A DNA stretch of 64,000 nucleotides from Oikopleura dioica (Eukaryota > Animalia > Chordata), in the NCBI GenBank assembly GCA_907165135.1, contig OU015566.1, positions 1,178,001 to 1,242,000 on the forward strand, given 5' to 3'. The position numbers were made by a program, and so were the translations under genes. Shown here in pieces: positions 1-64,000 of the stretch. Position 1 is the stretch's first letter. Every line of letters begins with the position of its first letter. The notes beneath the pieces were generated by a model. The model worked only from the letters and a program-made list of their open reading frames with translations, was not told the DNA's origin and searched no databases.

Positions 1-138
1 GCTGATCAATGGACATTAATTTTAGATTTTTCTGCAGATTTTAATAAATTTGATTAAAATATTTATTAAAAATTTCTTGGGCGTTTTCCTATTTAAAAAT
101 CATTCAAAAAATGAATCATTTTTTTTTGAACATCAAGT

Positions 139-330
139 CTAATCTCCTTCTTTTTTAGCATTTATGTACATTGGCTGCCGAGCAATTCTCGTCTCATCCT
201 TTTCCATCCACTTACTGCTTTTCATCGCTGCCGGCTTTTTGAACATCCTGATAGCATGTTCCGGAACTGGTGGCTTTATTTGCAAGTCGAATTGGATCAA
301 GGGCTCAAGTCGAGCTTTTTGCATTTTGAA
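139..330 (-). CDS. Short hypothetical protein or last exon (QKARLEPLIQFDLQIKPPVPEHAIRMFKKPAAMKSSKWMEKDETRIARQPMYINAKKEGD*)
   Basis: Distal part of ORF 139..486 has protein-like composition and an aaaATG start; the proximal part overlaps a repeat. No recognisable domain. Confidence 0.3.
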   Translation of the reverse strand, partial: FKMQKARLEPLIQFDLQIKPPVPEHAIRMFKKPAAMKSSKWMEKDETRIARQPMYINAKKEGD

Positions 331-450
331 TATTTTTTTACTTCTCTTGGTTTTGGTCAGAGAAGTGCGTTTTTCAAAATGCAATTCGATAAAAAGCAGA
401 TGTGACGTTTGTCTAGGAGACGCTCTAAATAAAAAGAGGCTTTTTTTATG

Positions 451-589
451 GGAAAAAAATTTCGACAACTTTTGCGTGGGCAGCAACTCGGCTGCTCATT
501 GGCTGGTTTGCCGAATCAAGGCTTCTGATTGGATGAAAATTTCCACGCAAAATTTGTCGAAATTTTTTGTCGATACCAGACACCTCCCC
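451..589. mobile_element. MITE family A copy (palindromic, CCAATCA core)
   Basis: Arms AAAATTTCGACAA..TTTGCGTGG / CCACGCAAAATTTGTCGAAATTTT surround two CTGATTGG-like motifs; many similar copies elsewhere in the window. Confidence 0.8.
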
Positions 590-651
590 TTTTTTATTCG
601 AAATTTTTTGAGCGCTAGAAAGATCCGCTTACTCCTTACGAAATATCCGTT

Positions 652-1185
652 ATGTGGGACTCAGAATGCGATTCAGAAAGCTGCAAAATCGAAGGAGAAA
701 AATTTTGGGACGGTTTGAGCGAAATTAAAAGGCTAGAAACAACCATCGCACACAGGTCAAAATTTTGGCCAGAAACATGCGAAGATTTGCAACCAGAAGA
801 CTGTCAAAAAGAATGCAAAGATCAAGGTAAGGAATGCCGCTCGCCAAAGGTTCATTTTTTCGAAGGGGTTGGGGATATAATCGTCGAGATTTTCCCGCCA
901 ACCTGCGAGGAAACCTGCGGAAGCATGGAAAGAAACGAGCAGGCTGCTTCGATAACGGAAAAATTTATTTGGATGCTGGTCCTTGCCGAGCTTTTGATCT
1001 TGATCATTTGGTCGATCGATGTTCTTGTCGATGACGAGAAAAAAGACGTAAGTGAATTTGGAAGTTTTGAGTCAAAACTTTTGACCTGATTGTTTGATTT
1101 TTAGCCGTATCAAGCAGCGCAGTCAGTTTTGTTTCAACATGGGCTGGCGAGAAATATGGACAGATCTTATCAATTTTCACGCTGA
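652..1185 (+). CDS. Small Cys-containing single-pass membrane protein (5' end uncertain)
   Basis: GT-AG introns at 827-865 (in frame) and 1048-1104 give ...KFIWMLVLAELLILIIWSIDVLVDDEKKD|PYQAAQSVLFQHGLARNMDRSYQFSR*; AATAAA follows the stop. Confidence 0.5.
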
Positions 1186-1259
1186 AAATAAAATAAATAC
1201 ACAATAAAAAATTATATAATTATTCTGCAAACGATTCTCAAGGTCAAGCATATTCATAG

Positions 1260-1724
1260 CAGGGTTCTAAATCTGAGCTGAAAATCAGAAGTCGAATCGA
1301 GTCGAAAGCGTTTTTGAAAATCGCTAATCGAGTCGAGTCGACTTATTAGTCGAAAAGTCAAAAAACTTGTAAAATATATAAATTTAGTCGAAAAAGTCGA
1401 GATTTAGTCGAAAAATCAAAATAAAGTTGGAAGTCGAAAGAGAAGTCGAAAAGTCGAAAGCAAAAAAGTGATTCTTTTCGACTTTTTCGAATAAATTTAC
1501 AATTTTTTCGACTAGATTTTCCGACAATCCGACATTTTCTGCAATTTTGTTGACGACTTTTTTTGACTAGTCGACAATCTAGTTCCCTCATAGGGTCAAG
1601 TCCAATCGATCCGAGTCGACTTGTTTCCACGATCAGTATAGTCAAGTCGAGCTAGTCGTTTCGATTCAGACTCGACTCGACTTCGACTTTAGTCGAAACT
1701 CGACTAGTCGATTTGGAACCACTG
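1260..1724. mobile_element. GTCGA-rich MITE-like element with hAT-like terminal inverted repeats
   Basis: Left end CAGGGTTCTAAATC pairs with right end GATTTGGAACCACTG; interior is dense in AGTCGA/TCGACT units in both orientations. Confidence 0.6.
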
Positions 1725-1884
1725 GCAAATATTCGCCGAATATCCAGAAAGCGTTATCATCGTAAAAAATCAAGTTTTGAATTCTCAATCGCCCTTCTAA
1801 GAAACCACCAAAATCAAAACAAACAGTTGTCAGTGCTCCTTCTTCTACTCCGCCCAGATTTTCGACATTTATCCATCAACAGAG

Positions 1885-3617
1885 ATGAAGGTCAAGAATT
1901 TATCAATTTTTATTTCTAGCGTTTTCGCGGGTAAAAGCTCGGAACGAGCGAGTGGATTGCTGAAAGAGTTTACTCAAAATTGTGATGGCTTTGATCCAGC
2001 GAGCGCGAGTCGGTCAGAGGATTTTCTAGAGAAAAAGAAGAAGAAAAAAAGAGTAAATTTGCTGGGAGAAAAAATTGTTGGTGGATCAAAAGTGCCAACA
2101 GGAAAGGATTATTCATTTTTTCGGACTAAATCAATTCATGGAAGTGATTTTATGGATAACCAATAATATGGCTGGATTTGTCTTACCGGCCAATCAAAAC
2201 CCCATAATCCCTAAAATCAGTTCCATTAATTGATATAACCAATTTTTTTATTGTTTCTTTTTGATTTTTTTCGAATAAATAATTTTTAAAAAGATAATAC
2301 TTGGCAATGGTTGGGCTCGCTTTCCGGAAGATGCGTTGGATACGACGGGCCGGGTTGCAATGGAGACTTTGTTGAGGTAAGCCTTGCCAAAAGAAAGAAG
2401 GCCTTGTTGGTTCAAATTGTTTAGACGGACGCTGGAAAAGGAGCTGGACATAGATGCGGAGGATCGTTGATTTTTGGTGGGGCGTATTTTCTTACCGCAG
2501 CTCATTGTGTCGACAGGAACGATTTTTGAATCTTTTATGATTTCCCTGTCCCGAAAGTGAATTCTTCAAATCGTGAAACAGCTCCTTCCCAACGCTCGGA
2601 ATCAAAATCGACAAACATCTCTTTGAAAACAACGAAATCTTATTCGGCTCAAACAACCTCAACTTCGCCTCTAGCTCTAGAATCGCCGCCGCCGTCATTC
2701 ACAAAGACTTCGACAACATGAACTTAATGAACGACATCGCTCTTCTGAAGCTAGAAACGCCAGGTCAATTGGAAGCTGGTGATGAAATTTGTATTCCAGA
2801 GAATAATTGGAACATGGACGATGATTTCCCATTTGCGACTGAAGCGTTCGTTGCTGGCTACGGTGTCACGAGCTTTGGAGGGTTCGACAAGCAAACGCAG
2901 CTTCGAGAAGTGCGAGTTCCCCTCGTCGATGACGTCACTTGCGAAAACAAGTACGACAATCTTGGCTTTGGCAACGTCGTCATGCTCGACGACGCCACCA
3001 TTTGCGCCGGCTTCCCGGACGGCTTGAATCAAGACGACAACGAGGCGGACTCGTGCCAGGGCGATTCCGGGGGCCCGCTCGTTCAATTCGACGAAGACCA
3101 CGGCTACCATCAAGTCGGAATCGTTTCATGGGGCTTCGGTTGTGCCTCGACGTATGGAATTTACACCCAAGTTGGGAACTATGTCGACTGGCTGAAGGAA
3201 GCGAGGAATTCTTTGGACAACTGCAGCTCGAGCTCGGATTGCCTCGATCCGGCGAAAGTTGAGTCGACGAAACCAAAACCAACAGCAGCTGTGCAAGTCA
3301 CTCAATCCGGGTCGGGATCCACCCTCATGTGCAAAATGAAAAAAGGTCGAATCGAGCCGCTCCGCGCCGGCTGCCGAAACTGCAAAGAAATGAAAAAGAA
3401 CAAATGCACCGGAAACCCGAATGATCCCCTTCAATGCAACGGTGTGGAAGTGCACAAAACTTGCAAAAGCTGCAAAAACTTCAAAAAGGGAAAATGCATC
3501 GGCTCCCCTTGTCGGCTCAGCTCGGGCATTGTTTCGCTACCCGCCGGATGCAAAAATTGCAAAATGCTGAAAAAGAATAAATGTGGCGCTGTTCCCGGAA
3601 AATTCACGAAAATGTAA
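1885..3617 (+). CDS. Secreted trypsin-like serine protease (S1A) with C-terminal Cys/Lys-rich repeats
   Basis: Signal peptide MKVKNLSIFISSVFA; K-IVGG activation site (~2074); CGGSLI, TAAHC (His), NDIALLKL (Asp), DSCQGDSGGP (Ser, with S1 Asp). Introns: 2102-2293 (GA-AG), 2367-2424 (GT-AG), 2517-2581 (GA-AG). Confidence 0.95.
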
Positions 3618-4094
3618 AATCGCGACTGAATTTTTCAATTTATTTTTTTCCAATTTTACAAAAATTACTCATCCGCGCCGCCGAAATCATCGTTTCCTCC
3701 ATCATCGAAATCTCCTTCTGCAAATTCAATTTAGCGAATTTTTCCCAAAAACAAACATGAAAAAACATGCAAACAACAATTTACCGTGCACGAATTGTTA
3801 AAAAAAGAATGATGTTAGTTCTGATGATGGTTCTGATGATTGTTAGTAGCATTGAAGTTGACAGTGATTTGTGATTGTGCGATGTGAATGAAAGTTGTTA
3901 TGGATCATTTATGCTAAAAATTGGTTTAGAATCCGTCGAATTTTACCAATGTCGAACTCAGCCATTGCCATTTCCATTTCAGCATCGAGCTCAGCGGCAT
4001 TGTCGACGTCTGCATCCGCCTTTTTTCATTGGTCGAAATTTACAGTGCTCAACAAGTGCCGCATTCTTAGATTTCTGCTAAACTGACCCTTGGA

Positions 4095-5200
4095 TCAATC
4101 ATCTCCTTCTTCATTTTCGACCAATTCCTGCTCCCCTTGATTGTCGCCTTCTTCGCCACCCTCGTCGACATCGCCTTCGGCATCATCATTTTCAACCCTG
4201 GTCGTGCTCTTGTCATTGTCAAGCGTGGCGGAGGAACTCCATTTCGATATCAAATGACCTTCGATGCATTTTGTTATCATCAAAATTAAGGGAAGAAATA
4301 CCGTAGATTTCCGGATATTGAATGGCAAGATCAAGCTCGATATTTCGCGCCTTGAATTTGTCTACCAAGTCTGAGTACCTAAAACTCGCCATCAAAAAAG
4401 TAAAAAGATAAGTAAAAGAGCAAATTGAAAAGCCGCGTAGCGGCTTTTTTAAGAACGAAGCCGCGAAGCGGCTTCGCTTAATAAAAAGCCTCAGCTACGC
4501 GGCTTTTTCTTTGACTTTTTTGGAACCCTGACTCAGGTTTTTACATTGGCGCCCGAACCAAGAATCATGCAAGATGAACCCTACCTCAATCCAGCCGAGC
4601 AGCTAGAGACGCCAAGTAAAACTTCAAAACTCGCCACTATCAAACATCCAAGACAGGCCCACAAGCCAGCAACAGCATCGCGCGTCCGCCAAATTTCGAC
4701 AAGTCGCTCAGACTCAATGTTGAAAAGCACCAGGATTCGGGTTATCAGCGCTATTGCTGCCAAAGAGGTAAATAAACAGATGAATGCGATGAATTTTGGA
4801 TGCTTGTTTCGAGGATCGATTTTGCTTGAAAATTTTAAAGTTTTTTTTTCAATCAATTCCATTCCTTGAAAATCAAACAAATCGTTCCCGCAGAAATGAG
4901 CAAAAAGCCGAATAGAATTTCTTCCCCATACATGTAATCGATAGGATTATCGATGACAACGATAAGTCCAAAGATGACTTTAAAATAGCCCTTTTCTTTC
5001 TCGAATTAAAAAGTACCTGAGAGAGCGCCGCAAAAGATGTGGGTCCGAGCATGGCGACTTGCGCTCCATGACTTGAAATATTTCAAATCTGCCCAGGAGT
5101 GATGCCCTTCTGCCAGTGCGAGGTACTCTGTTATGATGACTTTCTTTCGATTCGGAGCGTACTTACAAGAGTTCAAAAAGAAGCAAATAGGGTCAATTTT
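4095..5200 (-). CDS. MS4A/CD20-like multi-pass membrane protein with acidic C-terminal tail (5' end unresolved)
   Basis: Spliced reading HIFCGALSVIFGLIVV..EEILFGFLLISAGTICLIFK|HPKFIAFICLFTSLAAIALITRILVLF..LWACLGCLIVASFEVLLGVSSCSAGLR|YSDLVDKF..EEGDD*; four hydrophobic segments; needs GA-AG intron 4803-4864. Family assignment is from topology and weak motif resemblance only. Confidence 0.6.
4400..4537. mobile_element. MITE family B partial copy (AAGCCGC..GCGGCTT palindromes, CCCTGACTCAGG end)
   Basis: Shares AAAAGCCGCG.AGCGGCTTT, GAAGCCGCGAAGCGGCTTCGCT and CTGACTCAGG motifs with 27539-28190; intronic. Confidence 0.7.
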
Positions 5201-5452
5201 TTTTGTTTAAAAATTCTTGATTCATGATTCATGAATCATGAATCACGATTTTTCATCAAAAAATTGGCAAATGTTCGAAAAAAAAAATTTCCCGTTTCTT
5301 ATTGGCTGGCAATAAGAATGCTGTTTTCTGATTGGCTTAGAGGGCGCCGAGATAAGATCTATGAGGATATAACAGGACATTCATTGATTTGTGTTCTAGA
5401 ACCAACAATTTTTAACAAAATAGGGGCGTCACTATGTTATTTGAAAAAATAA

Positions 5453-6110
5453 TTGTCCCTTATAAAAAACTACCAATTTTACCATATCAATATTCCACAG
5501 ACTTTGATTGTCCCCTTCGAGCGAATTCCTATCATAATCTCTAGAACCCTGGCTCATCTCTCGGCATGTAATAAGTTTTCTTCTTTCTCTTTCTTTTGCT
5601 CGAGTCTTTCTTGCAGGAGCTTTATCGGCTTTTGAAGAAAATCGAGGGAAAACAAAGAAAAGGACCTTTGGGTAAAATATTCATCCAAATGAGCTAGATT
5701 AACATTGATGCGCCGAGAGCTGCGGGTAATTATTGATAGACCAAAGAATCAAAACTCTGAAAAACATTTCTTTCTGCTTTATCGAATATTCCAACTTCGA
5801 TCTTTTGGTTAGCTCAAAAAGCCGCTGCCTTGTCTCATAATGACCCTGTTGCTGGTTGCTTCCAAAAGTGATTCTCTTTTCAGTTAGGGACTCGTTTGTC
5901 ACATCTCGATTATGCGAATTTCTAGCATTGCGAAAATGAGAAGGAGTTGACCAAGCATTTGACTCGATTTCGGTGTTTCGGAGACGGGATTGTTGCTCCG
6001 ATCTTTCGTTGTCTGAATTTTGTTTTTGAAAAATTTTGAGAGAAAAATTAGAATGAAGAGCTTTTCCCATAATTTTGGATTTTCGAGCTGAGCCATGCTG
6101 AGCCAACTTA
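5453..6110 (-). CDS. Hypothetical protein fragments (possible separate gene upstream of the MS4A-like gene)
   Basis: Polar/charged open frames (e.g. QKQNSDNERSEQQSRLRNTE.., KLLQERLEQKEKEENLLHAER); splice structure not resolved. Confidence 0.3.
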
Positions 6111-6164
6111 GGTCTTTTTTCAGAAAAATAATAGCAAAGCTCAGTTTTAACAGCAAAAATCTTA

Positions 6165-6400
6165 GCTAAGCCTAGCTTGCCTAAGCCTAGCCAAGCTAAG
6201 CCTAGCCTAACTTAACCTAGCCTAGCTTAGCTTAGCCTAGCTAAGCCTAGCCTACCCTAGCTAAGCCTAGCCTAGCCTAGCTAAGCCTAGCCTAGCTAAG
6301 CCTAGCCTAGCTAAGCCTAGCCTAGCTAAGCCTAGCCTAGCTTAGCCTACCATAACCCTAATCCTAACCTAGCCTAGCTTAGCTTTTCGTAATTCCAACC
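6165..6400. repeat. Degenerate pentamer satellite (AGCCT/AGCTA/AGCTT)n
   Basis: Continuous gcctagctaagcctagccta... array; scattered units extend to ~6485. Confidence 0.9.
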
Positions 6401-7243
6401 TTAGCTAAGGAAACTGAGCTTAAATTTCGGTAAGCTTAGCCTTACCTAGAGCTTAATTCCAAAAAATAGGCTCAGCCTAGCTAAACTGGCTCTATCTTCC
6501 ATTTTTTAACTCAACCTACTTTGCATTTCAAAATCAAGAATTTCGCTCATTTTCTTCTCGTCTCCGTTAACTCTTTCAACGCCGAAAAAAGATGATCGCA
6601 AAGCAGAATGAATTTATAAAAGATCGATCTTATAAGTAAGTCAGAAAGTGCACCTTTGTAATGAAACCCACAACTAATCAAACTTGCAGATTTTTGATCG
6701 GCGAGTGTTTACCAAAGAGTTCTCCCTTGAGGTGGGTTTTGAGGCTTCTTTGATTTATGATGGGTTTTGAGTAATTATTGTGAACAGAGAGATCCTTCTT
6801 TATCAATTTTTCTTCAACCGAATTCGCCAGGAAACACTTAATTTCGTTCAAAAACTAGAATCATCCGGCATAAGAGTGTTTTAATTGCTCAATTAAGAGG
6901 ATCGTCGATTATTCTTTTATTTATTTTCTAAACATTTAGCGGAGCCCGTAAGTTTTTTTTTTAAATAATTCGCAGGAACCTAGGGTCTGTTTTGACTCTA
7001 AACTTTCTTCTTATTATTTGATCAATTTCTTCCCTGCTATTGTTTTTCCAAAGAATTTGGGAGTACAAAATAATACAATTTAAGCATCAATATCAGAACA
7101 AAATTATAAAAAAATTATATTTATTAAGGAAGCCCACAGAAAAGAAAGATTCACAGGAAAGAGTCAAGATCATGATTTGACCGACTTCAAGAACGAAAGT
7201 CAGCATTAATTTACACGCGAAAGTCGACGAAAAATCTCATCTT

Positions 7244-8213
7244 TTATTGGCAGTTGAGATGAGCCAATTTGTTTGTAAGAAGAGCACTACGTTGTCGTTG
7301 AAGTTTGCTGATCATTCGTGGTGGAAAGTAAGTCGGGTTGGCGGAGTAGTCGACACCGTCCAAGCAGACGAAGATATCGTGATAGCTCATGACAGCGTCG
7401 AAGAAGGACTTGAGCGAGTTGCAAACATTGCCATCAATGACGGGAGGGGTGAAGGATCCAGCGTGGCCAGTTCCGGCGAAATCGTTGCAGCTGCTTGGGG
7501 ATCGATCCTGGAAGTTGGCGATGATGCCCATGTACTTCATGAAACGAGTGGCTTTTCGAGACTGCTTGTTCAAGTTGGTGCTGTCATAAGCGGTGAAGAT
7601 CGTACTGGAGAGGCTGTTGAAGGCATCGGTGATGGAAGTCCAGGCAACAGCGCTCGATGGAAGAGGAACTGCGGTGAAGAGAGCGTTGAAGCCGCTGTCG
7701 ACGATGGTGTCTTCGTTAGACTTGAAAACGACGGTCAAAGTTGTACCAGTGGATGTGAGCGAGTTCCTGTTGCCTCTTCCGCAATACTTCGTCAACTCGT
7801 TGTTTCCATCGGGACCGTCGAAGATGATGGCGGCATCGTTGCTACATCCACCAGAGTACGTTTGACCTTGAAGGTTGAAGTTGGAGAAATCGACGCGGAT
7901 CTTGTAGCCGGAGGGAGCCGTGACAGTGACTCGTTGGTACTGGTTTGGTTCGTACACGCCGTTGACCCTAGGGACGGACCAGGAGGAGGTCAGGGCGTCG
8001 GTGGTCAGGGCGAGGTCGACCTTGAGAGTGGTGTCGGGGTTCCAGACTCGATCTTGTTCTGTTTGGGCGGAGGCGAGGGAGAGGATTGGCAAGAAAAGCT
8101 GAAAAAGAAATGGTGACTACGAGTACGAGTTTCTTGTAAAAAAAATTTTTTTTCGTGAAATCTCATGTTTTTTTCTGTGGCAAAATTGCTCGTCTCTTGG
8201 AACTTACTTTCAT
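7244..8213 (-). CDS. Secreted CUB-domain protein with C-terminal helical Cys domain
   Basis: MK|gtaag..ttcag|LFLPILSLASAQ signal peptide (intron 8099-8207); CUB motifs I.VDFSNFNL, CSNDAAIIFDG, KYCG, LTVVFKSNE..DSGF.A.FTA. Confidence 0.85.
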
Positions 8214-8749
8214 CTTTTTTTCTCTTTGTAAAATTCAGAAGAAAAAATCGATATATTTCTTATTTGATGATAATTTGCCGGCTCCTTCTAGTTTAAATAC
8301 TTTCTCGATTATCAGTTGGATGGCGCCCGCGGTGCGATAAAAATGAGTATGGATTGCAAACACGAGCTTTCTAAGCGCAATGAGTCGAATTGATGATGTC
8401 AAAAACAATGTTTTTCAAGTAACGCGCGCTTGCTAGAAAAGGGGATTATTTTTTCTTAGCTTTCGTGTTCCTGCGAAAATTCTAGTGTACAGTTTCTTAG
8501 CTATCACCGACTTGAAAATTTTTAAAGAAAAAAATTTCCAGTTAAATTTTTGTTGGTTTTTCGGATTTTTTATGTTTTTTTCGCATTTATTTTTGATTTT
8601 TGACAAGAAAAAATTTTTTTTCGAAAATTTTATTTTTTCTGACAAAAAAAATATTTTTTGAACAATATTCTTAATAATTTTTTCGAGTCGAAATTTTTTT
8701 TAAAGAAAATCCTCCACGTGGACGAGGGATTGGCGCTAGAATGTCTGTT

Positions 8750-10060
8750 TTGAAACGTGACTGACGGACTATTTCAGGTTGTGATTTGTTTTAGTTGGAG
8801 AATCTAAAATAAGACTTGAACTTTTTTCTTGATTATTCAGAACAGAATAATGAATGTTCAAAAATTGTCAGAGACAAAAACTTAAAAAGAGACAGTGTAA
8901 GTACCGTATTTGATAAATATCGAATGAGCAATCAATAGATTGTCAGATAGAAATGCACAAAAGCCCTCGTAATGGGCATCATTGAGTTGAAATATTGATG
9001 AGATTAAAAGAGCTGCTTCATCAAGATAAAAAAATCCGCAGTTCTCAAAGAGAAGAAACCGATATAATTCATACAAAATGCTGAAAATAAAGCCGATTCA
9101 GTCCTCTCAATGCTCAAGGTACGGAGGCCATCTCAATTTAAGGGGCTCCGGATTTTCACAAGGCAGTCACAACGTTACGTGCCACTTAAATTTTTTCCGA
9201 TCAAAAAAAAGAAAAGTCCTTTATCTATCCTACCTAAAGGATGTAAATTCAAATATCGATATGAAAATAAACACACAAAAACGGGTCGAATGAGGACGAG
9301 AATTAAGGGTTCGCGTCAGGAGCCGACAAAAAAAATTTGCGTGGGCGGCTACTCGGCTGCTGATTGGCCGGTCAGCCGAATTCAAACTTCTGATTGGTTG
9401 AAAATTTCAAACAACTCGACATATTTTACTTGGAAATTTTCAACCAATCAGAAGCCTGAATTCTCTTAACCGGCCAATAAGCAACCGAGTAGCTGCGAAC
9501 GAAAAATTTGTCGAAATTTATTTGTCGGTCCGTGACTCATCCCCGAATTCTGTTGAATTTGAAATAGAAAATTTGGCAGAATATCGATCGTAACAGCTCC
9601 ATGTCAAATTTGAACCTGTTCATAATCTTAACATTTTGCCCTGTAATATAAATTCCAGCGTGTCGTGCCAGCAGCTCCGACGACATTCGACATCAAACAT
9701 TTTCACCAAGATCGAGAATTTCGACATCGACCCGTTCATCCGACCGCCAATTTGTTTTTTGTTAACATGGTTGACTCTTGTCAGCGGAATCTGGCTCCTC
9801 TGGAAGATCGAAGAAGACGAGTTGGTTTTCAATTATCCCAAGTTTGTTTTGAAAATAGTTTTTCTAGGTAGCTCTTTTTTGAAAAGCCCAAAAGATGAGA
9901 AATTTAGTTTTTCTTGGTTTCGGAGGCTTAGTTGTCGGAATAATTTGGCTGTTGAAAACAAATGAGCAACGGAAATTCTTCAAGAAATTTTCGAAAAAAC
10001 GTCGATCAACAGGTTCTAGCTCTTTTTCAGCATTATCTAATTCTGCCATTTTTAGCATTG
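8750..10060 (-). CDS. Multi-exon hypothetical gene
   Basis: Protein-like minus-strand segments MAELDNAEKELEPVDRRFFENFLKNFRC, KNYFQNKLGIIENQLVFFDLPEEPDSADK and ILYELYRFLLFENCGFFYLDEAALL; no domain recognised. Confidence 0.35.
9307..9544. mobile_element. MITE family A, composite (two partial copies)
   Basis: TTAA|GGGTTCGCGTCAGGAGCCGAC..; two CCAATCAG cores; ends ..GTCGGTCCGTGACTCATCCCC. Confidence 0.75.
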
Positions 10061-11161
10061 AGTTTTCCAAGAGCTTCCTCACGACTTTCAACGACTCAGA
10101 TCAGCACTGAATGTGATTTACAATAAATAAAACAAAAATAAATCGATTAATTTGGGGCTAATTTGATAAAGAAAGATAAAACCGCTGCAATTGAGTGAGG
10201 GGGTAGATATCATGAAAAGATATAATTTTCTGGTTTTAACTAACTTCAAAAGCTAATATAGTGACACCCTTATTCCAAACCCCAATTATCGCTCTCTATC
10301 TCCTTAAAATGGTCTAATTTTCTGGCGATCAAAGTAGACTTATTCGAAAAACAATGAAAAATAGACAAATAAGAAACATAAAGCAGCTTGTCTTTGTTAA
10401 TTACGTTCATTAACAAAGAGCTTAGAGAATGACGTTAAAGTTTATTAATAATAAATTATTATTATTCCGTACTTACCTCAGGAAAGAAACCTGTCTAAAA
10501 TCAAGTGTTACATTTGAAATTAATTATTGAAAAAATCAAAAGGGAGGCAAAATGATCCAAAAACAAGAATCACTAGAATTTTTTCTGATTCGATTTTGAT
10601 CTTTTTTGATTGGTCAATGTATAAAATTCGAGATTCTTATTGGCTGAAATCAAAAAGCGCCTTCCCAAATTCCTGCTTTATAAAAAAAACCCGCTCCGAA
10701 AATAGCTTTTTCTGAAGGAGGAAAATTAACTTGCCAGGAAGCGAAAAGATATTTGACCGCAAATAGTTCGGCGCGTTGGAAAAATGGAAAAGACGCCTGT
10801 TCGAAGTTTTGTTTCTGGTAAAAGCTTCAAAGTTGTGTTCAACAATGTCGTTTTTCTTCGTTACAACCTGTCGCCGGCTGGAAAAAGCAGTTTGTTGATA
10901 CAACTAGATTTAAATTTCTCATCTTCGAATTTCGAATTTCAAAATCTTCGTTCTTTTCAACTTTTTTTTTCTCGATTTTCCGTAATTTTCTCGATGACCA
11001 TTTTTCATGCTTTCTTCGGTTGAAAAAAGCATGATTTCTGGACAATAATTATTTTGACAAAATTTATCTCGAATCGAGCATCTCCGACTCTCCGCGGGGG
11101 ATTAAAACCGACAGTGTTCGGAAATTGAAATTATTGGCTTGATAAGAGCTGACAAGAGAAC

Positions 11162-13912
11162 ATGAAGCTTTCGCCGATTTTACTCGCTGCTGGTGCTTCA
11201 GGAGTGTTTTAAAAGATGGTTTGGTCGTTTAAAATAATTTTTTCGATAAGAATTTTCCTAAAAAATGAGCGTTCTCTATCGACCCCAGCCTTAATTTTCT
11301 AAATTTCATTTTAAGTATGACTTTTACTATAAATAACTTTTCCTCATTATCCCCAGCGGAGATACTTTTGAAGTCTTTATCCTATTCCTGATCGCATTTA
11401 ATTAAGGGAAAACAGAGAGGTCCCTGCTACTTATTCCGTGTTTTTAAAAACAACACAAGCAGCATGTTTCATTTTCTTGATAAAAACAAGAGAAACGCGA
11501 GTTCTAACCGTATTTATGGTTATAATGCCGCTTTCATTGTTCGTTTGAAGGAGCATCTTTTCGAGTTTATGGTCGTTCCAAGGTGGCTAAGAGACCAGAG
11601 ATTTTTTAATAATCGGATTCAATTTTAAAAACACATTCGATTAATAAATTGAATAAGGCACAAAGGAACAAAATCGTTTTGGCGTTGTCTTCGTAGAAAA
11701 AAAAATGTAATCGAAGAAAATTTGGATAAAGTTGAAAATTTGAGAGGAGGCTAGAATTATTGCTTAAGGGGGTAGAAACATTTTTCTCGATGTTGTACTC
11801 TAGCTACATAAAAGAAAACATCATTACATTTATTTAAATTTATTTACATTTACATATATTTGAATAAAATTTGTTTTCCTATTACGTGACTCGGAGTATT
11901 CGAGGCTGAAAATGTAAGAAAATCAAGAATTTCGTAGAGATGAGTTGCTTCTGAGCCCCATTTCTCAAAAATTTGATCATTAAAACAAAATTTCGAGGGA
12001 GATGTTCCTAGATCTAAGATGTTTCTATCTAAATATGAAGAGAAAAATAGAAAATCTAAGATTTTTTTGTCTGTAGCGCCAGTCGAAATGCGCTTATTTT
12101 CGAAAAAAGCTGTTTCTACCCCCTTAAATCCAAGACCCTTCAGATAAAATTTTTGGGGGACGGGCGGCTACGTTAAAAATTTGTAACGCTGTTACAATTT
12201 TGTAACGCCGTTACAAAAACTCAGATTTTTTACGCAATAAAAATTATTTTCCATCCCGTAATCATTTTTATTTTAGACAGAATAAGTATAACAATAAGCA
12301 GGTATACCAAAAAGTAGTTTACTTTAATTCAAGCGCGAAGCGCACACTCGTTCAATGATTTTGATTTTGAATTTTTGTAACGCCGTTACAATTTTTCTAC
12401 TTGTAACGTAGCCGCCCTACACCTAATTTTTTCTCTAGTTAAAAATTGAGAAGATAAAGTTCATAGAGTCACTTGTGTACGATTAAAATGGAATATCTTG
12501 CCAATATTTCCCCAAACACAGTCATAAACCATGAGTTCTTTATTCCACTTGTTTTTGGTATTTCGATTAATGTTGATGAAAACAATCAGGAGTCTTGCTC
12601 ATTTCTTTCTTTTTATTTTGTAAATAAAAAATGAACCAAATAATTTGTTTCCACTTTATTACGGAATTCAGCGTAATTACAATAGAAAAAAGCGCTAAAT
12701 GACCTAGAAAGCAGAAAACCTCTAAAAGAACTATTTTCTACGAAAAAAAAAACATTAAAAATCACGAGTCAAAGTTGACTTAATAAAAATGAAGGTGATG
12801 AAAAAGTAGAGTGAAAAGGTTAATTTATCTCAGCTCAATTTCGTCCTCGAAAGTTTTCAAATTTCAAGAGAAGTCGGAATTTTCGGAATTATCATTTGTC
12901 AAAAACACGCAAAAGCCGATTGCCCAGAAATCCTCAACGAAAATGGCTGGGACAACCCAACACCAGGGAAGCTCTCACCAAGCATGCGTTATCCACTTGG
13001 CCTGAGCTCCGAGCGAACTCAAACTGTCAAGTACCAAATTAAAAAGTACGGCCTTCACGAATCCGCTTATCTCGGCTTCTTGACCTTCAACGGCTACCAC
13101 TGCGGCGAGGATTTCATCAACAAGGCCCTTGTTGATGGCCGCATCAAATTGGACATTGTTGACACTCAATACGTTTACGCGTTCAATTCTACGACCAGTT
13201 ACGAGACGCTCAAGGAATCATCGCTGACTGGGCGATATGTCGATCGAAGAACTTACCAATTTGTGTACGTAATATTTCGATGATTATTTCACAAATAAAT
13301 TTTTAGCGCTCGACCTCGGCCAGATGATTTCTCTGGAAACAAGTGGGGAGTCGGGAACAACAAATGGGTCGACACTCTCAGTGTCACTTTCAACGGTCTT
13401 GACAAAGTCGAGTGGGGCGAGCGCAGCATGACCAATTGTCTTCAAAAAGTGAAGCTCGGATTCACGTCCGATGAAGACTTCACTGGACGAGCATACTACG
13501 ATGGCGAGGATTTCACCCCCTGCATCTTTCCTTCTGATAACGTTGTGACGACAACGACCCCACAAGGGCCAACGACGACGACGACTCCTCAAGGACCAAC
13601 GACGACTACTCCACAGGGACCAACGACGACAACGACTCCACAGGGGCCGACGACAACAACAACTCCAGGAAGCGGGCAGATAAGAACTCTATGTTTTGAA
13701 GCGATCCATGCTTTCCGGGGTCCTCCGGAAGTATCAAATTGCGTTCTTGAATTTGTTTTTTGAGCCCGTTGCAAGGTGAATTCACTCACAATGGCGATGG
13801 AACTGGTGGCAACGCTCCACAATACCGAGCTTATGTTGCAGTCAATGGCGAGGAGAACGTTGCTGCCATTGGGATAGTGTTACAATTTTCTCGAGAAAAG
13901 ATAAGAGAATAA
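11162..13912 (+). CDS. Secreted mucin-like protein (N-terminal globular region plus TTTTPQGP repeats)
   Basis: Signal exon MKLSPILLAAGAS joined (GA-AG 11202-12915, inferred) to ADCPEILNENGWDNP..; intron 13265-13306 (GT-AG); four to five TTTTPQGP units at ~13545-13668; intron 13669-13775 (GA-AG). C-terminus ambiguous. Confidence 0.65.
11768..12123. mobile_element. TTAA-flanked MITE family C (GGGGGTAGAAAC termini)
   Basis: TTAA|GGGGGTAGAAAC...GTTTCTACCCCC|TTAA; right part similar to 63752-64000 and 48921-49631. Confidence 0.8.
12162..12417. mobile_element. MITE with TIR GGGCGGCTACGTTA and TGTAACG subterminal repeats
   Basis: GGGCGGCTACGTTA / TAACGTAGCCGCCC inverted ends; internal TTGTAACGCCGTTACAA palindromes. 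Confidence 0.75.
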
Positions 13913-16028
13913 TGTCGTGGAAGCTAAAGGAATGCAAAAATTTGTTCAAGCATTATCGCGTGGTGAAAGCTGTTTTGACGTTGATCGTGATTGCTATTTT
14001 GATCGTTTTGGTTGTTGTTTTTGAAGTTCCTTTATGATCGGATTCAGAATTATTTTTAAAGCTAAATTAGAACCTTTTTCTAAGTGCCTTCGTTTTTTTT
14101 TATAAATATTTTGATATTTGATGATTCTGATATGATAACACAATCATGAATCTTTTCAATAGCCACACCAGCAGATGATGAATATGATTATGATGACGAT
14201 CGCATTTTTGATCGAAGGGTTGAGTCAAACGATTCCACACCAGCCGCATAGCCGAGTCGAGAGTCATCACAAAATACGATTTATTTTTAAAATTATTTCT
14301 TGCTTATTTACATATGTATCTCTTTTCAATATATTTTACTAATTTTTTATATGTGAGATTTCTGATTCAAAGCAAAGATCGGATATAAGACAGTATATCG
14401 GCGTTTTAGATGTCGATTCGTTCGGGTAAAGAATTCTCTCTCTAAACATGTAACACAAACAAAGACACGGCCCTCATGCTGCTGATGGCCAACTTCTTTC
14501 AAACGGCGGATATGTCGCGACCGGTATCTCCAGCGCAACAGAGGGCGGTCAAGTTGGAATCGGCTGGGTCGCTCGGGTCGATCCCTGCCCGAACCCAGAC
14601 AGTTACGAAAACACGCTGGGAACCATGCTCACTGGAGCTGGATCAAACTGCGCGACGAAATTCAAGTGGGCTTGGAAGCAGGCTAGCGGTGGAAAACATA
14701 CTCATATGGTCTCGGTCAAAGAAAGTCCCGATGGAACATATGTTCTTGCCGCTGGATTGAGAAAGTCGAGCAGTAATGGTAAGATTTTTTTTTTGTCTCT
14801 TTTTCTGTTCTTTCATAATCCTTGTTAAAAATAAGAGAAATAGGCAAGAGAGAATGAAGATCAGAAGAAGAAGATTCCTCGTCGAAATCATCTCACGATA
14901 ACTCTAGAATACAACGGCTACGTGGTAAAACTTGACGTCGAAACCGGAAACCTCATCTGGGACTTCGACTTCACTTCTGGCTCCGGCGTTCGATCGGGGT
15001 TCGAGACGATTCATTTCACATCTGACGGAGGCTTTATCGTTGGCGGCTTCTCTCATCGGGAATGGGAAGAGCATCCTTATTTCAAATCAGGAGGACAGGT
15101 TGACAATGGTCGCCCAGTTTTGCATAAATTCAGCGCTGAAATTGCGAATGCTGCTACTGTTTCTGATCCAATGCCGGAATGGACTTATAGATGTGGCGCT
15201 GTGGGAACGACCTGTGATCTTAACGATGGATCGATGAAAAATGCACGGGTGTATTTTGACGATGGGGTTGAAAAAATCGTTGCTCTTCCTGTCTGGCGAA
15301 CGATCTTCATCATTATCAATGCTCAGACTGGGGAAGAGCTGATCTACTCTGGCGATGCAATCAACTCCGGCTTCACAGATGATGGAATCGCGAATGATGT
15401 CGAAGTCGAATTCGACGATTCCGGCGCTGTGATGGGTTTCGTCACTACAGGCTTTCGAATAACAACTGTTTCAACTGATAACGGGATGCCGTGTTCTCAT
15501 GCAGAGGACGGAAAATGCGGCGTCTTCCATGGCTTCTTTGCGAAATACAGCAAGAGTCTTGACCAGCGACTTTGGAGAACCACTTTCAATACTGGCGATT
15601 GGCCCGGAGGAGCTGGGCAGTTCAAGGACCTCGAAGCAAGTGCTTACAAATCGTTGGTTTACACCGAGTGCTGGGGCATGACAAAAGTCACAGGTCCAAC
15701 TGGCCATGTCGGATACGCTGCAGCTTGCGGCTCGGGAATCGAAGGTTGCGACATTCACGGAGAAATTCCCTGCGAAAACGATCCAAGAACCACTTGGCGA
15801 GGAGCTGTTCCGAGAATTGACCGAGAGGGAAATCTCGTCTGGTACCGGCTTGATTCTTTCCGTGGCCTTTTTGACGATGGCGAGACGGTAACAGATGATG
15901 TTTCGGAATCTGCTTCGGAGTACATTTTCGAGGACAAATTCGGAAGGATCGTCTCAGTTACCGATGAAGGAATGGGCGGAGTTGGGTTTTTAACCTACGA
16001 ATGCGAAGATGGAATCACTTGTTTCTGA
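13912..16028 (+). CDS. Beta-propeller repeat protein, 3' module A; probable N-terminal type II membrane anchor
   Basis: Exons 14465-14778 (HGPHAADG..SPDGTYVLAAG) and 14908-16028 (GYVVKLDVETGNLIWD, TSDGGFIVGG, IDREGNLVWYR); introns 14426-14464 and 14779-14907 are GT-AG. Linkage to the upstream MSWKLKECK..AVLTLIVIAILIVLVVVF exon is inferred. Confidence 0.75.
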
Positions 16029-16172
16029 AAATTTCTCTGATTTCGCATTCTCTGATTTCTCATTAGGAATAATAAGCAATAAAAACTGAACAGTTTTGAA
16101 TGAGTGAAAACATGTCCAGTCTTGTCTCGAAAATTCATCGAAGAAGTATATTACTAATCAAAAAATATTTAG

Positions 16173-17506
16173 CTTACAATGGATACGTTGCGAAAATCAA
16201 CATCAACACTGGCGCTACGATCTGGGACTTCGACTACAAAACGAATTCTGGAACTCGATCTGGCTTCGAAACAGTCCACTTCACTTCGGATGGCGGTTTC
16301 ATCGTTGGAGGTTTCACACATCGAGTCGACGTTGAAATGCCTGGCTTCAAATCGGGCGGACAAGTCGACCAAGGACGACCTGTCATGCACAAGTTCAGCG
16401 CTCAAACCGCCAATTCTGCTTCGGTCTCGAATCCAACGCCAGTCTGGACCTACAGCTGCGCCTCTGGCTCCAACAGCTGTCAGCTTGACGACGGTTCGGT
16501 CAAGAACATGCGAGTCTACATGGACAATGGGGTCGAAAAAGTCGTTGGTCTTCCCACAAGCCGAACAGTCTTCATCAACTTGAACGCCAACAACGGTAAC
16601 GAGCTCATCTACTCCGGCGACGGAATCAACAGTGGACACATTGGCGACGGAACCGCCAATGACGTCGAGGTTGAATATGACGATGCTGGTAATGTGATTG
16701 GTTTCGTCACTACTGGCTTGAGAGTCACGAAGATCCAGAGCGACAATGGCGTCGGCTGCGGAGCTCAAGAAGACGGATGCTCGGTGATCAAGGAAAAGGG
16801 CACGATTTCTTATTTCAAACTAAATAAACTTGAATTAATGACTCTTAGTAGTTGAGCGAAGGCCACGTTTGAAAATTCTCACTTTGTTCATACTTGAGTG
16901 ATAATCGATTTGAGTCCTTCTTAGGGTGTTTTTACGAAGTACAACAAAGCACTTACTCAGCGAGTGTGGCGACAAGCGTTTAACACTGGAGAATGGCCAG
17001 GAGGAGCTGGACAGTATGATCTTTTCATTCATGCAGAACTTGTTCATTCTGTTTAGATTTTCTTCTGTCTCCGCGACTCCGTACAAGTCCCTTGTCTACA
17101 CAGAATGCTGGGGCTTGACAAAAGTGATGAACAACGGTGTCCATGTCGGCTATGCTGCAGCTTGTGGTTCTGGTGTCGAGCCTGGCTGCGATATCCACAC
17201 CGGGGCGATCAAAACTGCTTGCCAAAACGATGTCAGGAACGGGTTTTTGATACAAAAAGACAATTTTTTCTAAAAAAATATTGATAAAAAATACCCTAAA
17301 AAAGAAAAGCCTGGCGAGGGGCCGTCACTAGAATCGATCGCGCAGGAAACTTGGTCTGGTACCGACTGGATTCGTGGTTCTGGTCAGCAAATGAGAGAGG
17401 AGAATCAGCTTCGGAGTACATCTTCCAAGATGCCAGCGATAGAATCGTCTCTGTAACAGATGAAGGATTCGGTGGTTTTGGATTCCTGACTTATGATTCC
17501 TCATAA
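16173..17506 (+). CDS. Beta-propeller 3' module B (tandem paralog of 14908-16028, no own 5' exons)
   Basis: Starts at acceptor ttag|CT TAC AAT GGA, homologous to ctag|AA TAC AAC GGC in module A; collinear residues throughout; introns 16793-16924 (GA-AG), 17014-17056 (GT-AG) and ~17237-17310; ends GFGFLTYDSS*. Confidence 0.75.
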
Positions 17507-17572
17507 AGTCGTGTGTAACTGATAATAGAATGAATAAACTCAAGGTGTTGAAAAAGACTTTTATTGAATAAA

Positions 17573-17776
17573 TTAAAGATGCAATTGGAAAGAATGATCA
17601 GAATCGTGCTCGCTGAAACTCGTGAATTGTGACAAAGATGACATTCCGTTGATTAAATAGTCGATTCTTGCTCTGAGAAAAGGGTATTCAGCTAAAGACT
17701 GCGCGATTCTCTCGTTCAAAGAAAGAGTTTTTCTCGCTCCAAGGGCCAAAGAAACTAGTAAAAAAAGAAAACGCAT
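17573..17776 (-). CDS. Small secreted protein (67 aa)
   Basis: Clear signal peptide MRFLFLLVSLALG; single exon; AATAAA motif near the 3' end. Confidence 0.5.
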   Translation of the reverse strand: MRFLFLLVSLALGARKTLSLNERIAQSLAEYPFLRARIDYLINGMSSLSQFTSFSEHDSDHSFQLHL

Positions 17777-17894
17777 CTTTTCTTCTCTTCTTGAAAAATG
17801 AGCTCTTTTTATATATTTTTTGATTGAGTGCTAGTCTGCTGAGCGTCGTCTTGTCAGATAGACTACCGAGATTGTCTTATTAACGTCGATTAAA

Positions 17895-18942
17895 TGAAGG
17901 CCAGGATAGAATTTTTAATTAACAAATAGCTGAAAAGGTATTCTCTGACAGGAATACCTGGCTGAAATGGATTAAAAGGCCAGTTTTAATCACATTTACA
18001 AATCCGAGACTTCCCAAAATCCTTACTTTTAACAAATCCCATTTTGCCCTTCAGATTTCCGTTAATCCTTGAGCTGCTATTCCCTAAGAAGCGTTCGTTC
18101 AGAAAAGAGCTAGAAGGGCTCCTGTTTCTTTACGTAGCCCAAGGGGACAAGCAACAGATTAGGCCAAATTAATTCTACGCCGCTTCTTTTTTTCGCGTTC
18201 TTTTCCATTCTAGATCTCTTTCAAAAACACGCTTCTTCTCTTAGTCCACTTGAATTCACGAAAAATGAGCAGCCTGAAAGAAAGACTTTTAAAGCTCTTT
18301 GGCTGTTTTACGGCAAAAGAGAATGATGAACCAGAACCGATTAAAAGAGGAGAAATATCAGGTCAAAGGCTAGAGAATCAAAGTTCCGAAAATGAATTAT
18401 AGAATCGTGGTCGCATTGGAGAATAATCATCATCGACAAAAACGGAGAAAAGGAAGCTGATCCTAATCTGTACACTCGGCTCGGAAGGGTCAAAATCAAG
18501 TTCAAGCAAGAATGTTTCAGCGTTTCTACAATTCTAAACTCGATTTTCAACATAAACAATGTCTCAAAAGATAGAGAAATCAAAGCAAAGCTGATTTCTA
18601 TCCTTTTTTCATCTGGAAAGGGTCTTTTTTAGTTGGAAATAACTGGATAAAGCTTGAAAAAGACCTTCATAAGTGATGATAGAAACGAAAGAGTGCATTA
18701 TGCGATCGAATCCGAAAGTAATTTCCAATAGCGAGAGGATCGCTTTCATCAAAAATCCTCCGAAAATCAAGTGGCTGAAAGAAAATCGCGAGGAATTCGA
18801 CCTAGAGGAAGCTATTAACAATTTCTTCCAGGTAAAATCAATTCCCTCAAGGCTCCTGTGTAGCAACCTGAGCAGAAGGCTGAGTCAGGGCTCTAGCAGA
18901 AGTTCCTCTAAACTGAGAAGAAACCCTGACTCAGAATTCTAA
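17895..18942 (+). CDS. Hypothetical protein exons (one or two genes)
   Basis: Protein-like frames MSSLKERLLKLFGCFTAKENDEPEPIK and IKNPPKIKWLKENREEFDLEEAINNFFQ|gtaaa; model unresolved. Confidence 0.3.
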
Positions 18943-19100
18943 ACAGGTATCTGAGACCACCACATCCTTCTATCGCCCTAATTTATCTGATTTTAGAGAG
19001 AAGAAGACAATTTAGGTTCAACTGACGCTAGACTATTTCCTGACCAAGAAAACACTTTCTTCTTTCAAATTCTGTAATTTTAATTTGAATGAATAATAAA

Positions 19101-20661
19101 TTAGTTATTTTTGTACAAAGCGTTAAAATGGCGACCGAGAATGAGTTTTCGAACTTCCGTCGTTCCAGCGCCGATTTCTCCGATTTTGCAGTCTCGCATG
19201 ATTCGCTCAGAAGGATATGCGTTTGCTAAAGAAAAGAGGGTCAGCTAGAACAATATGACTATAATCTTACTGTAGCCATTGCCACCGAGGATTTGGATAG
19301 CTTCTAGGGCGACTTTTGTTGCTTGTTCGGCGCCGTACATTAGCTAAAAACGGGGTAAAAATGACTTGAAATGTTCAATTTTCGTTCTTCTAAGAGAGAA
19401 AATAAGCAACAGTTACTTACAACAGCAGCACAATCGTGATTTGTCAGCGTTCTTTGATCCCTATCAGCCGCCTTCAGTAGGGCATACAAGTATGCTCGAG
19501 TTGCGCTCAGCTGAGCGTACATTTCCGCCATTTTACTGAAGAAAACGCTTATCAACTAATAATTCGAGAAATCATTACCTCTGCATCATCTGAAACTCCC
19601 CAATCGGCACTCCAAATTGCTTCCTCTCATGCGCGTAAGGAAACGCGCAATCGCAAGCAGCTTGCATGTATCCGACCGCTCCAGCAGCTCCAGTCAGTCG
19701 CTCGACATTCAAGCCCTTCATCAGTACCGCTGCTCCTCGTCCTTCAGCGCCCAGGACGGAAGAAGCGGGGATTTTGACATTGTCGAAATGGAGCTCTCCC
19801 GTGTAGCTGCCTCTGACGCCCATTTTGCCAGGAATCGCAGTCGCTGTGAAGCCTTCCAAGTCGCGGACGTCGATCGCAAAGGCGGTGATACTCTTGCTGC
19901 CTTTGGAACTTGGATCTGTTCGAGCGTAGAGGACGAGTGTGTCGCAAATAGGACCGTTTGTGATCCAGAATTTCGTGCCGTTCACGATGTAGTAGTCTGT
20001 TCCTGGCTGTTTAACCGCTTGGCATCGCATGGACATCACATCGGAGCCAGATCCGGGCTCAGACATGGCCAGGGCACCTTAATTTATGTGTTGACTGGTG
20101 GGGAAATCTTCAGGTCATAAGACTTACCAATAGTCTGACCAGAAACCAATCCAGGCAAAAACTTGGCTTTCTGCTCCGGAGAACCGTTTTTTTCGATGAC
20201 ATAGGAGGAGAGACATGTGTGCGCAAAGATTCCCATGTAGACGCCGCCCGATATGCGCGACAACTCCTCGAGCATAAGGGATGTTTCGAAAAGACCCATT
20301 CCAGTTCCGCCGAATTCTTCCGCAGAAAGGGTTCCCAAGACGCCTTGCTCGCCGCATTTTCGCCAGAATTCGCGGTACTCGGGGAAGGAATCCGTTTCAT
20401 CGATTTCACGACATCTTAAAAAGTCATTTTTAAAGGCAATAGAAATAATACAGTAAGAAAAGCCGGGCTCTTTCCAGATTCCAAAAAAACGACGAACCTT
20501 TGTTGGGTAAGTTCGCTTTCGAAGAAGTTCCGAAAATTCTCCCGAATCGCCGACTGCTCTTCCGAAACTCCGAAAAGATGATCTTCAATCGGCACAATTG
20601 ACAAATTTCTCTTGACAATTGTTTTTTGCTGCGCTAGAATTCTTCGAAATCCAAGCTTCAT
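19101..20661 (-). CDS. IVD: Isovaleryl-CoA dehydrogenase-like mitochondrial acyl-CoA dehydrogenase
   Basis: Mitochondrial-type leader; [31 protein letters not shown] (IVD-type catalytic Glu position), [37 protein letters not shown]; multiple GT-AG introns. Confidence 0.88.
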
Positions 20662-21183
20662 TTTTCTTTTTCAATTTCTCTTACAAACGAATCTGATTTT
20701 AGGAACACGCCCCAGGCATCGAAAAGAGGGAAAATATTTGATTTGAAAAAATAAAGTGAACTTTGGTCGTGCAAGAGCATTTTTTTGAGAAATGAGGAGG
20801 GCGTGGGAAACGCAAAGGAGGTCCTCACTGTGCTGGAAGTTTGGAAATACGCAGGAAGAATGGGAAAGCGCACCGCCAATCAGCGCGCGATGAGATTTGA
20901 ATTGCGAAAAAGGCTTTCGATTATTGCCGATTTCTGCGGCTATTTTATGGAGGCGAAGATTTTTGATTCTTTCATTTTTCTTCGTGGAAGATGTAGATTC
21001 TATTCTTTTTGTTCTATAAAAAGTAAATATATAATGACTGTTTATCGTCACTTTTTATTTGAGTTTAACTTTCAATAAGGATTTCTGAGTGAAATCCTGA
21101 CCCCCCTTTTTTATTAGCTCATTTGAAAGAGTGTAAAAAGTTACTCAAAAAGTTGATTTTTTTTGTCGAAGATGACGTCACAG

Positions 21184-21497
21184 CACGTGATCGAAGTTCC
21201 GAAGTACCGGATTTCTCCTACGCCCGCATTTTAAAGTCCTCTTAGCTCCCCGAGCGTGTGATAGCTGAAAATGATCGTCTCCTCGAGCTCTAGGTCAGCA
21301 TCTACTTTTCAACCCTTTTTTTCGAAATTGAAATTTGAAAAAAAGGATGAAAGGGAATGAAAAGGGTTGAAAAGTAGATGCTGACCTAGAGCTCGAGGAG
21401 ACGATCATTTTCATGTATTGCATGCCCCTCTAGCTCAGAGCATGTGAAAATGCGGGCGTAGGAGCAATTCAGTACTTTTGGGACTTCAATCACGTGC
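21184..21497. mobile_element. Fold-back (inverted repeat) element
   Basis: A ~50-bp perfect inner arm pair (TGAAAATGATCGTCTCCTCGAGCTCTAGGTCAGCATCTACTTTTCAACCC and its complement) plus degenerate outer arms CACGTGAT.. / ..ATCACGTG. Confidence 0.75.
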
Positions 21498-21811
21498 GGT
21501 TAAGTTAATAACTCCCATTCCACTTATCTACCAAACTTCTGAAATCAAAGGCGCGTCATCGCCCCTTTTAAAGAGGCAAAAAATATTTGAATATTATGAC
21601 GATACTGTATCGTCGATACAGCTATACAAGCAGAATAATTAACGAGTTGCTAAAAGTGCTCGCCTCTCTTGTCTAAACTGGATTAGAAAGGGCACTTAGC
21701 CAAGTACTCCACGAACAAGAAATGATAGATCGATCACCGCCCATTAGTAGTCCACATACAAATCAAACATATTAACACGGCAATTAGCATTTTAAGGCGG
21801 CCAGCTTTGAA

Positions 21812-22423
21812 TTAGACCCAATTTTTCGGCCAAAAAGGGTCGAAATCAAGGATGAATTCTAGAGCAGCCGCTCTTCTATGATTTTCTTCGGGATTTATTG
21901 GAGTGACACCCTCATTCTTCCAAAAGAAAAACAGTAGATAAAATGAATATTTATTGATTTGAGAAGTTACTGTCTACTTTTCGATGGGGGTAAAAAGCTG
22001 ACTTCGTAAAAAAGCAGCTTGAAAATCGCAGAGCAAAAGAGCAGTTCTCCAGCCAGTGTCGCGAAATCGATCTCCTTGAGTTGCACGAATGCAGTTTTGC
22101 TCGTATTTCTGGTATACCATTTTCATAATCGATGTCCGGCCGCAGCTCATCCGGGCACCCCATGCTCAAATTATGAATTCGGATAAATGATCCATTTTCG
22201 GTAATTTTCGCGAACTCGTAACTCCTCATTGATTTTTTTCGTTGGCAGAGCTGATTATATATTTCTAATTGGATCATTTTCAAAAAGGTGTAATTGAGGA
22301 CTTCCTTATCGGATCCTCCGGGAGGTGCGTTTTTCGTTGCGATTAGGGAAGCCACTGCCTCGATTTTTTGTGCTCTGGATCTGCTTATCGCGATCACCTG
22401 TTACTCGGCTATCGGGCACTTGC
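21812..22423 (-). CDS. Orphan protein (~185 aa)
   Basis: ORF 21951..22397 splices in frame (RK|gtagac..gaag|NEGVTPINPEENHRRAAALEFILDFDPFG..C*); no domain recognised. Confidence 0.45.
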
Positions 22424-22641
22424 CATAACTGCCATTTTTACACATTTATGAGGCAGGACAATATTTTCAATATTTAGCCGCTGACTTTATAAGGAAAGTT
22501 GATTTTTCTTTTGAAAAACAATGGAATTCAATATTTGCATACGACTTCTAAGCGATTATACTAGCCATTGTAAATTACTTCTCTCTTGCTTCTTTTCCAA
22601 GTTTAAAGCGGATTTTCTTATAATCTGCAAAGAGAGGCATA

Positions 22642-24025
22642 AAATGTCTGAAAAATCGTACTACAGCGAGAGTTTTCTCTCCGAAGATTCAGTTATTACT
22701 AACTCAGCATTAGTTCGTGAGGAAAATAATGGTTTGAATAGAATTTTTTCGGGTGTTTAGAACAACTGAGATCTGAAATGAAAGCAGAATCAAATATACT
22801 CAACGATGAAGTACGACGGCTAAAAGTCACACTTTCGGATGCATTGATAGACAACGCTGATTATAAAAAACGAATCGCAGAACTTGAAAATACCGTCGAA
22901 AACCAAGGTCTTAAAATAGACCAGCTAGAAAAAACTGTCGAAGAGAAAATGTTGGAAAATGAGATGGAAAAACTCGATGTCAGTAGTGAAATGAAAATTT
23001 TCAAACCAGCTCAGAAGCGTGCTGCTTTTCAAGAAAATTATGGCTTGCATGAAAAACAGCTTGAGAGTCTTCAAGAATACGGGAATGTTTTTAATTTAAA
23101 AATATCTTATTTTTGTCATTTATAAAACTATTACTTTCATTCGAAAAGCTTAAAAAGTTGCCTTGGCCACTCTACCGAGGATGATCAGAGTGAAACTCAT
23201 GGTGGAAAAAAATTTTTTGATACAACGTCTTTTGCGCTCATTATGAAAGCTTATAAAAATGGAATGAAAAAATTCACCCTGAAGGTTGCTCGAAGAATAA
23301 ATTAAAAAATTGAAAATAAACGATTAAATAGTTCGGAGCTTCAGATAAACACTTTTATGTTGGAAAGTCACAATTTCATTACTTCGATGAAAAAATAAAA
23401 CCGGTTGGTGATCAAAAATGGCGTCAATTTTTTTCCATCGCTCACGAAGGTAACTGATTCTGAGAATCTGTTTTATTTTTATTCAGGGCGAAAACTTCGG
23501 TTCAAAGCGAGACTTCAAGCTATGGATGCAGTTGCGGGTTTTGAACGAAAACTATACGATTGGAAAGAAACAGATTCTGAAGGTGTTCTCGAGCAAATTA
23601 TTGTTCTGTCGAATTGGCCTCCAGGAGGACAATGGTACAGCAGATATCATCTGATTTTTCTTGAATAAACAATAGTCAATAATTCGAAACAAACTTTTGA
23701 GTATACTTTTTTAACTTCGAGATTTTCAAGATTTTCATTCTGATGAATTTGCTGGTGAAATTATCTCAAAAGGCTTTCTCAAACTCTCTTTATCGTTGTT
23801 TTTGCTCTTATTAGTTGTATTAGGTATTTTTTGAAAAAAATAATGCACTGGAAAATTTTTATTTTTCAAGACGATCATTTTGCGCCAAAAACTCCGAAAT
23901 TGACCTACAGAAGAAAAAGTTATAAAATCTTTTTAAGCTTTATTATAAAAAAGCGCGTCTTAGGGACACCCCTGGTAAAAGGACGAGGGACAAAGCTCTC
24001 AGGGTATGGTTTAGGGTTTCCATAA
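22642..24025 (+). CDS. Orphan protein with N-terminal coiled coil
   Basis: MSEKSYYSESF..; heptad-like ORF 22778..23125; downstream exons join in frame (QKWRQFFSIAHE|GRKLRFKARLQAMDAVAGFERKLYDW). 3' end uncertain. Confidence 0.5.
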
Positions 24026-24213
24026 TCACAACGGTATCATATCGTTGAGTCAGAAGACTGGCTTAATAAATCATTACTCAAAGTACTTTCCCTTGCCTCT
24101 CTTTTCTCGTTCAAACAAGTTAAAATATTAAAGCGTTAAATATTCAATATCCGCCTTGCGGTTAGAAATCCTCGTTGATCCCTCTTTTCTCCACATTCTA
24201 TGATCACCTATCG

Positions 24214-27200
24214 ATGAGAATTCTAGCTTTGCTTTCGCTTTTCTCCAACGCGGAAGAAATTTTCATATCCGCTCAAAATAATGAAGAGAGAAAAATTGCA
24301 ATTATAAAATTCAATCTCACGGAAATAAATTCGTACTCTGGCTCGGGAGACAACGAAGAGAAACAAAGAAAATCGGCGAAAAATGGGCTTGGAAACATTT
24401 CATTTGGAATCGATAAGATTTTGGAGCGAAAAAGTCAAAGAACATCGGAGTCATGTTTTTTGCCTCCCGAATCGAGGCAATTCTGCAAGGCGAAAATTCG
24501 GCAAAAGATGAATGCGAATCCCTTTGCTGAGTTTTCTTCAGGACAGTTACTTTTGCCCTCTTAAGATTTTTTCAAAAAAAAATGAACGAGGAGTAGCACG
24601 AGAAAGACTGTCTTGTCAATTGCTCAACTGTGGAAACATGGCTAACACTTGACAAAACTACAACTTCCCTGATTCTAGCCGGAACTGAAATCTCCACGAT
24701 TCGACTAATTGAAAGAACAGTCGAGCCCCTTGAAAACCTCCAACGACTAGACATCAGCTACAACAACCTTAAACACTTCGACGGAAATCTCCTCCGCCAC
24801 AAATATCACATGATCGAGCTCAAAGCCGCTCACAACAAAATCCAGTATCTCGGGCCAACTTGTTTCCGCCACACGAGAAATCTCGAATCACTCGATTTTT
24901 CGTTCAATAGAATCCGCTTTATCGCCCACAATATGCTCGCAACATCGAATGGAAACCGGCAAGAATATCTCACCTCCATCAATTTACAAGGAAACTCCTT
25001 TAAAAACCTCCACCCGCGATTTTTTCACGGAACGAAATCGCTTCAAACCCTCAATTTGTCGAAAAACAAATTTGGTCGAGTTTCACTATCGCTCTTTCGG
25101 GGGCTTTATAATTTGAAGATTTTGGATCTTTCGGAAAATAATCTTAAAGAGATTCAGGTAGAAAAGAAAGAGAGTTAATCTGACTGTAAAATATTGTTTC
25201 AGTTTGATCATCTGAAAGACTCGAAAAGACTGGAGACCCTTAATCTCTCGAAAAATCGGATAATCATTTCAGATAAGGGCTTTTTATAATTCAGCCAATG
25301 AAACCGCTTTATGTGGTCAAATGACCAATCAGAAGTAAATGGTCAAAATTCTTAAAAAGCCCTTGAAAGATGATCCTTTTGTCATGAACTCAGAGCTGAA
25401 AAACCTCGACATTTCATCAAATCATCTTGGAGAAACAACCCTTCAGCCCTTTATCTTCCAAAAATTAAACAAACTCGAAGTCTTGAATTTGGACTCAAAC
25501 GCTATCCCCTCCCTCCACGCTGAAATCTTCGCTGCAAATGTCAATCTCAAGAAACTCTTTCTCAACAACAACACCTTGACAACATTAGATAAAACGATTT
25601 TCTTAACGCTTGGAAATCTCGAAAGCCTCTATCTCGCAAACAATGCGATTTCGGACCTCAACAAGCATACTTTCAACACTCTTCCCAGCTTGAAAATGCT
25701 CTCTTTATCGGTAAAAATTTCATAAACCAGGATTTTTCAAAGAAGGCTTCAGAAAAACAAGCTGAGAAATCTTCACGAAGACGCATTTTTGAACCTCGAC
25801 AAGTTGACTCATCTCTACCTACAGGACAATTTGCTCACGAGACTACCAAAAGGACTATTGAAAAATACTCCAAATATGCAGTTCTTGCATCTTGACGGGA
25901 ATCAGGTATCAGAAACCCCTGAATCCGGATTTGTCTGCCAGACACCTGTCTGGAGTCTAGACAATATTTATCATTTCTTTCAGATTTCATCGATTCCTTC
26001 TGAAATATTTACCAGTTGTACCCTCGTTTCCCTCGGAATGTCCAACAACCAGCTCACTAGAATCGACAACTCCTTCGGTAGCTTTTCCTTCCCTTCTCTT
26101 TCTTATGTGAATTCAAGGTCAATGTTCGAACTTGATGACGATCGACTTGAGTAACAACCAAATGCTGAGCGTAAGCGGAAATTCCTTCAAAATGGCGAGA
26201 AAGCTCGAGTTCGTCAACATGAAGAACACGAATAAAAACGGCTGTAGAAATTGCGGCATCGAAGAAAATTGCTGTCTTTTGTGCTCAGTCGAGTTTCAAG
26301 AGGTGAGAAATCAACAAAGAACCCCCAAAACGAACCTTTTTTTAGAAAGAAACTGGCTGTCCAAAAGCGCTGATTGGAAGTACCTCCCGAAGCTCTCGAA
26401 CACAACAGACGTTTCACGACGATTTGATTGACTTTCTTGAAACCAAATAAATGATACCAAATAATTGTCAACGAAACTGATTTCATAACGGATTTTCTAG
26501 AAAACGTATTTATCTGAGTATTTTAATCACTATCAAAAGCAGTTTCGATTATTGCGCCTAAGGGGTAGCAAAATGAGGGATGATTGGAATAAGGAAATTC
26601 CTCAATTTTGGATCGACAATGGACTCAATGAAGAAACTCTTCCAAGATACTACCTTTATTTGAGCATCGGTAAGTCGACATTTCGATTTTGAATATTTTC
26701 TGATTCTCCAATATCAAGTTGTTTACATCTTCCTGATTCTGTCCACGGCAAACTACATCTTCACCTGGTGGACTCGTAAGAATCTAGCCCCTCTCAAGCG
26801 CCTCGGAGAAGAGCCCCTCACGAAAATCGAGCAGTATTCTCAAAACTGTCGCCTCGGACAAGAGCCTGCGATGAATTTTATTTCCTCGGCGTTGATTACG
26901 AATGACAGAGCTTATATCGTCATCCGATGCATTTTGGCTTTTTCTTCATTGTTTTTGACAGTTTCGGCGAATGAAGGAGTAAGATCCATTTTTCTTGGAG
27001 CATATTATCCCTTAGGCAAGATTCAAATTAAAAGAGCTCCTTGAAAATCACTGATTTGAATCTTCAAAAGCCCTTATCATGACAATATACGTCAACTTCA
27101 ACCGCGAACTCATCATCGAAGGTTTCGGAAACAAAGCTCAATTCCTGAACAAACTCCTTTCCTGGCTCCTCACCATTCAAGTGCAGCTGCGTCTCTTCAT

Positions 27201-28537
27201 CTGCATCAGTTGGTGGACTCAATGGCTCGGAATTTGTCGATACCGAGACATGGCTCGCGCCGCAGAGCTTTCTAGAGCGCTTTTATTCACTAAGGAGTTC
27301 AGTCCGCCGCTCTTTCTGCTCGTTGAAATTTTGTGGTTTGATTCGATGTGTAAGTAAGCTTTGAAAAAAAACAGAAAAAAGAATTGGGTTCATAGTTAAA
27401 TTTGCTGGTGTTTGGCACATCATCTTCGCTGGCAATTTGGTCGGAGCTGGAATGCTTAACGATGGAGTACCGGAACCTCCGCAAGCTATGCTGTGAGTAA
27501 AAGATTCCGAACAATATACGGAAGCCTGTATAGAAAGCCTGAGTCAGGGTCTGAAAGAACTGAAGTGAAAAGCCGCGCAGCGGCTTTCTTTGAATCGAAG
27601 CCGCGAAGCGGCTTCGCTAATACAGTTTGAAGCACTTTTAAGGCCGACCCTTTTAAGGCCACTTTTTCGAAAAATTCCCAAAATCTGTCATCCTAAAAAA
27701 ATCCACTTTAAGGCCACTTTCCCTTCAATTTCAGTTCAAAATCCGAAAGTTACAGTGTCACTTGAAAAAGCTTTTTATCTTCGACTGCGTGATGCCTTGT
27801 GTTTTTATCTTTATTTTTCTTTTTTGGTATTTTTCGATGTTTTTTTCTCGACTTTTTCAATTAACGATAATTTCTTACGGTCTTGTTTAAATTTTCGCTT
27901 AGATTTTGAGTCAAAGTGTTTCAATCGATCATCATTATATAGGCGTGAAAAATACGCAGAGGAATGTCTTAACCATTTTTTTTTCGAAAAAGCTCAGACT
28001 CGAGACAAAAAATTTCCATTTTAAGGCCACTTTTGAAATTCGCTGTCATCCGAAAATCGGCCTTAAAAGTGCTTCACACTGAATAGCCATTTAAATCTAT
28101 GAAACATTCCCACGAAGCCACTTTGCGGCTTCGTTTTAAAAAAAAAGCCGCTGAGCGGCTTTTCATTTAAGTTCTTTCAGTCCATGACTTAGATTTTCAA
28201 CACAGGTTGCCAAGCCCAGATTTTTAGGTACATGCCAGAACGACCGGCGCCTTCAGTAATTCAAGCAACAATTTTCGTCTTCGGGATGATTTTCATACAG
28301 TTTTTCCTCTCCACCATCTGTCTCCTGAAAATCTGGATATTCAAAAAACTTCCCGTCATTGGCGACAGAATGAGAAATCGACAGAACTGCATTGCGATTT
28401 TCACAAAACGACAAGCTCTGAACAAGTTTATGGGAGCAGCAGCGATGGAGAAACGAAAAACAACGACGAATGGAGCTTATAAGAATTTTGGTAGAAGATC
28501 GACTTTGAGAAGATCTACTGTTGAACAAGCTCGTTAA
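24214..28537 (+). CDS. Leucine-rich-repeat protein probably continuous with a 6-7 TM membrane domain
   Basis: Signal peptide MRILALLSLFSNA; many LxxLxLxxNxL repeats (LQRLDISYNNL, LESLDFSFNRI, LKKLFLNNNTL); Cys cap; then hydrophobic exons from 26501 to 28537 joined by in-frame splicing. The LRR-to-TM junction is inferred. Confidence 0.7.
27539..28190. mobile_element. MITE family B, long nested palindrome (intronic)
   Basis: CCTGAGTCAGGG..GAAAAGCCGC left end, GCGGCTTTTC..CCATGACTTAG right end; inner inverted arms GAAGCACTTTTAAGGCCGA / TCGGCCTTAAAAGTGCTTC. Confidence 0.8.
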
Positions 28538-28607
28538 AGCTGAAAAAAAATTTTTATGAGTAAATAAATTTTTTAAAAAACCAAAATGGCAAAATCCTTG
28601 ATTTTTA

Positions 28608-28765
28608 GGGGAGTTGCCAGGAACCGACAAAAAATTTCGACAAATTTTGCGTGGAAATTTTTAACCAATCAGAGTCCTGAATTCGGCTTACCGGCCAACC
28701 AGAAGCCGAGGAGCCGCCCACGCAAAATTTGTCGAAATTTTTTGTCGGTTCCCGACACCAGCCCG
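28608..28765. mobile_element. MITE family A copy
   Basis: GGAACCGACAAAAAATTTCGAC..CCAATCAG..GTCGAAATTTTTTGTCGGTTCC. Confidence 0.8.
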
Positions 28766-29412
28766 ATTTTTCTTCCTTGTTTTCAGAAAATATTTTTCAA
28801 TAGCGAAATATCTGTTTAACCCTTCGCTGGGTGGATAATTGGTATAATCATCATAAAATAATTGCGTTATGCCTTCCTGATGGACAGTGTAAATAAAGAA
28901 GTCGCTCGATAATTTATTGAATGCGGTTCACCAATTTCGCCAGAGCAATTTGCATATCGATGATTTTTTGTCAATAATGTTCTTTTACTTGTTTTTTTTT
29001 TCTCGATAATTTGCTTTTCTTTGATGCTTTTTTTACTGTATATTTTGACCTGAGGGTATGTCTACAGTTTCAGTAAGTTTACTGTTGCGTTGAAAATGAC
29101 CTTGTTTATCTATTCCAGTTCATCAAAAATCCACGAAAGGAGCCCGATTAAACGAGAAATTAAAAAAGGCGGAACAAAGGAGCGGAATCGACGGAGAGGG
29201 CCTTGATCCAAGAATAAGCAATACGGATCTCCTTAATTATGCAAATTATCACCCCAGTTGATTCGCTCGATACTTGCTTCTGTTTTGTGTACGTCAGCTA
29301 ATAATTTAAAAATATGGAAGGGTATTCGATTTTATTCTGTTTATAAGGCGTCTACAAGGGTAAAAGAAAACATCAGCTCCCTTATGTTCTTTTGAACTTT
29401 TCCGTGAAATAA

Positions 29413-29571
29413 GGGGGTAGCGGCGTAAATCGACAAAAAAATTTCGACAAATTTTGCGTAGGCGGCTGATCGACTGCTAGTTGGCCGGCCGGTAGAATCC
29501 AGGCTTCTGATTGGCTGAAAATTTTTTCGCAAAATTTGTCGAAATTTTTGTCGATTCAAGCCGCTACCCCC
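29413..29571. mobile_element. MITE family A variant
   Basis: GGGGGTAGCGGC..AATCGAC / GTCGATT..GCCGCTACCCCC termini flanked by ATAA/TTAT. Confidence 0.8.
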
Positions 29572-30849
29572 TTATTTCAGGGCGAACGTTCAAAAGAAGA
29601 TAAGGGAACTAAAATCCTGAAATAAGGGTGTCGCTTTGATAAGCAAAAAAAATGCTTTTTTTCGAAAAAAATGCCTTGAAAAAGCCTCTCTTCTGGATTG
29701 AATACCAAGTTGGACATGTGTTTTTGCGGTTTATTTTGTGCAAATAAAGCAGTTAGATCAAGTTTTGTCCGTTGATGATGCCATTTTAAAAACCGATGCG
29801 TCTCAAATTGAACTGGATTAGATGCACCCAAAGTCTGCAGATTTGCCTCGGCCGAGATTTCCGAAAGCATTAAAAAATAAATCCATGCAAAACGCAATGG
29901 TTGATTAATCTTGCATAACTTTTATCGCGTTGGACAGGTTTAAGCCTGCGAGGCATGATCGCCTTGGCCCGCGGCGTCGGTGTTGCATTTTTTCGTGAAT
30001 TTCGCCCCCGGCGCTCCTCTTTTGCGATGGCGCCTCGGCGCACAAATAAGTTTCCAGTTGAAATACTATCCAACATATGTATACAAGAGGAAAGAGATAC
30101 AGAGGAAACGAAAAAAAAAACTGGAAACTAACTAATTGAAGAAGAATATAATCATCACAGAAGGGAACTGTAATATGAAGGGACAGGAACGGGGCAACAC
30201 GTGAACTTGCTCTTTCGAATAGCATTTAACTTTTGATAAAGCGTACCCCTTATTTCCTAAAATGATGAAAATGACGACGTGACATCGCAAATGAATCATT
30301 TTTGCGTCATCTTTTCGTTGTTACGTCGTAATTTCCGACACTTAAGGGTGTCAACATCGATTGTGCCAAAATACAGGGGTAACGCCTTATCAAAAAATAA
30401 GGGGAGGGGCACGATTTAACAACATTTAAAGGGGCCCTCTGGTTATTAATATCGTCATTTCTCGAGAAATTTTCCAAGTTCTGAGACGTGGTGAATGGGC
30501 TCATATTTATCAGAGCTGTATATACTATATAGTGAAGAGGCCACAATATCAATTAGAAAATATGTTAAGAGGGGTCGAGACCTTAATTTGCTTTTAAAAG
30601 ATCTAAATTATTTGATACGCTGTATAAAGAAGCATATACAGAAAAGAACGAGAATAGGGTTAGCGCACTAGGCGGACTTGGGTTAATTGTGACTGATCAG
30701 AGCTGACAAAATTGTCCGACTCGGCGATTAGGATAAGCATTTACTATGCAACCACTTTTCTAAAATGGAGCTTTTCACACGAAAAGCGAAAAAAGGAAAG
30801 AAAATAGAGAAATCAACAAAGCTTTTTTTTTCAAGAAATTTTTTTGATT

Positions 30850-33800
30850 TCAAGAGCAGTTTTTGTAAGACTTTCACCACGTGAGCCCTATGGCGAGGCA
30901 ATTTTCATACAGAACGAATACAGTGATGATAACCAGCCGCTGTACCAAGCTGATTGCGACGATTATGGAGGCTTGGGAGTTTCGAGCTCGGATATGTCTA
31001 GTCCCGAGATTTTACGAAGGAAAGGGATGATAGAAAAAATCGCTCGAATCCTTGGAAGAATTATTTTTATTACGATCTTTTTTCGTAATGAAACGAGAAT
31101 TTTCTAAATCAAACAAGTCTATCTTTAAATAAAACAGTTGAAAATAATGGATTTTAGACGTCTAGATCATTGAATAAATAAAATCTGAGTTCATCGACAG
31201 GCGAAAATTGTCAATTATTTTCTCCGGGGCAAATGCGTCTATCGCAAAAGCTCATCTCCCCAAAGCCCGATTCAAAAATCCGACTCGATATTCTCGCTCG
31301 CCGGCGATCGCGCCAAGGTAGGATTGGAAACACTTATTCAATTAAACTTTTTTCGAATGCAATGTGTGCCTACTTGAACACACTTTCTGGCTAAGAAGCG
31401 GGCACTACAGAATTTGTACTACATATTCAATTCATATTGATACTAGACACGTTTTATTTTCGGATAAAAAATATATTATATTATATTTTTTAAAAAATGG
31501 ATTAAAATGGCCTACCGGCCAATCAAAACCCGGATTCTTAAGGGGGGTCGACGAGAATTTTTTCAGGGGTGATCGTAATTTAGCTTATGCACATAGTCAG
31601 GATATGAAACTTATATTTTTGGAATCTACAGATTCTCCCGAATCTGTTGAGCCTAAAATCATCTGATAAAAATTAGATTTAGGGGTCGAAATGAACAAAA
31701 TTGTAAAAAAATTGACCATTTTTGGTGCATTTTCGGGAAAATGGCCCGACTTTGACGGGATTTTTGACCGATTTTTTTTGGCCAAAATTTTTTCTACTTT
31801 TCGCCGCCTGATTTTTACAACCCTTTTCTATCCACCAGTAAAATCAGATTTTGCCTTTCTTATCAGGTTTTCCCGCATTTCTGGCCACGGAAATCCCGAT
31901 TCTCGTCGACCCCTCCTTAAAATCAGTTCTTTTTTAGTTCTTTTCTATAAAATTAAGATTTCTGCATGGGATGCTGGCTGGAACGTCACAAATGCGATCC
32001 AAGGAATGTTTGTTTTATGCCTCCCATTTGCGATCAAACACGGTGGATACATGGGTAAAACAAGAGTTCATTGTATTCATCCGACTCATTGGAAATGTTA
32101 AGGGCTTATCTTAATTATTGGAACGGCGGTAATTTGCAATTACACAGGCTTAATTTTGGTGGATTGTCTTTATGAAACGGAACCAAATGGCAGAAGGGTC
32201 AGAATAAGGTCGAGGTGAGGAGCGACTTGCAATCTGCTTTTCTTCAAAAACAATCTGTCTTTCAGCTACTCCGATATCGCGGCCGCGGTCTGGGGAGAAA
32301 GAATAGCGAATATTATCATCAATACATGCATGGTTACAGAATGTACGATGATTTGTGTGCTCTACATCGTCGTCGTTGGCGATCTCACAACGGTAAGAAA
32401 ATCAAATGAAGATGGATCGAAATAAACTTCGAAATGAAAAATCATCATCGAAAAAAAGATGATTAATTTTCATTTTCAGCGCGCGTTCGAAAGTCTTGAC
32501 GGGAGCACACCTATTCCGCATATGGCTGTATGTATAATTGCCACGCTGATTCTACTTCCTTGCATATTTCTTCGTGATCTCAAGGTAAATTATTTATCTT
32601 ATGTCGTAAACTCACATATTGCCAAAAAACATGAGACATATTGAAAGTTCTTTTTTTCATGTAAAAAAATGTATTTTTATTTTTACAAAAAAATTTAAGG
32701 ACCCCCCGTGAACAATTTTCCTCAAAAATCGAAAATTTCAAAAAAGCCATATTATGACGGGGGTCCTTAAGGGGAGGGGTCAAGAATTAAAAAAAACGAC
32801 AATTTTGACCAAAATTTTTGGTCAAATTTTTGAATTCGTGTATTTTAATCTTTAAAATTTTCATCCCTTGTTCTTCGTTGACCATATTTTTGGACTCAAT
32901 GGTGTAAAATTTGATCGACCAAAGATACAACTAGCTGTGTCGGTTGAATTAGCTCAACTCAATATATGAATACATCCATTTTTAAGGAAGTGTCGAGATT
33001 CTCCATGGGATGCTCTGTCGCGCAATTCCTCGTCCTAGGCATGATCATGATCTACTGCTTCTCAAAGGTTTCGACTTGGCAGTGGAATGAAATAAGGTCT
33101 TTTCCTTTCTCCATCAATTTTCACAATAAATTTAGGTTTAATTATTCCGCTCAAGAATTTCCAGTGTCCGTTGGAGTCATCGTCTTTTCTTACACTTCTC
33201 AGCTCTTTTTGCCGTCTTTGGAAGGCGACATGGAAAAACGAGGAGATTTCAAGGTCTGTTTCTCAATTCTTTGATTTCTTAAAAAGGCTCTAGAAAATGC
33301 TGAATTTCACTCATCTTGCCGCAGCGGCTGCTAAAGCAATTTTCGCCCTGGTCTGCTTTTTGACTTGGGTGGAAAATACGGAAGAAGAAGTCACAAGTAA
33401 GCTCCCTTCTGACGATTCTAGATTGAAAAAAAAATTCTAGACAATCTTCCCCGTGCCCTTCGTTCAATTGTCAATTTGAGTCTCGTGATCAAGGCTCTTC
33501 TTTCTTACCCCCTTCCGTTTTTCGCCGCTCTGGAAACGCTAGAAATCAGGTTTGCTAACAATCATAGTCGAAATCATGGAAAAGCCTCGAAAATTGGCTA
33601 TCAGACAAAAATTTTCTGGTGAAAAATTATCAAACTCCGAAAAAGTTATCAAAATTTGGGTTAAACCAATTTATGCAAGTGATTTTTGGATCAGGGTTCT
33701 GATTGGCCAGTAGGCAAAATACAGCAACCTTATTGGTTATCCAAAAATGCACTTCCATAAATTGATTAAGTCCAAAATTCGGATTTACTTTTGAAATTTT

Positions 33801-34932
33801 ATTAAAAATCTCGGTTTTGCAAATTTGAAATTGTCTAGTCGACAATCCTAAATAAGGTTGGCCGGATAAGCGGTCGGCAAATCTGGTGAATTTATGAATT
33901 ATTTAAAGTGAGTTTCGTTTTAGTCTTTTTCCATTATTTGGATTTGGCAAGACCTGGTTCACCTTCAAAGCCGATCGCTCGCTTACTCTACAGGTGAGCG
34001 ACGCAATTTACAGTGAGCGAGCAAGCCAATTTTATTATATTTGCTAGATGTTAATTGTTCGCCTGGGCTTCATTTTGGGCACATTGCTGCTCGCCGTTTG
34101 CGTGCCCCATTTCGACCTTTTGATGGGCTTGACTGGTTCGCTGACTGGATCTGCGCTCAGCTTCATCTTTCCCTGCATATTCCATATCTCCATAAAACGA
34201 CTCAAACTTAGATATCATGAAGGTAAGTCGACAAAGTCCTGTCGAACTTTTTGGCCTACTGTCGAAGAGTCGGTTTTCATATTGTTGTGTCAGATTCCCA
34301 AAACACTAGAAAACCTTATGTATTCTTTTCTGAAATCTTATTGGCCTATCGGCCGATAGGAGAAATCTGATTGGTCAGAAATTTTATCTAAATTTTGGGT
34401 AGAAGGGACGAATCGACAATTTTTGGCCAAAAATTTGAAGGAATTTTCGGCCAAAAATTTTAGACTAGAAAAGCCAGAAGGTTTTTTTTCCCTCTTGCAG
34501 GAATCTGATTGGTCGAAAATTTGACCAAAATTTTGCGTAGGCGGGACGAATTGGCATTTTTTGGCCAAAAATTTCGGTCAACCACTTCAGGGAATTTCAG
34601 ACGAATCAGATTTCCGCATTCAGCAGATCAGCCAATCAGATTTCAGAAAAAAGCTTTCGCTAAAAGTCGAAAAATGATCCCATATTCAGTCTTCTTTGAT
34701 GTGACGATAATCATGCTCGGAGTCTTCTTCTCGGTGACGGGATTCTACAACTCTATCTCGTTACTGGTGCAACAGTATTTGGACGATGATCTGGACAGTG
34801 ATCTGAGCTCAACGCTCGCCACTCCGCAAAAATCTGAGCTGAGCATTTTTAATCTAACAGGTAAAGCCGATTCACAAATGACTTCGATATTTAACACTCT
34901 TTCTTTTAGATATCTATCAACCAGACTACTGA
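30850..34932 (+). CDS. SLC32A1: Vesicular inhibitory amino acid (GABA/glycine) transporter, VGAT/VIAAT
   Basis: DRAK|[83 protein letters not shown]; last exon ends TDIYQPDY* at 34932. Start codon uncertain. Confidence 0.92.
31542..31916. mobile_element. TTAA-flanked MITE (GGGGGGTCGACGAGAAT termini)
   Basis: TTAA|GGGGGGTCGACGAGAAT ... ATTCTCGTCGACCCCTCC|TTAA, inside a VGAT intron. Confidence 0.85.
32699..32766. mobile_element. Miniature internally deleted copy of MITE family D (GGACCCCC termini)
   Basis: TTAA|GGACCCCCCG...CGGGGGTCC|TTAA, about 70 bp. Confidence 0.7.
34330..34640. repeat. Degenerate tandem/inverted family A-related units
   Basis: Repeated AATCTGATTGGTC.GAAAATTT..CAAAATTTTG.GTAG units in a VGAT intron. 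Confidence 0.6.
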
Positions 34933-35050
34933 AAAACACCTTTTATATATATTTTAAGAATATTAACTGCATTGTTCTTCATTCAAAATAAAACAAAAAA
35001 AATCAAAGAAAAAAATTCTAGCAATTTATTTTTCAACTTATCTTTTGACT

Positions 35051-36625
35051 CTAATAAGTGTAATTTTCCACGAATTGGCTTTTCTCGTCCGCTGCAGTGG
35101 AATCTTCTCCAGCGTATTTTCCCTGAGCAGCGAGTGAATTTAGCATGCATCGCTTGATGAGCGCTTTTTGAGCCGGCTCCTCGTTTTTTCCTTGCCAGGC
35201 TTCAAGAACCGGCCCTACAAAAAGACATTGAAAATACCCTCTTTTTCTCTGAAAGGATGAACCTTGGATAGCCCGAGAGTAAGAAAACGAAAGCTTCCAC
35301 GGATTTCCTTCGATCTTGTTCATTTCGTTCAGATTTTCTGTCGCGTCAGTAGGGCTCTGTCCGCCAGACAAGAAGACGATTCCAGGCATCGCCGCTAGAA
35401 AATGTTCAGTGAAATTTTCAAGCTCGCTTCTTACTGTACCTGGAACAGTTCTTCGATAAGCTTCCACACTCTTGGCCGCGATAGTCTTTGCATCGACTTT
35501 TGGGCCCTTTGCTCCAGGAGTGACCATGTTTGTTTTAAGGAGGATGCCTTCGACGAGAACATTGTGTCGTTGTAGTGCAGCAAAAGTCGTCATCAAAACT
35601 TTTTCGGTGATTTTCTTGCACAGCTCTCTAAAATATTATATTATATTATATTATATTATATTATATTATATTATATTATATTATATTATATTATATTATA
35701 TTATATTATATTATATTATATTATATTATATTATATTATATTATATTATATTATATTATATTATATTATATTATCACAATACTCACATATCATGATCCCC
35801 ATCAAGCATAACATCCGGCTCCACAATCGGCACCAATCCTTCCGCCTGCGAAATCGCCGCGTATCTACCGCTAATTTCCGCCGCTTGACCAATCGCAAGA
35901 TCACTCGGGGTCAATCCTCCATTCTGAATCTTCAGCGGGCATCGCCACTTCACAAAGCTCGCTCCTTCCTTCTTCCAGGCAGCGCATCGTTCGTGGAGGT
36001 TGTCAAGACCTTGAGTCGTCATTTCTCCCATTGAACCGGGCATAAGCATCCAGCCCAAATCGGCTTTGACACCGACTTTGATTCCGGCATCGAGAAGGGG
36101 TTTGCAGACTCGATTTCCCTCTGAAAATAATGAAGGAAGATAAATCGAAAGATTTTCTCACCGCTATCTTTTTGGGCAAAAGTTTCCTTTTCCAGAATCA
36201 CTCCTCCGAGGTATTTTCCAATTCCTTCAGCTCGATACATCATGTGCCGAAATTTTTGCCTCGATTCGGGAGTGTTTTCGACATTGATTCCCTTCAGCCG
36301 AGCGCCAATGACGGGGATGCCTTCATCGGACGCGAGAATTCCTTGTTGATTTCAGTCAATTTTTTAAGAGATGGCGTCTGGAACCGACAAAAAATTTCGA
36401 CAAATTTTGCGTGGGCGGCTTCTCGGCTGCTGATTGGTGGGTGAGCTGAATTCAGGCTTCTGATTGGTTGAAAATTTCCACGCAAAATTTGTCGAAATTT
36501 TTTTGTCGGTTCCCGACACCTCCCCCTTTTTATGGGTGGTGTTTTTTACCTTTTCCATCCTTGACAATCGAATTGGCAATCTCAATCAACTCTTTTTGCT
36601 TCTCGACCGTGCTAAAAGCCGCCAT
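35051..36625 (-). CDS. Fructose-bisphosphate aldolase, class I (divergent)
   Basis: MAAFSTVEKQKELIEIANSIVKDGK|GILASDEG, KWRC, IVEPD, LLKTNMV (Schiff-base Lys), FLSGGQS, SFSYSRA, C-terminal Tyr. Confidence 0.95.
35634..35774. repeat. (TTATA)n microsatellite filling aldolase intron 35628-35786
   Basis: About 28 perfect pentamer units. Confidence 0.97.
36368..36526. mobile_element. MITE family A copy in aldolase intron 1
   Basis: TTAA|GAGATGGCGTCTGGAACCGAC ... GTCGGTTCCCGACACCTCCCCC. Confidence 0.85.
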
Positions 36626-36809
36626 TTTTTCGACTCAGAACTGTAATTATTGAACAACTCGGGTCACCTTATACCACCAAGAGCTCTCGAAAAAAATAAG
36701 GATATTTAAACACTCGCGGGCAATTAACCACTCGAGCTTAACATCTTCCGCTGTCGAAAATTTCGTTATCGTGATTTGATTTCACGCGTTTTACGAATGC
36801 CAAGATGCT

Positions 36810-38845
36810 TACATTTGGAATTTCAAATTTTCTTTTTCCGATATTTGCTGCGCTCTCATTAAAATAATCAGTGCTTGAAAATCTCCGATCTGATGATTTC
36901 AGCGATGATTCTCGCCACTAAAAAAATGATGAAAAAGGCGGAAAATCTTCACGAACAGATTAAATCACGAATGATGATGAAAAGCAAAAGGATTTTGAGA
37001 GATAAAGATGGCCAAAGGTTTCAAAAGGAAATCCATTTTTTTTGTATTGAAGCTGATTTTTAAGATATTGCAAGCCTTTATTCTGCATCCTCTGCGATAG
37101 AATCAAAACTAAACCAGACCTCCAGGTATCGCTAGGGGCTGGCTTAAGGCTAGGGTGGTCGATTTGGCCCAAAGCAGAGCTCATAAACTCTGGACTTATG
37201 AATGCTAGAATACCCAGTAATGGCTAAAAATAAAGATCTATCCTAGATCTTCTGAATTACAGAAGGTTTTTTTGTTCTGTCAAGATTTCTGCCAAATTCC
37301 GGAGTTTTTGAGCCTTGAATATTCGCTATTTTCGCGATTTTGGACGAGATGCCAACTTTGAAGCCTCCGGAAGTGATTTTTTTGGCAGAACAAAAAAACC
37401 TTCTGTAATTCAGAAGATCTAGGATAGATCTTTATTCTTAGCCATTACTGGGTATTCTAGCATTCATAAGTCCAGAGTTTATGAGCTCTGCTTTGGGCCA
37501 AATCGACCACCCTCGCCCTAAAGAGGGGAGGTGTCAGGAACCGACGCAAAATTTCGACAAATTTTGCGTGGAAATTTTCAGCCAATCAGAAGCTTGATTA
37601 TGTTTATCGGCCGATCAACAGCCAAATAGCCGCCCTCGCAAAATTTGTCAAAATTTTATGTCGGTTTCTGACGCCACTCTTTTATAGAATTCTTTGATTT
37701 GCTTGTCTCAATCTTCATTTTCAAGGAAAGCATGTATCTGGGCAAACTCTCCAGCGATCATCAAGAACATTTGTTCACTGCCTGCGAAAGAGTTTCAAAT
37801 ACTCCCTGCTGCATTAATCGAAATAGAACCCAAGGTACTTTTTTGCTATCTTCGTTGATTTGCCTTTTCGATAGATTATGCGCCAAGAAGAACGGCAATC
37901 GACGAAGCTGACGGAGGCAACATTCTGATTGCGGCTTTTGTGAGTGGTATGCTTGCTGTTTTTGGAGGAGTGATTGTCGCAAGATTTCTTCAAAGAAAAT
38001 TTCTCAGGTTGGAGAACTTTAAGAATAGGAATATTTGGAAAAATGTTTAAGGGGGTGGTGGTCGAGAATCGGAATTATTTCAACAAAATTAGCTCAAAAT
38101 CTTTCAAAAAAATTTTTTTTGTGCTCAACGAAAATGGGTTTAAAAGGGTTCAAATTATGTGGGCGACTTAGTTTTAAAAAATTTTATTTTCGGAAAATGC
38201 TCAAAATATGCTTCTAAAGTGGACTTATCTCTTGACAAAATTGTGAGGAAACCCTTAAATTTTTTTCGAAATAAAATTTATTGTGAAGATAGTTCAGACC
38301 CTTAGGCGTGTGGGCAAAAGAGTTTCAGAAAGGTTTTGAGGTCGCAGAATCTGATTTAAAAAGTGTTGATTTCTTAAAAATCGTCATTTTTCACCAAATT
38401 TGAACTTTAATTTTCGAAAAAATCACAAGTATTCTAAATAATTACCTTTTTATTAATATAATCTTTTATTTTAACAATATCTCGCAGCAAAAATCATGTA
38501 AATAACGGTTTTAGTACAGAAAATCAAATTTCAAAGTTTCGAAAATCGTGAATTCCCGATATTCTCTAAAGAAAAGTTGATCCCATCAAAAAATTGTAGG
38601 GACCAAAAATGTTCCTTTTTCCTCGAGGAATTCAAAAATAAAATCAAAATTTCGAAAAGGCGAAAAAATTATTCTCGACCACCACCCCCTTAAGGCGGGC
38701 ACTCTCAGTCGTTAGCATTTCTACAGCTTCGAATTTCGAGAAAACAAAAGAGGAGAAAGCGAAAACTGCTGATGAAAGTAAGAGAAACAACACTTCTTGT
38801 TATGAAGCCTTTCAGATGAAGGAAATAAGAAGCTGCCGACAATAA
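36810..38845 (+). CDS. Orphan single-pass membrane protein with Cys-containing ectodomain
   Basis: Canonical GT-AG introns 37018-37064, 37126-37725 and 37835-37874 give RYCKPLFCILCDRI..TACERVSNTPCCINR..ILIAAFVSGMLAVFGGVIVARFL; putative last exon ~38715-38845. Start and last junction uncertain. Confidence 0.6.
37146..37518. mobile_element. Young fold-back MITE with ~130-bp near-perfect arms
   Basis: 37150-37282 is the reverse complement of 37381-37513 with very few mismatches; left flank TTAA. Confidence 0.9.
37523..37680. mobile_element. MITE family A copy
   Basis: GGGGAGGTGTCAGGAACCGAC...GTCGGTTTCTGACGCCACTC, directly adjacent to the fold-back element. Confidence 0.8.
38051..38689. mobile_element. 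TTAA-flanked MITE family E (GGGGGTGGTGGTCGAGAAT termini)
   Basis: TTAA|GGGGGTGGTGGTCGAGAAT ... ATTCTCGACCACCACCCCC|TTAA; related copy at 55811-56157. Confidence 0.9.
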
Positions 38846-38900
38846 CAGAAGCAAGTTTATAGATGGAACTTTTATTTTCAAATTTTGAGAAAAAAAAATA

Positions 38901-39166
38901 TCAATGATGATCTGCGGAAACGCACAGTTCTTGAAACTCCTCTGAATTGACGAACTCTTTCACTGAATAAAAAAATGAAATAGCCCTAACTCTTCACGAA
39001 ATAAGGGGCTCTTACGCTCATCTTCATTGCAAAACGCGCTGGAGCAGGTATCGCAGCTCTCGTGGCAACCCTTTTTGCAATCAGCCGCCAGGGAAACGAT
39101 TCCAAGCACAATGCAAAGTAGAAAAAGAACAATTTCAGTTCCGCCAACACTTTTTAGCCCGAACAT
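38901..39166 (-). CDS. Small secreted six-Cys peptide (70 aa)
   Basis: Signal-like GTEIVLFLLCIVLGIVSLAA, then DCKKGCHESCDTCSSAFCNEDE|LKEFVNSEEFQELCVSADHH*; GT-AG intron 38963-39015. Confidence 0.6.
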
Positions 39167-39294
39167 GTCTTCTCTCTCTCTCTTTTTTTTGAGTCAAGTT
39201 GAAAATGGAAGAGCGCGATTTTTCCTCGAGTATTTTTTTATTCGTTTGATATTTTCATGGCAATAGAAAAAAATGACGCGCTGGAAAGTTTGCT

Positions 39295-39923
39295 CTACGA
39301 GAACACTTTGTAAAATATGGAGATGAAGCAAAATGTGATGATCAAGATGCACAAGAGGAAGATACAGAAATCGCAGCAGCGGCAACTTAATTTCATTTTT
39401 AATCGAAAACGATCGGCAAAAACCATAAATTAATATTTTATTTTAGAATATCGGTTTTTATTTTAAATTGTCTTTGGAATTTTTTTATGATTATTTGTCT
39501 TCATGTACTTGTCAAAAAATTTCGGGGTGGCGTCTGGAACTGGCTACTCGGCTGTTGAATGGCCAGCGAGCCGAATCCTGGCTTCTGATTGGTTGAAAAT
39601 TTCCACGCAAAATTTGTCGAAATTTTTGTCGGTTCCAGACACCTCCCCGAAAGTCCTCCAGAAATTTTGATGAGACATTGATTTTGATTGGTCCTCTCTT
39701 TAATTTTAAGCGGATTTTTTCACCTATAACAGCATGGCTTTGTCACTTGTTCTCTTGGTCTCCTACTATGAATCTTCTCAATAATCTTCTTTAATTTTTC
39801 CGGGTCCTCTATGTCCAAATTCCTCAGCTGAGAGTAGGGCATTGAATTGATTTTGTTAACCAAATGTTCATCGAGCTCTAAATCCGTCCATCGATTCTTG
39901 ATTATTTCAGCTTGTTTTCCCAT
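39295..39923 (-). CDS. Small tail-anchored membrane protein with Cys cluster
   Basis: MGKQAEIIKNRWTDLE..KPCCY|SCRCCDFCIFLLCILIITFCFISIFYKVFS*; GT-AG intron 39386-39723 contains a MITE. Confidence 0.65.
39524..39648. mobile_element. MITE family A, internally deleted copy
   Basis: GGGGTGGCGTCTGGAAC..CTGATTGG..GTCGGTTCCAGACACCTCCCC. Confidence 0.8.
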
Positions 39924-40126
39924 CCTAACACTTTCTCTTTCTCAATTTTCTCGGTATTGAAAATGATATAAAAAACGATTGTCTCGAAATCTTAGACTCC
40001 AATATTTTATTCATTCCAAATCTGAGGTTAGATTGTGGACCAGAACCGCCTTTCATGAAGATTGAAGCATATTTTTATTAAAAAAGACAACGAAGTATTA
40101 TTTTCTTCAAAAAACAGAGGGTTGAT

Positions 40127-41620
40127 TCAGATTTCTTTCGCGAAAAGAACGGCTATTTCTTCCTCGGGAATGGTCCAGCAATTGTGATTTCGGTGAAAAT
40201 CGTGCTTTGTTGCGGAAAATTCTTATTTTGGCTTGAAAATTTCAGAATTTTTCTCAATTTTTGACTCAATTTTTTCGCATTTTTGCAGAATTTTTTATTA
40301 AATTCAAGCCCTTTTCCTAATTCTTGGCTGATAACAACAGCGGTTTCTTCACCATTCTCTCCTTTTGTGTGGAGATTAAGGACATGGAAGGCTCCTTCAT
40401 GAATGAAGCTCCCAAGGATACCCTTAGTCTTATCTGACAGACCAGTTGTATCTTCAATTCCGAACGACATTGATCCTCGACTCTGTTTTGCCTAAAATTT
40501 CTTCATGAAAATATTTCTTTGGAAAAAGAGTTTTTAACCTTGATTAAAAATTTTGGACCATCATCGATCTCAACCGTGATTTTTTCCCGTGTTCCATCAG
40601 AATTTCTAGATAAAATTTAAATAAGGGTGTCACTATGCTATTTTTTGAATCAAAATTTGATCAAACCTGTGTTCGGTAAATAGAATGTCCATAAATCGAA
40701 TAGGCTCTTTGTAGTCATATTGCATCGTTTCTTTCAGCGAGAAAGACTTGACAAAGACTCCGTCGGGATTGAAACGAAGATTGCCGCCCTCGGGAGACAT
40801 AAACTGAATCTCGTGGATGAAGGTTTTTCCTTTGATCGTCTCATCGCTGATGATTCCGGAGACATGGAGATTCGACTTTGGGTCGGAGAGGAGGTTGATG
40901 TTGGAGCCGAGTTCCGGGTTGAAATCGAAGCAAATTCGCTCGCCAGTTTCGCCGGTAACCATGAAGTGCGGATCGCCGTAAACGACTGCTTGCTCATCTG
41001 GAGGGTACTCGGCGTAGGATTTTTGGGCGTTGTTGTCGGACGGAGAGATATCGATCGGTCTAGAATATTATTATATTATATTATATTATATTATATTATA
41101 TTATATTATATTATATTATATTATATTATATTATATTATATTATATTATATTATATTATATTATATTATATTATATTATATTATATTGTGTTATATTATA
41201 TTATATTATATTATGGAAGTTCTCTAGAATCTCATTAAGGACCCGCCCCCGTCAGCTTTTTTCTTCGAAAAATGGAAATTTTGAAACACCATATTTTTGG
41301 TTTCGAATGCGGCCTCAGGTTAAACTTGCTTCAAAAACTTGATAAGAAGAATTTTGACCAAGAAAATCAACATTTATGCAAAAATAAGAGCAAATTCGTC
41401 AATTTTCGGCAAAAAGCCCGATTTTCAAATGCGATTTTGGGAGTGAAGAAGTCGAGATAGATCCCCAAAAAATGCAGCGTAAAAATCGTTTTCTGACCCG
41501 TAGAATCCCTTTCCGGGGTCAAAATTTTAAAATTCCGAAATTTGATTTTTCGAAAAAAGCTGATGGGGGGGGGGGGTCCTTTAATAATTATACCTTGGAG
41601 ATTTTCGCTGAGCAAAAGTA
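40127..41620 (-). CDS. Inter-alpha-trypsin inhibitor heavy chain C-terminal (GDPHF) domain protein; 5' end uncertain
   Basis: VYGDPHFMV..ICFDFNPELGSNINLLSDPKSNLHVSG, GLSDKTKGILGSF, terminal NCWTI; matches the ITIH C-terminal domain layout as I know it. No VIT or vWA exons seen upstream. Confidence 0.75.
41065..41213. repeat. (TTATA)n microsatellite abutting a 3' splice site
   Basis: About 29 units with one TTGTG variant; ends a few bases before the acceptor at 41060-41061. Confidence 0.97.
41239..41579. mobile_element. MITE family D (GGACCC..GTCAGCTTTTT termini)
   Basis: TTAA|GGACCCGCCCCCGTCAGC ... GCTGATGGGG..GTCC; reverse-complement homolog of the outer parts of 48649-49693. Confidence 0.85.
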
Positions 41621-42020
41621 ACACTGAAAAAGGCAAATTGAAAAAGCTTCATTTTTGTTTTTTTTTTCTTTCTTTCTCAATATGGAAAAAATGTTGATTG
41701 AAAAAGACTGCGGAAGATGCAGAGAAATTTATAGTCGGAGCATAAAACCGCAAAATTGGCATGAAAGAAGCGTGTGGTAGTTTTTCTTGTTTCCTTGGAG
41801 CACGGTGGAAAATTTGATTAGTTGTTAAAGGTGGCGTGGATATTTATTTCTTGCTGATAGAAAGACTTCTTGCTTTTTATCCCGTTTTATTGCGTCTAAA
41901 AATGAATTTATTTTCACTTTTTACTGGATTTTTTTTTCATTCTGAAATCAAGGAAGAGCAATGGCGGTTTTCGACCAGAGGCGGAAATCTTCTTAGAATT
42001 CAAATCTTGATTTATTTGAG

Positions 42021-42367
42021 GGCCCCCTCCCCCCTGTCAACAATTTTCGAAAAATCTATTTTCGGATTTATAAAATTTTGAACCCGGAAATGGATTCTAC
42101 GGGTCAAAAAACGATTTTAAGGCTCCATTTTTTGGGTGTCTATCTAAACTCTGACACCCTCAAAATCGCGTTTGAAAATCGGACTTTTTGACGAAAAATG
42201 AGATAAAAAGTCCTAATTTTGCTATTATTTTAGATTTTTATTGGTCAAAAAGTGCTCCGATCAAGTTTTTATGGTAAATCTAATTTTCAGGCACACAAAG
42301 TAGCCAAAATATGGCTTTTTTGAAATTTTCGATTTTTTAGGAAAATTGTTGACGGGAGGGGGGGTCC
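42021..42367. mobile_element. MITE family D copy
   Basis: GGCCCCCTCCCCCCTGTCAACAATTTT ... AATTGTTGACGGGAGGGGGGTCC|TTAA; interior ACCCGGAAATGGATTCTACGGGTCAAAAAACG shared with 48700-48740. Confidence 0.8.
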
Positions 42368-42399
42368 TTAAAGGAATTTTTCCCGTCTTATTATTCTTC

Positions 42400-43200
42400 T
42401 ATACTTCTTCATAGAATCGTTTGTTTCATCCAGCTCCTACCCGACGGGAACTCTACCTGCTTCTTCAGCTGTTTTGGCCGATCGACGTGGCGCACGGTTA
42501 TCCTTCGAAAATCCTTCAACGAATCATTTTTCTTTTGAAAGACTCAATCAATTTCATGGGAGATAAATAATGACGACAAGAAATCATGACGAAAACCAAG
42601 TTTGATCATAATTTTCAAGGGCTTATCATAATCGTCACATAGGGAATTCCATTGAAACATGATGTTACGCGGTAGAACCCAAGATACAAAACATGGTTCT
42701 GACAAGCTAAAATAATCAAAAAAAAAACTTGAGCACGATTTTTACAAGCTTCCTCACGTTCTTCTTGCATAAGAACCCAAAAGCAAAAGAAAAGCAAAAA
42801 TTCTTTCTGAGAAAAGGGAAAAATGAAGACTGATGGACTTGCTGAGCGAAAGTCCTGAGAACACAGCGCCGCTAATTCAACATCATAATTTGACAGTTGA
42901 AGTGATTTCAGAAATGAATCGAACGGTTAAATAATCGCTTAACCGATCACTGAAAATGATCGACGAGGTTTCATGTTGAAGAAATTTTATATTTGAAAAA
43001 AAGATAACTTCACCATTATTGGATTTTTCATTTATAAAAGATAGACTTTTTTCCTCATAAAGAAAGAGCGCAATTGTAAAAAACGTGAGTTCTGGAAAAC
43101 CACTTTTATTTCGCAAGTTTTAATTTTTTTGTCGACCTCTGGGTCGTCAGGGTGACATTATCTGACCATGATTTCAATCGCGACAGTTCTTTATCTCATC
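42400..43200 (-). CDS. Hypothetical protein exons
   Basis: Protein-like frames (MRNKSGFPELTFF.., SLKDFRRITVRHVDRPKQLKKQ); not assembled. Confidence 0.3.
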
Positions 43201-43228
43201 CGCCGCGATCTTGGTGAGAAAGAGGGTA

Positions 43229-43823
43229 ATTTACGAAAAACCTGAAAATGGCAACAAGGGCAACATGGGCAACAAGGGCAACACGGGGCAACAAAGGCAA
43301 CAAGGGTATCTAAAAAAACAGCTTCAAGTCTCCAAAACCTGAAAATGGCAACAAGGGCAACATTCCTTCGCTTAGAAAACAACATCTTCTAGAGATGAAG
43401 GCGCGAAAGTAGAGAAAGTTGGCCTCCTGCAAAAATGAGTTCTCTACCAGATTTTGCGCGCAAGGGCCGCAGGCCCGCAGCGTGCTCAACAGCGTTGATT
43501 GTTACCTCCTTAAAATATTGTGAAACAGTGAAGTTAGTTGTTTTTTAAGTCGTCATTTGATTTCGGAATGCCATTCGTTGCACAACAATATCATTTTATT
43601 TAGCTTAATTCGTCTTTGCTGTGTGTTGCCCTCTTGAATTTCCCAGACTAAGCCAAGTAGAACGCAGAAGAATTCATAAAAAACAATTCTAGAGACGCGC
43701 TTTTAAAAACAACAACAACTGCCAAATCAAAATCGGCGCAAGTGCTCAAAACCTGAAAATGGCAACAAGGGCAACATGTTGCCTTTGTTGCCCTTGTTGC
43801 CATTTTCAGGTTTTACCGTAATT
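43229..43823. mobile_element. MITE with GGCAACAAG subterminal repeats
   Basis: TIR AATTTACGAAAAACCTGAAAATGGCAAC / GTTGCCATTTTCAGGTTTTACCGTAATT; tandem GGCAACAAGG units. Confidence 0.75.
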
Positions 43824-46800
43824 TAGAGAAGTACATCTCTTGAGTCGATTTTCTTCGCCACCTGTGAACTTGACGCAAGAAACGGTATCCTTAGCTGTAG
43901 TAGGGAGGGACGATTGACACGTACCCCAACGGGATCGTCAGTTCTGTTGGCAAAATACGAAAGATTGGGACGGCTTAAGAGACTCGAGTGGATATAGATT
44001 GTTATCTCCTAAATTGCTCTCGGAAATATTTAAATATAGTTGTTTTTATCTCCATTTTGGTTTGGTATAAGAAGTTTTCTTAACATTTCGACAAAGTCTC
44101 TCATTAAATCGAGTAATTTTCGGTTGAATGACCGTCGATAATGACGAATTCAAGCTGCGAAAACGCAAGAAAACGAGGTTTTTTGAACGAAGAAAAATGG
44201 TACTTTGAGAGAATCGATGACTACTCACGATTTGGCAGTGAGATTTGACTAATGGAAGGACTCTTTTTGGAGAGGAGCTCTCCAAAGTGTTTATCGAATT
44301 AGCGAGGATTGAGGAGTGGGAGTTATGCGCCACGGTGGGAACATCTTGAGTAACTGTTCTAAATAGTTGGTCATCGAATGAGGACAGTTTCTTTCTAATC
44401 TGGACTTGGTGAGAGTGCCGCGTCACCTCGGACAGTCTCAGACGCTAGAAATAACGTGAACCTGACAGTTTCAAAAGAGGACACCGACCAAAATTTACTG
44501 CTTTGTGAACAAAAAAAAAATTCTTGCTCAAAAAGATGTTTTTCAACAAAGAAATAAAATTTTTAAAATGGAGATTTTTCAAATTTGATTTTTATTTTAA
44601 AGACTTTAAAATATTTATTAATTCAAGGCGATGGCACTTTATTAGCCCTAATTGAGCAGTCTGAAGGAGAAAATCAACCTGTTGTTATTTTAATTTTGGG
44701 TTCACAACATTCTTTGAATTCATGGCACTTTTTATGCACCTTTCGACTCTGAAAAAAAATGCGGTAAAGTTCGGTTCATTTTAGAGCTTTCAAAATCCCT
44801 TGTTTTCGCCGACCCGACCCTTCACCTTTCGTTGTTGAGAGTTCTTTTTAAAGACATGTATTAGCAACGTGGCTAAAAGTAGACCAAAAATAGATAAAGA
44901 GGACAGCATGGTTTGATGACACTGGAGCTTCGAGTACTTTTCACTTTCCGTTTGTTTTTTCATCACCGCAATAGATCGAAAAAGGGGACGCTTTTTTGAG
45001 TGACTAAGGCGAAAAGAGTCCTTTCTATTTATTTTTACTAAAAACATTTTTTATTTTTTAAAAAATAAATAAATATTTATTACAAAATTTTGAGTCGAAA
45101 AACTGATAATTTTTATTATTCGAAATCGACCAAAAACGGGATGTTTTCGTGCCTTATCTGATTTTACCCGAGAAAGTTCAAGCCAAAAAGCGACCGGAGT
45201 TATCCTAAAATTACAAGTATAAATTGCTCATTACGAAAAGTCACAGATTTCGGAAGAACCCAGTCTTTGTGCTTGATGCAACGTTTGACTGATTTCTTTT
45301 TAATGGGCGGCGTGGTTGACTCTTTTCGAGCTCCCCGCCAATTGTGGCTGGAACTCTCCGCTTCCTGCTCATACAATACGCTCTCATTCGTTTTTCATTT
45401 CGAAAAAAAAATATCATATTAAGAAAATTAAAAACTTAAATTTAAAATAAAAACAATATTTTATAAATTAAAAAAAATATTTTAATATTATATATAAATA
45501 TATAATATAATAATAATTAATTATAATATAATATAATTATATATAAATATATAATATAATTATATAATATTGTTATAAATATAATTTTTAGATATTTTTT
45601 TTAAATTTTTTCTTAACTTTTTTTTCTTTATTTTTCTATTTTCTTTTAATTCAATTTTTAAATTTTTTTTTCTAAAACTAAAAGGCAAGCAATCAGCGAG
45701 TGAAAATGGTTGAGCGCAGCTGTTAGATCACATTTCTGATGAAACATTTGGTTGTGCAAATTAAGCAACCGCACGTGATAGTACGGATGGACAGAATCTG
45801 CCCAACGAGGTTTGTAACTGTTGATTTAGGCGAAGACTTCTCAAAATCTAGAATTTTATGGCTTTGGGAAAGACGCCTCTAAAATTTTGATAAGAAATAT
45901 ATTCGATAAATTTTAAAAGCTACGAAATTTAAAAATATCGTCTCTGAGGCTTTGCATAAGAAAAATTTCCCTTACATGAGGTCTTAAGTTTGTTGAACAG
46001 AATTTTGAAGGATTCTAAATCAAGAGTGTTCAGATCCTCACGGAATCACTTGATCTTTGCCGATGTCAAACATGACTTCTTTGACTCTTCTGTCAACCCT
46101 GGAATCCTTGTCGGATGACTTTTTCGAGATTTTCTTAATCTTGAAATCTTTAAATCATGATAACCCTAACCCAAAAAAGTTATCCAATGTTCAACTTACT
46201 TTTTCGCATGTTTCCGAGAACGGAGAATTCAAGCTGAAGAAAAGAAAATCATCTTTTCGGGGGCAAAAATGCAGTTGACAGGATGATTTGGCTCAACAGA
46301 ATTTTTCAAATGCCTAAGGTACCTTGCGTCGTACTCGGCGATTTCCGATTACAAGGTGGCAGATATTTATAACACGTCAAAAACGGAATTCCCAGAACAA
46401 GCCTTTCTTACGAAGGAGTCGAAAGTTTTGTGTAAAAAGAGTTTTATCATTGCCAAAGACTTCGTATATTTTAATTTTACCATTTTTTATGATGATATTT
46501 TTCATTATTTTAGGAAAATTGGGGGTTTTCGATGAAAAATTCCGTGAAAAAAATTTTCAAAAATTGAAATTTTAGCTTTTTTAAGAAATAAATAAAGGTC
46601 TAAACTTTGTGGTTCCGAAGTAAAATAAGGGTGTCACAATGTAAAATTTTGAAGAAAAAGCTGCAGCCAAATGGCTATTCTTGACATCTACTACCTTAAA
46701 TCGGGAATAATTTTTTATGATGGTGTTCTATTTTAGGTAAAAAATCTCTATATTTAAGGGTGCCCCCTCTTTTTTCTATAAACATCTTAAAAATCACTTC

Positions 46801-49800
46801 CGTAAAGATGCGAAGAAATCTAAGCCCGAGTTGTTTAATAAATTTTCTCAAAAGCGTGCTCGAAAAATCTTCTCAAATCACGTTTTTCGCGGAAGCTTTA
46901 GAAAATAACAGTCAGGTTATTCAAACTGATAAGAGCGCAATTTGTGAACGGAAACGAGCTAACCCGACGATTTATGTTCGCCACGAGGGTCTTAATTTAG
47001 AAGGAGGGCGTTTTTGAATTGCAAATTTGATGAGTTCTAGGGCATGCTATGTGAGTTCTTGAGCCACTTAAGGGGGTAGATATCAAGAATTGCCATTTGG
47101 CTGCAGTTTTTTCTCTTAAATTTTACATAGTGACACCCTTATTTTACTTCGGAAACAATAAGAAAAGACCTTTATCTATTTCCTATGAAAGCCAAAATAT
47201 AAAATTTCGAAAAAAATTTTTCTTAGAATTTTTCATCAAAGATTACTAACTTTCCTAAAATACTCATTTTGAGGACAGCTACTAGACTAGGATTGTTGTA
47301 CCTCAAAATCTCAAGAAATTTAAATATTTGGCTTCAATAGAAAATAGATAATTGTCTGAAATGATTTTCGAGCATAAAAATTAAGGGGGTCACTATGTTA
47401 AAATTGGAAAGTAGACTGCAAAGAAATTCTTGATATATACCCCTATAAAGGAAAAAATATTGTTGAAAAGATTCTGTATTGAAAAGAAACCAGTTTCGAA
47501 TCAATTATAAAATCTTTTGCTGACCTTTTCTTTCAATCATCCAAAAAAAGCTGTCTAGAATTTTCAAATCTTACAAAATCCACCTTTTTTAAAAGAAAAA
47601 ATTGTCCATTTTCAGCCTCAGCTGGACGACCCGGTCGACTTTTTCTGTGCTGATTTTGCGCAAAATTCATGAAAATTACACGTGTCTTTACGGAAGAGAA
47701 ATTAAGGGTAGACCTTTCGACAGGAGCGCGGGGCCGGGCGTGGCGCAGAAATTAGGAAAGAAGATCAGACGTTAGAAGGGGCAATTTTTACTCATTTACG
47801 GAAACGAATAAATGAAAATGATACTTTCAGCAGACCGCAGCGTGGAGAAGTCTGGAGATGAAAAGGAGGGGAAATAGAAATCGCTCTCGGAAGATATTAG
47901 TTGGCACGAAAACTGCGCTTAGTTGGTGAATATATATTACAGTAATATATTTGGAGAGGGCCAAACTCAGGACTCACCTTTTGCTCTTGAAATTTTGCTG
48001 ATTTAACCGCTTTTTCGATTTTGGCTATCGAGTAAACTCCCTTATCGAAAGCCATAATAGCTGCGGTAAGAGTTGTTGTTGAAAACGTGGGAGATATGAT
48101 ACGCTATCTTTGGTGATCCTTGTTCATTCGCTCGGGCAGTAGCACCCTCTAATGATCAAGTAAAAGCTCTTTTGATAAGAGGAACTTTATTTGTACTTTA
48201 GAAAAGGACCTTGAAAGGTCATTTTTCGAGGCTTCTCTAGGTATGCAAATCCTCCCCTTTCTTTGGCCCTTGTTATTTTCTTGAGGTCCCTAAAGCTTAT
48301 TTTGAAACTCCGCTGATCCTTCTTTTCTTTTTAAAAAGACGTCACTTGCAACTTGCAAATCCCTCCTTCTGATTTCACAAATTTCAAAGTCGCAAAAAGT
48401 CAAACTCCAGTAATTATTCCTCCTCAACGTCATTACATAGTACGGTACGCATGTAGAGAGCATGTGACATGTGACATTCTGCATATTGACATTTGTAAGT
48501 TCTAGAAGTCGTTTCTCATCTTGGCGGAGACATCGCTGGAACATCTTCTTCCGAGAGAGGATGACAGGGCGGAATTATTTTTATTAGCAGAGGGTTGAAT
48601 AATTAAGAAATTTGCTGGCAAAACTAGTCTCGATTTAAAAAGACTTAAGGACCCCCCGTCAGCTTTTTTCGAAAAATCTATCTTCGGAATTTTAAAATTC
48701 TGACCCCGGAAATGGATTCTACGGGTCAAAAAACGATTTTGACGCTTCATTTTTTGGGGGTCTATCTCGACTCTAACACCCTCAAAATCGCATTTGAAAA
48801 TTGGACTTTTCGCCGAAAATTGACGAATTTGCCCCAATATTGGCAAAAATATTGATTTTTCTTGGTCGAAACTTCATCACATCAAGTTTTCGTAACAAGT
48901 TCAACCTTAGGACGCATTAAGGTGGTAGAAACAGCTTTTTTGAAAAAAGCCGATTTTTGAACAGCGCCCTAGCTCAGCCAACCTTAGATTTTTAAATTCT
49001 CTCGTCAATTTTAGTTAGATCTATCTTAGATCTAAAAGCATCTGTTTTGAAAATTATTTTTTGCTAAGACAGTTTAGCGCTAGAGAGCGAAACATCAACC
49101 CATCTCGTCAAAAGTCCCGATTTTTGCTCATTTTCAAGCACAATTATCTCGAATCATGTGATGGACCGAGAATTTCAAATTTCATTTTGAGATAGTTCAA
49201 CCCTTTTTCTAGGAGCATCTATGATTGAAATTGCCTTTTTATAAAAATTGATAATGCAATCAAAGCGTTTGAAAATCGAAAGTCGAAAATCACGAATTCG
49301 TGAAAATCAAGGAAGAAAAATTCGAAAACCCGTTAACATTGTTAAATATAATTGTTCTTACGAATCAGATAATTCAATAAATATACGGAATATGCTTTCT
49401 TATCAAAAAAAATCGTAAAAATATGATTTTGAACGGTATTTTTTCACTGAAAAAACTCGCGCATCAACGCGCAACGCAGGATTCAATGAATCTAAAATCG
49501 ATTTTTTCTCGATTCTGATTAGCGAACGAAAAAAGTTATAATGATAAGATTTGTTGTGCATGAGCTAAGCTTTCAGAATCGACAAAGAAAAATTTGTAAA
49601 TCCTACATTCAAAAAAGCTGTTTCTACCCCCAACCAAAAATATGGTGTTTTTAAAAATTTCAATTTTTCGAACGAAAAAGCTGACGGGGGTCCTTAAGGG
49701 TGTCCCAACCGAGTTTTTTACTAGTTCAAATACATTGTTGGGGATACCCTTAAAAGTCATTTTGGGAGACCCTTCAGTTTAAAGGTCGTAGCACCTTTTA

Positions 49801-52800
49801 TTTACGGCTTTTAAATCCCATCCTAAACCTCTCTCTAGCCGGTAGCAAGTAATTTATGCGCCTAAGTTTCGAGTGTCTCTCAGAAAAATACAGAAAACGA
49901 CACGAGGACGACTTCCGTCTATTCACCAAAAAGAGAGTCAGCCTCAAAGTTCATTGGGTTTTGAGAGCTTGACTTGGTGATGTTTGAAGATTGGTCTCTT
50001 GAATAATGAGATCGGGCGAATTGAATATGTACGACCACGAAAAGATAAGGGCGTATAATTACTTCCAGAGGTCAACTTGAAGTTTCTAACGAATAAGCTT
50101 CAAGTTTTTCAATAAAGAACTCGAAAAGAAGGTTTCTTAGAGAGAAGAAATTGCAGTAAAAATCAAGATTTTGTTAATTTCACACCTTTTTTGAGACTTC
50201 GTGGTCTCAATTTTGCGGTGAGAAAACACCATTTTGCTAGAGCACCACAAAATGCCAGCTTTTCAAAAATTGATTCGAACACCGGCTTGGCCAGCATACG
50301 AATTAAATTTTTCAGAAAATTAAATTGAATCTTCGCGAAAGAATTTGTCTAATTGGATTTTCAGAAGTGCATCGTGAGTCGTTATCAAATCAAGCGAATA
50401 AGAAAACGACGATAATTTTTATGGGCGTCTCGACGATAATTGATCATTGGAAGAAGACCCTCGAAGACAGACTTGAAGTGTTATGTAATCAAGAAAACCG
50501 TGATAACTTCAAATTTGGGCGGTTTGTTATTTCTTAGCTCAGCTGATGGAGCCCTCTAGGAGATCGGCTGAGGGTCCACGTGGTCCAGCTTGTAATGAGC
50601 CCCCGTTATCTAAAGCACTCTTCCTTCTTCGCGGCGTTTATCGGTTGTTCTCTGTTTTAGAAAATCATCAAAGAAATCACCAAATTTAAAATTTCATAAG
50701 AAATTATTTCAAATTTTTTTTTCCTTGATCTTTTAATCAGAACCACTCATTTTTGAAAATTGATATTGAATCTTGCCTTTGAAGGTGAAGAAATTCTTCA
50801 GGTAAAATAGTTCCAATTCTTCAGAGACTTCCAAGGCGCGGGAATGTTTTTCTTGAATTTGGCGGTTTTCGCGTTCAAAAGGAAATTAACATTTTTCGGT
50901 TTTGACGGAACGTTTCTTTTCCACGGTGGATTTCGACCACGGCAATTGACCTACAAAGGTAAATTCAAAAATTGACCACATTGGTTTGTTATTCGCGGAA
51001 AACAACAAACGGTTGTGTTGAATGATTTGCATTATTATAATTTTGAGAATTTCAGAAATCAAAAATTCAGCATTTTAAGTGTTTCCAGAAAAGCTGAGGT
51101 GGCGAATAAGCAGATTTTGGGCCATTTGAATTGCTGATTATTCGGAAAAACTGAAGATATTCTGAATAAATTTCCAGCAAGCCATTATTTACAAACTACG
51201 AGCGCTGACTCAAGCTTAACATCTGAAATTCCGATCGCGCGAAAACGTGGGGTAATAATTTTCCACGATAAGAGTCCTTCATCTTGCCCAAAATGTGCAT
51301 CGCGCCTCATTTGACCTGTTCAAGTATTTTCTGACGCACGAAACCTAACGAGCCTGTTTCACCACGGCGCCAGGGCTAATGGGGTCAGCTTTTTGTTGCC
51401 ACGAAAAAAGAGGGGCAAAATATTTATCAGCAAAAATGAACCATTTTTGGCCGAATTCTAAGGCATTATTACCGGAATTTTTGGGTTGGGCGGATGGTTT
51501 TTGACCATGAACAGGAGAAGATCGGTATTTCCGTCAGCAAGAGGGTCTGAATAGCACGGAAATTCCGGTATCTTAGTTCTATTTTTAAACTTGTTTTCGA
51601 AAAATATTTTGTTTTTTTGAGGTTGTCTGGAACCGACAAAAAAAAATTTCGAGAAATTTTGCGTGGGCGGCAACTCGGCTGCTGATAAGCCGGTTTGCCG
51701 AATCAAGGTTTCTGATTGGTTGAAAATTTCCACGCAAAATTTGTCGAAATTTTTCGTCGGTTCCAGACACCTCCCGATTTTTATCGCAAAAATTGGTTGA
51801 AAATTCTTAAAAAGGTCAAAAAAACGAGAAAAAGAAAAAAATGTCAAAATCAGCATTTCTAAAAAAAGCGTGAAATTATTGCTCGTTTGTCGATTACTCG
51901 TCAGCTCGGGCCAAACACTTCAATTTCCTCGGGAAAGAAGGTTAGTGTATCCGATAACGCGACATCGTGGCATAAATATTGAAGAAAACGGGGTCATCTT
52001 TTGGTCTGTTTCTTGAGATCATCCTGGCCATGGTTTGTCATCGATCCAAAAATTACCTTTTTTCTAAAAATATTTTAGCTCATCTGTTCTCGAGGTCCAA
52101 ACATTATTTTTAAGCTTTTTTGGGGAGGGCTAAAGATTGTAGCTAAAGACTGTTGATGTCTCCCCTTGGCTGATCTGGAATGAGTTCGATTATCTGGAAA
52201 TATTTTGAGAAAAACTTACGCCGCACTTGATAACTTCATAATGTTTTTCGGGATGAGGGGCAGTTCCATATCTTAGCCCCTCACTTGCCGACATCGATTT
52301 TCAGAAGAGACATGCACAAGTGCAAGTGTTAATTTTTCTTTTAAAAGATTTTGTTGGCCAAATTTTTAGGGGAAATTTCCATAATTTTAAGGGTATCTGC
52401 ATATAATTATATTTTGAATCAAAAATTGACGATTTGCTTTTGATAACTTAAGGGTATCAACAAGATGACTCATTTTAGCTCTAGAACTTTTCATGCGCTA
52501 AATAAAGTTAATAAAATCTTATTGGTTCCTAAGGGTATACTGGGAGAAAACGCTGTTTTAAAATTGCGACAAGCCGATGGAGCATCCTTAATTCCGGCTT
52601 CCTGAAAACCTTCTTCCCCAAAATCTTACGCGTTTTCCCCCGATCCAACGTTCAATTAGCCCTACCGTACCCAGCAGCTCCAACATTCGAAGCGGTTCTT
52701 TTTGATAAGACCCTTGTCGCCTTAGTGCGCATCCTCAGACTGACGCGGCGCGGTGCGATTTTCTTTCAATTTGTCGCCTCTTGACTTGAGCACCAATTTT

Positions 52801-55019
52801 TATATCAGCCGAGGAGAAAGTAACAGTAAGCGCCTTTGCTACGCCAGAATTTGGCTGAGACAGAGCTTTTTTAAAAGCGTGCTTTCTCGGAAAAAACTGG
52901 TAATGGAAGCCTTGAATAATAAACCGTTAGTTTCACATCAAAATACAGATGGAAAAATGGGCAAAATGAATAAGATTAACGATTTGGCAATGTTTGTATT
53001 CGTCAAAATAGAAACACGGGACAAGAATATTTTTTAAACAAGGGTGTTGCCCAAAAACATTCCGGCACAAGTTACTTGACTTGGCGGATCCAGGAAGTTA
53101 TGTTTTTTATGACGACAAAATGGAAAGGTCGCGATGTTTACGACTCATGTCAGGGGTTAGGGTTAGTCTTACAAGTAGGGCTTTGAAGCTTTAGCTCCAA
53201 ACAAATTATAAGGGTTGAAAAGAACAGGCAAAAGACATAGATTAATTTGTTGATTTTTTAGTTTTGAACCAATCAGATTCTCGAAAAATCAGATGAAAAA
53301 AGGGGGATGAGTGAAGAACCGACAAAAATCCTAATAAATTTTGCATCGAAATTTTCATTCAATCAGAAGCTTTGAATCGGATCACCAGCCAATCAGCAGC
53401 CGATGAGCCGCCCACGCAAAACTTGTCGTAATTAGTCGTCGATTCCTGCCGCTACCCCGTTTTTAGCCAATAACAGTCAATCAGACCCCATATTTTTCTA
53501 ATACCAATCACAAGTGAAAATTTCTGTCCGCGAATTTCCGTATCAATCAAGTCTTGATTCACAAGAACATACTTAGCGCCGCATTTCCGTAAAACAACTC
53601 GTAATTCAAACCCTTTTAGATCACCCCGTTACTTGTAAATCGGTCATCACTTGCTCCGATTCGCTGCAATTCATCATAATCCCACGTTTTTCCCAGCTGC
53701 ATTTTCGAAAAATAACTCTCACCTTTGAAAACCCCTTCTTCAATCTTTGTTTTGAGGAAATTTCACGAGAAAATTGCAAATTCGAAATTTCTTAATAACA
53801 GGGATTTTTTTAGAAGACAACTTCTTTTAGAGGACATTTGTTAGAACATTTTCTGGGCCGAGCAATTATGGTTTTTTGACTTTTTTTGTCAATTTCTGCG
53901 AAGTTTGAAATGGACCTCTTTGGAGCGCATCTGATCACTTCCGCAATTTTGAGTTTGATGGAGACTTCCTTCTGATGGACTTTTTGGAGAGTTCGAATTT
54001 AGAAAAACAGAAATTACGGAACTTAGATTTCAGGTGAAAAATAAAGAAGAAAGTGGATATTTAAAATATTGCAGTGCTGAAGAAATTCTCAAACGAGAAA
54101 AAATATTTTTCGAGCCGAAAAATTGAATGTTTGAAAAATTTTATCTTGACTTGTCTTGTCACATGTTTTTTTCCTAAAATATATTTGACCTTCTTGGTAA
54201 TTCTAGACACCTTGGCAAAGATTTAAAAAAAAAGGTATTGTCACAACATTAGAAACACAGATAACCTTGTGATACCAAAAGATAATTCAAGCTCATTATA
54301 TGATTCTCCGAAAATAAATTTTTCAGCAAAATGCGCCATCGGGGTTTTCTAATCATCAATTAGTGGTCCCTAACAGAGTTGCAAATTTTGTGAGCTCAGC
54401 TCAGCAATTTTGAGACGTGGGTCAGCTCAGGTCAATTGCTCTTCGAAAGCAGCCAGCTCAGCTCAGTCTTTTGAGCTGACCAAGCTGCAATTTGCAACTC
54501 TGGTCCCCAAATAGTACCAAAAAATAAAGTATAAGGTATAAAGTATCCAAAGAAAAGGAGGTAGTCTACAGGGCTTGTATTTTTAGGATAAATGAGAAAA
54601 AAACTTATTAATGACTTTAAACTTTTTTTTAGCTTTTGAAACTCATAATCTTTCATTTTGCAAAAAAACTTATCTCCAGGCAATTTTCTTCGTGTGAGAA
54701 GTCGCGAACATTATGTAATTATTATGTTTACGTGAGAAAATTGCCCTCTTCTAGGAACTTGGCTGATAAAACCGGGTGTAAGTTAGTTTTAGCGCAGCCA
54801 AAATTAAAAAAATAAAGAAGTTCTTATAGATAAGATTCGTAATAAAATAACAATACGGTAAGGCAATTACAAAAGTTACCTCACGTTTGGAGGATCAAAA
54901 GGGTTCGACGTGGCTCCTCGCTAACAGGAATCGCCGAATCGGCTTCGAAATGGGAATTGAGAGCGCTTTGCTGGGAACGTGCGCGGCGACGAATAAATTT
55001 TTGACTTTTTGAATTCATT
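43822..55019 (-). CDS. Large multi-exon unidentified locus (one or more genes)
   Basis: Many short minus-strand exons with proper donors/acceptors: MNSKSQKFIRRRARSQ..(55019), QLGKTWDYDELQRIG, EFPCYSDPLADGNTDLLLFMVKNHPPNPKIP, RIISPTFSTT..KSAKFQEQK, YKPRWADSVHPYYHVRLLNLHNQMF, ORF 44046..44426, last exon ..KKIDSRDVLL*. I could not assign a family. Confidence 0.45.
45400..45680. repeat. Extremely AT-rich low-complexity tract
   Basis: Near-pure A/T sequence with TATAA-like units. Confidence 0.85.
46505..47460. mobile_element. Two oppositely oriented copies of a TTAA-GG MITE (GGGGTAGATATCAAGAA / ATAGTGACACCCTTATTT)
   Basis: 46505-46700 is a diverged reverse complement of 47067-47260; related fragments at ~5410-5480, 10198-10280 and 61650-61800. 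Confidence 0.7.
48649..49693. mobile_element. Family D MITE interrupted by a nested family C MITE (48921-49631)
   Basis: TTAA|GGACCCCCCGTCAGC ... GCTGACGGGGGTCC|TTAA outer ends; inner TTAA|GGTGGTAGAAACAGC ... GCTGTTTCTACCCCC. Confidence 0.85.
51620..51775. mobile_element. MITE family A copy
   Basis: GGTTGTCTGGAACCGAC ... GTCGGTTCCAGACACCTCCC. Confidence 0.85.
53250..53459. mobile_element. MITE family A, diverged copy
   Basis: GAACCGACAAAAAT..CAATCAGAAGC..CCAATCAGCAGCCG..GCCGCTACCCC. Confidence 0.7.
54374..54502. mobile_element. hAT-like MITE
   Basis: TIR CAGAGTTGCAAATT / AATTTGCAACTCTG; near-perfect 8-bp TSD GTCCCTAA / GTCCCCAA; internal GCTCA repeats. Confidence 0.8.
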
Positions 55020-55512
55020 ATTAGTTTTAATTAGCTAAGCGGTTTTCTGCTTAGCTTGACTAGACGGGACAGGTAGAAGTTCTTCATCTTTTCAAAGAAG
55101 AAAATTTTTTCTCAAAAAAGCCGTTTTTCGGAAGAAAAAAAAAATAAACAAATTTTCTTCTAAATTTTTCGAAAAAATAATTGAAAAAAAATTTGAAATT
55201 TTGACTTCCACCTTGACCATTATTGATAATGGTGCGTTATTGTAACGTGACGTAAAATATTTCCAAAACCCCGACGAACACCAAAATCCTCTTTTGGCGC
55301 GAGACGGAATTCTTTGTTTTGAACACGTTTCTCAAACCATGGTGCTTGTCCTCGCTAGCCAAAGTGGCCATTTGAAAACAACGCGACTGGTTGTTGAGCC
55401 TTAATCGTCTCTTTTAGCGAGAACGAAAAAGTTTCATCTTTGACAAAATCATTGTGAATTGTCAGTCAAACAGAAAAGTTCAAATTTTAGAAATTATATT
55501 GCCTTTCTTGAA

Positions 55513-58500
55513 ATGCGCAATGTTCTTTTTGTTTTGGGTCATTATTCTAAACCACTTGCACTATCTTTAAGGCCACTGCATAAAACTCTTTTAGTGGCTG
55601 TTTGTTGTTTTATTCTCATTGTAGTTCTGCAGCACGGAGTGACACATAAACCTTATTTTTGCCATAAACATGTCAAAACGGGGTTTGACCCCTCGGGTTT
55701 GCTCGTTCCTGGCAGAGCCATTTTAACAATTTTCGATTTTAGGGAATTCTAAAAGATCAATTTTCATCAGAAAAGAGTTCTGTTGCTTTTTAGTTGATGT
55801 ACCCAATTAAGGGGGTGGTGGTCGAGAATAAGACCCGGTTTTTCTAAAAAATTCAAAAAGGATTCAGAAAATTGTTCGTGAAGCCTGTTGAAACGAAAAA
55901 AATTGCCTCTCACTCAGTTTCAGACCATAATTTTGACAAAAGAATATAAAAGTAGAGACAAAAATCCGCAAAATTCACTTTTTGGGGGAACTTTGAGCGA
56001 TTTTTTCTCGAATTTTTTAAGGAAAATATAACCTAAACTCCACGCTATTGCATCGACTCAACCTTTATCTCTTCGAAAACTAAAGAAAAATATTCGTATA
56101 AAGGTGGTTTTTGCTCAATCTTGGTCAAAATGAACCCTTTTTCTCCTCCACCACCCCTTCAAGCTACATTAAATCAGGTACCTGAGGTATATTTTTATGT
56201 ATATTTTAAAATTTCAGTTTTTAGCAGAAAAACTTCAATGGGTCTGATGATGTAGTTTCTGTTCCGAAAATGTCATGCCTACAAATAAACCAACTCATAA
56301 AGTACCCCGTTAATTTTGAGGTCTTAGGTCAGAAATCGACCCTGCTCTCTGTCACCATCGCGCTCGCGCTTTTCGAACTCACAAAAAACGTGACAGCGCC
56401 ACCTAGTCCGTTGCGGATTCTAGGGCGCGGCGGCGCGGCGGAGGGCAAAATTTGTCGGTAAGCAAAACGGTCGAATATAGCGGAAAGAGCGCGAGAAAAA
56501 ATACTCAGAAGACAAACTTTTATTTTTTTGTAATTTTTGAGAGAGACTTAACGATTTAAAAGAACCAAAAATGAAGATTTCAAGGATCGGTGACATGTTT
56601 TTTGACTAAAAATTTATCGGTTATAAGGGGAGGTAGCTAGAATTCTCGAAAATTTCGAAAAGCATTAAGAGAAGGGTCATCAATTTTCGGATTTTTCGAA
56701 ACTTAAAAAAGCTGAAAAACCTAATTGAATAAAAGAAAATCGATTTTTCGGGTGAAAAGAAAAAGGTTCAAAAATTCATCAAAATATATAAAAATAAATT
56801 TTGTTGAAAAATTTAGTTAAAAATCGGGTAAATCGAGGGGGGCATTTTTTCGAAATTTCATCAAAAGGATCGATTCTTTTCAAATCTAAATGTTTGGTTC
56901 TTTTTCCGAAAAAATGCCTTAATCGCAGCCTTTGCTTCATCCATAGCTGTTCTAATGACAAAGATAATGCGTCAAAACATCTGCCCAAAATTTCTGGCTA
57001 GAACGTGCTGATGACTTTTTTACAATGCGCAATTTTTTCAGCCCCCTTTTTCGAGGGTCTTTCAAATCCTTTCATCCCAAAATTGAGCCCCTCGCTAAAA
57101 CCCCTTGCGTCTTTACGTCACGTGGCTTGATCCGCCGTTCTTTCCGGCGCATGGAATCGTTATCATTTTTTGCTTCTTTAGGGGTTAAATGGCTTCAAAG
57201 TTTATTTTGCGAAAAACGAAAAATCCACTGTCCCACGTTGCATAAGCCATAAGCGGGTAGTTATGTGATTGTTGATAACAAAGGGAATAGAATGCTGAGG
57301 TACAAGAGAATGAAGCTGATTACAAACTAAGTAGGGGATTATCCCCTTTCTTGATAACATAATAAATGATTTTCCTAGCTGTCTAAATTCAAAACTATTA
57401 ATAGAAAAACTATTTTACAAACGAAAGAGACTGTACCCAAAATTAATGTTGCAAAAATAGAAGGTTTTTGATAAAAAAAATTGGAATACAATTGGTTCGG
57501 AATTTTGAGCGTGTTGTAAAATCGCCTGTTAATAAAGTCCCACCCTTAATATGATTCAATTGATCGTGCGTTCGGATAAACAAAGAGGATGAAAAGTCAC
57601 AAGAAATTTGAAACTGCGGGGCAGATCCGACAAGAAGAACGAACTCTCAGAATCTGGGTTCCGATTCGCCGAAAGGCCAAATACAGCAATCTTATTGGCG
57701 ATCAAAGATTATATTTGAAAAATGGTATTTTCTTTATTTTCACCTCGATATTTTGGTTTAGACTAGAAATTGATATTTTGTATCAGAAAACCGAAAAAAT
57801 GCGATGCAAAAATGAAAAGTGATAAGATAAGGACTGAGTTAGATCGGCTCGCATGACTGAGATAATTGCTACTTCTTTGGTCTTAGAACTTAAAAATAGG
57901 AAATTCATAACGACCTCTTCTTTTTTTGAATGTTTTCGAATGACGAGAAAATTCCAAAGAGCAAAGGGAAAAGGAAGAAAAACAGGATTTCGAAAAAAAG
58001 ACTTTTTCAGAGTTATTTTTGTTTCGAGTCAGAAAAAGGGATCTAAGAGGGTTGGAATAATAAGGGTCATGCAACGTGGTAGAGGAATTGATTTCGGAAT
58101 CTGATCATCATTTTTTTGATTTTTTTCAAATTGTCATCGAAAAAAGCCTTTTGCCGATTCTTTTTGGAACTTCAAACACAAAATTGACCGATGGCGGTAT
58201 CGCACACCACAAGGTAAATCAAACAAAAGTTTTTCGAAAAAAAATTTTGTTGCAAATTTTTCTTTAAAATTTTTAAATAAAAATTCTTGATCTAATCTCT
58301 CGTTTTCTTTAGAATATTCTTGACGGAGCAGATTTGACTTCAATCATTCCGGCGCGATTGGAATATGCAGCAGCAGCGCGAAATCCCCTTCCAAATCCGC
58401 GTTTCATTTTCCACAATAAAATTCCAAAGTGCGGATCGACCACCATGGCGAATATTCTCGCAGCTTTGGAGACGACGAACAATTTCAATCTCATTCACTA

Positions 58501-61500
58501 TCATCCCTGTATCAAATCTCGTAAGTATCGAATTCTAGGGACATTTACAGACATTTAAAGACATTCAAGGTCATAGGCTATTATTCATAAGGATTTGAGT
58601 CATAGGCTAAGACTCATATAATGAGTCATATGATATGACTTATCATAAATGAATCATCTCATATGATATGAGTCACAGTCTATGATAATATGACTCATTT
58701 TATATTTTAAATTATAAATGAGTCATATGAGTCATAGACTATGAATCATATGAGCCACATACGTAATGGACATCCATTTGCCCTTTTAGACATCATTACA
58801 TCAAATGACATTTCGAGTTAAAAATAAAATAACCGTAAAATTCTCATGTTTAGTTAATAATTGATGACATCGTGAGTTCATTGCTTCTGATACGTTTTCG
58901 TTACTTTGTTTTATTTTCAGCAAACTGTCCTTGATTATTATCGCAAACTTGAGCGACCTAACACACAACAAATTTAATCTGGGTTTGGCCATGTGCTTTG
59001 TTTTGCGAAAAAACACGGTCGGTTTTCTAACGGGAAACTCGTGTTTTCTAAAACCAAGTTCGTCTTTTATTGAGTTTGACTACGGACTGACCACGTTGTA
59101 TATTCCTTATCTAAAGACCTCAAACGAAACGGGAGAAAATTTTTGGTGGCAACGAGAATTGGTGTTTGCAAAAGTGGCTAGATAGGAGAGCATAGAAAAA
59201 ATTGATGACTTTTCAAAAAAAGCTTTTAAAAATTTCTTTATGAAATATAATTTATTTCATTATTTTTTCAAAAAAAAATTATAAAATATCAAAATTATAA
59301 ATATCAAAAAAATTTTTTTTTAAATTAATTATATAATAATTTTTTTTTTGGTTTTGATTATATTAAATTAGAAGTTCCATCCTTAAAAACCCCTTTTATC
59401 CTCTTTTTTGTCATCCGACCCGTTTTTTTATTCAACGTGAAATCGGCCCCGTTTTAAACCGCCATCAACACCCATTTATCATAACGATTTTGTTCAGCTT
59501 GTGACAAAGCACTCGACGGGCGGAAAAACAGCGATTACCTGGCGGACGAGCTTGCGCCCGAAGTTGAAGAAGCCTCAGCTGAAAGACCACTGGTCCTGGT
59601 CAAGGTAGGCATTAACGACTTATCCAGTTGAGAGACGAGCAACAGTTGTTTTTTCTTTGCGGGATTCGAGATTTTTATTCTTCTTTTTTTTAAACTTTCG
59701 GCGTTGGAATTTGCATCAGCAAAGAAAAAACTCGCCTCAAAAAACGTAATCAAACATTTTCAAAACCGCGCACTTAGATTTCTGGTCAAATTGACGCGCT
59801 CAGAACCGTGGTAAAGGCTCAAATACCACATTTTTGGGTTATAAAAAGATGGACGCAGCTGATTTATTGAAGACGTTTTTGATGAGAATCGACTTGTCTT
59901 CTTGATACTTAAGGCTCTCCCAATCCTAAAGGAATTATTTTTCAAATAGTGATTTCGAGGTGATACCCTTAAGATTTTTTAATAATTCAAGAAATTTTTT
60001 TTTCTCAAACAAATCTGATAATTCGAATTAAAAATCGGGGGCCGAAAAAAAACCGCCAAACTGGTCTTTTGACACAAAAAAAAACATGTTAAATATCTTG
60101 TTCAGCATCATCATTTCACGAATTTCACCGCTTACGATTTGGAACAACCAACGATGATCAATGTCGCCCGGGATCCAGTCAATAGGTTTGTCAGTTCATT
60201 CTATTTCAGACGCTTCGGCTTCAACAGAAACGAAGGGGTCAGACGAGAATTTATTGGAAGGAAGAAGCAAGAAATGGTAAGAAGAAAAATTTGTTGATCA
60301 AGATTTTCGACTCGAAAAAAAATGAAAAAATTGATTTTCGACTCGAAAAAAAAAATCCGATTTTCGACTCGAAAAAAAATGAAAAAAATTTTTATTTTTG
60401 ACTCGAAAAAAATGTAAAAAATTTCATTTTTGATTCGAAAAATTGTACTAAAAAGTCATTTTTTTCGCTGTATAAGCACTTTTGCGTCTGTCAAAACGGA
60501 CTTCTTAAAACTTACAGAATCACTTTATCGACCTGATCTCTAGAAAGAGAGGCGCTAGAATCTTTCGAGAAAGATAAGGAGCTTCTAAAAAGTCTAGCTG
60601 GTCTTTAAACTTTTTAATCCACGTGATTAGTTTTGATTTTTGATGTTGCACCAAGAGAGTACGTAGTTGGCCTAATTGAGCGAGCTAAGGAGATAAGCAT
60701 CAGGTGCGATTCGTGATTCTGGATTTATCGGAGATAAGCTTTTTCTCTTTCAAAAAAATGATATATTTTTAGGGACTTGAAGAATGCGTTCTCAGCGAGG
60801 CGCACGAGTGCAGGAACGGGCATAATACTGAACCTTTTTACGAAAAATATTTTTAAAAATTTCATTTAGATTTTTTCTTGAATTTCTGAAAAAATTTTCT
60901 TAAAGATTTTTATAAGAAATTTTCCTTCTTGATTTTTATCAAATTATTTTCTCAAAATCTTTTTCAAAATTTTTAATAAAAAAATCAGTAAAAAACTCGA
61001 AAAAGCGAAGCAGGATCAAATCAAGGACCGGTTCAAAAAAGCTTACAATCCAATTTCAAAAACAAGGAGAACGAAGACGTTTTGTTTATAATTTGTGACT
61101 CAGTCTTGCTCTCATAATTAGGGATTCCCTAATAGGGAAGATTCAATTTTGAACCAGAAATAGCCTTTTTGGAATACATCTGCGGAAGCGACAAATTCTG
61201 GCCGGAATGTGGAAATATTGCAAATGTAAGTCAAAATTTTCATGGAAATTTTTAAGTCAATTTTCGACAGTAGAAATGTAAAAAATTTTTCACAAGAATA
61301 AAACGTGCGCGAGTCATATTTTCGCATATTCAAAAATCAAATCCGTCATCATCAAATCATTTTTTCATCACCTGGTTTCTCAGTACTTGAAAAATCAACT
61401 CGATCAATGAAAATTTGATAAGAAATAAAAAAAAATATCATCCGTTAATTCCTTTTTACTCGTCATTGGTGAGCTTTGCGTGGATTAAGGATGTCGACCC

Positions 61501-63424
61501 CAGATTCAAGAAAATTTTCAAATTTTTGGATTAAGAACTAAGCCTTTAAAAAATCTTCTATAACGTAAGCTAAAGATTATTTCTGAAGTCAGAAGAGAAA
61601 TCAATCGTTAACCTCAAATTTCTCTCGTAAATTTTCTTTGAAAATTATCATAGTGAGACCCTTATTTTCGCAATTTTCGCGATTTTTTCTTTGAAAATAT
61701 GAAAGAATATTTCTCCCTTTTACAGATTTTTTTCGTCAAAAGAAAGCTTTTCTTATCAAATAAAAAACCTCTTTTTCAGTGAAAATAAGGGTGTCACTCT
61801 GAAGAATCAGAATAAGGCGAAAAAGAAATGAATCGATAATCAGTGGAAAAAACTCGATTAGATTGAACGCGTCAACTTTCCGTCGCACCGTTAAATTTCA
61901 TTGTCACCTTTTTATTCAAATTATTTCATCAAATTTTCAAATTTTTTTCTTGAAAAAGTGATGACATAATGTGAAAATTTGGCTCTGACGCAATTTTTCA
62001 CTTTTTCAATTCAAGTCCTTTTTTAATTCAATGAATTTTAGAAACAGATTTGCGACGTGTTTTTAACTAATTTTTTTCCACCGTGTTGATCAAAATTGAT
62101 GTCGTGAAATAATTTTCTCCGTTCCATTCGTTAATTCCTGTTTTAGCCAAAGTCGCGCGAGCGTGCTTTAGAAAGAGCGAAGAAGCACGTTTTGAACGAA
62201 TACCTCGCCATCGGAATCCTCGAAGATATTGAAAACACACTCACGTGAGTATTACACGAAAAAGATGAAATTTTATAATCAAACAGCAAGTTTTGTTTAT
62301 TTTTGAAGGATTTCAAGAAAAATAGAAAAATTAGGAAATATTTTTTTTTTATTTTTATTAAATAAAAATAATAATAAATAAATAGTAAATTATTTTAAAA
62401 AAATTTGAGAATTTTTATTATTCCCAAAAAAAAATTGAGAAATAATTTTTTTTTAAATTAAAAATTTAATTTGAAAAAAAAAATGGTAGAGATTTTTCTA
62501 TGGTTATATAATCACGCTTCAAAATTCTTGAGGCGTTCAAGGAATTTTCAGCTGTCCCTCAGGAATCTTTATGTTGAGTCATTTCGGAATTTTTTCATTC
62601 TTCGTTCTCTTTTCTCTCTGTTTCCCGTTTCCTCATTTTTAACACCGTATAATCTCATTTCCTGACTTCTTTTAGACTCTTCGAGCGAATGGTGCCAACA
62701 GTTTTTCATGGAGCACCGGCGGTTTACCGTGCAATCGGGGAGACCATCACGAACCAGGTACGTTCATCCCGTTTTTAATCCCTTCTCTTGCGCGACCAGA
62801 GCGCGAATTAAAAGAATTGGTTTTCTGTGACTTAACCTCTTTTTTGCGAAAATCACTGTGAAAAAGCTTATAAAAGAAGAAGGCCCTTAACCTTTTTTGG
62901 CGCCCTTGGAAAGTCGCCGAATGTCGTTTAATGTCGCCTTATTTCGCTGAATGTCATCGAATGTCGCCAAATGTCGCCAAATCTTCCTTTTTCTAATAAA
63001 AATACAGACATTTGAAAACTAAGTGGCGTCATTCGGCGACATTTGGTGACATTCAGCGACATTTGGCGACATTCGGTGACATTTAGCGACATTCGGCGCT
63101 ATTCAGCGACATCCAGCGATATTTAGCGACTTTGCCAGTGTCGCCCACCTTTTTTTGATAATTTTTGGAGAACATATTTCTAGCCAATAAAAAATAAACA
63201 TTTTTTGTAGCAACCAATCAAAAATCTTCTCAAAATTTGAAAACCTCTCTTTTGCTTCTCTCATTTTAATCACGCTTCAGACTTCGACTGCTAAAAAAGA
63301 GCCCGTCTCCGCAGAAGTCCGGGAAAAGCTCGAAAAGGGCCCACTCCGCCACCAGGTCGATCTCTACAATTTGATCAAAGCGACTTATGAGCAAAAACTC
63401 CGCGATTTCGGAATCACAAAATAA
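55513..63424 (+). CDS. Golgi carbohydrate sulfotransferase, heparan-sulfate/uronyl 2-O-sulfotransferase-like
   Basis: 5'-PSB HNKIPKCGSTT (58334 ORF); 3'-PB RDPVNRFVSSFYF (~60170); ECV..HEC, YICG..EC, ALERAKKHVLNEYLAIGILED; last exon 63281-63424. The N-terminal TM exon at 55513 is inferred. Confidence 0.88.
55811..56157. mobile_element. MITE family E copy
   Basis: TTAA|GGGGGTGGTGGTCGAGAAT; degenerate right end CTCCACCACCCC. Confidence 0.75.
58590..58770. repeat. Degenerate ATGAGTCAT / TCATATGA palindromic repeat cluster
   Basis: Multiple TGAGTCA/TGACTCA and TCATATGA units in the sulfotransferase intron. Confidence 0.7.
60303..60440. repeat. Tandem repeat, ~25-30-bp unit (TTTTCGACTCGAAAAAAAA..)
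   Basis: About five imperfect copies. Confidence 0.8.
62905..63140. mobile_element. Fold-back element with 10-bp subterminal tandem repeats (AATGTCGCCG)
   Basis: Left arm (GAATGTCGCC)n, right arm (GGCGACATTC/T)n; right terminus ..GCGACTTTGCCAGTG (CACTG on the other strand). Confidence 0.7.
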
Positions 63425-63751
63425 TCTGCTAAAACTAAAGAAGTAGAAATTACTCAAAACACAAAAGAAAAATTAACTGTACATTCATACAACTGTCGAT
63501 TAACTGTACATATTTCAATATTTAAAAAAATGAAAATGTTCTTGATCGGGATGCCCCGAAATGACCTGTGACATTTTTGAAAATCGTTAACCTCACGAAG
63601 AGAGGTTGTGACTCATTATTTGCCTGTATGTCTTTTTTTATACACAAACTTAATATTTATCAATAAAAAGCATTTCTTTCCTTTGGAAAGATTTCTCTGT
63701 ACAATCTTAATTTCCGCCATATTTCTTATTTTTTTATTGAATTTGCATTTA

Positions 63752-64000
63752 AGGGGGTAGGAACAGCTTTTTCCGAAAAAGGCGATTTTTGACCGGCGCT
63801 ACAGACAAGAGAATCTTACATTTTCAAATTATCTCTTCAGGTTTAGATAGATACATCTTAGTTCTAGGAACATCTCTCTCGAAATTTGCTTTAGTCATCA
63901 AATTTTTGAGTAAACGGGCTCAGAAGCAGCTCATCTCTCCGAAATTCTCGATTTTCGCAAATTTTTAAACACGTATATCTCGAGTCCCCTGATAGTTAAA
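63752..64000. mobile_element. Family C MITE, truncated by the window end
   Basis: TTAA|GGGGGTAGGAACAGC..; similar to the reverse complement of 11890-12123. Confidence 0.8.

Follow-up and report, generated by a model that had tools for sequence, protein, structure and literature searches.

Tandem 3' propeller modules downstream of one shared exon in the Oikosin 17b gene of Okinawa-lineage Oikopleura dioica, a candidate pair of alternative terminal modules

We analyzed a 64,000-nucleotide stretch of Oikopleura dioica DNA (the window), in which the gene OKI2018_I69 chr1.g227 of the Okinawa lineage carries two tandemly duplicated 3' modules, A and B, downstream of a single shared exon, E3. The anatomy of this locus is real and non-random. 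The original prediction proposed that the one donor at 14778 splices to either module and yields a variant receptor or adhesin pair. Alternative splicing from this donor is the reading best supported by the comparative evidence, whereas the receptor/adhesin framing failed; taking anatomy, selection, predicted fold, and the Bergen comparison together, we consider alternative use of A or B probable. The gene is the already-known Oikosin 17b, and an alternative-3'-module architecture produced by tandem duplication is of a known kind. The larvacean house, which is important in marine carbon flux, is built from oikosins, and the locus bears on how the composition of the house diversifies.

Gene identity and predicted product

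The closest named relative of the window gene was Oikosin 17b of Bergen O. dioica (P0002, by its UniRef name). Protein identity to the Bergen protein was 79% in E3 and 78-85% in the B exons, and the Oikosin 17b clade that holds the window gene had a tree support of 97/94. Judged from sequence identity and phylogeny, the window gene is evidently the Okinawa-lineage ortholog of Oikosin 17b. Oikosins are proteins of the filter-feeding house, and Oikosin 17b was described in Bergen animals as a house protein of the oikoplastic epithelium, produced by the giant Fol cells (Hosp et al. 2012, PMC3390340). In the same study, Oikosin 17a and 17b have separate accession numbers (HE774607 for 17b), and the published Oik17a primer encodes the peptide FNADGTGG (Hosp et al. 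2012, PMC3390340). This peptide was present in a different paralog (P0005); therefore, 17a and 17b are separate genes and not isoforms.

By its predicted features, the Oikosin 17b product is a secreted component of the house matrix; it carries a signal peptide, an N-terminal domain, and a mucin-like linker. The idea of a receptor or adhesin anchored at its N-terminus was thus not borne out, since the gene is the secreted Oikosin 17b and has a signal peptide exon at 11162.

Shared 5' exons

The exons up to E3 were placed with the two proteins annotated for OKI2018_I69 chr1.g227 (P0026 and P0027), and the features of the locus are collected in Table 1. The 5' part agrees between this annotation and a Bergen-lineage protein of 752 aa (P0036), whose source is a 2.3-kb contig that is coding almost throughout. 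The junction AAIG|HGPHAADG, which joins exon (i) to E3, was found in P0026, P0027, and P0036. Separately, the transmembrane ORF (13912-14037) behind the proposed N-terminal anchor falls in the intron between exon (i) and E3 of the supported model, and no right-phase donor joining this ORF to the next conserved exon was found in the window.

For the comparison of signals and selection, lineage X comprises two contigs with the order E3-A-B, one from an ENA assembly (L017) and one from a Logan assembly (L019), with a mutual identity of 97.5%. The E3 donor is conserved in lineage X and is the sole upstream donor in that phase. As originally claimed, a single copy of the upstream exon precedes both modules, and no second E3 copy was found within the 64-kb window. 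In the whole genome (64.3 Mb, 19 contigs), four E3 copies were counted versus five modules, and the remaining three E3 copies belong to ordinary single-module paralogs. Within the E3-A intron, the ATG used by the gene caller in L017 is out of frame in the window and has a stop after it.

Table 1. Features of the Oikosin 17b locus in the window (positions are those of the window; lineage X is represented by L017 and L019).
Feature	Position	Strand	Remarks
Exon 1: start codon and signal peptide (MKLSPILLAAGAS...), GA donor	11162..11201	+	Maps to P0026/P0027; same N-terminus in P0036
Exon 2: N-terminal domain	12916..13264	+	81% identical to the Bergen locus (L018)
Exon 3: remaining N-terminal domain and Thr/Pro-rich mucin-like linker (PQGPTTTT repeats), GA donor	13307..13668	+	
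Exon 4, exon (i): ...NGDGTGGNAPQYRAYVAVNGEENVAAIG, GA donor, joined to E3 in the supported model	13776..13872	+	94% protein identity with Bergen
Shared exon E3 (HGPHAADG...GLRKSSSN), phase-1 donor G|GTAAGA at 14778; predicted blade 1 and first two strands of blade 2	14465..14778	+	
E3-A intron, GT-AG, 129 nt	14779..14907	+	
Module A: single terminal exon, 373 codons and TGA (16026-16028); predicted blades 2b-7	14908..16028	+	
AATAAA after A, candidate polyadenylation signal	16078..16083	+	Conserved in lineage X
A-B spacer: A 3' UTR, then conserved ACTAATC, then B acceptor	16029..16172	+	
Module B exon 1: phase-1 acceptor, GA donor	16173..16792	+	Omega 0.038 versus L019; 78% protein identity to Bergen Oikosin 17b
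Module B exon 2	16925..17013	+	Zero amino-acid changes versus L019
Module B exon 3, GA donor	17057..17236	+	
Module B exon 4, TAA stop (17504-17506)	17305..17506	+	AATAAA at 17533 conserved

Anatomy of modules A and B

Submitting A against the window with tblastn recovered A itself (14910-16025) and also B, the latter in three collinear segments (16175-17017, 17055-17237, and 17300-17500) with 54-61% identity and an E-value of 8e-122. The overall protein identity of A and B is ~55-65%, with 65% across the first 206 codons. Both acceptors present AG and two codon-completing bases, followed by YNGYV..., such that the module starts read (E/A)YNGYV. An exon-by-exon phase walk resulted in an E3>A path of 760 aa and an E3>B path of 750 aa, both in frame. 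The tblastn search and the phase walk confirmed that A and B are collinear paralogs that begin at the same codon with the same phase-1 acceptor. Both modules are intact, as had been suggested, being open and in frame from E3, and the distance between the A stop and the B acceptor, predicted at ~145 bp, is 144 bp. For the dN/dS comparison between modules that had also been proposed, synonymous sites were saturated (pS 0.74), which leaves the ratio uninformative. Of the three introns of B, those at 16793-16924 and 17237-17304 are GA-AG and that at 17014-17056 is GT-AG. The arrangement is that of alternative 3' terminal exon modules, with one shared donor and two acceptors of the same phase, and both modules carry a stop and a polyadenylation signal of their own that are conserved in lineage X.

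Selection and conserved signals

Against lineage X, the estimated omega was 0.14 for E3 (dS 0.45, 104 codons), 0.084 for module A versus L017 (dS 0.79, 372 codons), and 0.030 for all four exons of module B versus L019 (dS 0.49, 360 codons). By these estimates, modules A and B are both under strong purifying selection, and the low omega of each argues that both are translated and constrained.

The end of A reads I-T-C-F-stop in the window and in lineage X alike, with four nucleotide differences (ATC/ATT, TGT/TGC, TTC/TTT, and TGA/TAA), all of which are synonymous or preserve the stop. Indels relative to lineage X begin right after the A stop. About 50 nt past this stop, conservation extends over AATAAA and the block that follows, in a spacer that has otherwise diverged and bears indels. 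This pattern indicates that A is probably translated through to its own stop, with a 3' end signal after it, the case for a functional stop consisting of four substitutions only. Further downstream, the B acceptor and the upstream ACTAATC motif, which we take to be a possible branch site, are conserved in lineage X.

O. dioica has spliced-leader (SL) trans-splicing and operons, and B might be its own transcription unit, either under a promoter of its own or as a downstream cistron released by trans-splicing, starting at an ATG in the spacer or in B. The window does have in-frame ATGs at 16100 and 16112. The alignment of the window to lineage X, however, revealed no conserved in-frame start upstream of B: the ATG at 16100 is missing from lineage X, a 10-nt indel puts the counterpart of 16112 out of frame, and the ATG at 16179, itself out of frame, is not conserved either. 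The protein from such a unit would have no signal peptide and would miss the initial 1.5 blades of the propeller described below, and in Bergen the ortholog of B is joined to E3. We regard a separate B unit as very unlikely.

The RNA data bear on another alternative, namely that only one module is in use and its partner is a partial duplicate, silent or in decay. Four O. dioica-labeled RNA runs were mapped to 13700-18400; no joints were recovered, and all 99 placed reads fit only partly. When translated, their overhangs yield peptides of the Oik17a-type paralog P0005, and they differ from the Okinawa paralog locus by 4 mismatches in 30. Because the overhangs fit P0005 peptides but the Okinawa copies only inexactly, the runs derive from another cryptic lineage of O. 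dioica and are no test of this locus. The lack of locus-fitting reads on either module would favor a dead module, but coming from runs of another lineage this blank is uninformative, and both ORFs are intact in two lineages at dS 0.5-0.8, with an omega of 0.03 and 0.08. A dead module is therefore extremely improbable in our judgment. Selection on both modules and the missing conserved start of B disfavor this model and a separate B unit alike.

Predicted propeller fold

We modeled the annotated stretch corresponding to E3 and A (P0026:284-760) with AlphaFold2 using 19 homologs. The model had a pLDDT of 85, a pTM of 0.88, and 28 strands. In Foldseek and VIA-align comparisons, the matches to complete seven-bladed propellers began at model residue 1-2 and reached residue 470 or further, with Z 29-30. 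The 28 strands form seven four-stranded blades, superposable on solved propellers with Z ~30 over residues 1-477. WDR55, RACK1, and the CylK C-terminal domain have the same fold (rmsd 2.4-3.5 A, 288-335 residues aligned), but their identity to the model is just 10-14%, and the shared fold is silent on function. No Pfam match to WD40, PQQ, or SBBP was above threshold; the only match was PQQ_2, with an E-value of 0.084 and 12.9 bits versus a cut-off of 27.6.

E3 corresponds to model residues 1-104, and the exon junction lies at 104/105, flanked by strands 92-102 and 105-114 with a two-residue turn between them. In the model, E3 and one module together make one seven-bladed beta-propeller, to which E3 is predicted to supply 1.5 blades and the module the other 5.5. 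The location of the junction in a hairpin within a blade, a reading drawn from the strand list and the aligned ranges of the model, implies that either module needs E3 to close the ring. The original prediction had envisaged one N-terminal anchor common to both products; in the model, E3 is no separate anchor but forms the opening 1.5 blades of that propeller.

Bergen lineage and age of the duplication

In the Bergen genome (L018, FN653021), E3 is followed by a 170-bp intron and then directly by B, and neither module A nor a relic of it was found in this E3-B intron. Two proteins of the Bergen lineage, P0036 and P0042, contain ...GLRKSTSS|AYNGYVAK..., the precise equivalent of the junction 14778>16173.

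In a phylogeny built on the first exon of the modules, A (window and L017) fell within the Oikosin 17b clade (97/94) on a long branch, and all B copies grouped together with A outside (support 76/88). This best tree implies that A was lost in Bergen. The alternative tree, in which A and the Okinawa-lineage B form a clade, was not rejected (p-AU 0.10). On this phylogenetic evidence, A is an ancient tandem copy of the 17b module that either was lost in Bergen or had a later origin followed by fast divergence.

Annotated A-B fusion

The annotated transcript chr1.g227.t1 encodes a tandem fusion of 1121 aa, in which a donor T|GTTTCT at 16020/16021 is spliced to the B acceptor and E3, A, and B stand in series in one protein. 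P0027 and P0026 show exactly such a structure, the 16020 donor has phase 1 as does the E3 donor, and the OKI2018_I69 annotation was built with RNA-seq intron and exon hints (PMC8008620). Nevertheless, the fusion intron is a canonical GT-AG that a predictor could place without hints to link hinted, start-less B exons. The donor is weak, and it is GC in lineage X (TGT>TGC, synonymous). A fusion alone also leaves the conserved Cys-Phe-stop and AATAAA after A unexplained and gives B no 1.5 blades from E3, i.e., an incomplete propeller. Among the ~25 family members found, no two tandem modules occur in any member except in the Okinawa gene prediction itself. We judge the fusion unlikely, and less likely than alternative use of A and B. 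The GA-AG introns within B, for their part, presumably needed hints, which would mean that B is transcribed in Okinawan animals.

The RNA-hinted annotation also counts against alternative use, as chr1.g227.t1/t2 includes no E3>B isoform and joins A to B. Protein word searches covering proteins of at least 205 aa found no E3-to-B join in Okinawa-lineage proteins, and scanning JGI metagenomes with A returned no A-type transcript, the sole match being a paralog with 60% identity. Additionally, an E3>B intron of 1394 nt is long compared with the median intron of 49 bp reported for the Okinawa genome; the annotated model already has a 1.7-kb intron, so this length is within range.

Alternative use of A and B

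We favor alternative use of the two modules because they share acceptor phase and start codon behind a single E3; because A and B are both constrained, the A stop and AATAAA are conserved, and B has no conserved start; and because the fold requires E3 and Bergen animals join E3 to B. Under this model, the 5' exons encoding the signal peptide, the N-terminal domain, the linker, and the E3 portion would be common to two anciently duplicated 3' modules. In the first route, splicing 14778>14908 and ending at the polyadenylation signal after A would produce a protein of 760 aa. In the second, A would be skipped, and splicing 14778>16173 into the four B exons would produce one of 750 aa. The outcome would be two house proteins that begin alike but differ in the body of the propeller. 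For the Okinawa lineage, we infer both junctions, possibly with cell-field or stage specificity.

A broader reading is plausible but tentative. One gene would make two secreted propeller proteins in which 5.5 of the seven blades are swapped, the pair occurring in some cryptic lineages but not in Bergen, while further isoforms, one of them membrane-anchored, may come from a second pair of duplicated exons and from a conserved transmembrane ORF upstream. The composition of the house would then differ between cell fields and cryptic species through splicing and not through gene number.

If alternative use is confirmed, a house protein has diversified via alternative 3' modules rather than separate paralogs, and splicing swaps most of a closed propeller while the first blades are kept. 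Cryptic lineages of O. dioica also differ in whether module A is present, as Bergen is without it. For public resources, the 1121-aa A-B fusion of the Okinawa annotation is a probable error, and the Bergen reference model is flagged as N-terminally truncated.

Comparison with known systems

Bergen Oikosin 17b (P0002; full-length P0036) resembles the window gene in having the N-terminal domain, linker, exon (i), E3, and B, with 78-94% identity by part, and its E3>B junction is at the same codon. Its locus differs in having neither module A nor introns 1 and 3 of B. The annotated chr1.g227.t1/t2 (P0027 and P0026) describes the same locus with the same 5' exons and B-internal exon borders; unlike the favored alternative use, it fuses A to B 5 nt before the A stop and has no A-terminated or A-skipping isoform. 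The Oikosin 17a-type paralogs (P0004, which is OKI chr2.g4330, P0005, and P0023) have the same propeller of E3 plus a module and the same linker architecture, but they are separate genes with a single module each.

Drosophila lola, mod(mdg4), and broad are known to combine a common 5' part with alternative 3' terminal modules. In genes of this type, shared 5' exons with one donor precede tandem-duplicated 3' paralogs that each end in a stop and polyadenylation signal of their own. The window locus differs in having only two modules and in that its two isoforms are predictions. Moreover, a module of lola, mod(mdg4), or broad is a self-contained domain, whereas the modules of Oikosin 17b would replace 5.5 of the seven blades of one closed domain.

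Duplicated exon and the Bergen reference model

Exon (i), the fourth exon of the Okinawa Oik17b gene, is present a second time, as a diverged copy (hereafter exon (i')), within the intron between exon (i) and the common exon E3. The (i') donor is a canonical GT, and the outgoing phase into E3 is identical for both exons. When the first piece of (i') was compared with lineage X, the second lineage with the E3-A-B order, the differences were located mostly at synonymous sites. The counterpart of (i') is used by the Bergen reference model P0002, and exon (i) is used by P0036, a Bergen-lineage protein with E3 joined to module B, as well as by the Okinawa annotation. Exons (i) and (i') may constitute a mutually exclusive pair.

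P0002, the reference protein named Oikosin 17b, does not have a signal peptide, and its E3 donor (between ...VLAA and AYNGY) is placed earlier than in P0036 (752 aa) and P0042 (389 aa; E3 likewise joined to B). The P0002 model is probably either incomplete or mis-spliced.

Features of the Oik17b locus in Okinawa and Bergen
Feature	Sequence	Position	Description
Exon (i')	window	14163-14218 and 14373-14425	two pieces; resembles exon (i), 13776-13872
Transmembrane-segment ORF	window	13912-14037	41 aa (MSWKLKECKN...); between exons (i) and (i')
Bergen Oikosin 17b locus	L018 (FN653021)	6001-8851	reference protein P0002, 628 aa

Transmembrane ORF

The Bergen locus keeps a counterpart of the transmembrane-segment ORF at L018 6693-6803, with 59% protein identity; over the first 60 nt of the ORF, the DNA identity was higher. 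A search of the window for a donor in the right phase for this ORF found none. The ORF could encode a micropeptide or serve as an alternative first exon.

GA-AG introns and the region downstream of module B

The Okinawa gene harbors five GA-AG introns, with GA at 11202, 13669, 13873, 16793, and 17237. Those of module B are kept in lineage X, and Bergen wholly lacks B introns 1 and 3.

Just 3' of the module B polyadenylation signal, window 17560-17700 shares ~90% identity with lineage X, a conservation above that of introns, and is overlapped by a minus-strand ORF (17573-17776).

Wider family

In P0046 (OKI2018_I69 chr1.g2367, 767 aa), the protein annotated for the paralog at C4:8879840-8881463, an Oik17-type propeller is preceded by ~290 N-terminal residues for which the other family members found have no equivalent; P0046 may be another merged gene model. 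For oik17b, similarity to known proteins was reported as none (Hosp et al. 2012, PMC3390340). Beyond the named Oikopleura proteins, we found relatives at 30-42% identity (P0007, P0010, P0020, and P0025), and a Cymbomonas tetramitiformis protein is among the relatives in this range.
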